Made by a program: the position numbers and the translations under genes. Positions 1 through 64,000 of a stretch of DNA of 64,000 bases are shown here, piece after piece. The notes below the pieces were generated by a model. The model had not been told where the DNA came from. It was given only the letters and a program-made list of their open reading frames with translations, and made no database searches. The stretch comes from Squalus acanthias. Taxonomy: Eukaryota. The stretch is from assembly GCA_030390025.1 (NCBI GenBank), contig CM059431.1, positions 109,804,001-109,868,000 on the forward strand. The letters run 5' to 3'. Positions within the stretch are counted from its first letter, which is position 1. Each line of letters opens with the position of its first letter.

Positions 1-140
1 TCTGCACCTGCTTAAAATCTGTTGCATTGCTAGCCTTTTCCAGTTCTGATGAAGGGTCCCAGACCTGAAACGTTAACTCTGTTTCTCTCTCCACGGATGC
101 TGCCTGGCCTGCTGAGTGCTGCCAGCATTTTCTGTTGTTA
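1..140 (+). mobile_element. Penelope-like element 3' end / pLTR fragment
   Basis: Nearly identical to the reverse complement of about 60110-60246, which lies downstream of a GIY-YIG ORF; contains a hammerhead motif. Confidence 0.85.
42..78 (+). ncRNA. Minimal type I hammerhead ribozyme motif (Penelope-associated)
   Basis: agtt-CTGATGA-a-gggtc(cca)gacct-GAAA-cg-TT-aact: intact core, stem I agtt/aact, 5-bp stem II, palindromic AACGTT in place of stem III. Confidence 0.75.
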
Positions 141-440
141 CCTATGATTATATTATTAGGAACTCAAATCAATTAGAAGCACACATCAATTCAGTTCACA
201 AATTTGATATTCAATCTTATATCTTATGTAACCCATAAACTCAGCTGCTGAGGTACTCGAAGAGCTCATCGGTTGACTGGCCCAATAAAATGTACCCAAA
301 GCTATTCACAAAATTGCAAAATAGGTTTTGAGGAAGAAGGCTCTTCAGCCCATTTGATACCATCCTTTGAAGACTAAACCTATTGGCTTCCTATGAATCC
401 AGGCTGCAATACCTTTTTTCTCCATTACATTACAACAATC

Positions 441-547
441 CTACATTACAACAGTGACTACACTTCAAAAGTACTTCATTGGCTGTAAAGCACTTTGGGA
501 CGCTCTGAAGTCATGAAAGGCGCTGTAGGAATGCAAGTCTTTCTTTC
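441..547 (+). mobile_element. 3' tail of SacSINE1/DeuSINE-like SINE
   Basis: Matches the 3' end of the full copy at 2414-2877, ending gcaagtctttcttt. Confidence 0.8.
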
Positions 548-662
548 ACAAAAATCGTCTCAGGCAAAATTTCAACATTTTGTTAAACAGAACAATGAAT
601 AGGGCGATTCTAGGTTAACAACAGTTGGTGATTGAGAGTATATTTCATTGATTATAGACAAT

Positions 663-1886
663 GGCCCGTAATTTGCGGTCAGCGGTGAAGCAAAGGCGTT
701 CGCCACTGGCCCCGAAGTAAGCTTCCCACAAGGATCTTGCGATCTCTGCGACGAGAAGTTCGGCTTTTCCGACGTGCAGCTGAGATCAGCGCAAGTTAAT
801 GGGGAATCCCTGACGCCAGCTGCTGTGACCGCAACAAGCTGTCCAAGCAGCCAATCACAATGCAGAATTCTCACAGACAGCGAACCAGGAAGTGGGTAAG
901 CTCCTTTGATTCTAACTTTTAAAAAATGTTAGAGAGAGCAAAAACAAAGATTGGGGGCTCTCGCATTGGGGAAAAGGCAATGCTGAAATAAAGATGGACA
1001 AACTTCTAAAAAAAAATTTAAATTAGTTTTTCAGGGCCATAACCTTTGTTGAGCAGTCAATATGCTGTTAAAACCCCAGTTACACCTAATCCAAAAGGGT
1101 TTAACTTTTAATGGGGTATTTAACAGCGATATTACCGTGGAAGAGCTGATGTTTCCATCTGTGCAGTCTGTGGAGGAGCAGTGAATGACAGACCGCAACT
1201 TCAGGATACCTGCGTTAGGCTGCACATGTGCTAAATCACATAGAAACATAGATGACAGGAGCAGGAGTAGGCCATTCGGCCCCTCGAGCCTGCTCCGCCA
1301 TTCGATGAGATCATGGCTGATCATCCAAACTCAGTACCCTGTACCTGCCTTCTCCCCATATCCCTTGATACCTTTAGCTTTAAGAAATATATCTAACTCA
1401 TTCTTGAATATATTTAATGACTTGGCCTCAACTACCTTCTGTGGTAGAGAATTCCACAGGTTCACCACTCTCTGGGTGAAGAAATTCTTCCTCATTTCTG
1501 TCCTAAATGGCTTACCCCCTATCCGTAGATTATGACCCCTGGTTCTGGACTCACCGACCATCGGGAACATTCTTCCTGCATCTAGTTTGTCCAGACCTGT
1601 CAGAATTTTAGATGTTTCGATGAGATCCCCTCTCATTCTTCTATACTCCAGCGAGTATAAGCCCAATTGACCCAATCTCTCCACATATGTCATTCCTGCC
1701 ATCCCAGGTATCAGCCTTGTGAATCTTCGCTGAACTCCTTCCATGGCAAGAACATCCTTCCTCAGATAAGGCGACCAAAACTGCACACAATACTCAAGGT
1801 GTATCCTGAAGTTGCGGTCAGTTTCAAAGGCGAAATGACGGCGAACGCTGCCGGTTTGCCGTCATCAGGACCGCAGGTTCCAGGCC
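663..1886. mobile_element. Harbinger-type MITE interrupted by a CR1 fragment
   Basis: Imperfect TIRs ggcccgtaatttgcggtc / gaccgcaggttccaggcc; 3-bp TSD AAT (660-662, 1887-1889); internal inverted repeat gaccgcaacttcaggata / tatcctgaagttgcggtc. Confidence 0.7.
1238..1800 (-). mobile_element. CR1 LINE 3' fragment (ORF2 C-terminus + tail)
   Basis: ORF 1331-1786 QFWSPYLRKD...VQRRFTRLIPG...RRMRGDLIE...FFTQRVVNLWNSLP, a CR1 ORF2 C-terminus, followed by a microsatellite tail. Confidence 0.9.
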
Positions 1887-2413
1887 AATGTTACTCAATG
1901 CTAGCAGACATATCTGATCAGCATCAAGCCTCAAAAAGAAAGTCAGTAAACTTAGTTCTTAGCGAAAATCTACCAACACCAAGGAAAAGGATTGTGAACC
2001 AATTCTTCAAAAATATTGTGGAGAAGAGTAATCAAGAACATCATACCATCTGTAAGCAAATGCTGCAGAGCATTTTGCTTGCACCCTATTTACTGTTTTA
2101 AGGAATAGGATCAGAAGCTATCCTGGAGAAAATACCTGAATAAGATATTGCATGTATATCACAGTGCGAACTCAACAAGCTTTGCACTTACCAAAGTCAC
2201 ACTGGGCCGACTTCATAGGATTTTCTGAGGAAACAAATTACAACTGGATTTGGATAGATTGGGGAAATGGGCCTGATAATGGCAATATGGATAAGCATGC
2301 AGTTATGCTCACAGAATTTAGGTATAGAATACAATGTAAATGGCTGTGGGTTAAGGGTGACAGGAAGGGACAGAGGCTTGGGAGTGGTCATTAACTGCTC
2401 CCGTCAAGGATAA

Positions 2414-2877
2414 TGTCAGCCGGTTGCTCAGTTGATAGCACCCTCGCCTCTGAGTTAGAAGGTTGTGGGTTCAAGTCCCACTCTAGAGACTTGAGCGCAA
2501 AAATCTAGGCTGACACTCCAGTGCATTTTTGAGGGAGGGTTGCACTGTTGGAGGTGCCGTCTTTCAGATGAGATATTAAACCGAGGCCCCGTCGGCTCTC
2601 TCAAGTGGATGTAAAAGATCCCATGCCACTATTTCGAAGAAGAGCAGGGAAGTTATCCCCAGTGTCCTGGCCAACATTTATCCCTCATTTAACAGAACAA
2701 AAAACAGAGTATCTGGTCAATATTACATTGCTGTTTATGGGAGCACAAATTGGCTGCCGTGTTTCCTACATTATAACAGTGACTACACTTTAAAAAGTAC
2801 TTCATTGGGTGTAAAGCGCTTTGGGACATCCGGTGGTCATGAAAGGCGCTATATAAATGCAAGTCTTTCTTTCTTTC
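2414..2877 (+). mobile_element. tRNA-derived SINE with Deu-type central domain (SacSINE1-like), full length
   Basis: A/B boxes (ggttcaagtccc), core ggaggtgccgtctttc...aaaagatcccatg shared with AmnSINE1/DeuSINEs (recalled), (tttc)n tail. Confidence 0.85.
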
Positions 2878-3859
2878 TATAATCTCCAGCCTAAGTGCTT
2901 TCAGCTATGGAGATATACTCTGTGCCTTGGGTTTGGATCTGCTGAAGAGGAATAAACAGAGGGATCGGATTCCAGTCTTAGGGGCGTCAATGACATACAA
3001 GAGGATAGATTGTCTGAGGTGATGGGACCAGGTAGAACTAGGGACCATCCATTTAAATTGAGAAAGCAAGGGGTGAGGTTGGATGTGCGGAAGATGTATT
3101 TTTCTCAAAGGATGATCAACCTGTGGAACAGCAACAGTGGTAAGGAGGACTGACTCTGTACTCCGTCAAGAAAGTGCTAAATTCCAATTTGGACAACTAC
3201 ATGATCAGGGAGGAAGGTAAGTAGGATTTGGGATAATAACCAATTGATGGGGCCTCTTGATCACCTTTGAGGGGTCAGACAGGATTTTTTGACAAGAGAG
3301 GTCCTGAAATGTTCTTTTACTTCTCCCAAGAAGTAGGTGGTGGGGCTAAAGGTTGGGAACGTGGGGATGAGTCCTATGAAACTGATTGCCTTTTCTCATC
3401 CTGAATACATACCACAGCATCGGTTTTCCAAGAAGGGAGTGTGAGGTAATCTAGTCCTACTTTCTACTTAATTTGGGAAGGGGACTTGAGTATGCAGGAT
3501 AGTCAGGACTTGTAATTGGTCATCCTTATCCCTGGAACAAAATCACCTAAGATATATATAGGAGTTAATGCTAAGGTTACATTATTTTGAACTTTTTTCT
3601 GTACAGTTATCTATATATGAGTTGTAATTTGATCTCTTTTTATTTCACTCCCATAGTTTCTATGAGAAAGTACAGAGCTACACTGGATTGCCTGGGGGTC
3701 TTTTGCAATGAACTGTGAAGAAACACAAGGGAGCAAAGACAGATGAAGTGGAAAAACACAGGGATAATAAAAGTCTATTGAAAAATGCAGTGTGAAGAGT
3801 CAGAAGTTTTGCAGCAAAGATAATGCGTTTTTGAGAGAGATCTGTAATGAATTTCCCTT

Positions 3860-4690
3860 TCGGCCCCCCACACCCTCACCTCAAACCAAGAGGAACACAT
3901 GGATTTCTTTGTCTCTAAGATGGAGACTACTTATGAAGCTACATCTGCTGTTTCCTCACCTTCTTCTCACTCCAGCCCCACCACCCCTTCACATCCTCTC
4001 CAGTCTGCTACCCACTCTAGTATTAAGTCCTTGTCTTTTCGCAGTTTCTCCCTTATCTCTCTCCTACCCTCTTCAAGCTCATTGTCCATCAGACCACCTC
4101 ATGCCTCCACGATTCCCTCTCCACTCAACTCATGACCACTCAACTCCCTTTCATGGCCCGCATGCTAGCTGACATCGTCAAGACTTCCCTTTCCCCAGCT
4201 AACATCCCTCTCCCCATCAAAACTGGCATCATCACCCCTCCTCAAAAAAAAATCCTTGTCCTCTCCAATTACCACCCCATCTCCAACCTCCTTTTCCTCT
4301 CCAAGGTCCTTGGGCATTTCATCACTTCCCAGCTCTGTGCCCATTTCTTCCAAAGCTCAGTTCAAACTCACATCACCAAAATAGCCTTAGTTAAACTCGC
4401 AAATTAAATTTTCTGTGATTTGTAGTGCATTATCCATCCTTGTCCTCTACGACATTTCTGCAACATTGGACCATACCATTCCCTTTCAATGCCTCTCCTC
4501 CATCATTCAGGTTAACAGGACTGCCCTTGCATGGTTTCATTACCTATCTGAACACAACTAATACATCACCAGAAATGGTTTCTCTTCCCTGCCCTATGCT
4601 GTCACCCCAGAGTGCCTCAAAGATCTATATTGGATGGCTCATTCTCCTTTTCAATGTTTCTTCACTTTGGCAACATCATCCAAAATCTGT
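3860..4690 (+). mobile_element. Decayed L2-like LINE RT fragment
   Basis: Translates to LSNYHPISNLLFLSKVL and neighbouring L2 RT-like motifs, with frameshifts; pyrimidine-rich. Confidence 0.7.
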
Positions 4691-5407
4691 CGTAACATTA
4701 CTGAAACTAATTAGTAAAATATAATAGAGATACTAAATGGCTGTGTTTTTTTATTATGGGTTTTTGGATCACTTCAGTGTAGGGAATGTCCTTTACCAGG
4801 GTGCACAAAACAGTGGATGAGATCAAAATTTCCTCCGTCAAACATCGGTCTAGATTTCCAGTCCGCACCCATTGATTTTGCGCCTGATCTGGAGTGAGCA
4901 GAGGGTGGAAAATTGCTCAGGGATGCGCTACGACATGAGGGTGTGTCTCCTTCCAATTTCCCAGTGACCGGGTCCAGCAGCAAAACGCGCACCAACACAT
5001 ACGTGGACAGTTGTGTATCAAATATATGCAAATTAGGGAGCTATGTCCTCCAAGGCATTTCCTGCAACTTGCACCATTAGAATGTTGGACACAAAGGACA
5101 CCTGTTATGTCCTGATGCCCAATGTTCATGAGGTCAGTTCAGGGCCGAAGAAGTGATTCCGTGCACCATGACCTTTGCGGGCACTCGCAGAGTATTACCT
5201 TGCGGAAAGTTTAAAACTTTGTCACCATTTCACCGGTAGCTGAGAGGCAACTACCATCAGCCCCCAATTCAGTGCAATGCCCTGACAGAGGCAAGCGAAA
5301 CCATCTCCAAAATGTTAATGACCCCCAAGAATAGAAGATCATCTCCATGGTGGGCACCTTACTGGAGATGTACCCCAATCAAAGAGGACCAGAAAGTATA
5401 GACTATA

Positions 5408-6296
5408 GGGGGAAAAATTCAGTATCGCCCCATTTGGGGCGCAATTATCGGCTGGGTGCAAAGATTAGTGCCTGGCGCTAATTATCGCTTCCGACTGCAA
5501 ACTTGGCTTTTATCGCCCCTGGAGGTGATTGGAGCGCTAAATCAGGCGCTACACACCTCTCTTAAGGCGCAAAAGCCGAGGAGCGAGGTGCCACCTCAGA
5601 GCGCTGGCGAAGCTCATGTGATGTCAGTCATCAATTGAACACAGACACAATGGCGCCGGCCAGTTCTTAAAGGGGAGGGTTGATCTTGCTCTCCATCCAC
5701 ATCTTGCTCATTGCAGCCTTGAATCTCGGCCTGGAGAGACCTGTACATCAAATCTGCTGGAAAGAACAATGGAGAGGCCCAGGGAAAGAGCTCAGAGTGC
5801 AGCCCCCACAGTCTCTTCTAAATCGATACAAGGAAGGGCAAATCAAAATGAACCTGCAAAGTGCTGCTCAGTACCCAAAACTCCTTCACACAGCGTTGAA
5901 TCTCTCCAGAAGTCTCTCTCTCTCTCTCTCTCAGAATGCGTGGTGCAAAAATGTCACCAACGAAAAAAGGCAGGAAGCATTTGCCTTTAAATAGCGCTCC
6001 CCCAGTCCCTTCCTGACTGCAAACCGCTCCCCTCAACATGTCGTTGCTAGCGGCAGGCGGTAAGCCTGGGGGCGCCACTCAATATCCGGTCCGGCGCACT
6101 ACCAGGGCGTTGCACACTCGACTGACGTCACGATCTGCAGGAGATCGTGGCGGTAGTGTTTAGCGTCGCCGCAAAATGTCTAGTTAATTTCATGAGCAGC
6201 GCAAACATCGCCGCGCACGGGCGCTAGTTGCTTTGCGCCCCATTAGCGCCCTCTTAAGGTGCTAACAGGAGGCGCAACCAACTGAATTTTTCCCCC
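5408..6296 (+). mobile_element. Harbinger-type MITE (family A)
   Basis: Perfect 16-bp TIR gggggaaaaattcagt / actgaatttttccccc; TSD ATA; homologous to 42109-43001. Confidence 0.9.
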
Positions 6297-7261
6297 ATAG
6301 AGTCTTAACAGCACTATGTACATGAAATTCTTTACTTACTATAACAGAGGTTGCAAAAGCCACAGTGTACTTTGCTTTTATACAAGGTTCATAATGTTCC
6401 TGGCAGATCTCTCCACCTTTCGCTCCATAGTCACTGTCTAAGCAGAACAGTTGATTGTAGGGTTGGGGTAAACTGTATTCGTTACTATGATGTTTCCTCT
6501 GCAAACATTTTACATTTTTTTTTAATAGCCACATACTGTTTCTTTCAGTGTTTTTATGGATCTGGCAGTCAAGTGAGAGCAAATATACTTTAGTGTGTGA
6601 ATTGCCGTGCGACTCATTCAAAACTACAAACTTTTTCTTTACCTCAAATCGCAATTTAAAGCTCTCAGGTCTCATCTTTTTATTCAATCAGGTCCGCCAC
6701 AGTCTATTCTTGTTATTTTTTTTCCACGTAAGATCAATGGAAAGCAACACTAAAATCGGAGCTTATCAAATAATCAACTTGTGCATTACGTAAATCATGC
6801 TGCTTTTTCCCACGATACAACGAGCAGAAATCATGAATAAATGTCATCAAAACATCAATGTGAAGGCATCATGTCATCAGTTATATAGTGCGGAATATAT
6901 TTGCATGTTACAACCTAAGACTACCAATTACGTAATTATCCCAGAGTGACGGCAATCTTACTTCAGGGCAACGCTGCCCGGCCCTAAAATCATTTCAACT
7001 TAAACATGAGTTAAAACAGATGTAAATCTGCAGGCGCATTGGTTAATAACTGGGGTACAAGGCAGAACATAAGCCTCCCACGTTAATTTATCTTGGATAT
7101 GTTCTAATGATGACAGCCATATATTCCTGGCAACAGATTATCGGTTACCTGATTTCATATGGATATCGCAGTTTCCATTTAACAGGACTGTGTATCACCT
7201 TCATCTTCTTGATAAGTAATATGGACCTACCCAATCAGCAATCTACCAATAACCTGTTATC

Positions 7262-7401
7262 ACTGTAAAGTTGTGTTGTTTCGCAAACTGGCTGGAGTTC
7301 TGGATATAGGCTTACATGTACTGATCAAGGCCAATTGATCAGTACATGTAAGCCTATATCCAGAACTCCAGCCAGTTTGCAAAACAACACAACTTTACAG
7401 T
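7262..7401. repeat. 140-bp near-perfect palindrome (67-bp arms, 6-nt loop)
   Basis: 7262-7328 is the reverse complement of 7335-7401 with one mismatch (C7282/A7381); loop ggccaa. Confidence 0.95.
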
Positions 7402-7967
7402 TATCTCCATGTGCTTTGTGACAGGCACAAGTTCCTATGGGCAGGGAACATCAATGTTGGAAGCGCCTGTCTCAAAAAGGTGGGGAGTTTAAACATTAAC
7501 TTGTGTGGGGGGAGGGGGGGGGGGGGGGGTTGGAAGCACGGAGACATCTTCCACACCATTTCTCAACCATCTGGAGCACGGGATGTCAGTTTCAAACGAC
7601 TCCCACGTAAAATGGGTGCCCAGGGTTGTCAGTGGATCAGCTGCGAGTGTAGTTGATTTGAAGGACAATGGAAAAGATAATCGGGTACAGGTAAACTTAG
7701 AGAAGATATTTCTCCCTTTTCTCAAAAAAATGATACAGCAAAAATCCAGAATATTAAATTTATAGCCCACGCTTACAACTTTGATTAGCCTATTCCACAG
7801 GGGACCCATTCAGCAGAGCATGATTCATCATACTCCACAGAATATTGGATAGTCTTTGTCTGTCCTTAACTGTAAAATTTGTAATGCTATTCTTAAGCAG
7901 ACACTTAAGAAGGCATTCTCTAAAGGAGTTAATTGTTACAGCATGTAACTGTTTCTGCTGAGAATCT

Positions 7968-9170
7968 ACATAGGATTACATAGAATATACAGCACAGAAA
8001 CAGGCCATTCGGCCCAACCAGTCCATGCCAGCGTTTATGCTCCACTCGAGCCTCCTCCCGTCTTTCCTCATCTAATTCTATCAGCATAACCCTCTAGTCC
8101 CTTCTCCCTCACATGCTTATCTAACCTCCCCTTAAATGCAACTATACTATTTGCTTCAACCACTCCCTGTGATAGCAAGTTCCACATTCTCACCACTCTC
8201 TGGGTAAAGAAGTTTCTTCTGAATTCCTTATTTGATTTCTTGGTGACTATCTTATATTGATGGCCTCTAGTTGTGCTCTTCGCCACAAATGGAAACACTC
8301 TCTCTGTATCCACTCCATCAAAACCTTTCATAATTTTAAAGACCTATATTAAAGAAAGAGACCCAGCCTGTTCATCCTTTCCTGATATGTATACCCTTGC
8401 ATTTCTGGTATTATCCTTGTAAATCTTCTCTGTACCCTCTCCAGTGCCTCTATATCCTTTTTATAATATGGAGAGCAGAATTGTACACAGTATGGTCTAA
8501 CCAGGGTTTGATATAAGTTTAGCATAACTTCTCTACTTTTCAATTCTATACCTCTAGAAATATACCCTAGTGCTTGGTTTGCTTTTTTATAGCCTTGTTA
8601 ACCTTTGTCACTACTTTTAGTGATTTGTGTATTTGTACTCTGAGATCCCTTGGCTCCTCTACCCCACCCAGACTCGCACCCTCCAAGTGATAAGTGACCT
8701 CCCTATTCATCCTACCAAAATGTAATACCTCACATTTATCTGTGTTGAAATTCATTTGCCAATTATATGCCCATTCTGCAAGTTTATTAATGTCCTCCTG
8801 TAATTTGTTGCAGTCCTCCTCCTCAGTATTGACTAACCCCCCCCCCCAATTTGGTGTCATCCGCAAATTTAGAAATTATGTTTTTGATTCCAAAGTCTAA
8901 ATCGTTAATATAAATTGTGAACAACAGTGGTCCCAGCACTGATCCTTGTGGAATACCAATTCCCACCTTCTGCCACTCTTTACCCCTACTCTCTGCTTTC
9001 TGTCTTGAAGCCAGCTAGCTATCCATTCTGCTACTTGTCCCCTGGCTCTGTATCCTCTGACCTTATTCATTAGTTTATTATGTGGTACCTTATCGAAGGC
9101 CTTTTGAAATCTAGATAAATTACATCTCCTACATTACCCTTGCCTACTCTCTCTGTTACCTCTTCAAAAA
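7968..9170 (-). mobile_element. CR1 LINE 3' fragment (RT domain to tail), frameshifted
   Basis: ORFs 8068-8331, 8349-8543, 8567-8866 are CR1 ORF2 pieces (WQMNFNTDKCEVLHFG; FFTQRVVRMWN). Confidence 0.9.
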
Positions 9171-9790
9171 ATTGCTGTTCCACATATCCAATGGAGAGAT
9201 AAGTCTATGAATCTCCAGTCTTGCTTGAGCCAGGTTAGTTTTGTACTTACCCTGAGCAGCCACCATAGATAGGCTTCTTACACTAAATGTGAGAGTAATA
9301 ACATGCCAGTATACAGAAAGCAGTAGGTGACAAATAAAAAAGAGGCTTACAAAACTACGATACCACAGCTGTAAAATAGTTACATCACCTGACAGGAGTG
9401 ACTTGTTGAAAAAGTAATACAGCTTTACTGGGTTATAAGGGTAGATTTTCCAAGTCCCCACCTGTAGCAAGGTACCTCAGACACTGCAAGCGCAAAATGG
9501 AAAATCGTAGGCCTACCACAATGTGCAAGGTACCTTGCTGCGGGCAAAATTCAGAAAATTAACCGTGGGGACCCGAATTTCTGGGCCCTTATAATTTACA
9601 GGGCATGCTACCACCATGTAACATGCAGTGAAATCAAATATAACTGCTGTTCAAAGCAAATCGCATAATAATGCTTCAGTTAAAATAATTCAAATCATGG
9701 GATCCTCCTGTCCGTTGCCTACCACATGACACCAGCCACTGGTAAAATAAAGTCTTGCCATAAGTAGAGTAAAACAGGTCCTACAAGCTT

Positions 9791-10325
9791 TTTTAATTCA
9801 TTTTTTTATGGGATGTGGGTGTCGCTGGCAAGGCCAGCATTTATTGCCCATCCCTAATTGCCCTTGAGAAGGTGGTGGTGAGCCACCTTCTTGAACCCTT
9901 GCAGTCCGTGTGGTGAAGGTGCCCCCACATTGCTGTTAGGGAGTGAGTTCCAGGATTTTGACCCAGCGACGATGGGTCAGGATGGTGTGTGACTTGGAGG
10001 GGAACTTGGAGGTAGTGGAGTTCCCATGCGTCTGCTGCCCTTGTCCTTCTAGGTGGAAGAGGTCGCGAGTTTGGGAGGTGCTGCCGAAGAAGCCTTGGCG
10101 AGTTGCTGCAGTGCATCTTGTAGACGGTACACACTGCAGCCACGGTACGCCGGTGGTGGAGGGAGTGAATGTTTAAGGTGGTGGATGGGGTGCCAATCAA
10201 GCGGGCTGCTTTGTCCTGGATGGCGTCGAGCTTCTTGAGTGTTGTTGGAGCTGCACTCATCCAGGCAAGTGGAGAGTATTCCATCACACTCCTTACTTGT
10301 GCCTTGTAGATGGTGGAAAGGCTTC
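9791..10325 (-). mobile_element. 3' fragment of the tRNA-headed LINE family (see 36588-39551)
   Basis: MEYSPLAWMSAAPTTLKKLD matches the RT C-terminus at 36588-36800; 3' UTR ends in an A-rich tail. Confidence 0.9.
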
Positions 10326-11052
10326 ACTCATATTGTCTTAGTCAGGTAACTTACATAGCATTATTGCAATTAAATTACATTCAGCTAAACCTAGAGTGTC
10401 TGGGGATGTAGATGAGGATGCAGCATACAAGGAATTAGACCCAGTTAAAGCATTTATTGAGGATGGTATTTCTCACTTACCACATCAGTTTGCAACAATG
10501 AGATTTGTTAAACATGTTCCAGAGCAGAAACTGGGTTACACGCTATCATGGCTTCATTCACGGGAGACCAACAGAGAGTGCTGCTGGGAAAGTTCACACC
10601 TTGGAGGGCAGCAGCCAGTTTGATTGGCAGCTCAACTGACCAATCCGTGGGCACAGAGTTCAAGATTTTGGCTCCCTGACCAGTTAAGAAAGGACACAAT
10701 AAAAACATACATAAGGGTCAATCTGTAAGATCTGTTAAGGAAGCCAGATCTAAAGAAGGTTCTTTCCTGAAGCACAGCGCCAACTAGATTCAGTGAGAAT
10801 GCTAGTCATAAAAATTACATTTAGCCCACTAAAAGGAACAGTGTGGTGTGTCTTGTTATTTTCTATGTCGCAAAGAGTATTGCAAAATACGTTGTAATTC
10901 ACTGTAATTGTTACTCTATTCATTCCAATATTATAAATAAAATATGTCAGCTTATTGATTTATATTTGGCGTCGTCTCACTAAGTTGTTAATTAGTCTAT
11001 TTTTGTGCAGATAGGAGAAATGCCCGGATTCACTGTATCCAATTCAGATAAC

Positions 11053-11526
11053 AGAAAGAAAAGAAAGACTTGCATTTATATAATGCCCTTCATGACCTCA
11101 GGACATTCAAAGCGCTTTACAGCCAATGAAGTACTTTTTGAAGTGTAGTCACTGTTGTAATATAGGAAATGCGGCGGCCAAATTGCGCACAGCAAGCTCC
11201 CACAAACAGCAATGTTAGAATGACCAGATAATCTGTTTTTAGTGATGCTGATTGAGGGATAAATATTGGCCAAAACACCGGGGATAACTCCCCTGCTCTT
11301 CCTCAAAATAGTGCCATGGGACCTTTTACATCCACCTGAGAGGGCAGACGACAGCTCGGTTTAACGTCTCATCCAAAAAACGGCACATCCGACGGTGCAG
11401 CACTCCCTCAGTACTGCACGGGGGTGTCAGCCTAGATGCGTGGGCTCAAGTCTCTGGAGTAGGACATCAACCCGCAACCTTCTGACTCAAAGGCGAGAGT
11501 GCTACCCACTGTGCCACGGCTGACAC
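11053..11526 (-). mobile_element. SacSINE1/DeuSINE-like SINE, full length
   Basis: Reverse complement of the 2414-2877 family. Confidence 0.85.
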
Positions 11527-12877
11527 AGAATTTCATTGTTACGAGCCCCCAGTTTCATGTTGACATATGACCAGATTATGGTCCCCGTAAGGGACATTGG
11601 CTCTGCTCAAGGAAGAGTCTGGTGATGCTGAACTCAAAAGAATATCTACCCAAAATCTGCAATATGCATTTTATTATGATACAAGTTGGTGTTTCAAGAA
11701 TATAGCAGACTTCTGGGTTCAGAAGATACTGGTCTCAAAATTATTTGCCATTTTTGGCGTTTGTGAGGCACAGAATTGGTGCTTCCTCATTTTCAGGCCT
11801 ACAAATTGGAGTGGTAGCCATTTCCACCAGTTTTCCACCCCAAACTTGATGCGCCTGAGTTCCTCGTGGCTTGTTCGGCCCTCCCCTTGATCTGAATGTC
11901 AAGTCCCCAGGGAGATTATTAACATAAATTACAATGAGGGCTAGTGGGGCTGGCACGGCAAAATCCCACAGGTTTTGCTCACAACTTTCATGAGTAATTT
12001 AGACCGATATAAATAAAGTGTATTTCAGCCTTCACTGGGAAGGTGGCACATCTTCACTAACTCCTTATTCGTCCAACTCCCTCATGCTCTGTGAATCACC
12101 CACTGCCACATACTCACTGACTTTATCTGAAACACCCTGCACTCCCACCCCCACCTCCCCAGGTGAAATTATCCGAATGGGTGGGTGGAAGTGAGAAAGC
12201 AAATGATCCAGGGGTGGGTGAGATCAAGGAGATTGTGGCAGAGGAACATGGGGTCAGATCTTGCTCCAGGGACTTCTGCCAGGGCTTGTCCCTCAATATC
12301 CTCTCTCTCATCATTACCCTCCCATCATCACTGTCATCTGCATCATCATCGTTGGCAAAGTTGAATTTCCTTCCCAATTCCTCATCATTCCCTGCCCTCC
12401 CCATTGCTGTGATGGATTGACAGGAAAAGAGGGTCCAAGCAAAGTAGGGATGAGCATACCTCCGCCACCTTGTGACTAAGGGGGCAAAGAAGAGTGTGGA
12501 AGCTTGTGCTGCTTGACAGGGATTCCATGACGACTGTATAAGTGTGAACCCACTAACCTGCTACTTGCCCTGTCCCCCCTATCTCACCATCTCCCACAAC
12601 TTGAGCAGCATTCCCTCCCAGCAGCTCCATGGCCTGGTCCTCAAGGGAGGGGTGGGGGGGTGGGGGAGAGCTTGCTGATGTCTGGAATTCCCCCTCTGAT
12701 CCCTTGCCTCTCACGGGCATTGTGGGTAAGTTTCTCCGACAAGATTGAGTTAGGCGAAGGCTAGCAATTGAGGGATGTCTCCTGGGTTAGATCAGGCAAC
12801 TGATGTTAATAGATATTTTTGTACCACCCTGTTAAGGTAATGAGTTGCAAAGTTCTGCATTCAAATAATTACTGTTA

Positions 12878-14847
12878 TAGTCATAAAGTCATAACATCAT
12901 AACGGCACAGAAGGAGGCCATCCGGCCCATCGAGTCCGTGTCGGCTCTTTGTAGAGCAATCCAGTCAGTCCCATTCCCCCACTCTATCCCCGTAGTCCTG
13001 CAAGTTTATTTCCCTCAAGTGCCTATCCAGTCTCCCCTTGAAAACATTGAGTGTCTCCACTTCCACCACTTCCGTCGGCAGCGAGTTCCAGGTCCCCACC
13101 CCTCGCTGCATAAAAAAGTTTTTCCTCACACCCCCCCTGTATCTCTTGCCCAAAACCTTAAATCTGTGTCTCCTAGTCCTTGTACCATCAACTAGTGGGA
13201 ACAGCCTTTCCCCATCTAGCCTATCCAAACCCGTCATAATCTTGTACACCTCTATCAAATCACCCCTCAACCTCCCTTGCTCTAATGAAAACAAATCCAG
13301 CTTCTCCAACCTGTCCTTGTAACTAAGATCCCCCATCCCCGGAACCATTCTGGTAAATCTCCTCTGCACCCTCTCAAGGGCCTTCACATCCTTCCTAAAG
13401 TGTGGTGACCAGAACTGGACACAATACTCCAGTTGTGGCCTAACCAGCGCTTTATAAAGGTTCAGCATAACTTCTCTACTTTTGTACTCAATGGGCTGGA
13501 TTTTGATACTGGGGCGGGTTGGGGTCGTGTCATCTGCATTCCGTGTTATCCACCCGCCTGCAATTGGATGTGGGAGATTGATGCAATTTTCACTTAATTG
13601 GGCAATTGAGTTCCAGCATGTGGGAACTCATGAACCAATTAGTGGTTTCAGTCTGAAAGTCGCCTCTGATGATGTCATCATTGCAGGTCAGAGACTGCCT
13701 GGTCTCAGAGATTGCCTGGCCTTTGCTGTGAGAGGACCTGGATGCAAAATGAGCAAGATGAGCAGCATCTCAGAGAGAGAGAGAGAATTTTTTTTGCAAC
13801 CAAGTCCTCCCAGGCAGTCTCTGAAGACATTCAATGCAGCAGCATCAGAGGCGACTTTCACACCTAATACTACTACTACCTTCATCACAATACTACTACT
13901 ACCTTCATCACATCTCCGTTGTAATAGTGGACCTGCAGCTGATAGTCAGCTATCCACTTGTGCTCCCGCCAGGTTTCACTGGAGTGTTTCACATCAGGCG
14001 TACTTCACGTCGGAAAAGGGTTAAACTAGCTAAAACGTTTCAAAATGGCATTACAGAGCCAATTTAGGGCTTGTTAAGGGCTTTAATGGCCTCTCCCGCC
14101 TCTTGGAGGTGGGACAGAGTCGGGAACCCCGCGACCGATTTTGTCAAAATTGCGTGGAGGCGGAATGGAGTCGGGATGGGGTCGGGACCCCCAAATCTGC
14201 AACTTTAACCCCCCACATGCCTCCAAACCCGACTCCACGGGTCATTGAAAATCCAGCCCAATACCTCTATTTATGAAGCCCAAGATCCCATATGCTTTGC
14301 TAACCACTCTCTCAATATGTCCTGCCACCTTCAGGGACCTATGCACATTAACTCCCAGGTCCCTCAGTCCCTGCACACTCTTTAAAACTGTGCCATTAAG
14401 TGTATATTGCCTCTCCCTGTTCTTTCTGCCAAAATGCATCACCTCACACTTCTCTGTATTAAATTCCATCTGCCACTTGTCTGCCCATACTGCCAACCTT
14501 TCTATGTCCTGCTGCAGTCGATTGGTATCATCCTCACTGTTTGCAATACCCCCAAGTTTGGTGTCATTGGCAAATTTAGAAATTCTACCCTGCATTCCAA
14601 TATCCAGGTCATTTATATAAATCAAAAAAAGCAGTGGCCCCAGCACTGACCCTTGGGGAACACCACTGTCTACCATCCCCCAGTCTGAAAAACAGCCATT
14701 TATCACAACTCGCTGTTTTCTGTCCTTAAGCCAATTCCTTATCCAAGCTGCCACTGACCCACCTATTCCATGAGCCTCAATTTTGTTAACCAGCCTTCTA
14801 TGTGGTACTTTGTCAAACGCTTTCCGAAAATCCATGTAGACAACATG
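12878..14847 (-). mobile_element. CR1 LINE 3' fragment split by the MITE at 13493-14259
   Basis: ORF 14242-14835 ([29 protein letters not shown]) and ORF 12965-13468 rejoin when the MITE is removed. Confidence 0.92.
13493..14259. mobile_element. Harbinger MITE (family B)
   Basis: TIR gggctggatttt / aaaatccagccc; TSD AAT confirmed against the uninterrupted CR1 copy near 20085. Confidence 0.92.
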
Positions 14848-17800
14848 TTAGGGGCAAGGGTAACACATATTGTATGATCCTGAGTTTGTGCGCTCCTTAA
14901 CCACAGTGCAGCATGAAGGGTTATTTGTGCAGCTATTAATTTTAGAGGTTGAACAGTGTTTGTGCCCATGGTGCCCAAGGAAGAAAAGTGAGAATGTCTG
15001 GTCTGGGACCTGGTCTGCCCTGTCAGATCATTGGACTTCTTCTCTCAGTGCTCTGCAGTTCTGGGGCGAGAGAACTGTCCCGCAGTGGCAGCTCCCTCCA
15101 CATGGTACACAAGACACTTTTCTCACCATGGGCACCCAGCCATCTTTCTTTCCTTTGCTGCATCTCATTCGGAAGGGTTTGTAGAGCGACCTCATTGAAA
15201 CTGTGCATTCTTGTTTTCTGCCTCCTTGCAATACCCTTCTTTGGGTGTCTCCGAGGATCCTCCCAGTGTCACAAAATCTCACAAGCCCTCCACAGAGCTA
15301 CCTCGCGGTCAACTCACCGAGCCAAATATTTTCTTATTTGCCTGCTGCCCCCTCAGCATGGTGCTCCAATGTTCAGCCATCCTTGGCTTTGTAAAGGTGG
15401 CACTCCTAATTTCAAAGCCTCCCCAGCGCACTGCTCCAGTTGTGCATAGGATTTGCATTACTCAACCACCAATGGATTTTAAATGAGCTGCCCTTGCAAA
15501 TGACGGGAGGGCCAGCGCTGCAGGGGATTGGTCTTCTCAAGTCTCGGATCAGGGTCGCAAACCCACCGGAAATGGGCTTGTGAATCTTGTGGCCACTGTT
15601 TGTATCATCTGAAGCCCCGGTGCATTTCTGCTTGGTAACACACTGCAACCTGTACAATTTGCCTTGCTAATATATATGCCATTGAACTTTGTGATTCATG
15701 ACAATATCTGAACTCCTGAAATGTATTTTAGCCTTGTATCTCTTTCCCACCGAACTTATTAAAACAGAAAAATGCTGAGAATACACAACGGGATAGCCAG
15801 TATCTGAATGAGATAGACAAATGAATGTTTCATGTTGTTCTTATTTCCAACATCTGCAGTTTTTCTCCACTTCCTAACCCAGCTAATATTTTATTCTGTA
15901 TTCAGTCAGCGAAAGCCATTTGTTCATAACATATCTACGAATGCATACGGGAAAGTCACACCAATTTGTAACTTGCCTTAACTGGGATTTAAAAATGCCA
16001 CTGTCTTCTCTGAAATGAGAACTCATGAACCTTTAAATATTTATGCGCCAACATGTGAACTTGAATCAACACACACACATACGCTAATGCATCCAGAGCT
16101 CTTCAAAAAGATTAAATAACCTAATTATGTCTTCCGACCATCTTTAATAATAAGTAATTTAAATGCACTAACTGTACATATGTTCATGTAGACATACAGG
16201 GAAAGAAAGAAAGGTTAACACTGAAACATAAATCAGAGCAGTTCATTTGCAGTGAGCTTACATCTCATCTCAGTTAAGCTCACAGTAAAAATATCATGAA
16301 TGAAGTTGAAGATAAAAGGTAGATTTATTTGATTTATTGTCAGTGACTTTGACAGAAATGTTGAAGTGTATTATATTAGCTAAGGTTGGATGTTCCATAA
16401 AGAAATGGCCTATTTTCTTCATGATAAATGGAGTACATTTATAGATGAAGCCCTGAGGGTGAAACACAGCTCAAAATTTAAGTTAAATAAAATCTCTGTG
16501 CATTTTAACCTTTTGAGTACCACAGCGGCATTTCTTCAGAACAATTATTTAAAAAATGACTATATTTTCTAATTTATTAAAGGATAAATTATAGTCTTTG
16601 GACTGTGTAGTAAGGGTGCTGTACTGAGGTTAGGATTAAGTACATTTTCATTGCAAAAGTAAATTGTTCCATTTCTAAGCACTGATATCCCTCATCGTGA
16701 TACGCACCAAACTGCATCAAAATATGAAATAAAAATCTGCATTAAAAAAATGTAGATAGTTCGTCCTTTACATTGTTATAGTACAACATAATGTTACTCT
16801 GTAAGAGTTTAACAGTTTGTATCCTGTTATTAATATTTGAATTAGTGCTTATAAACAGTGCGGAGTTGGGGAAGCAGCACGAGAATGTTTTTTCCCCTCC
16901 ACAATAAATTTTAGGAAATACTGCTTTAAGCAGGCTCCAGAGGAGGCTGGTTCCAGGGAATGGGTCCCAGCTCCAGGAGCCATGAAGTTGTTTCATTAGT
17001 TCGGACTGGCAGTGGAGGAGATATATGTTGGTCCCGCCCTTGTGATTGGAAAGAACCCTGGCACAGTTGGGGCAGGAGATGTACAAACCTCTCCCCCTAA
17101 GTTTATCAGTGGGGAAACTATGCTCTTGACAGAAGGAACCTTGTGAAATAGGATGAAACCTCACGCCTCCTCCCATGGGTTTGGTTGATGATGGAGGGAA
17201 ACTCCCTATATTGTAAATAAATTCAGTTAATTTTAAAAAATCCACATCTCACTGCTGCCATTTGCTTTACACATTGACCTGACAAACTTTGTGTGAAGTA
17301 GTTGGTTCCAACCAGCTCCTTACATATTTGGTTCTGTATATATCTCTCTAATTACACTGACATTTATATCTATCATTTGATGATATTTGTGATCATCAAG
17401 GTAAGTATTGAGGAATGATACCTTTTTCTACTTTGAACATCCAGTGTCACTAACAAATATTCTAGATCAGATATAATGCACAGGGATCCTTATGGCCTCT
17501 GGTCTGACTCTCACGGGCACGTGATGGCCCCTTTTCATTACTTTTGTTGAAATGGAGCAAAGTTGGACAAAGAAAAGCGATTTACTGAGACACCAGAACA
17601 GGAAAGCAGGTTATCATTTTGGAATTGTCATATATATCTGTTTCTTCAATAGTCATTGCCCAGAAACAATAAATAACCATTCACTATCCATTCGGCTGAT
17701 CACGCTTTCTGGGCAGCTCGTCCCAATGACTAGCCTCTTCATTTTTCACTGCTCTGTCATTGAAGTAACTGTAGAGGTCCTTCACAGGAGCAGTAAAGCA

Positions 17801-18074
17801 AACCAGCCTGAGAACAATAGGGCATCCCCATTGACTGCCTTAGCTGGAAATCAAGCCTTTTATCTTTGAATTCCCTGCACCAACATTTGCAAGCACAATA
17901 GAAGTCTCCTTGCTGTCTTAGCTGACAAGATTATTAAATATAAATTATACAATTTAACACTTCATTCGCAAACATTTGCCCCATGTTCAGGTTACAGTAT
18001 TCACATTTCTTATAAAGATATTTCATTTAAAACCCAGTTTTTAGAAACATCGCAATAGCACTGGCTAGATTTTA

Positions 18075-18415
18075 TTTAAAACTCTCTCTGTACTGCCCCA
18101 CCAATGTGCCTTTACCCCAGCCTCAGGACATTATCACATAGTGCACCAATTTGATATCTTTATTTCTCACACCAGTTATCCCTATGGCCTCGCTGAATAA
18201 GATTGCCAATTTAGTGTCAACTTAAGATGAATTGCACGCAATTTTGTGCTGTGGATTTTCACCCATTGGGAGCTGTGGTTGAGATTGGCCCAAACTTATT
18301 TCACTGGAGATTCTCATAGCCATCAGACAGAGAGGGCTTTGATCCCATCTACCTGGACTGAATACAAATCCAGGTTCTGGAGATGAAAAGGCAGTGTGTA
18401 AATCCACTGCATCAA
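18075..18415 (-). mobile_element. LF-SINE-like ancient SINE relic
   Basis: Minus strand gccttttcatctccagaacctgg...gtgaaataagtttgg...ccacagcacaaaa...cactaaattggca...ggcacattggtggggcagt is collinear with the LF-SINE consensus as recalled from memory. Confidence 0.55.
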
Positions 18416-19499
18416 CATGTCCTCTTACCTACTTATTATTGATTCAAGCAGGGAAGAGAGGCATACTGCCGTATAAATCTTCAGCTCTTGTCCAAAGGTC
18501 ACTAGTTTATAAAAATGTATGTGTAAGTGTAGGACATTCCAACCCCCTAAAGTGTGAATGTTTGTGGGAGTATCTGAGATGACATAACAACTCCTCTGTT
18601 GTCCCAGATTGTTATGAGTAAGTTTCAATCTCTGGCTTAATAACATTTCAGTCCCCTCTTTGTTCCTGGGCTCCAGCATATGGTTCTGGAGGGTTTCTAA
18701 TCTTTATGAAGGAATATTAATCGGATCCAAATCCTTTCTGTGGAGAAAATGATCAAAAAATCCCAAAGGATTATCATTGAAATGTTACAGGAAGTAAGTG
18801 TGACACATACAGCAACTTAACCCTATATGCAATTACGTTATTATATTACTAGCAGATTTCCTGTGGCATTGCTTATAGTGAATCAGAGGATTCGCTGTTT
18901 TCTAATAGGAATGTGATGGAGAAATTATTATAGTAATTGTGACACTTTCAGGAAATGTTAAGAGAAAATAAGTTTGACACTTACAGGAAGCAAGTGCTAT
19001 ACTCAAGACTTCTAATAGTCCAGGGATACTCGAATGGAGACCTACAACCTATGTGCATTACTATCCCCTATTTACTTTTCTTCCCAATGCCATTTCAAAT
19101 CTAGGGAGCCTGTGATTCCCATTGCTAATAAGGATAAGCTTAAATTCTTAAATAGAGACCCCAACAGTAGCTCACGAGACCCACAAAATGTGGTTTAGCA
19201 CTACTGCCAGCTCTCCGACATTAAAGAGTACTATTAACAATCGGAGTATTGTGCGTTTGCCACTGACTGTATTATGTTGATGTAAAGCTGTCCTTAATTG
19301 AATGTGACTTCCATGTGGTTGCAATTAACTGTTAACTGACTCAAGCTCAGAATAGGAAAACAGTTTAATTTAACTATTTTACACAGATATGCAAAACATG
19401 AACAGTGGCAAATATATAAAACAGATTTTCTGGAGAGACTGTGTGGGCTGACAGTCCCAAGAAAAGTGATAGGGAACTAGAGGGATTTTTGGCAGACAA

Positions 19500-19695
19500 G
19501 CTTACATTGAAATATTTAGAAATTACAACATGGAAACAGGCTATTCGGCCTAATGTTGGTGTTTATCCTCTACTCGAGCTGTAGTCCTAATCCCATCTGT
19601 TCCCATATCCCTTTATTCCCCTTTCCTTCAACCATCTATCTAACCTATTCTTAACTCCTGACATGGTCTCTGCTTCAATCACTAACTCTGGTAAT
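19500..19695 (-). mobile_element. Old CR1 3' tail
   Basis: gaaacaggctattcggcc...cccatatccctttattcc is typical of a CR1 3' UTR. Confidence 0.6.
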
Positions 19696-19789
19696 GAAAG
19701 ATTGTATCCCTGAAAGATTGCATCTCTGCAGACAAATGGCTTTCTGTGTTTATATACTGTGTAATATTGTAGATTCCCTCATTGTACCT

Positions 19790-19827
19790 TTACCTGACGA
19801 AGGGGCAACAGCTCCGAAAGCTTGTAA
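19790..19827 (+). ncRNA. Minimal hammerhead ribozyme motif in the end of a second, probably Penelope-type, repeat (~19770-19875)
   Basis: ttac-CTGACGA-a-ggggc(aaca)gctcc-GAAA-gc-TT-gtaa: stem I ttac/gtaa, 5-bp stem II, palindromic AAGCTT. Confidence 0.75.
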
Positions 19828-19875
19828 TTTTAAATAAATCTGTTGGACTATAACCTGGTGTTGTGCAACTTCTCA

Positions 19876-21950
19876 TTTTTGTCTGGTAATGAACACAGAG
19901 AAGTGTGAGGTGATGCATTTTGGCAGAAGGAACAGGGAGAGGCAATATACACTTAATGGCACAGTTTTAAAGAGTGTGCAGGGACTGAGGGACCTGGGAG
20001 TTAATGTGCATAGGTCCTTGAAGGTGGCAGGACATATTGAGAGAGTGGTTAACAAAGCATATGGGATCTTGGGCTTCATAAATAGAGGTATTGAGAACAA
20101 AAGTTGAAGGAATAAGCCATATTCAGAAAAATACACCATCCTATGAAAGAATTTTGACTTTATTAAAACATGACAAACTGGGCTTGAAAATCTAAAAGCC
20201 TCAACAATGGAGAAGCTGTGAACAGCATACAGGCTGTTGAGATAAGATAAGTTGTTGACACTGAATCAATAGCCTTATTGAAACAGGAGGTTGGAGGTTC
20301 CTGAAAGTCTGAAGCTTTGGAAAGAGCACAATGGTATACCTTGTTAAGGTGTCTTAAACCAACACTTTGTAAACAACCACATAAAAGAAGAAGAAACATA
20401 TGCCTTCGTGGGAATGGCATCAAGTGGGTGAGACACCAGCCATCACATTGTTTTTATGTTGAACTTGAAACAGGGGAGACACGAGTCTGTGTTGCAACCA
20501 GCTGAGGTGACTTAAGAATTGCATAGAAGACCTTCGTAAGAATGATATCAAATAGATGCATCTGCTCCACATCATTTTTATGATAAGCTTCGAACACCTA
20601 AAGGTAGAGACACGAGTCTGTAATGCTACCAGCTGAACTGACTGTAAGAATAGCAGAAGTCAACAGAAAAATGACTAGAGATAATTAGCTTACATCAGTA
20701 GAAAATTTCAAAGGATATACCACTGAGAAAGGGTATAAAAATTGAACTTTCAAATGGGATGATAGATTCGCTTTAAAGGAGCAAAGCGATTCTCGGCTTC
20801 AGAGGCAAGCTCTGTAAGTCTTCAACTCTTTGTATCTCGGGGATCAAGGTATTGTATTTCATTTTGGTGGATATCCTGGAATAGACTAAGAACTGTAAAA
20901 CTAGTGAAGTTAAGATTTGAGAATAAGGATCTCTGACAATAGAATTGTAAGCTTTTTGTATTTGGAACTGTTAATGTTGTGATTGAATCACCAACTGTAA
21001 ATTACATGTCGGTTCTTTAATAAATCTATATACTTTTAGAATTGTCTCACATAGTACTTCTGTATCAAACTTGCGAACTCAATCTCTGTACGCTCTTTGG
21101 TGAGGAGTTGCAGAATTCTGGGGGAGTTTTCCGGACCCTCATAATATCCGGAACATTACAGTCTAGCTAAACTTATTAAAAGTGCTATCTGGAGGACGGT
21201 AACATCTTCAGGTTGTTCCTTTCCTTTAGGGAGAGATAGTCTGGACCTTTAGACCCAATTAAGCATCATTAGGATTCGGATAACTCAAACTTTAGTTGAA
21301 AGTGAACGTCTGGGGAATACGCCTGATCTGGGGTAGCCCTAAAGGGGCTAGGACTAGTAATAATCCCTTCAAAAGTAGAGAAGTTATGTTGAACCTTTAG
21401 GCCACAACTGGAGTATTGCGTCCAGTTCTGGTCACCACACTTTAGGAAGGATGTGAAGGCCCTTGAGAGGGTGCAGAGGAGATTTACCCGAATGGTTCCG
21501 AGGATGGGGGATCTTAGCTACAAGGACTGGTTGGAGAAGCTGGATTGGTTTTTATATTAGAGCAAAGGAGGTTGAGGGGTGATTTGATAGAGGTGCACAA
21601 GATTATGATGTGTTTGGATAGGCTAGACAGGGAAAGGCTGTTCCCACTAGTTGATGGAACAAGGACTAGGGGACACAGATTTAAGGTTTTGGCAAAGAGG
21701 TACAGGGGAGATGTGAGGGAAAACTTTTTTACGCAGCGAGTGTTGATGACCTGGAACTCGCTGCCGACGGAAGTGGTGGAAGCGGAGACACTCAATGTTT
21801 TCAAGGGGAGACTGGATAGGCACTTGAGGGAAATAAACTTGCAGGGCTACGGGGATAAAGTGGGGGAATGGGACTGACTGGATTGCTCTACAGAGAGCCG
21901 ACATGGACTCGATGGGCCGAATGGCCTCCTTCTGTGCCGTTATGACTCTA
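19876..21950 (+). mobile_element. CR1 LINE 3' fragment interrupted by a solo LTR
   Basis: ORFs 19889-20107 and 21545-21877; same subfamily as 12878-14847 in opposite orientation. Confidence 0.92.
20105..21371 (+). mobile_element. Solo LTR (1267 bp)
   Basis: TGAAGG...CCTTCA termini; 5-bp TSD AAAGT (20100-20104, 21372-21376) inside CR1; TATAAAA ~20734; AATAAA ~21019; internal repeat gagacacgagtctgt x2. Confidence 0.88.
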
Positions 21951-21951
21951 T

Positions 21952-22531
21952 GGGCTAAAAATTGAATAGCGCCCCATTTAGGGCGCTAACTTCGCCGGGG
22001 CGCTACTTTTAGCACCCCGGAAAAATTAGCGCCCCTGCGACGGAAATTGAGTGGTAGCGCCCCAAGAGGGAAGCGGGGCGCTACTGGAAGCACCCCGCAT
22101 CCCTCTTGGTGCGCTGTGAGGGAATATCACGGCGCTACGTGCCGCGTTATTGCAGGCCTTCCTCCCCTTCTTAAAGGGGAGGGGCCTTGCGCAGCGCGAC
22201 CCAGGGCCCAGCTGAGCCTCCGGGGATCGGGAGTGCCGGCAAAAGAGCCAGGGGAGGGGGCGGGCGGTTCAGGAGGCCGGGGACGGGAGCGCAGGCAGGT
22301 GTTGGCAGGCAGCCAGCAACAAAAATGGCCGCCCCGCCCCACCCCGCACCACCCCGCACCTCGCCTTTAAATAGCGCCTCTCCAGCCGCAGGTAGGCCTC
22401 CCCTGACCCCGTCGGACATAGTGTCCGGTGGTAAGTCAGGGGGCGTTCCCGAAGATCGCGGCTGGGGCGAATGCGGGGCGATGGAAGCGGGAGGCGTGGG
22501 CAGCGCCGCGCCCAGGCGCTAGTTGCTTTGC
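21952..22531 (+). mobile_element. GC-rich Harbinger MITE related to family A, right TIR lost
   Basis: Left end gggctaaaaattgaatagcgccccatt resembles 5408; flanked by TAT/TAT within the CR1 (tatgactc)n tail. Confidence 0.75.
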
Positions 22532-23545
22532 TATGACTCTTTGTATTCCACAGCTGCAAAAACCCTCCTGCTCTCTGTCCTAAGGGATATGAGAAAGTAG
22601 GATATGGTGTTATTATGGACCATAATGTTCTCTTCTGTTCCTGAACATCCCTATGTTCCGAAGTGTTACCTCAAATGAGTTGATATGCCAAGTGGTACTG
22701 AGGGGTAAATGCGATGAGTTAGTAATCCGAGCACAGAGCTTTGCTCGATGGGACGGCAGATCAGACAACTGGGCAGGGAGTTCCGTGTGCGTGATTTGTT
22801 GTTCTCCCCAGTTTTTGGTTATTAATTTATTGCCTGAAAAATTAGGGGGGGCTTCGAATCTGGCACGCTGACCTTCGTATCTGACTTATTTAATTCAAAG
22901 GTCTGTGCTAGAGGCACTGGTTTGCAAAATTTAAACAGTCAGCCTAATCATGTGTTCTCTGTAAAATATGGCAGAGTTACATCAGCTACACCAGCCTAAT
23001 GTAAATCTGCTGATGGGCACTGGAGTACAAATTCAATAGCTGGAGGGGGATTTGTTTTAATGCCAAACTACAATTGTTTTTACAGAACATGAATATTAGA
23101 GGATGCATTGGCTGCAAGTTTGCAAAAACAAATGCAAATTCGTGCCTGCAATGTGACTGGAGCCTCTGTCTGAGGGAGTGGTGATCCACTGGGTTTCTTA
23201 ATTCAGTAACTCCGAAAAAGAAACAATGTCTTTTGTCAGCAGTTTGACTAATTATATGGCTCTAGGGCCCCGACAGCTTAACAAGTCGGTTGTACTGGCA
23301 GAGATGGAGATGACGGGTTCTCATTTAAAGAAAGAGGCTCAATACGGGTTGATAGGATGGCCACTGCGAGATGGAATTCTGTCAGAGTCATCGTGAGAAG
23401 CGCCCTGTTGATAACGAGAAAGTGAGCAATGTCCGCAAAAGGACAAGGTCATAGAAAATAGGCTTTATAAAAAGGTAAAGCATATCAGGTCAAAATGTCC
23501 CCACAAATCTGGAAATCTCATTGCAAACTGTCCTGAAAACTCTTT

Positions 23546-24063
23546 GGCCGGAATTTTCTCAGGAAAGAACGGGTGGTTTGGTGGCGGGGGAGTGAATGTT
23601 GTAAAAATGTAAAACCTGCCCACTTTCACATTTCACTCAGGCGGGACGGGGGCGGGGCTGCCATTCCGCTGCCAGGAGGCGGGTTGGCATTTTAAATATT
23701 ATAATGAGGCCTGAAGCCTCTGCTTTAACCTGCCATGCAGGTTTAACTGCAGCCGGCCGGAGAACAGCCTCAGGGAGCAATCCTTGCGGGCCGGGAGGAG
23801 CAGGAGTGCTTCCTCCCGGCCCCCCAAGCTCCCCCACCAGCAGTCTGCACCCCCGGGGTCGGGGATCGAACCCCCCCTCCCTCAAGGGATCAGACCCCCA
23901 CCCCCGCCCCGGGCTTGGACCCTCTCCACGGCTTGGAACCCCCCGCCCCCACCAACCATCCTGGGCCCAGCACCTACCTGGTCCCGTGGCCTCCTGGTCC
24001 GCGTTCCCCGCACGACTGGAAGCCAGCCTGTCAATCCGGGTCGGAAACGGGAAAATCCCGGCC
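23546..24063. mobile_element. Harbinger-type MITE
   Basis: TIR ggccggaattttc / gaaaatcccggcc; flanks TTT/TAT. Confidence 0.7.
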
Positions 24064-25081
24064 TATGTTTTTTTTTTAGAACAGACACAAATTCAAAAGA
24101 AAAATATCTTCAGATATTTGGAAAAATAAGTAATCCATGTAAAAGATATGAGTTAGTGTCTGGTCTGCTCCCCAGTGCTGCACTATAGGGACAAGTACTC
24201 AATCCTTTTTAATACATTAGAAGTTATTTGTATAGCACTTTAACTGTATCCGTAGCACAAAAATTTCATGATTTTCCAATTGATTCCTGGGAAATATAAG
24301 ACAGTCAAAAAGTATTGCACTGTGATCCACTGATATCAATTGGCTCCAAATTCCAATTTTTTTTTTACCCCCCTAGCCACTTACTGCAATCTCACCAAAC
24401 TTTTGCCACATCCTCTGACTCACCAGGAGCAATGCCTAGGGAGATCGACTAACATGAATCATTTTTGCTGCCTTCTTTCCTCAATTTGACCCTTTGCCCC
24501 AGCTGCTGTATAGTTGCACCAAGTTACCTCAGGAGCGAGAGGAGATTGACGCAGGACAAAAGTTAAAATTGCCGATCCTACTTTGAGGGCTGTTGCCAAA
24601 CTCGCACACCCTAGCTACAAGACATTTTAAAAAGTTCAGCGGCCCAACTTTTGTATACAGGTCATGATTTTGTCTCTTTCCACCACCCGAACAGAGAACA
24701 CTGTCCTCACAAAGTTCCGGAACCAGGTAGAACAGATGGAACCAAACTTGCCAAAATTTATCTGGTCAGTTATAATGGACATTTTGCATTGTGTTAGCGC
24801 TCACTGCTTTCGCTCTCTCACAGAGTTAGTCTGAGAAGTTACCGAAGGTGGTTCAAAAACAATTATTATTTGCCAGTGGAGTAATTTCATCGAGTTGATC
24901 GTGCTACAAGAATCATTGAAAATTGGCATTTTCACCTCAAACCAAAAGGCAGAGCGATTTAAATAACCTGCCTTAAAATAATTTACATGCTTCCAACATT
25001 TAGAGTGCAAAATACAATGTTCTGAACAAATGGATACAGAGAATTGTTTTTTATGCTGAAAAAATACTCCAAAAAGAAAAT

Positions 25082-25828
25082 GGATCGGATATTCCGATCC
25101 CTACAGGTGGGTACGCGCTGTGTACCCACCCGTAGGGACATCGGAAATGCCGGTTTCAGGCATGCGCAGCGCATGCGCTGAAAACCAGCATTTCCGATCT
25201 GTCAAGAATGGTCTTGACAGATCCTCCGCCTGCCCTGGAGAAGGGCCTCTGCGGGCGGATAGTTCAGCTTTTTGGAGACCCTCCGCCCGCAGAAAACCCT
25301 TACAATTCTTATGCCTGATAAGGCCTGCTTTTACCAGGATAAGAGTAGAAAAAAAGTTTTTTTAAAATGTTTCACTGATTTATCATTTAAAAATACTTTA
25401 AAAAAAGGTAAGATTATTTTTAGCCCCGTAAAATACTTCAATTATTTTTTTCAAAAAATTAAATTTTTGTTTAAAATACTTAATTTATTGTAATTTCAAG
25501 TCATTTTAAAAATGTGATTTTTTTTTTAAAATGTACTTAAAGTTTTACTATGTTTTTTCATTGATCTCCATTCATATATTTGACAGGTCTTCCTGTCAAA
25601 TGTATGAAGGGAGATTCCCTTCTGTGATTGGCTCCCCATGGCCCACGTGATCCCAGGGACGCTGCGAACTACATGCACCTCTGGGATACGTGGGCCCTGC
25701 ACTCTTGGAGTTTGGTGAGGCCCAGCATTGGAATTGTGCACGTCCCGGGAGCCCTCAGGTAAGGGCACAGATTTTTCCAGATCGCAGTCCTCCGCCCGCG
25801 GGATGCCTGCGATCGGAAAATACGGGCC
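25082..25828. mobile_element. Harbinger-type MITE (family C)
   Basis: TIR ggatcggatattccgatc / gatcggaaaatacgggcc; TSD AAT; related in inverse orientation to 30856-31648. Confidence 0.78.
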
Positions 25829-25850
25829 AATATTTAACTGACAGCTTTGC

Positions 25851-26250
25851 TTTTTTTTATTTGTTCCTGGGATGTGGGCGTCGCTGGCAAGGCCAGCATT
25901 TATTGCCCATCCCTAATTGCCCTTGAGAAGGTGGTGGTGAGCCGCCTTCTTGAACCGCTGCAGTCCGTGTGGTGATGGTACTCCCACAGTGCTATTATGG
26001 AGGGAGTTCCAGGATTATGACCCAGTGATGATGAAGGATCGGCAATATACTTCCAAGTCAGGATGGTGTGTGACTTAGAGGGGAAATTGGAGGTGGTGGT
26101 GTTCCCATGCGCCTGCTGCCCTTGTCCTTCTAGGTGATAGAAGTCGCGGGTTTGGGAGGAAGAAGCAGCCTTGGCGAGTTGCTGCAGTGCATCTTGTAGA
26201 TGGTGCACACTGCAGCTATGGTACGCCGGTGGTGGAGGGTGTGAACGTTT
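25851..26250 (-). mobile_element. 3' fragment of the tRNA-headed LINE family
   Basis: Same 3' UTR and RT C-terminus as 9791-10325. Confidence 0.88.
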
Positions 26251-26464
26251 ATGAACATTTTGTTAACATCAACGCAAAAAGACATTGGTATGAAACAAGA
26301 CATTGTTTATGTAACATTGTCAAAGAGCAGGACTTTTTGTACAGATCGCCTCTCTACTTAAATAATGGTATAGTCCCTCCAAGATTTCCCTCCTTTAAGT
26401 TAACCCTTTCTCTGCTGATCTTGTTTTTGTGCACTCTCTCAGATACATATCAATATACAATTTA

Positions 26465-26889
26465 CAGGAAACTTTCGTTTATCCGGCACCCAAATATCCG
26501 GAATTCTCGCTTAACCGGCAAAAATCATCCTCCGAAAACTCCTCTCAAATAACCGGCAATGTTGCCGAGTCGCAGTCGAGTCTCCGCGAACGCCGAGTGC
26601 TCCGAAAACTCCTCTCAAATAACCGGCAATGTTGCCGATCCCGAGTCCGAGTCCGAGTCCGCGAACGCCGATTTAGTCAGTAGGGGTACTTTTCAAAAGT
26701 GCCACTACTCGGCCTCCTGGCGCTGTCGGAAGTCCGAAACACTGCAGTAGCAGGAGTTGATTCTCCCGCGCTGCCTGGAGTCTCTTTGTTAAAAATAGCC
26801 TCGGTAGATATAACTCTCCGTTATCCGGTACTTTCGATAAACCGGCACCACGCCGGTCCCGTCGATGCCGGATAAACGAAAGTTTCCTG
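26465..26889. mobile_element. Tc1/mariner (pogo/Tigger-like) MITE
   Basis: Perfect 24-bp TIR caggaaactttcgtttatccggca / tgccggataaacgaaagtttcctg; TA TSD on both sides; internal tandem duplication with ~70-bp period. Confidence 0.92.
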
Positions 26890-26904
26890 TAATAGGAAGA
26901 ATGA

Positions 26905-27560
26905 ATCATAGAAATTTACAGCACAGAAGGAGGCCGTCATGTCTGTGCCGGCCGAAAGAGAATTATCCAGCCTAATCCCACATTCCAGCTCTTGGTCCAT
27001 AGCCTTGCAGGTTACAGCACTTCAAGTACTTTTTAAATGTGATGAAGGTTTCTGCCTCTACCACCCTTTCAGGCAGTGAGTTCCAGACCCCCACCAGCCT
27101 CTGGATGAAAACATTTCTCCTCAACTCCCCTCTAATCCTTCAACCAATTACTTTAAATCTATGCCCCCTGGTTATTGACCTCTCTGCCAAGGGAAATAGG
27201 TCCTCCCTATCCACTCTATCTTGGCCCCTCATAATTTTATACACCTCAATTAGGTCTCCCTTCAGCCTCCTCTGTTACAGAGAAAACAATCCCAGCCTAT
27301 CCAATCTTTCCTCATAGCTAAAATTCTCCAGTCCTGGCAACATCCTCGTAAATCTCCTCTGTACCCTCTCTCGTGCGATCACATCCTCCCTGTAATCTGG
27401 TGACCAGAATTGTGCGCAGTACTCTAGCTGTGGCCTAACTAGTGTTTTATACAGTTCCAGCATAACCTCCCTGCTCTTACATTCTATGCCTCGGCTAACA
27501 AATGAAAGTATCCCGTATGCCTTCTTAACCGCCTTATCTACCTGTCCTGCTACCTTCAAA
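26905..27560 (-). mobile_element. CR1 LINE 3' fragment
   Basis: ORF 27275-27559 LYKTLVRPQLEYCAQFWSP. Confidence 0.88.
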
Positions 27561-28020
27561 TTTTAGAATTTGAGACACTGTGAGACTGGAAGCCAATATA
27601 GTGAGAACAGCAGTGATGAGTGAGTGGGACTTGGGTGCAGCATTGGATACAGGTGGCAGAGCTTTGGAGGTAGCTGAAGTTTACAGAGGATGAAGGTTGG
27701 AGACTGGAGGCCGTCCAGGAGTGCATTGGAGTAATCATGATTGGAAGTGACAAAGACATGAATGAAGGTTTCAGCGGCAGGTCAGCTGAGATAGGGGCAG
27801 AAGCAGGTGATGCTATGGAGGTGGAAGTAGGTGTTGCTTATGATGGTGACCTTCGTATAGGGTTGGGAAACTCAGTTCAGGGTCAAGTAGCACATCGAGG
27901 TTTCCAACGGTCTGATTCAGCTTGAAACCATGGCGAGGGAGGTGATGATGTCAGTGGTAAGGATGCAGAGTTTGTGCAGTGGCCAAAGCTAATAGATTCT
28001 GCCTTCCCATGTTTAACTTG
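27561..28020 (-). mobile_element. Decayed L2-like fragment
   Basis: Minus strand resembles L2 ORF2 C-terminal region (degenerate LDYSN and HWLP-like segments). Confidence 0.55.
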
Positions 28021-28021
28021 G

Positions 28022-28688
28022 CAACGGGATTTGGGTGTCCATGTGCACAAGTAGAAAAAGTAATCAAAAGGGCTAATGGGATGTTGGCCTTTATCTCAAG
28101 GGGGCTGGAATACAAAGGAGAGGACATTATGCTTCAGTTGTATAGAGCCTTGATCAGACCCCATCTGGAGCACGGTGTTCAGTTCTGGGCACCGCACCTC
28201 AGGAAGGATACACTGGCTTTGGAGTGGGTACAGCGCAGATTCACCGGAATGATACCGGGATCTAAGGGGTTAATTTATAAGGACAGGTTGCATAAACTTA
28301 GCTTGTATTCCCTTGAGTGTGAAGGTTCAGGGGTGATTTAATCGAGGTGTTTAAAATGACAAAAGGATACAATAGGGTAGATACAAAGAAGCCATTTCCT
28401 CTGGTGGGGGGTGTCCAGAACAAAGGGCACAATCTTTAAAATTAGAACTGAGCCATTCAGGAGTGAAATCAGGAGGCACTTTCTCACACAAACACTCCCC
28501 CAAAAAGTTTTGGATGTTGGGTCAATTGAAAATTTCAAGCATCAGATCAATAGAGTTTTGTTAGGTAAGGGTATCAAGGGGTGTCACTTAAAGGTGGGTA
28601 AATGGAGTTGAGGTACAGATCAGCCATGATCTAATTGAATGACAGAACAGGTTTAAAGGGCTGAATTTCCTACTCCTGTTCCTATGTT
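28022..28688 (+). mobile_element. CR1 LINE 3' fragment
   Basis: LYRALIRPHLEHGVQFWAPHLRKD; CR1 3' UTR ending ctcctgttcctatg. Confidence 0.88.
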
Positions 28689-29359
28689 ACTGTCGTTTTG
28701 AGACAATGGGAATTGTTGTATATAATTCTAAGCATTTTTCACCATTATGATGGAATATTTTTATTCACTGCACCCAGCAAGGCACTTAGCTAAACAGACA
28801 CACAGGTGCTGTGAGCTCCTTACATCAAAAGAAGCATTTTCTTCATGGTGGTAACTTTGACCAATTGGCAAGCCAATCATCTGCACCCAAAAAAAAGGCA
28901 GCAGGCTAACCATACGAAAGCATAGAGTTTGTAACAGAAGGAGGCTGCGTCAGTTTGAAAGTCAGTGTTCACCTTGAATGGAAGCAGTGCTGCATTTCTG
29001 CTGGTTTTCATGGAGTGACGAGTGGTAGGAAATTGATTAATTTCATCGTGAAGACTGCATTCTGTTTATTCATGTAGTTTATTTAAAATAAACAAATTTG
29101 TTGCAATACAATCATGCCTCGCCTCACTTGAGTGCTTTTCAGTCTATCTTCTGCAGACATGTAGCGCAACATACAACATTCTAGTAATAAAACAAGGACT
29201 CTGTTATGATCCCTAGATCACACTATCATCTAACTACATATTGGGTAGAAAAAGGTGCGCTTCAGAACACACGAGACATGAGGTCCACTTATGGCAGCAA
29301 ATGATGATGCTAAACCGGAAAGAATACCTAGCACAAAAGCTTGCAGAATTGTAACACCT

Positions 29360-29805
29360 GGGGTACAGTAGCATAGTGGTTATGTTACTGGACTAGTAAT
29401 CCAGAGGCCTGGACTAATGATCTATTGATCTAATCCCACCACAGCAACTGGGGAATTTAAATTCAGTTAATTAAATAACTCGAGTAAAAAAGTTAGTATC
29501 AGTAATGGTGACCATGAAACTATCGGATTGTTGTAAAAACCCAGGTCCTTTAGGGAAGGAAATCTGCTGCCCTTACCTGGCCTGGCTTATATGTGACTCC
29601 AGACTCACAGCAATGTGGTTGACTCCCTCTGAAATGGCCTAGCAAGCCACTCAGTTGCACCAAACCGCTACGAAAAAAGACCTTCGCCACAAGGACTGCG
29701 GTTTATAGAAGGCGGCTCACCACCTTCTCAAGGACAATAAGGGGTGGGCAATAAATGTTGGCCCCTTGCCAGCAACCGCCACATCCAGAGAATGAATAAA
29801 AAAAA
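29360..29805 (+). mobile_element. Bipartite SINE-sized derivative of the tRNA-headed LINE (5' head/UTR fused to 3' tail)
   Basis: 29360-29680 matches the reverse complement of about 39200-39550; 29681-29805 matches the LINE 3' tail (cf. 34195-34330); A-rich end. Confidence 0.85.
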
Positions 29806-30855
29806 TCAGAAAATAACATATCAGAATTTGCTCATGAGGACAGGTGGTGACTTTCTATAAGAGTTCACAGCGTAATTGAAGTCAGTTTTTAACCATAAAT
29901 TCCCAGATTCTTTGAGTTTGTGGATCAATAAAAAAAAATTCTCTCCCAATCTTTAGAATAAGAAACCTCAAATTCTACCCACTGTTTGCACCACAAATCA
30001 GGTCTGGAGATGAGCGTGCCTCAATTCAATGTCCTGTTTGAGATATTAATTTGTCCTTTAATTCTGTCTGCAGACAGAAAATTCTCTAAAAGACTAACTT
30101 GTTTATAATACCACTGCATAGCCTTGAAAGGTCAATGAAGACTTGACTTTGTGCTTCTATTAATTGAAGTTTATACGTAAATAACTGTACATCACTTTGC
30201 AAACTATACTTGATCAGGACATGAGAGAATAATTTGCTTTTAGATAATCCACCACTTTGCTTGAGCTCATTCAGCCACCTGGCACCGTCCTCTGAAATCT
30301 CCTCCCTCAGCATCCTCTCCTTCCACCTCTTGCCCGGCCACTAGTGTCCCTGCCTTGCAAACACCATCTTAACGTCCTCCTCTTCAATTGTGCTTTCCCC
30401 CCGTATCATCGTTTACCCACTAACCCCACCCTCCTGCCCAATCAGTGCCCCTGAACTTTGCATCGCCCTGTAAAGTACTCTGACATGTCTCCTTGGACTC
30501 AATAGATGCTGTAGAAATGTAAATTATTCAGCGTCTTAAAATGGATCCTGAAATCAAAGGCATGATCCCCAGGGTCTGAATATAGGAGGTACATTTAGCA
30601 ATTATATTAACAGATAGAGAATTAAGAGCAAAATCTATCACGAAGCTTCAAAATGTTAAGAAAATAACAAATTGATTTATGTTATTTTTAATGCACTTGC
30701 TATTATAAATTGTCATTTATACCATTTATTCTCGTTCTGGTTTGATGTCTTTATCTCAAATAATAACTTGCTATTTATATTAAAAATCTGTTTAAATGTA
30801 TTACTGGATGCATCCAACGCGAACTTCAGTCCTTTAGTGCTGGCTGTAAGATGTT

Positions 30856-31648
30856 GGCCCGGAATTTGCGGTCGGAGGCGTACCTCCGGAGTACGCCTCC
30901 GACCCGATAAAAAAAATCCGAACCTACCTGTTGGCTCCCGGGCTTCGGAGACTTCGGGTCCTGGGCCTGCAGGCTTACGCCTGCATAAAGGCCCACGGAT
31001 CCCAGGAATGCAGGCGGTTCGCAAGCGTCCCTGGGATCACATGGGCCAGGTCCTCCAATCAGAAAGGAAGATTCCTCATATGCTTATGGTGGATTCCATT
31101 TTGGAATTGCCATTAGCATCTGAGGAATCCCCAAATAATTAAATAATTTACACAACTGGAATAAAAATAAATGTTCCCATTTTCAAATTTAATTAAAAGT
31201 CCCTTTAATGAATGAAGCATTTACAATAAAAATTAAATGTTTTGAAAAATAATTGCAAATGTTTTAATCCGGGCCAAAATTTACATAAACTAATTTGAAA
31301 TGTTTGTGGATGATTTTTTATTAAAACTTTGTTAATTTAACATTTATATTAACCCTTACGCTGGTCAAAGCAGGCCCTATGCCTGCTTGTACCAGGCCTA
31401 AGGCTTTTGTGGGCATTTGCTGGGTAGTAGTTGGGCAAATAGCCCAACTCTTTTAGTGCGGGCTGTACCTGTCCACTGCTGGCAAATAGCCCAACTCTGC
31501 ACCAGCGAAAGTTGATTTTTGGGTCGGTTCGTAAGATCTGTCAAGGCGAACCTTGACGGATCGCAAGTTCCAGGTTTTCGCGCATGCGCAACGCTTATGA
31601 CGGTGTACACTGTGCGTATGCTGTCATTGGCCCCACAAGATCCGGGCC
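30856..31648. mobile_element. Harbinger-type MITE (family C)
   Basis: TIR ggcccggaattt / aagatccgggcc; TSD GTT; internal duplication ggcaaatagcccaactct. Confidence 0.82.
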
Positions 31649-34194
31649 GTTAATTTAAAACTTATATAGCATTGAAAAAAAAAGTTGATTCATGTATTAT
31701 TAATGCATCTTCAACTATGTTAACAGTAGAGTATTTGCTGTTCCTTTTTCATCACACATTTTAACATGATATTGCAGATGACAACAAATTGATGGAAAGC
31801 TAATTTAATTATTAGAACAGCAAATGGTGGAATGCATACGTCATTTAACCTTTCTGTTAAATACACTATTATCATGAAATGGTAAGTATCCCTTTAACTT
31901 CACTCATTGATATTCTGTAGTTATAAATTCTCTTCTCCTTTGTACTTGTCCACTGCTGGCAATTCTCAGGAAGACGGAGAGGATATAATGCAAGACACAG
32001 TGAATCGTGATGAGATGTTTCATCCCACTTTAGTCAATATTTGGAATCATTTGACCCTCTTAACAGACACTGCAGTCAGAGGAAGAGGGTCTTGTGTGCA
32101 GTAAAGTGCTTTGTACACCAATTCAAAGGGAATAAACAAGGTTTATTTCCTTCTGATTCTTACACAGTATGACAGGACTGTTAAAAACACTCAACCATAA
32201 CGTGGACACAAAACTGCTGAGCTAAGATACCTTAGTCTCGGTGTAATGTCATTCTGTTCAGTTTAGTAAGCTAACTGTAACCTTGGCATTAATTATTGTA
32301 CTTTTTAGAATCATAACATTACTTTGCTCTCTGATTAAAATGGTTACACCGCACAGTACAAATAAATTGTGTAACGTCACGGTTGATTTGAGAAAGAGCA
32401 GTCCATTGAAAGGTATGCACTAATGGGTTATATAACACAACTGATTAAAAATTTTAATTGAGCCTAGTGCAAATATCCTTTAAATTATATAACGACATGG
32501 TTGGCTTCACAAAACATAATCAGCTGAAAGGTGTTCATTAATGGGTACTACAGCACAGTAGATTAAAATTTATAATTGACCATCAGTTTTTTTTTTGTAA
32601 ACCTGTAACCTTCAGATTAGATGGAGTCTTAAAGTTGAGATAAGTGCAATTCCCAGGCTGAGTACTGGTGGCTAATAGACACAAATGAAGAAAGAATAAA
32701 ATACCTGCATGCTTTGTTAGACACAAGTGGGGCAGGATTAACATTAATCAAACAAAGGGTAAGTACCTAACGATAGAGAATTTCAGAAGGATTATGTAAT
32801 CATCAAGTTTATACCATGTGTGGTGTGACTGTTAGTGGTTTACTTGCAGTAGGTTCAGAGTTAGCTTTACTCTCTGGCAGATTGCACTGTCACGAAAGAT
32901 CCTGTGGAAATCCGCCAATTGTAGCATTGCCCATTTACGCTCTTCAATTGCACTGTGCGTTTTCCAACCTAAAAGTAGGTTGTGAAATTTGGAAATCGCT
33001 CCTCATTCCACACCAGAACACGAAGAGAGAAAAAAAACCAGCAGCCTTATTGAAACGATTTGCTTTTAAATAACTGTTCAGGTTCTTTATGTGTTCCAGG
33101 AACTGGAGGCCAAATATTCATAGGGGCCTATTTTAAACTTCTGGGAATTGTCTTCTTCACAGCAGATCAGTTTATCACACTCCAAAATGTGATGTCTCCT
33201 CCTCATTTCTACTGAACAATATGTTCAGAATCCACCTGATTGGGGGGTATCATTTTTTGTGGCAACTGATGAAGTTAAAGCTCTTTTTCCAATGGTTTCC
33301 AACGAGTTTCTATTTCCCAGTTAGTAAGGGTAGTACGTGCGTCACTCAATTTCTGGAACAAGAACAAAAAATATAGAATCTATTCCAAGGAATAAGCTAG
33401 AGTCCTTTACTACCACGACTTAATAAGAAATAACTTGTATGGTTTAAAGGGAAAGATCCTACCTGACTCCTCTGAAGATGTTGCGGATCAAGTAAGAGAA
33501 AGTCACTTCCTATAACATAGTCGCATTTGAAGTTTCAGAAAGCTTTTGACAAAATTAAAAGTAAAAGCCACAGGGTAGAACGTGGATAAGCAACTAGTCA
33601 AATGGGAAGTACTTATGGCAGGTGTACTGTCAGCCTAAGTGGAAGTGTGGCATCCGCAAGGGTCAGAACTTGCATCTCTATTGTTTCTGATCTACATAAA
33701 TGACTTAGATACCAATACTAACTGGTCAAATGTACCGCTAACACAAAGATGGAGAGAGTTGCAGGGGCAAATGATGCTGGGAAAAAAATCAGGTCAATTT
33801 CTTTACCCAAATCAGCAAGTTTCTTCTTGATGGTAACCAATTATTTGCAGAAGCAAATGGCATCTTCTGAAAAACAGATTGACTGATCGTTCGTTCATTG
33901 GCCGCTTATGGTTCCTTGAGATGTGGTAATTGTCTGCTACATTTGCTTGTATAACAATGACGACAATTCAAAAGTAATCCATCGGTTGTAAAGCGTTTTG
34001 CTTCAATGCACAAGTTCCAATATAAAGTTAATCACAACTGGCTGAACCAAGTCATGGGATGTTGTGAAGATGTGTTAAGGTTGAATATAAATACAAGTTC
34101 TTTTCTTTGTGGATATGAAAGAGGGATCTATGACCAGAACATGTGATTAACAAAGTTTTCCTGAGAGAGAGACAGTCATTCCGGTGTTGGCCCC

Positions 34195-34530
34195 TTTTTT
34201 TTAAATTCGTTTTTTATGGGATGTGGGCGTCGCTGGCAAGGCCAGCATTTATTGCCCATCCCTAATTGCCCCTTGAGAAGGTGGTGGTGAGCCGCCTTCT
34301 TGAACCGCTGCAGTCCGTGTGGTGAAGGTACTCCCACAGTGCTGTTAGGGAGGGAGTTCCAGGATTTTGACACAGCGAAGATGAAGGAACGGCGATATAC
34401 TTCTAAATCAGGATGGTGTGGAGTTTGGAGGGGAACTTGGAGGTGGTGGTGTTCCCATGCGCCTGCTGCCCTTGTCCTTCTAGGTGGAAGAGGTCGCGGG
34501 TTTGGGAGGTGCTGCCGAAGAAGCCTTGGC
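34195..34530 (-). mobile_element. 3' end of the tRNA-headed LINE (possibly the same copy as 36588-39551)
   Basis: PRLLRQHLPNPRPLPPRRTRAAGAWEHHH...; A-rich tail. Confidence 0.9.
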
Positions 34531-36217
34531 TTATAGAGAACTGCAAACATGGTGTAGTGAATGAACCTGTTTTAATTTTTACCCTGGTTTGGGTGGTGCT
34601 ATTAGTTCTTTTTAATCTGACTCAGCCGTGGCATAACAAATGAGTTTTAATGAGACAGTGATGAGAACTTTTCACACCCCGAGGCAGCTCAATGCCTATC
34701 TGCTTCTAGCTCCCCGCTGTCTGAAGAGACAGGCACATCTACACTGTGATCACTGAACTAGCACAACAGCAATATGTATTAGCATAGCCTTGTAACTTAA
34801 ACAACTCTACAGCATGGTTCCACCATTTCTCATGCTCATGAACCAGGTGCACGTTAAATTTGATGAGAACAGTGTGATTGCGACAATGCCTCAGTGTTCC
34901 AGTTACTGACTGGAGCAAGAAGACATCTCTTCTACTAAAATCTATTTACCAAGAACTGTGCGGTACCGATAGAACTGGAAAGAAATTCCAAAATGTGAAT
35001 CTCATTAAAGCCATTAAAAAAGGGTGTATTTTTATTTCTTGTTTTGCTGTGTATTAAGTGGCAGAGCGTGGGTGCAGCTGGAGGCAACATTAACAAGAAT
35101 AAATGTGTCACAAATTCCACCTTATCAGCTGCTGAAAGCATAGAAGGACCCTGTGCTGCAAACCACAAACTTCCCATAGCCTGATGTCTGCTGTAGTAAT
35201 CCCGGTTCAGCAAGCCATGGTTAACGCTATATTTGAACTTCTGTGTAGAAGGGAGATGGCGGGGGTGATCTTAAAGTACTGGGTGCCCCGTTTATGAGGT
35301 GTCTTGACAGTTGCAAAGTGTAGGGAAACAGCGGCCGCCCTTTGATGTCCATGGCCCTCCTGATACGATTTTCATCTGCAAGTTGGGGTCCTGCGCCAGT
35401 TGTAGGTCCTTGTTTGCAATTATCAAGTACAAATGGGCACACTCCATGCATTTGTAGCAGGCGGTGGTCCAAAAAAGGCTCCCCCTGGCCCCACAAAAAT
35501 ACTGCGGCCCACTGCCGGCTGCTGGGTAGCCGCGACCCACCACCCCCCATTGGAGTCACCAGATTTACCCACCCCACCCCACCTCCACCCACACCACCGC
35601 CCCGGTTCGCAAGATTCATGCTAGTGCTCGTTGAGGGATAGGCAAGCTTGCCAATTGTATTCTAAGGAGGCCTGAATCTAAAAATGGTCCAGGCCTCTGT
35701 CTGAATCCATTGGGCGAGTGCCATGGATGTACAATGGACTTCGCGCCATTTTGAGCATAAGTTCAAAATCACCCTCGGTGAGTCTTGATGGCATTCACTG
35801 AACCCAGCAATTTAAGGGAACGGTGTTAATATGTGCTGTTGAAATAAAGTAAACGGAAACTAGGATTTTACAGTGTCCATATCTGAACTAATTTACCACC
35901 AGAGAGAGCACTGAAATTTGGACAAAAAAAATCAGCTTTGGGCAGAATAATTGGCTGTAGTGGCCGTTAATGGTTATTCCTGAAATTGTCGAGCAATAAC
36001 TAAATCAATAAGGAAGTAAGACACCTTAAAATTAATTAGTAGTTTCAATCTCAACTTCTACTGTAGGAATTAAACCATTTTGAGCTCTTCTTTTAGAATG
36101 GTAAGTAATAAAAACACAGACAAATCTCTCGTAGCAGGAGTTGTATATAGGTGAGCAGGATTACACTTGGATTAACTCATCCAAATAATAAGCAATGGCA
36201 AAGGTGATTTATAGAAT

Positions 36218-36587
36218 GGGGGCTAAATTTGGTTGATTTGCGCCTCCCGTTAGCGCCCTAAGAGGGCGCAAATCAACTAGCGCCTGGGCACGGCGCTGCT
36301 AACGCCTCCAGCGAAATTCAGCGGGAGGTGAGCGGCGACGCTAACAGTTAGCGCAGCGCTGCGCCGCTGGTGAAGACGTCATCGCGGTGCGCAGCGCCCC
36401 CCACGCGCCCCGGCTGTAATATTGGGTGGCACCCCCCAACTTACCGCCAGACACTATGTCCGCCGGGGTCGGGGGGGCCTACCTTCGGCCAGGGCGGCGT
36501 TAGTTAAAGGGGAGGTGGCGGGCGGCCATTTTTGTTGCTGGCTGCCTGCCAGCACCTGCCCCCATTGCTGTCCCCGGCCCCCGTGAA
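36218..36587 (-). mobile_element. Half Harbinger MITE (same family as 21952-22531)
   Basis: Reverse complement of about 22280-22531 plus the terminal segment missing there; broken internally at the LINE junction. Confidence 0.75.
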
Positions 36588-39551
36588 GCATCTTGTAGAT
36601 GGTACACACTGCAGCCACGGTACGCCGGTGGTGGAGGGAGTGAATGTTTAAGGTGGTGGATGGGGTGCCAATCAAATGGGCTGCTTTGTCCTGGATGGTG
36701 TCGAGCTTCTTGAGTGTTGTTGGAGCTGCACTCATCCAGGCAAGTGGAGAGTATTCCATCACACTCCTGACTTGTGTCTTGTAGATGGTGGAAAGGCTTT
36801 GGGGAGTCAGGAGGTGAGACACTCGCCACAGAATACCTAGCCTCTGACCTGCTCTTGTTGCCACAGTATTTATGTGGCTGGTCCAGTTAAGTTTCTGGTC
36901 AATGGTGACCCCCAGGATGTTGATGGTGGGGGATTCGGCGATGGTAATGCCATTGAATGTCAAGGGGAGGTGGTTAGACTCTCGCTTGTTGGAGATAGTC
37001 ATTGCCTGGCACTTCTGTGGCGCGAATGTTACCTGCCACTTATCAGCCCAAGCCTGAACGTCGTCCAGGTCTTGTTGCATGCGGGCATGGACTGCTTCAT
37101 TATCTGTGGAGTTGCGAATGGCGCTGAACACTGTGCAGTCATCAGCGAACATCCCCATTTCTGACCTTATGTTGGAGGGAAGGTCATTGATGAAGCAGCT
37201 GAAGATGGTTGGGCCTAGGACACTGCCCTGAAGAACTCCTGCAGCGATGTCCTGGGGCTGTGATGATTGACCTTCAACCACCACAACCATCTTCCTTTGT
37301 GCTAGGTATGACTCCAGCCAGTGGAGCGTTTTCCCACTGATTTCCATTGACTTCAGTTTTACTAGGGCTCCTTGATGCCAGATTCGGTCAAATGCTGCCT
37401 TGATGTCAAGGGCAGTCACTCTCACCTCACCTCTGGAATTCAGCTCCTTTGTCCATGTTTGGGCCAAGGCTGTAATGAGTTCGGGAGCTGAGTGGTCTTG
37501 GCGGAACCCAAACTGGGCATCAGTGAGCAGGTTATTGGTGAGTAAGTGCCGCTTGATAGCATTGTCGATGACACCTTCCATCACTTTGCTGATGATTGAG
37601 AGTAGACTGATGGGGCGGTAATTGGCCAGATTGGATTTGTCCTGCTTTTTGTGGACAGGACATACCTGGGCAGTTTTCCACATTGTCGGATAAATGCCAG
37701 TGTTGTAGCTGTACTGGAACAGCTTGGCTAGAGGCGCGGCTAGTTCTGGAGCACAAGTCTTCAGCACGATAGCCGGGGTGTTGTCGGGGCCCATAGCCTT
37801 TGCTATATCCAGTGCGCTCAGCCGTTTCTTGATATCACGTGGAGTGAATCGAATTGGCTTCTGTGATGGTGGGGACCTCGGGAGTAGGCCAATATGGATC
37901 ATCCACTTGGCACTTCTGGCTGAAGTTGGTTGCAAACGCTTCAACCTTGTCTTTTGCACTCACGTGCTGGGCTCCACCATCATTGAGGATGGGGATATTC
38001 TTGGAGCCTTCTCCTCCCATTAGTTGTTTAATGGTCCACCATCATTCACGACTGGATGTGGCAGGACTGCAGAGCTTTGATCTGATCCGTTGATTGTGGG
38101 ATCGCTTAGCCCTGTCTATAGCATGCTGCTTCCGCTTTTTAGCATGCATGTAGTCCTGTGTTGCAGCTTCCCCAGGTTGGCACCTCATTTTTAGGTACGC
38201 CTGCTGCTGCTCCTGGCATGCTCTTCTACACTCGTTGTTGAACCAGGGTTGGTGCCCTGGCTTGGTGGTAATGGTAGAGTGAGGGATATGCCGGGCCATG
38301 AGGTTACAGATTGTGGTGGAATACAATTCTGCTGCTGCTGGTGGCCCACAGCGCCTCATGGATGCCCAGTTTTGAGCTGCTAGATCTGTTCTGAATCTAT
38401 CCCATTTAGCACGGTGGTAGTGCCACACAACACGATGGAGGGTGTCCTCAGTGTGAAGACGGGACTTCGTCCCCACAATGACTGTGCGGTGGTCACTGCT
38501 ACCAATACTGTCATGGACAGATGCATCTGCGACAGGTAGATTGGTGAGGACTAGGTCAGGTAGGTTTTTCCCTCGTGTTGGTTCACTCACCACCTGTTGC
38601 AGGCCCAGACTGGCAGTTACGTCCTTCAGGACTCGGCCAGCTCAGTCAGTAGTGGTGCTACCGAGCCACTCTTGGTGATGGACATTGAAGTTCCCCCACC
38701 CAGAGTACATTCTGTGCCCTTGCTACTCTCAGTGCTTCTTCCAATTGATGTTCAACATACAGGAGTACTGATTCATCAGCTGAGGTAGGGCGGTAGGTGG
38801 TAATCAGCAGGAGGTTTCCTTGCCCATGTTTGACCTGAAGCCATGAGACTTCATGCAGGTCCGGAGTCAATGTTGAGGACTCCCAGGACCACTCCTTCCC
38901 GACTGTATACCACTGTGCCGCCACATCTGGTGGGTCTGTCCTGTCGGTGGGACAGGACATACCCAGGGATGGTGATGGAAGAGTTTGGGACATTGGCTGA
39001 AAGGTATGATTCTGTGAGTATGACTATGTCAGGCTGTTGCTTGACTAGTCTGTGGGACAGCTCTCCCAATTTTGGCACAAGTCCCCAGATGTTGGTGAGG
39101 AGGACTTTGCAAGATTGACTGGGCTGGGTGTGCCGTTGCCGTGTCCGTAGCCGGTGCCGAGGTCGATGCCGGGTGGTCCGTCCGGTTTCATTCTTATTAT
39201 TTTGTTTCGTAGCAGTTAGTTACAACTGAGTGGGTTGCTAGGCCATTTCAGAGGGCAGTTAAGAGTCAACCACATGCTTTGGGTCTGGAGTCACATATCG
39301 GCCAGACCAGGTAAGGACGGCAGATTTCCTTCCCTGAAGAACATTAGTGAACCACATGGATTTTTACGACAATCTGATAGTTTCATGGTTACCATTACTG
39401 ATACTAGCTTTTTTTTAATTCCAGATTTATTTAATTAACTGAATTTAAATTCCCCAGCTGCCGTGGTGGGACTTGAACTCGCGTCTCTGGATCATTAGTC
39501 CAGGCCTCTGGATTACTAGCCCAGCGACATTACCACTACGCTACCGTTCTC
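36588..39551 (-). mobile_element. Near full-length single-ORF LINE (CR1/Jockey-group-like APE-RT) with a tRNA-like 5' head; frameshifted
   Basis: APE motifs KVLLTNIWGL, DIVILTESYL, ITTYRP, EPTRGKNLPDLVLTN, SSDHRTV; RT motifs NYRPISLLS, QFGFR, DIKAAFDRIWH, QGSVLGP, FADD; A box tagcgtagtgg (39533-39543) and B box gagttcaagtccc (39468-39480). Confidence 0.92.
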
Positions 39552-42108
39552 GTACCTCACACCTTAATTAGACATTTTTTTTGTCTGTCACAACATATTT
39601 GATATGAAAAAACACAATACATGTACTATGAGAAAAGCAAGAAAAGACAACTTTAATGTAATAAACTTTTTAAATAAAAAAGTAAAATATAATTTTTTTT
39701 TTTAAAAACCCTCCAAGCAGCATGGCCAACTCAGAGCAGAATTTCAGGTGGAGGGTACGCACATCAAGTAGCCACACCAGTCTGAACATCTGGCACAGCA
39801 ACCACACGAGGCCATTCCATCAGAAAGGCCAATTGATAACCTTTAACTGAGTGGAGGCAAATGGCAGACCACCAGCTAATAATGGAGTAGCTTCCGTCCC
39901 GTCAAATATTTCAGCATCACAATGTGCGAGCGGAAAAGTTACAAAACCATCCCGGCCAAGAAGCCAGTCAGAACTTGGACTCTCAACAGTCTATGGGTAA
40001 CATTTCGCATTATAGTACTGACTAAAGAAATGACAAAGTTAGCCAGACCCAAATCACAGTGACTGCCTAAGGAGATCACAAACAACGTAAAAGCCTGAGA
40101 TCTATTTTTAAATGTAACAGCGACGCAGACAAAGAATATTACAAGTTAATTGAGGATAAGTAAAAGTAATAAGAGAAAGCATAAAAAGACTTAGTGAGCT
40201 TTCATGTTAAGTTCGAGGTTTATTATGAACCAGTAAGACAGATTAAGATCTATTTACACTACCTGCAGTAGATCACATAGACATTCTGCATCAACCCTTA
40301 TGACACAAACACTTCTACTTCCTGAGTTCACAGTGAGGTCATGCCTTGTTCTCTTAAAGTGGCTGCTAATATTACAGACAAAAGTGAGAAGGAGGTAGTA
40401 ACTAGTAGGGATTAAATTTACTTTTAGCATTGTGCACAATAGACAGTGTTGAAAATCAAATGAATCCTTTTATGGATGTTAAGTAGAAATGTTACAGAAG
40501 ATAAGCAAATACCAGATGTGTTAAATTAATTTCTTACATCAGTCTTCAATAATGAGCACTGGACGAAATCCAGAAGCAGTCAAACTACATTGGGAATCTA
40601 TAACATATGTGGATGTCAGTAAAGCATGTGTTATGAAGCAGCTCCAAGCAAGACACTTGGATCAGCTAAGATATACTCCAGAAATCTCAAGGAAACAAGT
40701 AGGAAAATAGATGAGATTCAGATTGATATTTTCATGAGCTCCTTTGATTTAGTGGCTGTTCTAAGACCCCGATTAAAATGATGCATCCCAAAATCCTCGG
40801 GCCGTGATCCCAACAGTTATACCAAGCTCGTACCCACTGAGGCACTCCGGTGACGACCCTGCTGGAGTATAGAGTCGGTGGGAGGGCACCTACCTAGCAT
40901 AGGGCCGGCAGGCTGGCAGGTGCATGCGCCAGCAGTAGCATACCTTGTGACCCCGCCATCACCACTGTCAGAAACTCTAGTGCCCCCGGGAGAGCACTTT
41001 TTCCAACCCCTTTCAGCCCTTTCACCAAGGGGATCATTACTAACATTTTTTTAAAAAAGCTTACGTTCATCTTCAGGGGTTCAAGTTGTTTCCCTGGCTG
41101 GACTTCACCATCTCCCCATTGAGGCCCATCTGCATCCTTCTACCAGCCTCCAAACTTTCACCAGGTCCCAGTAAGGTTGGGGAAATGGGAACTCCCAGCA
41201 TAGGGAGTCCCTGCCCCGCCCCCTCCAGCTCCACCCCCTTTACACACGAGCTTTGTAAGGGACGATCAGAAAGTCCACCACTTACAAGACCGACCAGGAG
41301 CTCCCAGCATAATGAGTACCACGCATATCCATGTCTAGGCCAATTTCCCATTCCACTGTAATTACAGCAGGAATCTGTTGGAATAGCCAAATAAATTTGG
41401 TGCGATGTATTTTTGTCTAATGGTGTTTTGGTAGCTATCACTTTAAGACTCAGTTATTGTGTGAAAGGTAGTTCAGCAGCTAGATAAAGCCCCCACTGAT
41501 GAAATGTTGCACTGTAAGTCAGGGAACTATAGCCCAGTTAGTCTAACCAATGGAGAAGGTGGATGCTCAGGTATTTTAGTGGACAACCCATCAATGTTGA
41601 TCTAAAATTTATGGAGGCCGTAAGGGGAAGTCACCCTAATTTTAGAAGCAATTGATCATGTTGCACACACCCAAGGAATTTATTTAGAGAAGATTAAATA
41701 AAATGAATGAATGAGAGCTTTCCAGTTGATATCATTTGAATTTTGAGCAGTTGTCTATAAGTATTCCACATCTGGTTTGTTGGAAGATATTACTAGTGAA
41801 GTAGCAAGCTGGATTTGAAACATGCTAGGCAATGGAATACAGAAAAATGGTCAAGGGTCCCTCTGGCCCATAGTAATGGTCACTCTGGATCTCCGTCTGC
41901 TCGTTTTATTCATAAATTGAGGAGGACACATTCATCAATGTCCAACGATAACAAGCTACGTGACCAGTGCAGTGAAGGCGGAAGCTATTCAAAGGCAACT
42001 GGAAAAAATTAAGTCAATTGAATAAGGAATGGCTGATGTAATTTATCACATAAGAAAACTTTAGATGTACCTGGAGGACATCTGACAGTAAGATGAAAAA
42101 AATACTTG

Positions 42109-43001
42109 GGGGTAGAAATTAGGTCGCGCCCCATTTGGGGCGCAAATATCGTCTGGACGCAAATATTAGCGCCTGGCGCTAATTATCGGCACTGTCTGGA
42201 AACTTCACTTTTACCGCCCCGGGAGGTGAGTGGAGCGCTAAAGCAGGCGCTGCACACCTGTCTTAAGGCGCAAAGGCCAAGGAGTGAGGCGCTAACTCAG
42301 AGCGCTGGCGAAGCTCATGTAATGTCAGTCAGCAATGGAACACACACACAATGGCACGGGCCAGTTCTTAAAGGGGATGGTTAATCTTGCTTTCCATCCA
42401 CATCCTGTTCATTGCAGCCTTGAATCTCGGCCTGGAGAGACTTGCACATCAAATGTGCTGGAAAGAACAATGGAGAGTACCAGGCAAAGAGCTCAGAGTG
42501 CAGCTCCCACAGTCTCTGCTAAATCGATACAAGGAATGGCAAATCAAAATGAACCTGCAAAGTGCTGCTCAGTACCCAAAACTCCTTCACACAACGTTGA
42601 ATCTCTCCAGAAGTCTCTCCCTCTCTCTCTCAGAATGCGTAGTTCAAAAATGCCACCAACAATAAAAGACAGGAAGAGGCCCCCTTTAAATAGCGCCCCC
42701 CCCAGCCCCACAGCGATTGATAGCGTTCCAGTCTTCCGGTCGTTGGAAGCGCCAGGCGGTAAGGCAGGGGGCGCCACTCAATTTCCGCTCCGGAGCGCCA
42801 CAAGGGCGTTGCACCATGGAATGACGTCACAATCTGCACGCGCAGGTGGTCGCAGCGGTAAGTTTTAGCGCCGCCGCACAATCTCAAGTTAAGTTCTCGA
42901 GCGGCGCAAACATCGCTGCGCCCGGCCGTTAGCGGCTTTGCGCCCCATTAGCGCCCTCTTAAGGCGCTAACGGGAGGCGCAACCAACTGAATTTTTACCC
43001 C
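42109..43001 (+). mobile_element. Harbinger MITE (family A, second copy)
   Basis: TIR ggggtagaaatt / aatttttacccc; TSD TTG; collinear with 5408-6296. Confidence 0.9.
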
Positions 43002-43544
43002 TTGAAGTTTTATAAATTATTGGGAAGGTCCAATTTGGAACATTCCTGTAGATTTTTATAAATTTACCCTCCCAGCACAGAGCTTTGTGCAATGGGAATG
43101 CATGTTGGGAATTCAGGTGCAGAGGTCAGCACGCCCTGTATTATTTTCTATTCATTAAAATTAATGGACGGAAAATTTGTCAATGGTTTAATAGTCAACG
43201 AGCTGACTTCTGTGCCCAAATTACTGATTTACACTGCCGACATACAAAGCTCTATGCCGGGAGTGCTAATTCATAACATCTATCCCATTGTGTACAGTGT
43301 TGGTCACCCATGTCTTGAAAATGGTATTGATGAATTGGAAACGGTGAAAAACAACAGCAAGGATAGCTCTGCAACTCAAAATGTTAGATTATGAAGATCG
43401 GTTGATTAAATTGCCACATGTTCAGGATGTTACAAAAAAAAAAGCTTAAAGGCATGAAAAGCACAGATGTAAGTAAGTTATTTAACAAATTGTGATTGTA
43501 GAACTTGAGTAAACATTAGCAAGCGTCATGCAAGATCAGTGCAG

Positions 43545-43750
43545 AATAATCAACATAACAAAAACAGATTATCTGGTCATTATCACATTGCTGTTTGTGG
43601 GACCTCGCTGAGCGCAAATTGGCTGCCGTGTTTCCCACATTACAACAGTGACTCCACTTCAAAAGTACTTCATTGGTTGTAAAGCGCTTCGAGACGTCCG
43701 GTGGTCGTGAAAGGCGCTATAGAAATGCAAGTCTTTCTTTTCTTTCTTTC
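43545..43750 (+). mobile_element. SacSINE1-like 3' half
   Basis: Matches about 2690-2877. Confidence 0.82.
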
Positions 43751-44324
43751 ACAGAATAGTAGATATGTGGAATAGGTCATTTGGACATGGTCAGTGAGCC
43801 TTCCAAGGTTCCTTCAAAAGCAGTAAAGTCTATGTCAACTAATTTCTTGAAATATCAAAACTGGGCACACATCAGGTTAAAGAAAGCACTGGAAGTTAAG
43901 ATTATGAATTAGAATTCCATGTTATGACGATAAGTATAGGCATAGATGATTAAATATTCTATGGATCAATATGGTTCCAATCTTATTCTGACTAGTATTG
44001 TGCCATACTACTGGTCGGTGCTGAATAAAGTTACATAGATATCCTGCCATTGCTTTGCTCGATTAGCTTCATGTCCAATGAATTTTATATTTTTTCTCCT
44101 TGGAAGAAACTGTTGCCTGTTGTATGGTGGGATAGTTTATCCCTGTTTCTGTGGAATGTTCAGGAGTGTACATTTTCTAATAGTATAACATGAATGAAGT
44201 AGTGAAGGTTGAATAATTTATTCCCTTTTATTATTAGTTACTTTTGGAATATTTGTGAACTTTGCAGCAACAGGAAGGAAATGCTGCTTTAAATAGACCC
44301 TAAGGAGGACAGGCTCCAGGGAAT

Positions 44325-44440
44325 GGAGCATAGAAGCAGGAGGAGGCCATTCAGCCCCTCGAGCCTGTTCTGCCATTCAGTTAGATCATGGCTGATCTGT
44401 ATCTTAACTCCATCCACCTGCCTTGGTTCCTTAACCCTAG
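44325..44440 (-). mobile_element. CR1 3' tail
   Basis: catagaagcaggaggaggccattcagcccctcgagcc is the same motif as 1250-1320. Confidence 0.75.
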
Positions 44441-45395
44441 GCCCTAGGTTTAAGGCAACAGAGTTGGCTTAGAATGGCGGTGAGGAAGGGATAGATTGAC
44501 CCCCCCGTCTCTTGTAATTGGAAAGGTCACTGGCATGGGCAGGGTAGACCAATCCAAACCTCTCCTAGGTCTTCACAAAACGCAATTTTATTAAGCAGCA
44601 TGATAGCCAGGCCTGCTGTATGGTAAAACCTTCCGATAGGTTGAGTTCAGCATTCTTGTCTGAAACTGGACTGATACAAGGGAAGAAGTTGCCTTGGTGA
44701 TTGTAAGTATAATTTGTTCAATTTAAAAAAAAAACCCACATCTGGCTAGTGGTGTCTTTTTTTGCGCTACTGAACTTGGAATTTTGGGATGAAGCTAGCC
44801 TTGACTGCAGCCTCTTGTTCACTGTATTTGTTTACTTCCTTTAGAAGAATGACTAAATTGGGAAGAGTCCGTGATTGTACAGAGTGCACAAGGCCCGTTG
44901 GAAGGAACAAAATTGATGCCCCGATTGGCTTTTGTAAAAATAAATTGCAGTATAACCAGCTTTTATTTAATTTCCCATTTTCTCCTTTAATCCCCCAGAC
45001 TGTGCACCATTCATGGTTAAGAGGACGTGCGGATGAATTTCTATCAGGCCTCTGTCAAGCTGAATTGTGAGGAGTCAAGTCAGGGTCAGCTCTCACTCTG
45101 AATTTCTCTTCCAGTATTGCAGTGCCTCTTAGTCAGCGATAAAGTGTGGTGGGAGTTTCAACCTGTCTCTCCTCGCTCTGTGGCTTTGTGCACTGATACC
45201 ACAACATTCTGCACCACCGCTCTGTTCTTTCATTCCAAAACTTCCTTAAGAGCGAGATGTCGTCTAACTGGGTTTATCCTTCTACAACTTTGGCAGCCCT
45301 CTATGCCACTGTGTCATTGTAAAGGCATGTCTAATGCCCTCTTCTTTATTCATGGCTATTTACTTTATCTTATTGTTTAAAGTGTTCTTGTTCAG

Positions 45396-45630
45396 CAACA
45401 ACAACAACAACAACAGCTTGCATTTTTATACGGCGCCTTTAACGTAGTAAAACGTCCCAAGACGTTTCACAGGAGCGTTATCAAACAAAATTTGACACCG
45501 AGCCATATAAGGAAATATTAGCGCAGATGAGGTAGATTTTAAGGAGCGTCTTAAAGGAGCAAAGAGAGGTGGAGAGGTTTAGGGAGGGAATTCCAGAGGT
45601 TAGGGCCTCGGCAGCTGAAGACACGGCCGC
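45396..45630 (-). mobile_element. L2-like 3' end with (TTG)n tail
   Basis: (caa)n followed by sequence shared with 59570-59778. Confidence 0.75.
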
Positions 45631-45916
45631 AGTACATTGGACTAATGTTAAAGAACAGAGCCCAGAATATCCTCCTGTAAAATGGTACTGAAATCGTGCA
45701 ATTTGGGGCAGTGGGGTAATGGGGCAGGATCTGGATCCACTGAAGTCTCGCCCCTTTTCGTGCCCACAGTAATTTCTCGCGGAGGTAAGAAACGTCCAAC
45801 CTCCAACAAATTCATAAAAATTTCAGGATAATGATGCAATTACATCGTTCATCAAAAATACCGTCACTTCTGCTAGGATTGCCCTCAACTTAACTCGCGC
45901 CTGTGTGAAGCAGGCA

Positions 45917-46310
45917 TGAATAGAGGCCATCAATATAAGAGAGTCACCAAGAAGCCCAATAGTGAATTCAGAAGAAACTTCTTTACCCAAAGAGTGGTGA
46001 GAATGTGGAACTCGCTACCACAGGGAGTGGTTGAAGCGAATAGTATAGATGCAGTTAAGGGGAGGCTAGACAAGCATATGAGGGAGAAGGGAATAGAGGG
46101 TTATGCTGATAGATTTAGATGAGGAAAGACGGGAGGAGGCTCGAGTGGAGCATAAACGCCGGCATGGACTGGTGGGGCCGAATGGCCTGTTTCTGTGCCA
46201 TATATCCTATGTAAGAACATAAGAACATAAGAAATAGGAGCAGGAGTAGGCCAATTGGCCCCTCGAGCCTGCCCCGCCATTCAATAAGATCATGGTTGAT
46301 CTGATCCTAA
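45917..46310. mobile_element. Two CR1 3' ends tail-to-tail (+ 45917-46212; - 46213-46310)
   Basis: ORF 45916-46122 FFTQRVVRMWNSLPQG; inverted (aacataag)n tail. Confidence 0.82.
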
Positions 46311-47256
46311 CCGCCAATCTACTATCACAGAAAGGTAATCCTATGTAAGGTGGAAGTAAGTTTTTGACAGAATTTCGGGTGTCCCAAAACAATTGCCTAT
46401 AGCTTTGCAGTTCCTGAACGACTTTTCAAATTGTGACAGCGGCTTATTCGAAGCACCTTTTCCAGTCAGTGAAACATGACCCTCTTGGAACTATTTTTCG
46501 GGCAGCTGAGTTCGTGGAGATGTATGAGAAGTCTGGCCATGGATTTTTACGGAGCAATTATAACTCCTTCCACCCAGCGGAAACGGGGCGGGAGCCGAAC
46601 TAAAATTGAGTTGGTCGACTTACCGCCCCATTCCAGCTCTACAACCATTCTACTGGGTGGCCTATGCGCCTGCCTGGAGTTAGCCAGAAGCTGCATTAAT
46701 CTATGCAAATCAGGGGTCCTATGGCGCACAATTATGAGGGTCTACTGGGTGGAGCGTGTGCTACAGACACTTCGGCCGCGATTTGGCCGGCGCGCAGAGG
46801 GCGGGTTTGGAGGCGGGTCCGGAGTTGAAATCAAAGTGATTGACGGCGGGCTGCGAACCCGCTGCCATCCCACCTCCATGCGACTTTCCAAAGTGTCAGG
46901 TCTGCGAGTTCCAATCAGACCCGACACCAAGCGGCGGGAGAGGCATTTAAGGTAGTTAACCCGCTTAATGCTATTTTTACAGGGTTTTTCGATTTTTGCC
47001 ACATTTTCAACGTGTTCCACGTCGTTTGACAAACACGCCAGCTCATTGTGTCGGGTATTGCAACAAGCTGAACAGTTGACAGCTGCAAATGTAGCATAAA
47101 AGCTAACCTGCCACATCAGTTCAATTTCAGATGCCAGAACTCTCTGTTTTCAGGATTTGGAAGACATATTTCAGGTGTATTGAGGTTGTAAGTGTGTGTT
47201 GTGAGATCTATATGCACTGTGACCTCCTTGGAATAACCTCTCCCCACATTGACTGA

Positions 47257-48543
47257 GTGCTTATAACATTTCTTCCTCAACTGACATATAGACCAGCAGA
47301 ATGGGAATCATTTATACCTTATATCTCATCCTGGTCCTCAGATTCAGAGGACGAGCAGCCGCAGCAGCAGCAGAACCAGGCACAACAGGAGCGCCAACCT
47401 TCTCCTGAGCCACCTGATGCTGCACAGGGCAGAGGCCGTCAGCGCAGGGCTGCACTGCGCCGCAGGAGATACCCCCAACACAGGGTTTACAGGCAGAGGA
47501 TGAGCTTCCTCAACATGAGTGAGCAGCAGTGCCAAAGGAAGCTGAGACTTTCGCGAGAGGTAGTCGCTGACATCTGCGCAATGCTGCACCAAGACCTGCA
47601 GCCCAGAGGAGCGGGTGGACACCCCTTACCAGTGGCTGTCAAAGTCACCACCGCACTCAACTTCTTTGCTTCAGGGTCCTTCCAGGGATCAGCAGCAGAC
47701 ATCAGCGGCATTTCCCAGTCAGCCGCACACACTTGCATCACGCAGATTACCAATGCCCTGTTTGCCAAGTCGCACAATTACATCCACTTCTCAAAGGATG
47801 AAACAAGTGTTACCGCGCGGGCGGTTGGGTTTGCCAATCTGGCAGGTTTCCCAAGGGTGCAGGGTGTCATCGACTGCACACATGTGGCCATCAGGGCACT
47901 CCATCACAACCCAGCTGTATTTGTCAACCGCAAGGACTTCCAGTCCCTTAAAATCCAGCTGGTGTGTAACCACAGGAAGAACATTATACATGTTTGCGTC
48001 TTGTTCCCTGGCAGTTGCCATGACTCATTCATCCTGCGGCAGTCTACTGTACCTCAGCTCTTCAATCCACCAATCCAACTTTCTGGATGGCTTCTTGGAG
48101 ACAACGGCTATCCCCTGAAGACGTGGCTAATGACACCGATGAGGAGGCCATCAAATGAAGCTGAGAAGCGCTACAATGAGAGCCACACTTCCACCAGAAG
48201 CATCATAGAGCAAACCATCGGCTTGCTCAAAATGCGCTTCAGATGTCTGGACAGATCTGGTAGAGCCCTACAGTACACACCAGCCAGGGTCTCTAGAATC
48301 ATCGTGGTCTGCTGTGCACTGCACAACATTGCACAGCAGCATGGCTTACCGCTGCCTGAGGAACAAGTGGCAGAACGCACAGCCTCCTCAGAGGAGGAGG
48401 AGGAGGAGAAGGAGGAGGAAGAGCCGAATGAGGCTGCAGATGAAGAAGACCTGGCGGAGGCGGCTGTCCCAGTGCTACCAGCATGCGAGCACATTGCTGG
48501 CCGTGAGGCAAGGGATGGGCTAATCCATGCCAGATTCGCGTGA
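47257..48543 (+). CDS. Harbinger (HARBI1-like) DDE transposase; open frame, probable frameshift near the native ATG at 47301
   Basis: [75 protein letters not shown], acidic C-terminal tail. Confidence 0.9.
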
Positions 48544-49514
48544 CTTTATGCAGCAAAGACATGTGGCTGGCAGATGGGTATCAGGGTTGACAGGACCTTC
48601 ATTACACACCATACAGCATCTGTACAATGAACTGTGCATTCCTATCACTCTCCCCACCATCACTGCAGATGAAAGGCACCCTCACCCCTCACTGTGCCTC
48701 TACCAATTCAGAGCACACATAGGCCAACTCTTTGAATCTTTGACATCACATTTGTTCAATACAATAGAAATAAAGATGACAAACGTAACTTTGTATTATA
48801 TCAAAACACCCAAGTGACTACCCTTGTGAATATTTGTGTGTTAGCTTTCTCTTACATGTGCTTCTACGTGGTGCTTCCCCTGTGGCTTCAGCAGATGTAG
48901 AGGCAGCCTGCTCACTTCCCTGCTGCGCCTGCTTAGACGCCTTTGGCGGGTGGTCCTCTGGGTTTGGGAGCCTGGGAGGGCTCCACAAAAGTCTGCTCCT
49001 CCTGCAGCAGTGCAGGGGCAGAGGCGGCCATTTCAGTTGGATGAGGACTCTGGGGCTCTGACCGAGGACTCTGCAGTGGCATGGGAGTGTGAGCGCTTGG
49101 AGAAGAGCCCCCACTTCCTTATTGTCAACCACCAACATCCCTCTCATGGGTCGCCCACACTTCACTGCTAGCAAGTAGCTGGAGAGCACCTTGCTGCACA
49201 TCGGTGGGGCCAGAAGGATCCATTTCTGTGCTGACATTCCTCATAACAAGGACGTCCATGAACCTCTGGTTTCTCTCCTCAATAGATGCCCATCTATTTA
49301 GAAGTGTTACCATGTTCTCCTGAGTTTGGCGATTTATGTCCTCCATGGAGGTTGCCATCCTTTCCATGGCGGTACCTACATTCGCCATTGCGTGCACCAT
49401 GGCACTGCTCATGTTTGAGATGGACTCCTCCATTCTCTGTACACTCGCAGTTACAGTGGTTGCAAACCTTGTCAGAGACTCCTGCACTTGTTCCTGGATG
49501 GCCCCAGAGGCACA

Positions 49515-50235
49515 GGGCTGGATTTTCAATGACCCGTGGAGTCGGGTTTGGAGGCATGTGGGGGGTTAAAGTTGCAGATTCGGGGGTCCCGACCCCATCC
49601 CGACTCCAACACGCCTGCATGCAATTTTGACAAAATCGGTCGTGGGGTTCCCGACTCTGTCCCGCCTCCAAGAGGCGGGAGAGGCCATTAAAGCCCTTTA
49701 CGAGCCCTAAATTGGCTCTGTAATGCCATTTTGAAATGTTTTAGCTAGTTTAACCCTTTTCCGACGTGAAGTACGCCTGATGTGAAACACTCCAGTGAAA
49801 CCTGGCGGGAGCACATGTGGATAGCTGACTATCAGCTGCAGGTCCACTATTACAACGGAGATGTGATGAAGGTAGTAGTAGTATTAGGTCTGAAAGTCAC
49901 CTCTGAAGCTGCTGCATTGAATGTCTTCAGAGACTGCCTGGGAGGACTTGGTTGCAAAAAAATTCATTCTCTCTCTCTCTGAGCTGCTGCTCATTTTGCA
50001 TCCAGGTCAACTCACAGCAAAAGCCAGGCAGTCTCTCTGACCTGCAATGATGACATCATCAGAAGCGACTTTCAGACTGAAACCACTAATTGGTTCATAG
50101 GTTCCCACATGCTGGAACTCAATTGCCCAATTCAGTGAAAATTGCATCAATCTCCCACATCCAATTTCAGGCGGGTGGATAACACGAAATGCGGCTAACA
50201 CAACCCCAACCCGACCCCAAGACAAAATCCAGCCC
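49515..50235. mobile_element. Harbinger MITE (family B) inside Myb exon 3
   Basis: TIR gggctggatttt / aaaatccagccc; TSD ACA; inverse orientation of 13493-14259. Confidence 0.92.
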
Positions 50236-50789
50236 ACAGTGTCTACATGCAGCTGAGCAGAGCTCGGAGCATCTAACGGCCTCCGACGAGGACTCTCCAC
50301 TGCTGTCCCTGTCTCCATCATCTGCTGATGCTCACTTGTGAGCTATGATACACCAAGTGACAACACTACTCTATCTCCCAAAGGACCCACCAAGGTGTGC
50401 GTCTCTGCGCTGGTGCTGGGTGCGCTCATTTCTGCTGACGCTGCTCCCTCAGAGGCTGCAGGTTCCTCTGAGGAGTCATCTGGCTCTTCCTCCTGGACAG
50501 TGGGGAGGGAGGCGCTCGATGGTCCTGTGGGGGAGTAAAGGCATGAGTTAGACATGTGATATTTAGGTAGCAGACACATTCCATTGTGCAGATGACCAGA
50601 ACTCAATCTCTATCAACATCAGATGCCATATCAGTCACTCATGAAATCTAAATGAGAGGGTTGCAAATCTATCCTGTCACCAGCTTGCTGTACTACGCCC
50701 ATCTCTCCATCCCCCACTTCCAGCTCCTCTGCACCTCCGACAATCTCGATAGCAGCCTCCTCAGCGTTAGCTAAATGCGCCATAGAAGG

Positions 50790-52411
50790 TGTAAGGGATT
50801 CTGACCCTGCGTGTCTCGCAGCCTGTGAGATTCACGCGGCTCTGTGCAGCCTGTATGTCAGTGCGGGTCTAGGCCTTGTTGCCTGTTCTGGTCTCCAGCC
50901 AGTCTGGGAACACTAGACACACCTGTGAGTGGTTCGAATCACTCGCCCTTACGGTTCTAGACACTGGACTTAGATGCGAGAGCAGTAATGGAGATGAAAC
51001 TCATGTAGACTTGGTTGAATGGTACGAAATGGAAAATCTTTATTGCATGATACTTAAGATTATGAAATACATGTCATAAGCACAGATTAATGACAGTACA
51101 ATCTTAGAAGCAGTTATATAGTCGATCTTAGGGAAACGAGGAACGAACGGCACATAGTAAATAGGGGCACACATTACAAATATCCTTAATCCTTAAACCC
51201 TCCCCTATCAATATCTATCCTAACTAGATTCGTAGGATTTCGAGACTCATGCTCACCACTCGTGATAACTCAGAGAAATTCCGAATAGCTGATCGGATGT
51301 TTTTCACCGCAGCACCCACGTGTCGGTCAGGAGATCTCCTGGTCCCACTTGTTTACTTGCTTCTGCTGCTCCGGCTAGCAGGCTGGACCGTCTGCTGTGA
51401 TGAAGACCTGTGTTGGTTGGTTTAACAGGTACTTTCCGAGCACAGTTGTCAATATCATCGATGTGATATGTTCTTTGCAAGTTCGAAGAAGTCTTCCTGG
51501 CAAGGAAAACTTGGCTATTCGACCTACAGGCGCGGTCGGGATTTACTGACCGTGGCGATGGATATGGTCTTCCTCTCTTCTCATCTCATCTCATCTCATC
51601 TCATCTCGGGCCTTTGGTTCCGCTGCCAGTTACCAACATAGGTCTTCGTTACGCGACACGAGGTAGATCCGAACGGATCAGAAAGTTCAACAGTCTTTTC
51701 AAAAAGGCAACAGGCAAGCAGGAGCCCGACTACGAGTACACAGGAGCAGCCACGATGATAAGAGTCGATCGGATCAGAGAAAGATGGACGGTTTGGAGCC
51801 TGCAATTATAGTGCAAAATCTTCCGTTTCCCGCCCAACCTTAATGTCCATTCTTTTGTTTAGGGTCTGGCGCTCAAATGTCTTGTATGGGTGATCTCCGT
51901 TCTTAATGGGTTTCGGGGCTACTCGTAAATGTCTGAGTACCTGTTAATATTTCTCCCATTGTTAAATCGGTCGGTGTTCTCCCTGGAGGGGTTGTGGGGC
52001 TTCCAAGTGTTTTGTATAACTACCTGCTAACGGCTCTCTCATCGTAGAGTCGTTGGGATTTTACATATTAATGTCTTTTGGATGGGCCCTTGATTACTCG
52101 GTACAATAGCTTTCATTCGTACCTGGGAGACCGATTTTAGTATTTATGTGTGTACTGCAAACCCATCATGTCTTGTGTATTATCTTCACTGTGCTGAATC
52201 TTAATCGATCTTGCACAAATGTTTATTGGAACGCCATCTTGTCTGCCTGTCGAAAAGTCTAGAGTGTTCTGTCACGAGGTGCGGCGGCCATTTTACAGGC
52301 TGCTTGTGTCCACTTTAAACCTGGCAGCATTCTGCTGAAATAAAAGCTGTTTGAACGAAACTCTGTGTTTTCTCCTTATTAATAAAATCGCGATATATTG
52401 CGAATTCTACA
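50790..52411 (-). mobile_element. Solo LTR (~1.62 kb) inside Myb exon 2
   Basis: TGTA...TACA termini; flanks share AGG (AAGGT if terminal bases are included); exon 2 rejoins as GPP|SMAHL; minus-strand AATAAA at 51039-51044; (tctca)n run. Confidence 0.82.
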
Positions 52412-54548
52412 AGGTGGCCCTCCTCCTGTCCTCCCCCTCTCCCTCTTATTGTGGGCTTTCTTTTCCAGCAATGAGGGACTAAAGTGGAGTTTGAGTGAGA
52501 ATGTTGGAGTGAGTGTAGAGAATCCACAGCATAGATGCTTAGAGGGAGACAAAGATGGAGTGAGGTGCCAATACCAAGGTCCCTCCCTGTGCGTTGTTAG
52601 TTGTTGTCATTGCATAACAGTGATAGCGAGTGTGAGGGGTGCATAGTAGAATGGTGAAGTGATTCAGTACAGAGAGAGAGAGGGATGGTTAAAGGTGCAA
52701 GGGATGTAAGGGTAGGTTGGGATGTGCAGGAGTAGGCTGACAATGCAGAGTGCTGGTGATGAGAGCTAATAGGGAGCAGATTGAAGGTAAGTGTGATGTT
52801 ATACTCACTTTTGCTGAGCGTAGCAGATCATTGAACCTTTTGCGGCACTGAATCCAGGTGCGTGAGCACAAAGACCTGGCACTAACCTCCTCAGCAATTT
52901 GCAGCCAGGCTGCCTTGGTTTGCTGAGGAGGCTTCCTCCGTCCATTGGAAGGGAAACAGAACCTCCTTGCGCCCTCTTACTCCCTCCACAAGAGCATCGA
53001 GGGAGTCATCTTCAAAGTGGGGAGCAGCCTTTGTTCTTGCAGCAGTCATCTCGCAAAGACCAGCACTCAGGAGCATCAGAAAGTAAATGAAACCCAAAGG
53101 CTACATGGGCCCCCTAAATGCAGCTGAGTCGAAGACATCAGCAAAGGCGAGCAGCAGAGCCGCACCCACTGATTGGGCCGGGTAACGCGCACGGCGGGCT
53201 TTAGAAGCCCAATCTACTGAAAATCGTTATCTCAGTGTGGATGGAACGGGCAGCGGGACTGGAACCCGGCGCGAACCCTCCTCCGCTGGGAAAATCCAGC
53301 CCTTCGCTCAGTAAAGCCTGGCGGTCAAGAAAAAGCAAACCCAAAAAGGTAAGTCTGAAATGATTTTAGTGATGAGCAGGTGCGGGAATGTCAGAGGTTG
53401 GCCTCTGGGCCATCCGATATCGCACCAGTCCGGAACCAGCGAGCTGCAGTGGGAGGCCTGTACGGGGCGGGGGTTGGGGGGGTGGGGGTTCAGCTCGGCG
53501 GGTGGCTTCTTTATCAGGCCCAGCCCTCAAAATAGACCGGATCTCCCACCAGAGGAGTGGCTCAGCCATCCCCCACACACTCTGCCAGCTGGCCACCCAA
53601 TAGCTTAAATCCCCCCCTTTAGTGTGTGAGGGGTGGGATTGGATTTTTAATGTATGGGGATCGGAGTTTTAGTATACAGGTTGGATAGTTAGTTTGGAGG
53701 CTTGAATTCTTAGTGTATGGGCTTGTATTCTTTAGGTTTTTTGGGTGTGGTGGGCTCAGATTTTTAGTATAGTGGGTTTGGATTTTTAGTCATGTGTGGC
53801 CCACTCACTGGTTATCCCATGTCTTTCCAGCCCCCTGTGCTAGACTATAATCTTATCTTCATGTAATCTTTCTAACTGTTAAACTGGCCTAATCTATCTC
53901 TTTAAGAGTTCCAACTAACTCAACTCAGATTGTTGAACAGCTCCAGCTTATAAAATACCCCTGAAGACAGTTATCGGCACTTTCTGGACTTGAATAGTTA
54001 TCAATTACATTTAAAAAAATAACTGCCAGTCATCAGATAACTGAGAAAATCACACAGTACATATTTGTTCAAATGTGACTTGGCTTCTGCCTCGAACCAA
54101 TAAATCTCCTTAACATTTGTATCGAGTTAGGCTGGAGACACGTCTGACTCTAAGCTGGTTTTAAAAATCCATACATCTTGTGAATCAGAAGTGGGCAGGG
54201 AAGGGGGAGAAATCACCCAAGCTCCCAGATAGCCCCAAGCTTCTCACCACAGAAGCAGACTGACTGGCGCACAGTAGGTTAATGATTCCAAAAATGTCTC
54301 AAGTAAAACTCGCATCCATGGCAGCACTCAACATCTAGATAAAAAAAGAAAGTAAATGCATAAAAACTGTACGGACTACAACCTCGAGTGAGGGTGAGAT
54401 CCTGTCAGTAGTCTGGTCTAGGACTAGAAACAGAGGTTCGAATGCAAGCATCTTTATTTCCAACTAATAATATTTTAAGTGGTACAAGCTGGTCATGTCG
54501 CATATTCCTTCTCTTATTACTCAAGAGTCTCCCTGTGTGAGAGTCTTA

Positions 54549-55015
54549 TCACTGTGGCTTGGTGGGTCGCACTCTCGCCTCGGAGTCAGAAGGTTGCCGG
54601 GTTCAAGTCCCACTCTATGAGACTTGAGCACAAAAATCTAGGCTGACGCTCCACTATTGAGGGAGTGCTGCACTGTCGGGGGTGCCGTCTTTCGGAGGAG
54701 ACGTTAAACTGAGGCTCCCGTCTGCTCTCTCTCAGGTGAACATAAAAGATCCCATGGCCACTATTTCAAAGAAGAGTAGGGGAATTATCCCCGGTGTCCC
54801 GGCTAATATTTATCCCTCAATCAACATCACTTAAAAAACAAAACAGATTATCTGCTCATCGCTGTTTGTGGGAGCTTGCTGTGCGCAAGTTGGCTGCCAT
54901 GTTTCCCTACATTACAACAGTGACTACACTTCAAAGAAAAAGTACTTAATTGGCTGTAAAGCACATTGGGACATCCTGAGGTCATAAAAGGCGCTATATA
55001 AATGCAAGTCTTTCT
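54549..55015 (+). mobile_element. SacSINE1/DeuSINE-like SINE, full length
   Basis: Same family as 2414-2877. Confidence 0.88.
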
Positions 55016-55934
55016 ATGATCTCAAACTAACAAAGATTTAAACAGCTTCCCTATAGTCACCTTGAGAATAAAGATGCACTATCCCAGGGATAGAAGCCTG
55101 TGAAGTAATATGAGAATTCATGGATTGTTTTGAGAACTATAAATGACAGGTTATCATTTCATCCCTTATTTTACAGTTCCTAGCTAAGTGGATTGTTCCC
55201 GTTCAGTGCTGCTCAGTGCATTGCATCTATCTCCATGAATTATTCAGAAAGGATTGTGGTACTATTTTTTTTACTTTCCATCTATTTTTGCTCTTGCTCC
55301 TTCTTTAGATTTCCGCTCTTGTTTTTCCTTTGGTGGTAGCAGCAAAGCAAAAGATGTCTGACACCAGTGAATGAGGTAAAGGTGACCAAGAGCTGGGCTC
55401 CCTCTCCCAGGAGATGGCATGACTCAGGAGGGAGCGATTGTGGGGATGGGGATGATGGTGTATGATAGGACAGGACAGGCTCAGTGGACCAGCTGGTCCT
55501 ATTCCTGTCCTTTTTCCCATGCTCGTATCCCATTTTCTAAGTGCAGCATTCACACTGTATACAGGCCCCGATTTTAACTCCAGGTGGATTCCCCACTCAG
55601 GCCTGAGTTAAAATTACAGTCGGGTCTCAATGATGTCATTGGGCCGCAACATGCAGATGTAAAGAAGGACCCCGTCGGCTCCGGGCACGTGTCCTTGCTG
55701 CCTGCTCAGGAGAGCAGCTTAAAATTGTAGCTTTTCCAATCATGGCGGCTTTCGGACAGGTAAGAGCCTGGGCGATTTTAACTGCCCACCCGCCAGGTTT
55801 CTGCTGAGCGAGTAGGGTTAAAATCACCCCCCCACCGCCCCCACCCCCCTCCCTCCAAGACTCTGGGCTCAGTAACTGCTGTGGATACTTTCTGCTGCCT
55901 GAGCTAAAGAATGTGAAATTTACCAATTTTTATT

Positions 55935-56125
55935 AAAAATGGTTAGAATGTGGAACTTGCTACCACAGGGAGTAGTTGAGGCATATAGTGTAGATGCATT
56001 TAAGGGGAAGCTAGATAAGGGAGAAAGGAATAGAAGGTTATATGTTGATAGGGTTAGATGAAGTAGGATAGAAGGAAGCTCGTGTGGACCAGTTGGGCCG
56101 AATGGCCTGTTTCTGTGCTGTAAAT
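55935..56125 (+). mobile_element. CR1 3' end
   Basis: tggaacttgctaccacagggagtagttgagg...gggccgaatggcctgtttctgtgctgt. Confidence 0.8.
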
Positions 56126-56359
56126 TACAGGGGGAGAGTTGGGGGTTTAACTCATGGCTGTGTTTTCCATTCTCCGATTGAACTCTGCTATTGTCACCTC
56201 TCCCAGTGTTGATGAACTGAGAGGATTCTCACATTGTCTGGGAAGAAAGTTTTCATTTCATGGGCAAGCTCTGTTGATAGATTATTGTCCTGTGCAATAT
56301 TTGCACGTGGACTCCTGTTCATTGTGAACAGGAGCATTCCCTACAAAACACCATTGAAG

Positions 56360-56850
56360 TAGGGAATGCAATTTTCATTACCCCATTACGGAAAGGATGT
56401 TGGAGACATTGATAACATAGACCTACTAGGATGATACAAGGGATGGGAGGATACAGTTACGATGAAAGACTTGAATAAACAAGTGGAGAATGGTAACAGG
56501 GATCCAATAGAAGTTTTCAAATAATCTGAGGGTAAATAATGAAAGAGTATTTTCAGTGGTCACATAAAATTAGGATTAATACTCAAAGCATACAGAGAAA
56601 GGTTAGAAGAGTTTTAATTTCATCTAAAGGGTTATTAGAATATTGAATGCATTACCACAAGTGGCTTTTGCAGCTGAGCCAATATGACATTTAAAAGAGA
56701 ATTAGAGAAACACTTGAAGAGGACAAATAATAAAGGGTACAGGAAAAGAGCAGGGAAATGGGATTAGAGCAGATAAATTCGGTGTGGACCTAGCATTGGC
56801 ACAGCGGGCTGAATGGCTTCCTTCTTTGCTGAAATTTCTGATTCTATAAA
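56360..56850 (+). mobile_element. Old decayed CR1 3' fragment
   Basis: Degenerate ORF2 C-terminal motifs and gggctgaatggcttccttc tail. Confidence 0.6.
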
Positions 56851-57191
56851 TGCAACCTTGATGTGCCATTGTTTGAATGATAGAACAGAATCTGATCCTA
56901 TTTTAACCTGCATTAAATATTAGTGTTGCAATATCTTTACATCCTCAGTAACTTTCTGTGATTTATTTTCTCTCTTTTATTCATTATTCTTCTGACAGTG
57001 TTGAAAGTGGAGAAGTGGGGCAGGAAGCAGAAGCAATAGCAGCGAGCCCCAGAAAGAAAACGAAGGAATGACTTGCATTTATAAAGCAATATAAGCAATT
57101 GACGATTAAACGTGGCCTTTCATCAGTGGCGGCATGCAGATGGTTACCGTTCTTTCCATCCTGTGCAACCGCCTCCTGTTCAGAGGATAAA

Positions 57192-58435
57192 AGTAAGAAA
57201 GACTTGCATTTATAAAGCTCCGTTCACAATCTTAGGACATCCCAAAGCGCTTTACAGCCAATGAAGTACTTTTGAAGTGTAGTCACTGTTGCACTGTAGG
57301 GAGCTTGACAGCCAATTTTCGCACAGCAAGGTCCCACAAACAGCAAAGAGATAGTGGCCAGAGAATCTGTTTTAGCGATGTTGGTTGAGGGATAAATATT
57401 AACCAGGACATCCCCTGCTCTTCTTCAAATAGTGCCAATGGGATCTTTTGCGCCCACCTGTGTAAGATTTCCAAAATTTGCAGATCCCCAAAAATATATC
57501 GAAAGGAAAAAATAAGGACTTTGGAACTTTAAAGGAAACGCGCCTGGACATGTTCGGCACGCGGATGGTCTGGGAATTCAAAGACCAGCAAACATTACCA
57601 TTTGGACAATAGGCCCTGGGGAAAGGCCGCCCCACCCAAAACACAGAGCCCATAGGAATACTAGGCCCAGCAAGGAACCCAAAGCAGGAGAACAAAGCAA
57701 GCTTCCATGGAACAACAACGCAACAGGATGTAAGCCATTTGATTTGGTTTAGCATAGTTGAAAGCCCATCAAAATTTCAACAAAGACAATGAACAGGCCT
57801 CACCTGAATACTCACTGCATCACGAAACCAATTTTTCGTGAGGAGTTTTGTGGGGGGGGCGGGGGGGGGTGGGGGCGAAAAAGGACTATATCTATAGCAG
57901 GACCCAAGAGCTCTCTCTCTTTTGACTCGCCGACTACACTGGAAACAAGGCTCTCTCGCAGCACTGCCCAGAAGCCACATGGTAAAGGAAGACGTTCGAT
58001 GACCAGAATCACCATCGACTTACCTGGCTGGATTTCATATTGTTAATACCCCTGTCTGGTGAGCATTATCCCTGATCTCCTGAAACTGAAACCTAACTAG
58101 AAGTGGGATTTTTGGGAGGGATAAAGGTTTTTATTTTTCTTGTATACTGTCATTTTCCTCGCCTGTAACCGTGTGCTCCCCAAACCTGTTTAAGTGTGAA
58201 GTGTGTTTAAGTTTGTTACCTTTTAACTTTAATAAAAGTTATAGTTCTTTCATTGGAACCTGTGGTCTACTGCATCTTTATTCACAACCCCTAAATAAGT
58301 CCAAGTTTTGAACCTGGGGCGTGGGAGCGATTCGAACCGCTCACTGAGTCAGGGAAAGGCTGACTCCTACCACAACCCACACCCTACACCTGATAGGGCA
58401 GACGGGGCCTCGGTTTAACATCGCATTCGAAAGAA
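57192..58435 (-). mobile_element. SacSINE1-like SINE split by the solo LTR at 57461-58388
   Basis: SINE sequence resumes across the LTR: ccacctg|atagggcagacggggcctcggtttaac. Confidence 0.85.
57461..58388 (+). mobile_element. Solo LTR (928 bp)
   Basis: TGTA...TACA; 4-bp TSD CCTG (57457-57460, 58389-58392); TATA-like ~57886; AATAAA 58231. Confidence 0.9.
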
Positions 58436-58575
58436 GAGATGAGGAATTCTGAAACAGAGCCAGGTAAAAGTCGGAGAGGTGACTTGTGTAACGGATTATT
58501 GTAGAGAGCTGATTTTAAAGTGGAATTGAATGGAGGAGTATGTCCTTCACTCTGGGTTACAATGCCGCAGTCTCT

Positions 58576-59229
58576 GGGCTGGATTTTGATACTGGGGCGG
58601 GTTGGGGTCGTGTCATCCACTTTTCGTGTTATCCACCCGACTGCAATTGGATGTGGGAGATTGATGCAATTTTCACCTAATTGGGCAATTGAGTTCCAGC
58701 ATGTGGGAACCCATGACCCAATTAGTGTTTTCAGTCTGAAAGTCGCCTCTGATGATGTCATCATTGCTGCTGCATTGAAGGTCTTCAAAGACTGCCTGGC
58801 CTTTGCTGTGAGAGGACCTGCAAAATGAGCAGCAGCAGCCCTAAGTCTGCTCCCAGATCTTTTTACACCACCACTCCCAGATAGGTCTTCTCTCCATCCA
58901 TCCATCCACATAGTCAGTCAGTCAGTCCAGTCATCCAAATGTGCTCCCGCCAGGTTTCACAATCGTAGGTTCAGAACAGGCGTGCTTCACGTAGAACAAG
59001 GGTTAAAATCACAAAGGCCTTTCAAAATGGCATTATAGAGGCAATTTAGTGCTTGTTAAGGGCCTTAACAGCCTATCCCGCCTCTTGGAGGTGGGACGGA
59101 GTCGGGACCAGCAGACACGATTTAATGAAAATTGCGTGAGGCGGACTTGTGCCCGCCCGCCAGTTTTTGCAATTTTAACCCCCCACACGCCTCCAAACCC
59201 ACCTCCATGGGTCAATGAAAATCCAGCCC
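58576..59229. mobile_element. Harbinger MITE (family B variant)
   Basis: TIR gggctggatttt / aaaatccagccc; TSD TCT. Confidence 0.92.
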
Positions 59230-59450
59230 TCTGTGTCTGCTTAAGGTTTCTCCTTCTGCTTGGTGTTTGAGCCAAGAGTCACTGTTGGATGGAAGTGTGA
59301 ATCGTGACGAGGGGATCACTAGGGTCAAGAAGTTACATCAGAGTGTCAAGAAAGTAACTTACGAGCACCATGTAACAAAAATGTGGAACACTACTACTGG
59401 GGAGATAGTACATGCTGTGATTCACATTACAAGTGTTATTGTATATTAAA

Positions 59451-59540
59451 CCCACTATAATATATACAGGGGAGTGACTGCCCTGGTAATACCTACTGTA
59501 ATATATGCAAGAGAGTGACTGTCCTGCTAATACTCACTGC
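59451..59540. repeat. ~41-bp tandem repeat, about 2.2 copies
   Basis: cccactataatatatacaggggagtgactgccctggtaata / cctactgtaatatatgcaagagagtgactgtcctgctaata. Confidence 0.75.
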
Positions 59541-59569
59541 AGAAGAGCCTTGTGAGTGGTTGTTGTAAT

Positions 59570-59811
59570 GCAACAACAACAACTTGTATTTATATAGCGC
59601 CTTTTAACGTAGTAAAACGTCCCAAGGCGCTTCACAGGAGTATTCTAAAACAAAATTTGACACCGAGCCACATAAGGAGAAATTAGGGCAGGTGACCAAA
59701 AGCTTGGTCAAAGAGGTAGGTTCTAAGGAGCGCCTTAAAGGAGGAAAGAGAGGTAGAGAGGCGGAGAGGTTTAGGCAGTTAAAAGCGCTTTATAAATACA
59801 AGTTGTTGTTG
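59570..59811. mobile_element. L2-like 3' end with an inverted second copy of its tail
   Basis: caacaacaacttgtatttatatagcgccttttaac at left; gttaaaagcgctttataaatacaagttgttgttg at right. Confidence 0.7.
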
Positions 59812-60074
59812 CTGTAAAGCACTTTGGGACATCCTGAGGTTGTGAACGGCGCTATATAAATGCAAGTCTTTCTTTCTTTTATCCTCTGAACAGCAGGAGG
59901 TTGCACAGGATGGAGAGAAGATGGAGCAAGAAATCCATCTGCCTACCGCCACTGAAACAAGGCTGCATTTAATTGTCAATTGCTTACAATAAAAAAAAGT
60001 TATTGAGAGAAATAAAAATCCTCCCCTCGTGGCTGGTCACGACCACACCCCACAACTGCCTCTTTAAGAATATA

Positions 60075-61064
60075 ATAGCAAAATACTGCGGATGCTGGAA
60101 ATCTGAAATAACAACAGAAAATGCTGGAAATATTCAGCAAGTCAGGCAGCATTCGTGGAGAGAGAAACAGAGTTAACGTTTCAGGTCTGTGACCTTTCGT
60201 CACAACTCGAAAAATTTAGAGAGCTAACAGATTTTAAGCAGGTGCAAAGGCTGCGAAAGTGGGGAGGGGAGGAAAGAATAAAAGGGACAGTCTGTGATAC
60301 GGTGGAAGGCAGGAGTGGTTAAATGTTGCAAATGGGGATGGCAGAATCATCAACAGCTGCCATGTGAAAAATTAGGGGCAGAGGTTATGGTCTGAAATTG
60401 TTGAACTCGATGTTGAGTCCAGAAGGCTGGAAAGTGCCTAATAGAAAGATGAGGTGCTGTTCCTCAAGCTTACGTTGAGCTTCATTGGAACAGTGTAAGA
60501 GGCCGAGGACAGAGAGGTCAGGGTGGGAGTGGAGCGGAGAATTAAAGTGACAAGCGACCGGAAGCTCGGGGTCACCCTCACGGACGGAACGGAGGTGTTC
60601 CGCAAAGCGGTCACCCAATCTGCGTTTGGTCTCCCAATGTAGAGGAGACCGCATCGTGAGCAGCGAATACAGTATACTAAATTGCCAGAAGTACAAGTAA
60701 ATCGCTGTTTCACCTGGAAGGGGTGTTTGGGGCCCTGGACAGTGGGAAGGGAGGAGGTAAAAGAGCAGGTGTTGCATCTCCTGCGCTTGCACGGGAAGGT
60801 GCCGTGGGGAGGGGAGGGGCTGTTGGGGGTGATTGAGGAGTGGACTAGGGTGTTGCGGAGGGAGCGGTCCCTTTGGAATGCTGAAAGGGGAGGGGAAGAT
60901 ATGTTTGGTGGTGGGATCATGCTGGAGGTGGCGGAAATGGTGCAGGATGATCCGTTGAATGTGGAGGCTGGTGGGGTGCAAGCTGAGGACAAGGGGAACC
61001 CTATCATGGTTCTGGGAGGGAGGGTAAGGGGTGAGAGCAGAAGTGCGGGAAATGGAATGGACAC
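60075..61064 (-). mobile_element. Penelope-like element 3' part: GIY-YIG endonuclease (frameshifted) + pLTR with degenerate hammerhead
   Basis: CKRRRCNTC, FTCTSGNLVYCIRCSRCGLLYIG / ETKRRLGDRFAEH...RKLEEQHLIFLLGTFQPSGLN; hammerhead-like 60170-60208. Confidence 0.92.
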
Positions 61065-61258
61065 TGTGGTAACACAATACAGCTTCCTGTGACTCGAACT
61101 TTATTGCATCACTTCCTGTGATTAGTCCAGGATAAATACTGGACTGAGCAGTTGGATCCTGGAGAGGCATAGAGTAAGACCTCTTTTGTATGTAGCACCT
61201 TTTTAGTTGATTAAAGCTTACTTTAAGTTCACCACGCGTAAGGCTCATTCTTACGACA
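61065..61258 (+). mobile_element. 5' LTR (194 bp) of a Gypsy retrotransposon inserted into the Penelope element
   Basis: tgtggtaa...ttacgaca termini (7/8 inverted match); ATTAAA 61210-61215; gag follows; 3' LTR is outside the window. Confidence 0.75.
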
Positions 61259-61336
61259 ATTTAATCAACTTTGAAAAACTTCGCACTCAAACTTTTTGGA
61301 CGAACTCGGAACTAAGGATCCAGGGAATCACCCATC

Positions 61337-64000
61337 ATGGAAAACATCCTTAAACCATCGCGTCTTGACTTGGACCCAAACACCCCAGCAGCCGGTAAGG
61401 TGTGGAAACACTAGTATCGCACGTTTGACAATTTTCTCGAATATTGCAAGGCTGATGATGACACAAAGTTGCGGATACTCATCAACTGTGTCACTCCGAA
61501 TGTATTTCAGTACGTTGAGGAATGGGGCAGTTACGAGGAGGCAATTCGGACGCTTAAAAGACTATATACTAAGACACCGAATGAGGTCTATGCCAGACAT
61601 CTACTAGCTACAGCCCAACAAGGGCCGGAGGAATCCATTGATAAATTCCTCCAAGAGCTTCGCAGACTTAGTATGGACTGTAACTTTCAGGCGGCCTCAG
61701 CTGAGCTGTACCGTGAAGAAATGATCCGTGATGCTTTCATCTGCGGGCTTGCCTCCCCATTTATACGCCAGCGTCTACTGGAAAGTAAGACACTTGAGCT
61801 TCAGAGAGCTTATGACATGGCTTGCTCTCTAGATCTGGCAAAAAGAAATGCAGACCTTTATACAGTGCCCAGACCTCGGTCTGCTGCCTTAACTACAGTC
61901 AGGCAATTTAAGAGGCCACAGGTGAACTCTATTAGGGAGGACTTTATCCCTGACGATCAATCTGATGACTTCACTGATGAAGAGGATGATGACCCCACTG
62001 TGGCAGCCTCTTGGCAATCTAAGAAATGCTTCTTTTGTGGTGATGAGTTTCACCCTCGGAAATTCTGCCCTGCTCGCAATGCGTTTTGCAGTCATTGCAA
62101 CAAAAAGGGTCATTTTGCAAAGGTTTGCCTATCAAGAGCCTCTACGAGGGCTTATCAAGCTAAGTCCTACCGAACTGCCCCGGTAAGGGCCTATCAAGAT
62201 GTTCCGGCTAAAATCTATCGTGCTTCCTCTCGGGTTTTCTCTCGAAGAAACACACCTAGAGTTTCAGCCACTCTTTGTGCAACGACACCAATTACAGCTG
62301 CTTGTCCTCAGAACCTATTCCATGCAGCTACAAAAGCATCAATTAATGGACATACTTTAGATGCCTTAATTGACTCAGGTAGCACTGATAGTTTCATTAG
62401 GGAACAGATTGTTGCAGAGTTAAAGCTACATGTTTTCCCATCGGACCAGGCAATTGCGATGGCTCAGTCATCACTTAATACCAGAATTTCTGGCTTTTGT
62501 ATGGTTGAAATAACACTTAATGGTCGCAGGTATCCCTCCACCCGGCTTTCGGTGCTCAAGGACTTATGTAGTGATCTTATCTTAGGGCTGGATTTTCAAA
62601 AGCAGCATAAGAAACTCACCATTGAGTTCGGCGGATCCAAACCTGAACTCACTATTTCTAATATACGACCTCGATTACCGTTCTGTGCATTGTCAGCAGC
62701 TTCACTGGATGAACCCTCACTGTTTACCAGTATCCCTCCTCGATGCAAACCGATTATAACAAAGTCACGACGTTTCAGTCAGGAAGACCAGTCTTTTATT
62801 GCGGCTGAGATTTCTCGGCTTTTAGCAGAGGATATCATCGAGCCTTGTTCGTCGCCATGGCGCGCCCAGGTCGTTATTGTTAAGAACCCTCTACAACCTC
62901 ACAAGAAACGGCTGTGCATTGACTATTCACAGACCATCAATCAATATACGGACTTGGACGCATACCCATTGCCGCGCATCGATGATATGGTTAATAAACT
63001 GGCTGAGTACACGGTGTTCTCAACATATGATCTGAAAAGTGCCTATCATCAGGTACCCTTGAAGGTCTCAGACAAGCAGTATACGGCCTTTGAAGCCAAT
63101 GGACGGCTGTATCAATTTCGTCGCCTCCCCTTTGGGGTCACTAATGGAGTGGCTGTCTTCCAGCGAGCAATGGATGACCTGGTCAAACAGGAAGACTTGA
63201 AGGATACGTTTCCTTATCTGGACAATATTACTGTCACAGGTCGCAATCAGCGGGAACATGACGCCAATCTCCAATGATTTTGGGATGCACTCCAGCACCG
63301 TAATTTGACATTAAATGCGGCTAAATCCATTGAGTCACAACCAACCATCAACATCCTTGGCTATTGTGTGGGCAATGGCATCATTAAACCTGACCCTGAA
63401 AGGCTTCGCCCACTCCAAGAGCTCCCGCCACCTAAGAATCCGGCCTCCTTGCGCCGGGCCCTCGGCCTGTTTGCATACTATGCTAAATGGATTCCTAACT
63501 TCTCGGACCGAATCCAACCTCTACTGAAGGCCAGCACATTCCCACTAGACACAGCGGCTGTTGCAGCCTTTAACCTCCTGAAAAAACAGTTGGAGAAAGC
63601 GGCTCTTCACTCCATCGATGAGAGTCTTCCTTTTGTTGTTGAGTGTGATGCCTCGGAGGTGGCGATCTCGGCCACTCTGAATCAGGAAGGTCGTCCGGTG
63701 GCATTTTTGTCCAGGACTTTTCAAGGGGCTGAGCTACATTATCCTCCAGTCGAGAAAGAAGCTACAGCCATCATAGAGGCAGTACGGAAGTGGACTCATC
63801 TCCTAGCTCGCCAGCACTTTACCTTAATCACGGACCAGCGATCGGTCGCCTTCATGCTCGATAATCGAAAACGGACCAAAATTAAAAATAATAAAATCCA
63901 GCTTTGGCGGCTGGAATTGGCCTCTTTTGGTTACACCATCCACTATCGACCTGGCAAGGAGAATGTGGCTCCGGATACCCTCACACGAGCATTCTGCTCC
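61337..64000 (+). pseudogene. Ty3/Gypsy gag-pol in one frame (Gag with two CCHC knuckles, protease, RT, RNase H); two nonsense codons; runs off the window
   Basis: ATG 61337; CFFCGDEFHPRKFC and CSHCNKKGHFAKVC; LIDSGS; RLCIDY, YDLKSAYHQ, LPFGVTNG, YLDN; ECDAS...EKEA...TDQ; stops TAG 61412-61414 and TGA 63275-63277. Confidence 0.93.

What the first reader, a model, noticed from the sequence alone, without database searches (positions are those of the whole stretch)
50790..50975. Same T-loop/B-box architecture, with a compensatory change, in a second dissimilar solo LTR
Seen: gagTggttcgaatcActc (50927-50944) versus gagCggttcgaatcGctc (reverse complement of 58325-58342), a T-A/C-G swap around an identical GGTTCGAATC. 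In both LTRs the terminal bases pair with the segment just after this hairpin (tgtaaggg/cccttacg here), enclosing further hairpins (gaccc/gggtc; ctgcgtg/cacgcgg with tctcgca/tgtgaga; tgttc/gaaca) whose wobbles are G-U on the antisense strand. Both also share aagtcca...gaacc just inside. The LTRs are otherwise very different (1622 vs 928 bp). Inference: a conserved functional RNA or ssDNA element in this LTR group.
Basis: partly seen in the sequence, partly recalled or inferred. Interest (0 to 1): 0.7.

Follow-up and report, generated by a model that had tools for sequence, protein, structure and literature searches.

The report
Primer-site fold in retrovirus-like repeat ends
Two retrovirus-like end-repeats in this genome share a folded end that looks like a tRNA when read backwards, but it is most likely the mirror image of an ordinary structure in the element's own RNA that helps hold the host tRNA primer where DNA copying starts.

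Summary
Two solo LTRs (50790-52411, 57461-58388) share an 18-nt hairpin around GGTTCGAATC, and each LTR end pairs with the segment beside it, using different sequences. Public contigs show a primer-binding site 5 nt beyond 50790 and a purine tract beyond 52411. So the fold is the U5 end, and the "T-loop" lies on the antisense strand.

The genomic RNA reads TCGAACC there, in an open loop. This is the complement of the T-loop bases freed when a tRNA primer anneals, as proposed for avian sarcoma virus U5 and the HIV primer activation signal.

Against a Pol III or tRNA-mimic reading: no A box in LTR1; the antisense G-U excess follows base composition; the cited compensatory pair is a double CpG transition; one related contig keeps the stem but breaks the B box. 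The LTRs are also homologous over about 200 nt, so they are not independent. Unexplained: a second shared hairpin forms only on the antisense strand. No RNA data could be tested.

This scan noted the same fold and reading three times before in this genome (once on LTR2 of this window). Verdict: real, probably an ordinary variant of a known retroviral structure.

The parts
50790..52411 (-). Solo LTR1 (1622 bp); genomic-RNA sense is the window minus strand, U5 end at 50790, U3 start at 52411
   Evidence: TG...CA ends. In other runs a TGG-initiated 18-nt primer-binding site lies 5 nt beyond 50790 (1 contig, X20) and a purine tract beyond 52411 (3 contigs, X18); depth covers 29-30 of 30 bins in three DNA runs
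50790..50977 (-). U5 end module of LTR1: multibranch fold closed next to the primer-binding site, plus the shared AAGTCCA...GAACC block
   Evidence: Folds. 2 contigs in X20 share sequence up to 50977 and then run on unlike LTR1
50791..50797 (-). Terminal arm of the 7-bp closing stem (overlaps the presumed integrase attachment end)
   Evidence: Pairs with 50946-50952; mean pair probability 0.97 on sense RNA and 0.41 on antisense RNA
50946..50952 (-). Inner arm of the closing stem
   Evidence: Only 7-mer in LTR1 complementary to the terminal 14 nt
50798..50924 (-). Length-variable insert with extra hairpins (about 127 nt here, about 33 nt in LTR2)
   Evidence: Folds differ by strand and by window. 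Indels and a loose end fall here in other copies. Lengths counted
50927..50944 (-). Conserved hairpin, 5-bp stem with an 8-nt loop on the sense RNA; near-palindromic
   Evidence: loop positions unpaired 0.65-0.92 on sense RNA
50931..50937 (-). TCGAACC box: complement of the T-loop word GGTTCGA that precedes the PBS-bound 18 nt of a tRNA (candidate anti-T-psi-C box); reads as a B box on the other strand
   Evidence: Only TCGAACC in LTR1; register shown on the tRNA gene in L056
50953..50970 (+). Second shared block GGTTC...GGACT: a hairpin with two G-U pairs on the antisense strand; on the sense strand a second GAACC box plus AAGTCCA
   Evidence: Pair probability 0.27 antisense and 0.0 sense. 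A 1-nt deletion in its loop is common in three runs
51039..51044 (-). Putative poly(A) signal AATAAA of LTR1
   Evidence: aligns with the AATAAA of LTR2
57461..58388 (+). Solo LTR2 (928 bp) with 4-bp target-site duplication CCTG; sense inferred as the plus strand
   Evidence: ends, flanks, AATAAA at 58231, homology to the R-U5 end of LTR1. No reads were laid on it here
58325..58342 (+). Homologous hairpin of LTR2, with TCGAACC at 58332-58338
   Evidence: hairpin probability 0.94 and loop unpaired 0.99-1.0 on sense RNA
58317..58384 (+). Closing stem of LTR2 (58317-58325 with 58376-58384), enclosing the hairpin and a 7-bp inner hairpin (58346-58366)
   Evidence: one position is G-T on the antisense strand and a C-A mismatch on the sense strand
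58298..58314 (+). Second shared block of LTR2 (AGTCC...GAACC); a third GAACC box lies at 58255-58262
47257..48543 (+). Host context: transposase ORF (Pfam DDE_Tnp_4) of the DNA transposon into which LTR1 appears to have inserted; LTR1 interrupts a second, minus-strand ORF
   Evidence: paralogous empty sites in X3 (joint tables). The label PIF/Harbinger is recalled

Best explanation
The feature is the U5 end of a related group of retrovirus-like LTRs, and it works on the element's genomic (sense) RNA at the start of reverse transcription. The last bases of U5 pair back to close a multibranch domain directly 5' of the primer-binding site. Beside that stem, a hairpin displays TCGAACC in an open loop. 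When the 3' 18 nt of the primer tRNA (probably Arg, recalled) anneal to the PBS, the tRNA's T arm opens, and its freed GGUUCGA pairs with this box (and perhaps with neighbouring GAACC boxes), which helps select or activate the primer. The apparent antisense T-loop/B box is the mirror image of that complement. Shown: position in U5, PBS and purine tract, foldability, covarying closing stem, complementarity. Inferred: the pairing with the primer, the primer's identity, and any effect on priming.
For: Orientation and adjacency to the PBS. The 18-nt PBS complement is exactly the CCA-ending 3' end of a tRNA gene and is directly preceded by GGTTCGA (L056). On sense RNA the closing stem has probability 0.97 and 0.79 and the loop is open; on antisense RNA the 'T-loop' collapses to a UCGA tetraloop. 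With the L056 tRNA as stand-in, the three best duplex sites of 928-nt LTR2 all lie in its last 135 nt. GAACC occurs 2 times in the last 170 nt of LTR1 (3 in all) and 3 times in the last 135 nt of LTR2 (4 in all), against 93 in 128 kb of both window strands (motif chosen after the fact). A related contig keeps a perfect stem but reads TCGAGCC on the sense strand, which still pairs through one G-U, while the antisense B box and U54 are lost (1 contig, X20). Precedent: a U5/T-psi-C interaction is proposed for avian sarcoma virus and a PAS for HIV-1 (passages of PMC3185550; PMC13191261), and PAS-like elements are reported across retroviruses (section 7 of PMC11181671).
Against: In LTR1 the hairpin box ranks only 6th among non-overlapping duplex sites (-10.7 kcal/mol); the best site (-15.6) lies 686 nt from the end. 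The second shared hairpin (GGTTC/GGACT) forms only on the antisense strand (0.27 and 0.51 against 0.0 and 0.13), and one pair of LTR2's closing stem is a mismatch on the sense strand. m1A58 blocks Watson-Crick pairing (passage of PMC13191261), which shortens the duplex to 6 bp. The HIV PAS model is itself disputed (PMC3185550). The stand-in tRNA comes from a viral contig with an unresolved anticodon, not from the host. Only two full sequences and one variant fragment were compared.
Confidence: 0.58

Rival explanations
1. Antisense element: the fold acts on the antisense strand, either as a tRNA-like RNA (Pol III product or processed antisense transcript) or as a structure of the nascent minus-strand strong-stop DNA. 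The closing stem plus hairpin give a 13-bp acceptor/T-arm-like stack, followed by a second GGTTC hairpin.
For: Perfect match to the B-box word in both LTRs (consensus recalled). The second hairpin and one closing-stem pair need antisense G-U. 50910 A>G gives U-G on the antisense strand in all three DNA runs (58%, 25%, 100% of summed depth). The antisense fold has the lower energy and, over 186 nt of LTR1, the better z-score (-2.25 against -1.11). Pol III units exist in foamy-virus LTRs (passages of PMC3993851), and tRNA-derived LTRs exist (Helenus, PMC10886601).
Against: No TRGCY word upstream of the B box in either LTR, while 1 of 2 SINE-head controls in the window has TRGCY..YGG. With one mismatch allowed, LTR1 has no A-box-like word and LTR2 has 3. 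The first T4 run is 511 and 152 nt from the end. ARAGORN and Rfam find no tRNA. The stem has one G too many for a canonical T arm. The region between stem and hairpin differs about fourfold in length. The G-U excess follows composition. One variant breaks the B box.
Confidence: 0.15
2. Dimerization palindrome: the sense hairpin exposes the self-complementary hexamer UUCGAA and starts genome dimerization by a kissing loop, then an extended duplex.
For: The 18-mer is near-palindromic; the self-duplex folds at -20.1 and -23.1 kcal/mol against -4.8 and -6.3 for the single hairpin. The loop is open on sense RNA.
Against: The loop-loop duplex is weak (-4.1 kcal/mol). The X20 variant keeps only a 4-nt palindrome. 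Any perfect hairpin gives a stable self-duplex. A U5 site would also sit in every 3' LTR read-through; most known dimer initiation sites lie downstream of the PBS (recalled).
Confidence: 0.1
3. Shared ancestry only: the two LTRs descend from one U5; the closing stem is an ordinary U5 stem tied to the integrase end or to the start codon beside the PBS, and the loop sequence has no partner.
For: About 200 nt of R-U5 homology. The hairpin's only compensatory pair is a double CpG transition. Folding z-scores near -2 also occur elsewhere in both LTRs. An ATG overlaps the first PBS bases.
Against: The 10-nt core is identical while the neighbouring stem is fully replaced. Only 1 of the 40 listed substitutions (of 162) falls in 50790-50977, where 4.6 are expected (P about 0.045; truncated table, so weak).
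Confidence: 0.17

Closest known systems
U5 / T-psi-C loop interaction of avian sarcoma-leukosis virus (Aiyar et al. 1992; seen only as cited in passages of PMC3185550 and PMC13191261; original not read)
   Same: [quoted passage not shown]
   Different: Here the box sits in a hairpin loop stacked on the closing stem of a multibranch domain of variable size, there are two or three GAACC boxes, and the primer is probably tRNA-Arg. No function has been tested.
HIV-1 primer activation signal (PAS) and the HIV-2 U5/T-psi-C stem pairing (passages of PMC3185550; section 7 of PMC11181671)
   Same: A short viral motif pairing with the primer's T arm outside the PBS; described as present across retroviruses.
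   Different: The HIV-1 PAS is 8 nt and masked in a helix. Here the 7-nt box is predicted mostly open and matches the universal loop word rather than a tRNA-specific stem.
Helenus / TRIMp3, TRIMs with tRNA-derived LTRs (Kojima 2024, PMC10886601; abstract, part 2 of 6 of the text, section 4 and passages read; supplements not opened)
   Same: LTR element with a GGTTC box-B word in the LTR; 4-bp TSD in animals; known from coelacanth and ray-finned fish.
   Different: Helenus elements are 311-1263 bp with LTRs up to 323 bp and keep box A (TRGCY, YGG). These LTRs are 928 and 1622 bp, lack TRGCY, carry an AATAAA signal, and give no tRNA call.
Pol III miRNA cassettes in foamy-virus LTRs (PMC3993851, abstract and passages)
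   Same: Precedent for A/B-box Pol III units inside retroviral LTRs.
   Different: Those need A box, B box and a nearby T-run terminator; LTR1 lacks the A box and a near terminator. The purine tract/LTR junction here also lacks the GGGTG motif described for foamy-like fish ERVs (PMC5210030 passage).

Membership tests
Solo LTR of a tRNA-primed LTR retroelement | TG...CA termini with target-site duplication | tested here: met
   LTR2 has a 4-bp CCTG duplication. LTR1 has AGG on both sides (3 bp, or 4 bp with one junction base lost); empty paralogous sites confirm the insertion point
Solo LTR of a tRNA-primed LTR retroelement | Full-length relatives with a PBS after U5 and a purine tract before U3 | tested here: met
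   LTR1 family: PBS in 1 contig (X20), purine tract in 3 contigs (X18); 18 of 299 loose ends were shown. Not tested for LTR2
Retroviridae (ERV) rather than Gypsy | pol/env phylogeny of the internal region | not testable with these tools
   No genome is held and no internal sequence beyond 30-nt loose ends was returned
U5 anti-T-psi-C / PAS-type element | Sequence near the PBS complementary to the primer's T arm 5' of the PBS-bound 18 nt | tested here: met
   7-nt TCGAACC in both U5 ends; register shown with the L056 tRNA as stand-in. Host primer sequence not in hand
U5 anti-T-psi-C / PAS-type element | Box is the favoured T-arm partner in the leader | tested here: inconclusive
   LTR2: three best sites are in the last 135 nt. 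LTR1: rank 6 in the whole LTR
U5 anti-T-psi-C / PAS-type element | Mutation lowers initiation and a compensating tRNA rescues it | not testable with these tools
   Needs an in vitro priming assay
Pol III type 2 promoter unit (tRNA/SINE-like) | B box | tested here: met
   GGTTCGAATC in both LTRs; broken in one related contig
Pol III type 2 promoter unit (tRNA/SINE-like) | A box upstream of the B box | tested here: not met
   None in LTR1 even with one mismatch; only one-mismatch words in LTR2; no TRGCY in either
Pol III type 2 promoter unit (tRNA/SINE-like) | T4 terminator shortly downstream, at a conserved place | tested here: not met
   First T4 run 511 nt (LTR1) and 152 nt (LTR2) from the LTR end
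Pol III type 2 promoter unit (tRNA/SINE-like) | Transcript or TFIIIC occupancy | not testable with these tools
   The one raw RNA run laid 0 reads, which is no test
Helenus / TRIMp3 | Short element, LTR of about 320 bp or less | tested here: not met
   928 and 1622 bp against at most 323 bp
Helenus / TRIMp3 | tRNA-derived segment with boxes A and B | tested here: not met
   Box B only; no tRNA call
tRNA or tRNA-like RNA family | Cloverleaf recognised by ARAGORN or an Rfam model | tested here: not met
   0 genes; 0 gathering-level matches in the window; no match over either U5 end up to E 5

The most novel reading that the evidence does not exclude
The U5 end is selected on both strands. As genomic RNA it catches the primer's T-loop, and as antisense RNA or nascent minus-strand DNA it folds into a tRNA-elbow mimic (13-bp acceptor/T-arm stack plus a second GGTTC hairpin that needs antisense G-U pairs) recognised by a host tRNA-binding factor, TFIIIC or the element's own reverse transcriptase. 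That would be a tRNA mimic encoded on the antisense strand of a vertebrate retroviral U5.
Probability: 0.12. Interest if true: 0.65.

Novelty: new variant of a known kind. Interest (0 to 1): 0.24.

Why it matters
If the best reading is right, it extends the U5/T-psi-C primer interaction, studied in avian retroviruses and HIV, to an abundant LTR group in another vertebrate lineage (cartilaginous-fish-like by recall of its repeats and by earlier scan notes). Thousands of natural copies could then test a disputed model by covariation. That is useful but incremental. It would be surprising only if the antisense strand proved to be the functional one. I found no paper describing this fold in 9 literature searches (result listings seen, passages read in 10 papers); the library lacks most subscription papers and Repbase reports.

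Tried and rejected
No whole genome is held, so no family-wide alignment or covariance model was possible; I did not build an Infernal model from two sequences. Pattern scans for relatives gave only prokaryotic, phage or chance matches: 2 and 5 loci in viral contigs and 46 in metagenome contigs, none with BLAST similarity to the window at E 1e-3. Rfam and ARAGORN found nothing over either U5 end. No RNA holder was listed, and the raw poly(A) RNA run of organism G laid 0 reads: no test. Only LTR1 could be laid (one call), so LTR2's orientation rests on AATAAA and homology. A text search for the PBS string in papers found nothing; the tRNA-Arg assignment rests on recall, on 14 of 18 identity (counted by eye) to a PBS that PMC11905727 assigns to tRNA-Arg, and on earlier scan notes. 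Sequence look-ups of earlier findings were blank. Rejected: independent convergence of two unrelated LTRs; folding energy as a strand test; a second canonical T arm (perfect only in LTR2; the common 50959 deletion removes it in the LTR1 family); Helenus membership; foamy-type junction. The lokiretrovirus paper has no PBS, tRNA or shark passage, so that lead could not be tested. The Gypsy-like ORF at 61415 is a separate element.

Full report
Observation. The two hairpins are present as described, and they are the only exact GGTTCGAATC sites in 64 kb. They lie 142 and 51 nt from one end of two solo LTRs, 50790-52411 and 57461-58388. LTR2 has a 4-bp duplication. LTR1 has AGG on both sides and interrupts a minus-strand ORF beside a DDE_Tnp_4 transposase gene; empty paralogous sites in run X3 confirm the insertion point. 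In both LTRs the terminus pairs with the segment next to the hairpin. For LTR1 the 7-bp complement is unique in the LTR. For LTR2 it is a 5-bp Watson-Crick run (reached by 8.9% of 900 other positions) within a 9-bp helix. The arms of one LTR do not pair with those of the other (3 and 4 bp), so this stem covaries.

The LTRs are relatives. Their R-U5 ends align with score 93 against 43 +/- 6.5 (0 of 1000 shuffles), sharing the AATAAA region, GTCTAC, TAAGTCCA, GAACC and the hairpin, while the upstream parts are no more alike than shuffles (137 of 200). The motif is therefore a conserved piece of one LTR group, not convergence.

Orientation. No genome is held, so I laid contigs or reads of 4 public runs on 50730-52470; 20 listed runs from at least six coded organisms hold part of LTR1. 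One X20 contig continues beyond 50790 into a 5-nt spacer and a TGG-initiated 18-nt primer-binding site on the minus strand. Three X18 contigs continue beyond 52411 into a purine tract. LTR1 is therefore transcribed on the window minus strand, the fold is the U5 end, and the 'T-loop' is antisense. The 18-nt complement is exactly the CCA-ending 3' end of a tRNA gene found in a viral contig (L056, 1 of 6 hits; anticodon unresolved), directly preceded by GGTTCGA. I take the host primer to be tRNA-Arg(UCG) from recall; the PBS is 14 of 18 identical, by eye, to one assigned to tRNA-Arg in a passage of PMC11905727.

Which strand? Energy does not decide. The last 100 nt give z of about -2 on both strands in both LTRs, and similar values occur elsewhere in the LTRs. 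Over 186 nt of LTR1 the antisense strand does better (-2.25 against -1.11). The antisense strand is 55-61% G+T, and 22 of 22 (LTR1) and 11 of 12 (LTR2) helices of 7 bp or more there contain G-U, against 4 and 2 such helices in all on the sense strand, so an antisense wobble excess is expected. On sense RNA the closing stem has probability 0.97 and 0.79 and the 8-nt loop is open. On antisense RNA the closing stem has 0.41 and 0.91 and the loop closes to a UCGA tetraloop (the model does not know tertiary T-loop geometry).

Pol III or tRNA mimic. The B-box word is perfect, but neither LTR has TRGCY upstream of it, LTR1 has no A-box-like word even with one mismatch (LTR2 has 3), and the first T4 run is 511 and 152 nt from the end. 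ARAGORN and Rfam are blank. The part enclosed by the stem is about 127 nt in LTR1 and 33 nt in LTR2. One X20 contig carries a perfect 8-bp version of the stem with three loop-region changes that destroy the B box and U54, yet on the sense strand leave TCGAGCC, which still pairs with GGUUCGA through one G-U. It is a single contig and may be a decayed copy.

Mechanism. When a primer's 3' 18 nt anneal to the PBS, the 5' half of its T arm is freed. The sense RNA shows its complement, TCGAACC, once in each LTR, in the hairpin loop. With the L056 tRNA as stand-in, LTR2's three best duplex sites all lie in its last 135 nt; in LTR1 the box ranks 6th and a stronger site lies 686 nt from the end. Such pairing is proposed for avian sarcoma virus U5 and for the HIV-1 PAS, is described as general among retroviruses, and is disputed for HIV-1 (passages of PMC3185550; section 7 and passages of PMC11181671; passages of PMC13191261). 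I put this reading at 0.58. Position, folding, covariation and complementarity are shown; the pairing and its effect are inferred.

What does not fit. The second shared block, GGTTC...GGACT, forms a hairpin with two G-U pairs on the antisense strand (0.27 and 0.51) and hardly at all on the sense strand (0.0 and 0.13). A common 1-nt deletion at 50959 (30%, 54%, 52% of summed depth in three runs) falls in its loop and gives LTR1 the same spacing as LTR2. One pair of LTR2's closing stem and the common variant 50910 A>G also favour the antisense strand. On the sense reading these blocks are sequence motifs, one of them a second GAACC box. An antisense RNA or minus-strand DNA role keeps 0.15. A dimerization palindrome (0.10) and plain inheritance of an ordinary U5 stem (0.17) remain. 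Only 1 of 40 listed substitutions (of 162) lies in 50790-50977, where 4.6 are expected (P about 0.045), a weak sign of constraint.

Comparison and novelty. It works like the ASLV U5/T-psi-C or PAS-type elements. It is not a Helenus/TRIMp3 element: LTRs are three to five times too long and box A is missing (PMC10886601; supplements not opened). It is not like foamy-virus Pol III cassettes. Whether the elements are ERVs or Gypsy could not be tested. Nine literature searches showed no description of this fold. I had written the sense-strand idea down before seeing other notes. Three earlier notes of this scan report the same fold and reading in this genome, one of them on LTR2 of this window; they are unchecked AI notes and not independent support. 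Verdict: real feature, new variant of a known kind, interest 0.24.

Noticed in passing
window 50977 (run X20): Two contigs share LTR1's U5 module up to 50977 and then continue in unlike sequence, suggesting the same U5 end on a different LTR body (modular exchange or stronger conservation).
   Followed up: no
   Followed up: partly
window 51476-51488: The strongest anti-T-arm site in LTR1 (-15.6 kcal/mol with the stand-in tRNA) lies 686 nt from the U5 end; X3 loose ends fall at 51471-51472.
   Followed up: no
window 50787-50789 and 52412-52414: LTR1 is flanked by a 3-bp duplication (AGG), or a 4-bp one with a lost junction base, against 4 bp for LTR2; it sits in the second ORF of a DDE_Tnp_4 transposon.
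   Followed up: partly
window 61066-61257: Start of a Gypsy-like element (gag-pol ORF 61415-63277). After its short presumed LTR I saw no TGG-type PBS by eye; several earlier notes describe self-priming Gypsy elements in this genome.
   Followed up: no
window 52339-52344 and 52381-52386: Two AATAAA words on the plus (antisense) strand close to the U3 end of LTR1, a possible antisense poly(A) signal.
   Followed up: no
window 50790-52411: Differences between the window copy and X3 contigs are skewed: T>C 25, G>A 17, A>G 14, C>T 8 places.
   Followed up: no
L056:540-618: A tRNA gene in a viral contig, with an 8-nt anticodon loop (cata) that ARAGORN could not assign, whose 3' 18 nt match the LTR family's PBS exactly.
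   Followed up: partly

What the first reader, a model, noticed from the sequence alone, without database searches (positions are those of the whole stretch)
58312..58388. tRNA-like fold with encoded CCA on the antisense strand of a solo-LTR U5 end
Seen on the minus strand from the LTR end: tgtagg-gtgtggg-ttgtggtag-gagtcag(cctttcc)ctgactc-agtg-agcgGTTCGAATCgct-cccacgc-c-CCA. This gives a 7-bp acceptor-like stem with a discriminator base and CCA, a 7-bp hairpin with a 7-nt loop, and a T-loop/B-box hairpin, but no D arm. The imperfect pairs are G-U on the antisense strand. On the sense strand it reads as a PBS-like TGGGGCGTGGGAGCG inside the LTR. Inference: a self-encoded tRNA mimic, such as a Pol III antisense RNA, own primer, TFIIIC site or strong-stop DNA structure.
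Basis: partly seen in the sequence, partly recalled or inferred. Interest (0 to 1): 0.7.

Follow-up and report, generated by a model that had tools for sequence, protein, structure and literature searches.

The report
Primer-tRNA docking hairpin in LTR
The tRNA-like shape on the reverse strand of this retrovirus-like repeat is most likely the mirror image of an ordinary structure in the element's own RNA that helps dock its arginine-tRNA primer, not a separately made tRNA mimic.

Summary
ARAGORN and the Rfam tRNA model find nothing. The best Rfam hit is tRNA-Sec at 19 bits against a cut-off of 47. The 7-nt "anticodon" loop is private to this copy: 30 of 30 other copies have 8 nt. The "T arm" is off register, there is no box A, and the helix runs into the "discriminator-CCA".

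The site is the last 77 nt of U5 of a solo LTR (57461-58388, 4-bp duplication CCTG). The LTR belongs to a young gag/env-like ERV-type family with more than 1000 copies. Full-length copies carry a separate primer-binding site for host tRNA-Arg(TCG), so this is not the element's own primer.

Six related LTR families in the genome share an invariant sense-strand core, GAG.G..TCGAACC.CTCA, in a hairpin. CCA, the loop and the spacing are not conserved. TCGAACC is complementary to tRNA positions 52-58, which abut the 18 nt bound by the primer site.

Best reading (about 0.55): a U5-IR / primer-activation-signal-type element. This is a new member of a known kind and of low interest. An antisense Pol III/TFIIIC role is not excluded. 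The scan noted a similar case on other DNA (e1-7508199).

The parts
57457..57460 (.). left copy of the 4-bp target-site duplication CCTG
   Evidence: read directly; same 4 bases at 58389-58392
57461..58388 (+). solo LTR (928 bp, TGTAAG...CCTACA) of ERV-like family A
   Evidence: aligns over its whole length to both LTRs of two full-length elements, L031 and L032; 1350 first-look candidates in the genome, the 40 scored 97-100% identical
58231..58236 (+). AATAAA polyadenylation signal; U5 begins a little downstream
   Evidence: read directly; its role as the poly(A) signal is inferred from its position
58312..58388 (+).
   Evidence: sense MFE in a typical copy: closing stem plus two hairpins, z -2.76, 2 of 200 shuffles; window copy z -3.45
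58317..58325 (+). 5' strand of the closing (U5-IR-like) helix, GGGCGTGGG
   Evidence: pairs with 58376-58384. 9 bp with one G-U on the antisense strand; on the sense strand 5 bp and 3 bp either side of a C/A mismatch. Tail shuffles reach the score in 4%
58325..58342 (+). conserved hairpin GAGCG-ATTCGAAC-CGCTC (reads as a T-arm/B-box look-alike on the minus strand)
   Evidence: core invariant in 16 of 16 representatives of six LTR families
58332..58343 (+). proposed primer-activation-signal-like stretch TCGAACCGCTCA
   Evidence: TCGAACC is complementary to G52-A58 of both host tRNA-Arg(TCG) isodecoders. The whole 12-mer pairs with U48-A58 of the L094 isodecoder, 11 bp with one bulge. Pairing worked out by eye from those sequences
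   Evidence: Loop sequence and length differ between families. Absent in 3 LTR copies at 2 loci of family D
58376..58388 (+). 3' strand of the closing helix (58376-58384), overlapping the LTR terminal inverted repeat CCTACA (58383-58388)
58389..58392 (.). right copy of the target-site duplication CCTG
50790..52411 (-). solo LTR of related family B (1.6 kb). Same U5 core at 50927-50944 with a C-G to T-A double change. Terminus GTAAGGG pairs with CCCTTAC beside the hairpin

Best explanation
The region is the 3' domain of U5 of an endogenous-retrovirus-like LTR, and it works on the sense strand, in the 5' leader of the element's genomic RNA.

A stem forms between the LTR's terminal inverted repeat and an upstream U5 segment, like the U5-IR stem. 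It encloses a hairpin whose loop and 3' arm read TCGAACC(N)CTCA. That stretch is complementary to the 5' half of the T arm of the primer, host tRNA-Arg(TCG). This half is set free when the tRNA's 3' 18 nt anneal to the primer-binding site 3-5 nt downstream of the LTR.

The proposed sequence of events is as follows. The exposed loop bases nucleate pairing with the opened T loop. The tRNA strand then displaces the hairpin's 5' arm, which is itself a look-alike of the tRNA's T-stem strand. The extended duplex promotes or regulates the start of minus-strand DNA synthesis. This is what is described for the avian sarcoma/leukosis virus U5-T-psi-C interaction and the HIV-1/HIV-2 primer activation signal.

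A sequence selected to be anti-tRNA, and masked by a tRNA-like partner strand, necessarily looks like part of a tRNA when read on the opposite strand.

Shown: the position, the conservation, the PBS and primer identity, the complementarity and the predicted folds. Inferred: that the pairing happens and matters.
For: (1) Position. The module is the last 77 nt of U5. In full-length elements it is followed after 3-5 nt by a PBS.

(2) Primer. PBS variants match the 3' ends of host tRNA-Arg(TCG) genes found by pattern search (461 hits against 10 for the control pattern) and called by ARAGORN and Rfam. Several B subfamilies match 18 of 18. Family A differs by 2-3 positions.

(3) Conservation between lineages. 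In 16 of 16 representatives of six LTR families that are otherwise heavily diverged, GAG.G..TCGAACC.CTCA is invariant. Within the B lineage, at 81-100% identity, a block of about 38 nt around it is almost unchanged in 12 of 12 sequences while the flanks vary.

(4) Boundaries. The invariant 7-mer pairs with tRNA G52-A58 and stops exactly where PBS pairing (59-76) begins. The two bases beyond it vary. The invariant A just 3' of the stem matches U48.

(5) Fold. The same sense-strand architecture is the MFE in families A (z -2.76), C (z -2.01) and B (z -1.25). The antisense cloverleaf is not the MFE in C (z -0.50).

(6) Stem pair 4 shows C-G (38 copies) and T-A (44 copies), with both intermediates seen (6 and 1 copies).

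(7) A closing helix between the LTR terminus and the hairpin's neighbour exists in all six families with different sequences.

(8) Literature. PMC11181671 (passages) describes a PAS pairing with the T-psi-C arm, reported in all retroviral genomes and masked in a stem. PMC3185550 (passages) describes the avian sarcoma virus U5 to T-psi-C-loop interaction and HIV-2 U5 pairing with the 5' part of the T stem. PMC4974528 (passages) describes Ty1/Ty3 regions complementary to the T and D arms.
Against: Everything is computational; no probing or transcript-end data exist.

GGTTCGA is common to most tRNAs and is also the B-box core, so the 7-mer is not specific to this reading.

The extra CTCA pairing fits only the L094 isodecoder. 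Most families' PBS match the other isodecoder (L093/L095), for which only 7 bp form. The signal therefore does not co-vary with the PBS type.

In family A the imperfect pairs are G-U on the antisense strand and A/C mismatches on the sense strand. This holds for one pair of the closing helix and for hairpin pair 6.

The closing helix is only moderately better than composition-matched shuffles: p 0.04 (A), 0.016 (B), 0.023 (C), 0.19 (D; 0.044 on the sense strand), 0.15 (A'), 0.54 (E).

Both changes of the 'compensatory' pair are CpG transitions, which methylation decay alone could produce.

The hairpin variants were collected with a pattern that fixes most stem positions, so stem conservation is partly ascertained.

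Within family A the module is not less substituted than its flank: 16 of 2306 aligned bases against 6 of 2460. Decay after insertion is expected to be neutral, so this is uninformative rather than contrary.
Confidence: 0.55

Rival explanations
1. Another sense-strand or DNA-level role for the conserved hairpin. One option is a kissing-loop dimerisation or packaging signal using the UUCGAA palindrome in the loop. Others are a binding site for Gag/NC, integrase or a host factor near the att end.
For: The loop holds a 6-nt palindrome in families A, A', C and E, in 3 of the 4 family-D variants seen (one has TTCGAC) and in the window's B copy. The helix overlaps the terminal inverted repeat needed for integration. 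The conservation evidence does not say which function is selected.
Against: Most B subfamilies read GTCGAA in the loop, which is not a palindrome, yet keep TCGAACC (34 of 89 module instances). The invariant block is off-centre in the way tRNA pairing predicts, not symmetric as a palindrome would be.
Confidence: 0.15
2. A fossil of captured tRNA sequence. It could be an old primer-binding site plus read-through copy of a primer tRNA, or a tRNA-derived SINE head inserted in U5. A shift of priming to the present PBS then trapped it inside the LTR. It is kept by descent or later co-opted.
For: In family A the sense strand reads TGG followed by 24 nt that mirror the 3' end of a tRNA-like sequence. 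On 111 nt the tRNA-Sec model aligns end to end with a 9-bp acceptor and a 4-bp T stem. Read-through of primer tRNA during plus-strand synthesis, and the strong-stop-DNA origin proposed for tRNA-derived SINEs, are known ideas; these are recalled, not read here.
Against: TGG/CCA occurs only in A and A'. The other families have AAG, GTAAG, GGAG or AGG at that place. No host tRNA gene has a T loop, then 5 nt, then this acceptor strand: 1 genome hit, which does not look like a tRNA. Only the 5' half of the T arm resembles tRNA-Arg. The 3' T-stem and acceptor strands do not. The other families' modules give no tRNA-clan hit at E<=10 (17 loci). The second hairpin has none of the features of an anticodon arm.
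Confidence: 0.12
3. An antisense-strand function: a B-box that recruits TFIIIC (an extra-TFIIIC-type site or insulator), a Pol III-made antisense tRNA-like RNA, or a fold at the 5' end of minus-strand strong-stop DNA.
For: GGTTCGANNC is kept on the antisense strand in all families. In family A the imperfect pairs are G-U on that strand. The antisense fold has z -2.0 to -2.3. LTRs that carry Pol III-type small-RNA sequences exist, namely Cassandra and Helenus (PMC10886601, abstract and Results part 1).
Against: No box A in 0 of 65 modules. The first T4 run is 151 nt from the LTR end and is simply the complement of the poly(A) signal. tRNA models fail. The antisense cloverleaf is not the MFE in family C. 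A D subfamily lacks the middle hairpin. CCA is not conserved.
Confidence: 0.08
4. A chance cloverleaf-like fold in G/C-rich LTR sequence with no function.
For: The z-scores are modest, with 8 of 200 shuffles as good. G-rich termini and C-rich tails pair easily, as the cross-family matrix shows. The most tRNA-like details are private to the window copy.
Against: The core is invariant across six diverged families and the B lineage. The hairpin pattern occurs 271 times in the genome against 2 for the reversed control.
Confidence: 0.05

Closest known systems
U5-IR stem-loop and U5 to T-psi-C-loop interaction of avian sarcoma/leukosis viruses (Aiyar et al. 1992, Miller et al. 1997). Seen only as citations and one-sentence descriptions in PMC3185550 and PMC3601003; details recalled
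   Same: A stem built from the U5 terminal inverted repeat and upstream U5 sequence lies just 5' of the PBS. It encloses a short stretch complementary to the T loop of the primer tRNA. It overlaps the att end.
   Different: The primer here is tRNA-Arg(TCG), not tRNA-Trp. The complementary stretch sits in its own hairpin, half exposed and half masked. A second hairpin and, in family B, about 90 extra nt lie inside the closing stem. No functional data exist.
Primer activation signal (PAS) of HIV-1/HIV-2 (Beerens and Berkhout; reviewed in PMC11181671 and PMC3185550, passages read)
   Same: A motif of about 8 nt near the PBS is complementary to the 5' side of the primer's T arm. It is base-paired (masked) in the free RNA, so primer use can be regulated.
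   Different: The position and the primer differ. Here the motif is 50-150 nt upstream of the PBS in U5. The core is the near-universal T-loop complement, so it may not discriminate between tRNAs.
Extended or bipartite primer sites of Ty1 and Ty3 (PMC4974528, passages read)
   Same: Element RNA carries extra segments complementary to the T (and D) arms of the primer tRNA. These are needed for primer packaging and initiation.
   Different: In Ty1 and Ty3 those segments lie downstream of the PBS or at the other end of the genome, and the primer is initiator tRNA-Met. No D-arm complement was found here.
Helenus / Cassandra / Ajax ('TRIMp3'): LTRs carrying tRNA- or 5S-derived sequence with Pol III promoter boxes (PMC10886601, abstract and Results part 1 read)
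   Same: A small-RNA look-alike sits inside both LTRs of an LTR element. Animal members make 4-bp target duplications.
   Different: Helenus LTRs keep both box A (TRGCY..YGG) and box B and are found by similarity to tRNA. They belong to short non-coding TRIMs. Here there is no box A and no tRNA-model hit. The look-alike is antisense to the LTR and confined to half a T arm. The elements are 6.5-12 kb with gag- and env-like ORFs.
   Same: An LTR end carries a tRNA-matching hairpin next to the PBS. It was read as a folding switch for primer loading, with PAS as the closest known.
   Different: It is on different DNA with no sequence likeness. That case was described as a second PBS copy; here there is none outside family A's TGG.

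Membership tests
tRNA gene / complete tRNA mimic | Recognised as a cloverleaf by tRNA finders or covariance models at their thresholds | tested here: not met
   ARAGORN found 0 genes in the window. No Rfam tRNA hit at E<=10. Best hit on 111 nt is tRNA-Sec at 19.0 bits against a cut-off of 47. Host tRNA-Arg genes score 55.7-70.1 bits in the same kind of search.
tRNA gene / complete tRNA mimic | D arm / box A | tested here: not met
   9 unpaired nt stand in place of the D arm. A box-A-like motif is found in 0 of 65 distinct modules.
tRNA gene / complete tRNA mimic | Anticodon arm: 5-bp stem, 7-nt loop with U33 and purine 37 | tested here: not met
   7-bp stem. The loop is CCUUUCC here, with C at both of those positions. 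The loop is 8 nt in 30 of 30 other copies, and 8 or 10 nt with other sequences in families C, D and E.
tRNA gene / complete tRNA mimic | T arm of 5 bp with a 7-nt loop, abutting a 7-bp acceptor strand | tested here: not met
   One nucleotide short: 5 bp plus an 8-nt loop, or 6-7 bp plus a 6/4-nt loop.
tRNA gene / complete tRNA mimic | Free discriminator plus CCA, conserved | tested here: not met
   The helix covers the discriminator and C74. CCA occurs only in families A and A'.
Helenus / TRIMp3 (Pol III-promoter LTR elements) | tRNA-derived LTR segment with both box A and box B | tested here: not met
   Box-B-like motif only.
Helenus / TRIMp3 (Pol III-promoter LTR elements) | Short non-coding TRIM structure | tested here: not met
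   Elements are 6.5 kb (A) and 13.6 kb (B) with a gag-like CCHC ORF and an 827/859-aa membrane-anchored ORF.
Retroviral U5-IR / PAS-type primer-docking element | Lies in U5 of the genomic RNA leader, upstream of and close to the PBS | tested here: met
   It is the last 77 nt of U5, downstream of AATAAA. The PBS starts 3-5 nt after the LTR.
Retroviral U5-IR / PAS-type primer-docking element | Complementary to the T arm (5' half or loop) of the tRNA named by the PBS | tested here: met
   The PBS names host tRNA-Arg(TCG). TCGAACC is complementary to G52-A58 of both isodecoders, and 11 bp with one bulge form with isodecoder L094.
Retroviral U5-IR / PAS-type primer-docking element | Stem formed by the U5 terminal inverted repeat and upstream U5 sequence | tested here: inconclusive
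   It is predicted in the MFE of A, B and C and present in all six families. Against shuffled tails p ranges from 0.016 to 0.54.
Retroviral U5-IR / PAS-type primer-docking element | Signal masked by pairing in the free RNA | tested here: inconclusive
   In the predicted fold, CGCUC is in the stem and UCGAAC is in the loop. This is prediction only.
Retroviral U5-IR / PAS-type primer-docking element | Signal co-varies with the primer when the primer changes | tested here: not met
   Families with isodecoder-2 PBS keep the extension that fits isodecoder 1. Only the 7-nt core fits both.
Retroviral U5-IR / PAS-type primer-docking element | [quoted passage not shown] | not testable with these tools
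   This needs a cell-free primer-extension assay on leader RNA fragments.
LTR retroelement (ERV-like) | TG...CA LTRs, short target duplication, tRNA PBS, polypurine tract | tested here: met
   4-bp duplications CCTG, GCCT and ATAG. PBS as above. The purine run AGGAGGGAC lies before the 3' LTR in A and B. No RT or IN domain was found in the two elements read.

The most novel reading that the evidence does not exclude
The antisense strand of these LTRs is itself the working strand. A conserved B-box with a 9/4-type closing helix makes thousands of dispersed TFIIIC-binding or Pol III-transcribed tRNA-like units, or a tRNA-like fold at the 5' end of minus-strand strong-stop DNA stacked on the primer. 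The LTR family would then spread a D-armless tRNA mimic through the genome. The G-U pairs seen only on the antisense strand in family A, and the weak end-to-end tRNA-Sec alignment, are what keep this open.
Probability: 0.07. Interest if true: 0.65.

Novelty: new member of a known kind. Interest (0 to 1): 0.3.

Why it matters
If the reading is right, this is a clean natural example of a primer-docking signal outside the few laboratory retroviruses where it was defined. It has an invariant 7-mer abutting the PBS footprint on the tRNA, kept across six LTR families with thousands of copies and using tRNA-Arg.

It also gives a practical warning. Sequences selected to pair with a tRNA look like pieces of tRNA on the opposite strand, and in LTRs they can be mistaken for tRNA-derived genes or SINE heads.

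It does not open a new question. Its value is comparative: which parts of the leader are constrained in an uncharacterised ERV lineage.

Tried and rejected
RNA evidence. The look-up of sequencing runs listed no holder on record as RNA: 8 runs from 2 studies, kind guessed, kept as contigs. Laying 4 of them on a full-length element gave contigs over the whole element, with no strand, start or end information. This says nothing about sense or antisense transcripts.

RNAduplex of whole U5 domains against the tRNA gave long, loop-ridden duplexes no better than shuffles for isodecoder L094 (z +0.44 to -0.86). The z of -0.9 to -2.2 for L093 was inflated by its intron (one search timed out). I rejected this as a test and described the local pairing by eye instead.

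Within-family conservation: the module is not less substituted than its flank. This is uninformative because copies decay neutrally after insertion.

Own-primer idea: rejected because of the separate tRNA-Arg PBS.

Host tRNA matching family A's pseudo-PBS: none found.

Classifying the element:
- Pfam finds only a CCHC knuckle. A Myb/SANT-like ORF is also found in B.
- The PDB sequence search of the 827-aa ORF gave 0 hits.
- The nearest Atlas cluster scores 0.82 and is a chordate 'hypothetical protein', a lead only.

Papers. PMC109269 and PMC192114 are not held. The primary ASLV and Tf1 papers were therefore seen only as citations. A search for 'primer activation signal' plus 'endogenous retrovirus' listed 3 papers. 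I saw the listing only and none of them is about this.

Earlier notes: none for this genome or for look-alike sequence.

I did not run DNA alignment, RNAalifold or a covariance model on the proviral copies. Pair counts were made in scripts without building a consensus, so no R-scape-type statistic exists.
Full report
WHAT IS THERE

The window lies in a 3.7-Gb eukaryotic genome. Positions 57461-58388 are a solo LTR of 928 bp. It runs TGTAAG...CCTACA and is flanked by the 4-bp duplication CCTG. It aligns end to end with both LTRs of two full-length elements, L031 and L032. Their LTR pairs are 96.4% and 95.4% identical and enclose 5.6 kb.

The family is abundant and young. There are 1350 first-look candidates, and the 40 that were scored are 97-100% identical over the 201-nt query.

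CHECK OF THE OBSERVATION

The letters and stems are as described. The minus strand folds into a closing helix plus two hairpins at -32.0 kcal/mol, z -2.04, with 8 of 200 shuffles as good. The plus strand folds the same way with z -3.45, 0 of 200.

The tRNA resemblance is weaker than it looks.
- ARAGORN finds no gene in the window.
- Rfam at E<=10 has no tRNA hit over 2.5 kb. On 111 nt alone the best match is tRNA-Sec at 19 bits against a cut-off of 47, with the D and anticodon arms deleted.
- The 7-nt loop is a private deletion. All 30 other distinct copies have one more base.
- The 'T arm' is one nucleotide out of register.
- The closing helix is 9 bp and swallows the 'discriminator' and the first C of CCA. 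The CCA also pairs in the next hairpin.
- No box A exists in any of 65 distinct modules, and the first T4 run on that strand is 151 nt from the LTR end.

THE PRIMER

In full-length elements the LTR is followed after 3-5 nt by a PBS. It reads TGGCGAC... in A and TGGTGACCGCGGCAGGAC in B, with further variants in other families.

A pattern search found 461 genomic matches to the corresponding tRNA 3' end, against 10 for the control pattern. Most lie in a 1.6-kb-period tandem array. Three sampled genes are tRNA-Arg(TCG) by ARAGORN and score 55.7-70.1 bits with Rfam tRNA. Several B subfamilies match one or the other of two isodecoders 18 of 18. Family A differs at 2-3 positions.

The element therefore uses a host tRNA-Arg, and the U5 look-alike is not its primer.

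RELATIVES

The same genome holds at least six LTR families with a homologous U5 end.
- A (the window).
- A' (L079).
- B, a second solo LTR in the window at 50790-52411 on the minus strand. A full-length copy is in L072/L073, with 1.66-kb LTRs and duplication ATAG.
- C, with 2043 first-look candidates.
- D and E.

A pattern for the hairpin that excludes the common A, B and C forms still has 271 genomic matches, against 2 for the reversed control.

In an alignment of 16 representatives, the sense-strand core GAG.G..TCGAACC.CTCA is invariant while most other U5 positions differ. Within the B lineage, at 81-100% identity, a block of about 38 nt around it is nearly unchanged in 12 of 12 sequences.

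The features that make a tRNA are not conserved.
- TGG/CCA occurs only in A and A'.
- The second hairpin has loops of 8 or 10 nt with different sequences. In B it is replaced by a different and larger insert.
- Three D-type LTRs at two loci lack it completely, so at least one subfamily moved without it.

WHAT THE CORE MATCHES

In tRNA-Arg(TCG) isodecoder L094 the T arm reads U48-GAGGG-UUCGAGU-CCCUU. The PBS covers positions 59-76. The invariant TCGAACC is the exact complement of G52-A58, so it stops where the PBS footprint begins. The two bases that would face positions 59-60 vary between families. With one bulged base the pairing continues through CUCA to U48, giving 11 bp. That A lies outside the hairpin stem yet is invariant.

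For the other isodecoder (L093/L095) only the 7-bp core pairs.

The hairpin's 5' arm, and therefore the antisense reading, resembles the tRNA's own T-stem strand. That is why the reverse strand looks like a T arm.

The 3' T-stem and acceptor strands of the tRNA are not mirrored. No host tRNA has the acceptor strand implied by family A. This argues against a copied whole tRNA.

FOLD

The sense strand gives the same MFE architecture in all three families tested. A stem forms between the LTR's terminal inverted repeat and the segment just 5' of the hairpin. The hairpin follows, with a 5-bp stem and an 8-nt loop that exposes UCGAAC. Then come the other hairpins. The z-scores are -2.76 for A, -2.01 for C and -1.25 for B. 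The antisense cloverleaf is the MFE in A (z -2.32) but not in C (z -0.50).

A closing helix exists in all six families with different sequences: GTGTGGG/CCCACGC, GTAAGGG/CCCTTAC, GGGGTGG/CCACTCC, AGGGGT/ACCCCT and others. G-rich ends and C-rich tails pair easily, however. Against shuffled tails p is 0.04, 0.016, 0.023, 0.19, 0.15 and 0.54.

Hairpin pair 4 is C-G in 38 and T-A in 44 of the 89 instances collected, with both intermediates present. Both changes are CpG transitions, and the collection pattern fixed most stem positions.

MECHANISM

I read the module as a U5-IR / primer-activation-signal-type element. Reviews describe three comparable cases:
- a U5 to T-psi-C-loop interaction in avian sarcoma virus;
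- pairing of U5 with the 5' part of the T stem in HIV-2;
- the HIV-1 PAS, masked in a stem and said to be present in all retroviral genomes.
These come from PMC3185550 and PMC11181671 (passages read). Ty1 and Ty3 have analogous T- and D-arm complements (PMC4974528, passages). The U5-IR loop is named in PMC3601003 (passage). The primary papers were not held.

Three things are shown here: position, conservation and complementarity. That the pairing occurs and matters is inferred.

Points against this reading:
- the extension does not follow the PBS isodecoder;
- the 7-mer is equally a B-box core;
- in family A the imperfect pairs are G-U on the antisense strand only.

RIVALS

The rivals, with my weights, are:
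- another sense-strand role such as a UUCGAA kissing loop (0.15; most B copies lack the palindrome);
- a fossil of captured tRNA or an old PBS (0.12);
- an antisense TFIIIC/Pol III or strong-stop-DNA role (0.08);
- chance (0.05).

The known LTRs with Pol III-type inserts (Cassandra, Helenus, Ajax; PMC10886601, abstract and Results part 1) keep both promoter boxes and are short non-coding TRIMs. This element meets neither criterion.

VERDICT

The feature is a new member of a known kind and of low interest.

I saw it after forming mine, and it is not independent evidence.

Noticed in passing
window 50790-52411 (minus strand): A second solo LTR, of related family B (1.6 kb), carries the same U5 core at 50927-50944. 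Its flanks read AAGG on the left and AGGT on the right, so the 4-bp duplication is imperfect or offset by one base.
   Followed up: partly
L031:885-6194 and L072/L073 (full-length A and B elements): Both elements encode a gag-like ORF with one CCHC knuckle and an 827/859-aa ORF. That ORF has a furin-like RQRR site, heptad-like stretches and a C-terminal membrane anchor. It has no Pfam or PDB sequence match. No RT or integrase domain was found in ORFs of 70 aa or more. These are either non-autonomous elements or a very unusual lineage. The nearest Atlas cluster is a chordate 'hypothetical protein' at 0.82, a lead only.
   Followed up: partly
G000 contig C26, about 38.99-41.87 Mb (e.g. L093): A very large tandem array with period about 1623 bp holds a tRNA-Arg(TCG) gene of 85 nt with an intron-like insert. 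It accounts for most of the 461 pattern hits. Its 3' end is the one matched by the PBS of most of these LTR families.
   Followed up: no
L076, L097 (two LTRs of one 12-kb element on C1) and L099: A family-D subfamily lacks the second ('anticodon-like') hairpin. It keeps the conserved hairpin and the terminus/tail complementarity.
   Followed up: partly
L085 (G000:C7:50799076-50799500): The perfect palindrome GAGCGGTTCGAACCGCTC sits at the centre of a long inverted repeat with arms of at least 70 nt. It is unrelated to the LTRs and looks like a foldback-type element.
   Followed up: no
window 57846-57876: A long G-rich tract in U3 differs in length and interruptions between copies (compare L031 400-432 and 6874-6900).
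   Followed up: no
L073:3531-4040 (minus strand): A Myb/SANT-like DNA-binding domain ORF (PF13873, E 5.8e-09) lies inside the B element. It is possibly a nested insertion.
   Followed up: no
window 58300-58314 and homologous places in all families: A second GAACC, again a complement of GGTTC, and TAAGTCCA are conserved just upstream of the module in 16 of 16 representatives. Their function is unknown.
   Followed up: no
window 42109-43002 and 5400-6296: Pieces 79-93% identical to internal parts of the B element lie in the opposite orientation to the B solo LTR.
   Followed up: no

Follow-up and report, generated by a model that had tools for sequence, protein, structure and literature searches.

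The retrotransposon that begins at position 61065 of the window (the whole stretch of Squalus acanthias DNA analysed here, 64,000 nt) probably starts reverse transcription from its own RNA and not from a tRNA. We put the probability of this reading, Tf1-type self-priming in a compact, chromodomain-less and metazoan-wide Ty3/gypsy clade, at roughly 0.8. tRNA-independent self-priming was proposed in an initial annotation of the bare sequence and is supported here by the limits of the LTR, by the missing TGG beyond it and by a pairing between LTR and primer site that is kept in relatives.

The window lies in contig C7 of a 3.7-Gb genome (G000) and carries only the 5' part of this LTR retrotransposon, the 3' remainder falling past the window end. 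The next 9.9 kb past the window was analysed as L031, in which position p corresponds to window position p + 60499. Across the window and L031 the whole element measures ~4.45 kb, with a direct repeat at 4,247-nt spacing. The 3' LTR (L031 4813–5006) is identical to the 5' LTR at all 194 positions, and the purine tract GGGGGGGGAGAA stands directly 5' of it. Both ends of the element are flanked by GACAC. Logan contigs from public runs that carry further copies of the surrounding host repeat join position 61064 to the sequence that follows the 3' LTR (X1, 8 contigs; X3, 9; X12, 1), an empty site that is visible because uninterrupted copies of that repeat exist. The identity of the 3' LTR, the 5-bp target duplication and the empty-site contigs show that the LTR limits assumed in the initial annotation (61065–61258) were right. 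The 5' LTR ends in ...CTTACGACA at 61258, and direct reading of the sequence beyond it likewise bears out the reported lack of a TGG-type primer-binding site. The window copy is a very recent insertion of a high-copy, compact Ty3/gypsy LTR retrotransposon. Coordinates of all features are collected in Table 1.

The insertion lies within another, far more abundant repeat (60950–61064 and L031 5007–5060), and contig depth over 60950–61007 reaches thousands. A SINE-like repeat family, D6, has five copies in the window that are 81–100% alike (484–550, 2810–2876, 43678–43744, 54955–55021 and 59813–59879). Several further dispersed repeats are also present in the window.

Table 1. Features of the element and its insertion site (window coordinates unless L031 is given)
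Feature	Position	Strand	Evidence or remark
Target-site duplication GACAC, 5' copy	61060..61064	+	Same 5 nt after 3' LTR at L031 5007-5011; empty-site contigs
5' LTR, 194 bp, TGTGG...CGACA	61065..61258	+	194/194 identity to 3' LTR
Left arm, proposed self-primer, AGTTGATTAAA	61205..61215	+	Exact reverse complement of 61260-61270; 3' end A61215, then GCT
ATTAAA hexamer in left arm, possible poly(A) signal of 3' LTR copy	61210..61215	+	Sequence
Remainder of R and U5 (43 nt); predicted hairpins 61216-61228 and 61237-61255	61216..61258	+	Minimum-free-energy fold of 61205-61285
Single spacer A between LTR end and primer site	61259..61259	+	CAA before right arm in 17/23 families
Putative primer-binding site (right arm), TTTAATCAACT	61260..61270	+	Complementary to own LTR; TGG here in 0/23 families
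Leader, primer site to gag ATG	61271..61336	+	Sequence and translation
gag-pol frame	61337..64000, continuing to L031 4794	+	Translation, Pfam
Two CCHC knuckles	62027-62128	+	Translation
Protease	about 62333-62596	+	Pfam Asp protease
Reverse transcriptase (RT)	about 62903-63271 and onward	+	Pfam RVT_1
RNase H	about 63560-63928	+	Pfam RT_RNaseH
Integrase	past window, in L031	+	Pfam rve, Integrase_H2C2

The Pfam domains follow the order protease, RT, RNase H and integrase, with a gag carrying two CCHC knuckles upstream, which is the order of Ty3/gypsy elements (Metaviridae). The nearest solved structure is the Ty3 Gag-Pol (E = 5.7e-26 and 3.4e-26). Both knuckles of the double CCHC motif named in the initial annotation are real in the translation. 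The single open frame named alongside them fails for the window copy, which has two in-frame stops (61412–61414 and 63275–63277), and stands for other copies of the element, which carry open frames of ~1,325 aa. No Chromo family was found among the seven Pfam matches of the window protein (E ≤ 1), nor among the 25 most frequent of the 33 Pfam families matched by 16 aligned clade members.

RT motif C (63215–63226) reads YLDN instead of YXDD and aligns with the YLDD of Ty3 (phmmer). In a set of 240 homologues (P0001–P0240) the motif was matched 133 times, 109 of these reading Y/F-x-D-N and 24 YLDD. The second Asp is thus missing from the RT motif of a plainly active clade, which is odd; no report pairing 'YLDN' with reverse transcriptase was found in the literature searched.

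The two arms of the proposed primer helix, TTTAATCAACT and AGTTGATTAAA, pair at 11/11 positions. This exact match was confirmed by direct reading, as was the placing of A61205 within the initiator-like TTAGTT (61203–61208) and of ATTAAA within the same 11-mer. The helix has no direct extension, T61204 facing T61271; three more pairs are possible in the window copy upstream of A61205, beyond a 2-nt mismatch. The chance of such a match was estimated with dinucleotide shuffles of the LTR, scored for a match to a word starting 0–3 nt after the LTR. A match of at least 11 nt arose in 2/20,000 shuffles, and none of 2,660 mock positions inside the element reached even 9 nt. The minimum-free-energy fold of 61205–61285 includes the arm helix and two small hairpins (z = -2.49); over the longer context 61165–61300 the fold energy was no better than that of shuffles (z = -0.27). 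No consistently placed TATA-like motif was found upstream of the arms.

The element family is very young and abundant in this genome. A first look gave 3,159 LTR candidates, and all of those scored (40/40) were 98–100% identical. The primer site was unaltered in 30/30 other genomic copies, and six more copies, obtained as upstream pieces from a search with the ray protein P0120, were all of the same family with the same arms (6/6). A second LTR subfamily (runs X1, X3 and X10; compared over window 61107–61260) differs over 154 nt by 13 substitutions and a one-base insertion and has a different first 40 nt, with both arms unchanged. Within the family no covariation signal was obtained, the copies being 99–100% alike and the left arm identical in 29 of the 30. 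Because copies inside the genome were too alike, relatives were gathered by protein instead.

The RNase H-integrase part was aligned with 15 homologues, and this alignment served as query for a scan of metagenome contigs. A relative was encoded in 289 of 600 stretches, and the best 80 of these 289 (43–75% identity) were kept, chosen on integrase/RNase H protein similarity alone. Gag starts were located by tblastn, the window gag being read through its stop with X, and the longest inverted repeat was sought in the 400 nt upstream. The arm/primer-site pair was this longest repeat at 21 of the 24 gag starts with upstream sequence. These 21 have a common layout: GCC or ACC comes after a left arm whose last bases are ..AAA, ..CAA immediately precedes the right arm, and the gag ATG stands 0–33 nt further on. 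Such a short leader leaves no room for another primer site; this, and a position 1 nt past the LTR end, identify the right arm as the primer-binding site. The three exceptions lacked a perfect arm pair of at least 9 nt. They are L089, whose LTRs are 74% alike, a second element in L075, which has a palindromic 9-mer only, and L110, in which the 5' LTR leaves one mismatch in an 8+8 stem and the 3' LTR copy pairs perfectly with the primer site.

Comparisons across the clade used 23 families, the window and 22 relatives, with L110, L043, L073 and L107 joined to the 21-of-24 set. Left arms were all distinct (23/23). Perfect stems ranged from 8 to 18 bp (median 13), and the interval between the arms from 21 to 70 nt, spacer included. 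The junction ..AAA/RCC was conserved, with GCC, ACC or GCT after the left arm in 21/23 families and CAA 5' of the right arm in 17. In relatives with complete LTR pairs the LTRs measured 140–255 bp, and wherever both LTRs were present the right arm started at the end of the LTR repeat or 1–2 nt from it. No poly(A)-tailed contig was seen among the 80 metagenome loci.

A hairpin right after the arm recurs as RCCUA..loop..UAGGY (GCUUA..UAAGU in the window, 61216–61228). A stem of at least 4 bp directly follows the junction in 15/23 families, each case being weak relative to shuffles. With a mean stem of 4.1 compared to 3.5 in shuffles, a second conserved hairpin after the arm is not claimed. Some contigs are circularly permuted: both ends repeat a coding stretch in L035, L041 and L044, and in L043 the contig end overlaps its start, with the LTR just before the end. 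They look like assemblies of one-LTR circles or of tandem copies.

Retention of the pairing in relatives had been set beforehand as a test of self-priming, and matched changes on both sides of the helix were found across the clade. In alignment A3 (MAFFT; 21 regions, 14 helix pairs and 294 cells, with the misaligned left arm of L044 kept in), standard pairs filled 93.2% of cells, compared to 71.7 ± 1.5% with shuffled partners. Changes on both sides were seen at 11/14 pairs, and double-change cells numbered 58 as against 15.1 ± 3.0 in shuffles. None of five covariation measures was reached by any of 500 shuffles. Sliding the partner by 1–3 columns, which keeps relatedness, lowered pairing to 22–50%. 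With the alignment alone as input, RNAalifold returned this helix as 13 pairs, with compensatory change at 10. G-U pairs made up 5 of ~274 paired cells. Single steps of change were also seen between near-identical LTRs: L036 (CAAGTTTATTAAA / TTTAATAAACTTG) and L042 (CAAGTTGATTAAA / TTTAATCAACTTG) differ by one coupled change, T/A against G/C, and L032 and L033 likewise by one. The pairing is a property of the clade, kept by matched changes.

The course of priming can be proposed by analogy with Tf1, in which the first 11 RNA bases pair with the primer-binding site and RNase H cuts between bases 11 and 12 (PMC7175516, available part). Genomic RNA of the present element would have its 5' end in the LTR, at 61205 or slightly upstream. 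Its 5' segment AGUUGAUUAAA would fold onto 61260–61270, closing a 44-nt loop made up of A61259 and the remainder of R-U5, and the RNase H of the element would cut after A61215. The 3'-OH would then be extended through 44 nt of template, from A61259 back to G61216, yielding a minus-strand strong-stop DNA that would transfer to the R copy at the RNA 3' end. Plus-strand synthesis would copy the attached RNA primer and thereby rewrite the primer site as an exact complement of the arm. Such copying of the primer back into its site would account for stems without mismatch, for single changes coupled across the helix and for the scarcity of G-U pairs. This scarcity favours templated copying, since selection on RNA folding alone would tolerate more of them. 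In most relatives the pairing runs 1–7 nt upstream of the column equivalent to 61205, so the RNA start is not fixed at that column.

The initial annotation further suggested that the primer doubles as a poly(A) signal in the 3' LTR. By sequence this would be possible in part of the clade: the arm ends in a canonical AATAAA or ATTAAA in 12/23 families, and the other 11 have GTTAAA, TTTAAA, TGAAAA (L073) and similar words. A broader proposal, which we regard as tentative and rather doubtful as a whole, is that a metazoan-wide chromodomain-less clade, from cnidarians to cartilaginous fish, abandoned tRNA priming, that one helix may serve both as primer and as mask of the poly(A) signal, and that the arms co-evolve by templating and not by selection. 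The 5' end of R would then be the primer of reverse transcription and, in many families, the poly(A) signal as well. Pairing with the primer site would arm the primer and hide the 5' poly(A) signal, and the partnerless copy in the 3' LTR would stay active. Co-evolution of the arms by templating would again explain the near absence of G-U pairs.

The helix could also be a regulatory or packaging RNA structure, for example one that hides the 5' poly(A) hexamer, with another primer being used. We consider this unlikely. Occlusion of a poly(A) signal by a 5' hairpin is known from HIV-1, and the canonical hexamer at the left-arm end in 12 families would suit such a role, as would the presence of the arm complement only downstream of the 5' LTR, which would leave the 3' copy unpaired. 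However, the 11 families that lack a canonical hexamer, L073 among them, still keep the helix. The right arm moreover occupies the primer-site position, 1 nt from the LTR and, in relatives, 0–33 nt from gag, where none of the 23 families offers an alternative TGG site. G-U pairs are nearly absent, and a folding constraint alone would tolerate them. A regulatory structure is therefore better taken as a possible second function of the helix than as a replacement of priming.

If a small RNA of the host, for instance an internal fragment of a tRNA, paired with 61259–61276 and primed there, the LTR match would be secondary. Half-tRNA primers do exist in some Copia lineages (PMC6317226, available part). 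This reading is nevertheless very improbable, as the 23 families have 23 different primer sites, each matching its own LTR, and any host primer would need to change along with each family. Such diversity argues against a tRNA primer. Contigs L036, L042 and L037, whose assembly prefix is the same, each have a different primer site, a finding that a shared tRNA primer cannot explain. The comparison with host tRNAs suggested at the outset covers two species, tRNA-Lys(UUU) and tRNA-Cys(GCA), and within these genes (Rfam tRNA search, 30 loci) complementarity to the primer site did not exceed 5 nt. The anticodon loop of tRNA-Lys(UUU) shares 7 nt (TTTAATC) with the primer site and was rejected as primer, the match being in the same sense and thus of the wrong polarity. 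Tandem arrays of tRNA-Lys(UUU) genes with ~1.77-kb spacing were seen in the genome (G000 C29:13254729-13265435, C2208:415715-426494, C1484 and C1516). Coincidence, conceivable because both arms are A/T-rich and a searching reader could find short matches by chance, is refuted by the shuffle and mock-site tests, by the covariation test and by the same architecture with other sequences in 22 relatives, and its probability is negligible.

Self-priming of this element would widen the known range of tRNA-independent priming to a compact non-chromodomain clade spread across animals, with more than 3,000 near-identical first-look candidates in this genome. It makes a testable prediction: the RNA should start at 61205 or slightly ahead of it and be cut after 61215, and the strong-stop product should be 44 nt of DNA on an RNA primer. 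In genome annotation, tools that seek tRNA primer sites will label such elements 'PBS-less'. Host defence may be affected as well, since such elements would escape silencing by tRNA-derived fragments that target primer sites.

Self-priming is usually presented as a peculiarity of Tf1/sushi chromoviruses. It has been shown or assayed experimentally in the Ty3/gypsy elements Tf1 and Tf2 of Schizosaccharomyces pombe and Tj1 of S. japonicus, and to our knowledge self-primed reverse transcription is proven only in such fission-yeast Tf1-type elements. Tf1 is generally known to have a single gag-pol frame, a trait it shares with the present element. Self-priming in the Tf1/sushi group (sushi-ichi and relatives) was reportedly treated by Butler et al. 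in 2001 (J Mol Evol 52:260) and is also said to go back to Lin and Levin (1997); a 2006 article by Atwood-Moore et al. reportedly concerns, by its title, the copying of the Tf1 primer into the primer site. Like Tf1, Tf2 and Tj1, the present element has no tRNA primer site, and a segment of its own LTR complements the primer-site position, over 11 nt both in Tf1 and here. Unlike them, it has no chromodomain that could be found, a much shorter LTR (194 bp) and animal hosts. Its arm also differs in ending at the conserved ..AAA/RCC junction, often with a poly(A) hexamer.

In plants, self-priming was predicted from complementarity between primer site and LTR for the gypsy chromovirus Tcn1 and the copia element TAR, and for 12% of the elements surveyed (PMC6317226, available part). 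These belong to different superfamilies or clades and to different hosts than the present element, and the part of PMC6317226 available gives no covariation test. According to PMC4600332 (available part), self-priming is implicated in elements of hosts ranging from fungi to vertebrates, and PMC6317226 describes it for the Tf1/sushi group 'from yeast and vertebrates'; as far as their available text goes, both sources treat Tf1/sushi as chromoviruses. As with the Tf1/sushi elements of vertebrates, we are dealing with a vertebrate Ty3/gypsy element to which a self-priming reading applies. It is set apart from them by its features, with no chromodomain found and an LTR of 194 nt compared to a mean of 572 nt in the Sushi LTR training set (PMC3601003, available part). 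The mechanism proposed is of a known kind, and no prior report of it was found for the present clade.

Homologous proteins, all of them named 'uncharacterized', come from hosts including Nematostella, Hydra, Xenia, molluscs, crustaceans, a tunicate, a rotifer, a ray and a catshark (55–79% identity). The RNase H-integrase part is 70–79% identical to cnidarian (Nematostella, Xenia) and metagenome proteins (P0121–P0124 and others) and 58–59% identical to those of ray and catshark. This higher identity to cnidarian than to ray and catshark proteins suggests, at the level of sequence, that the element either spread horizontally between marine animals or has evolved very slowly. No link between Mag elements and self-priming was found in the literature searched, beyond which other papers may hold one, and the available part of PMC3601003 does not connect the two. 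By published descriptions, the Mag C clade contains SURL and has metazoan hosts including vertebrates (PMC3601003 and PMC8220671, available parts). The present element resembles it in being non-chromoviral, in its metazoan hosts including vertebrates and in its short LTRs, 194 nt against a Mag C training-set mean of 174 nt (PMC3601003). Its compact single-frame layout is like that of Jule, which has 4.8 kb and 202-bp LTRs. The Mag C LTR-end motifs TGTNATRT and AYANAACA, as given in the same source, are each fitted by the window LTR at 6/8 positions, compared by eye. On this comparison by description, the element fits the Mag C clade with SURL in LTR length, in host range and in being non-chromoviral.
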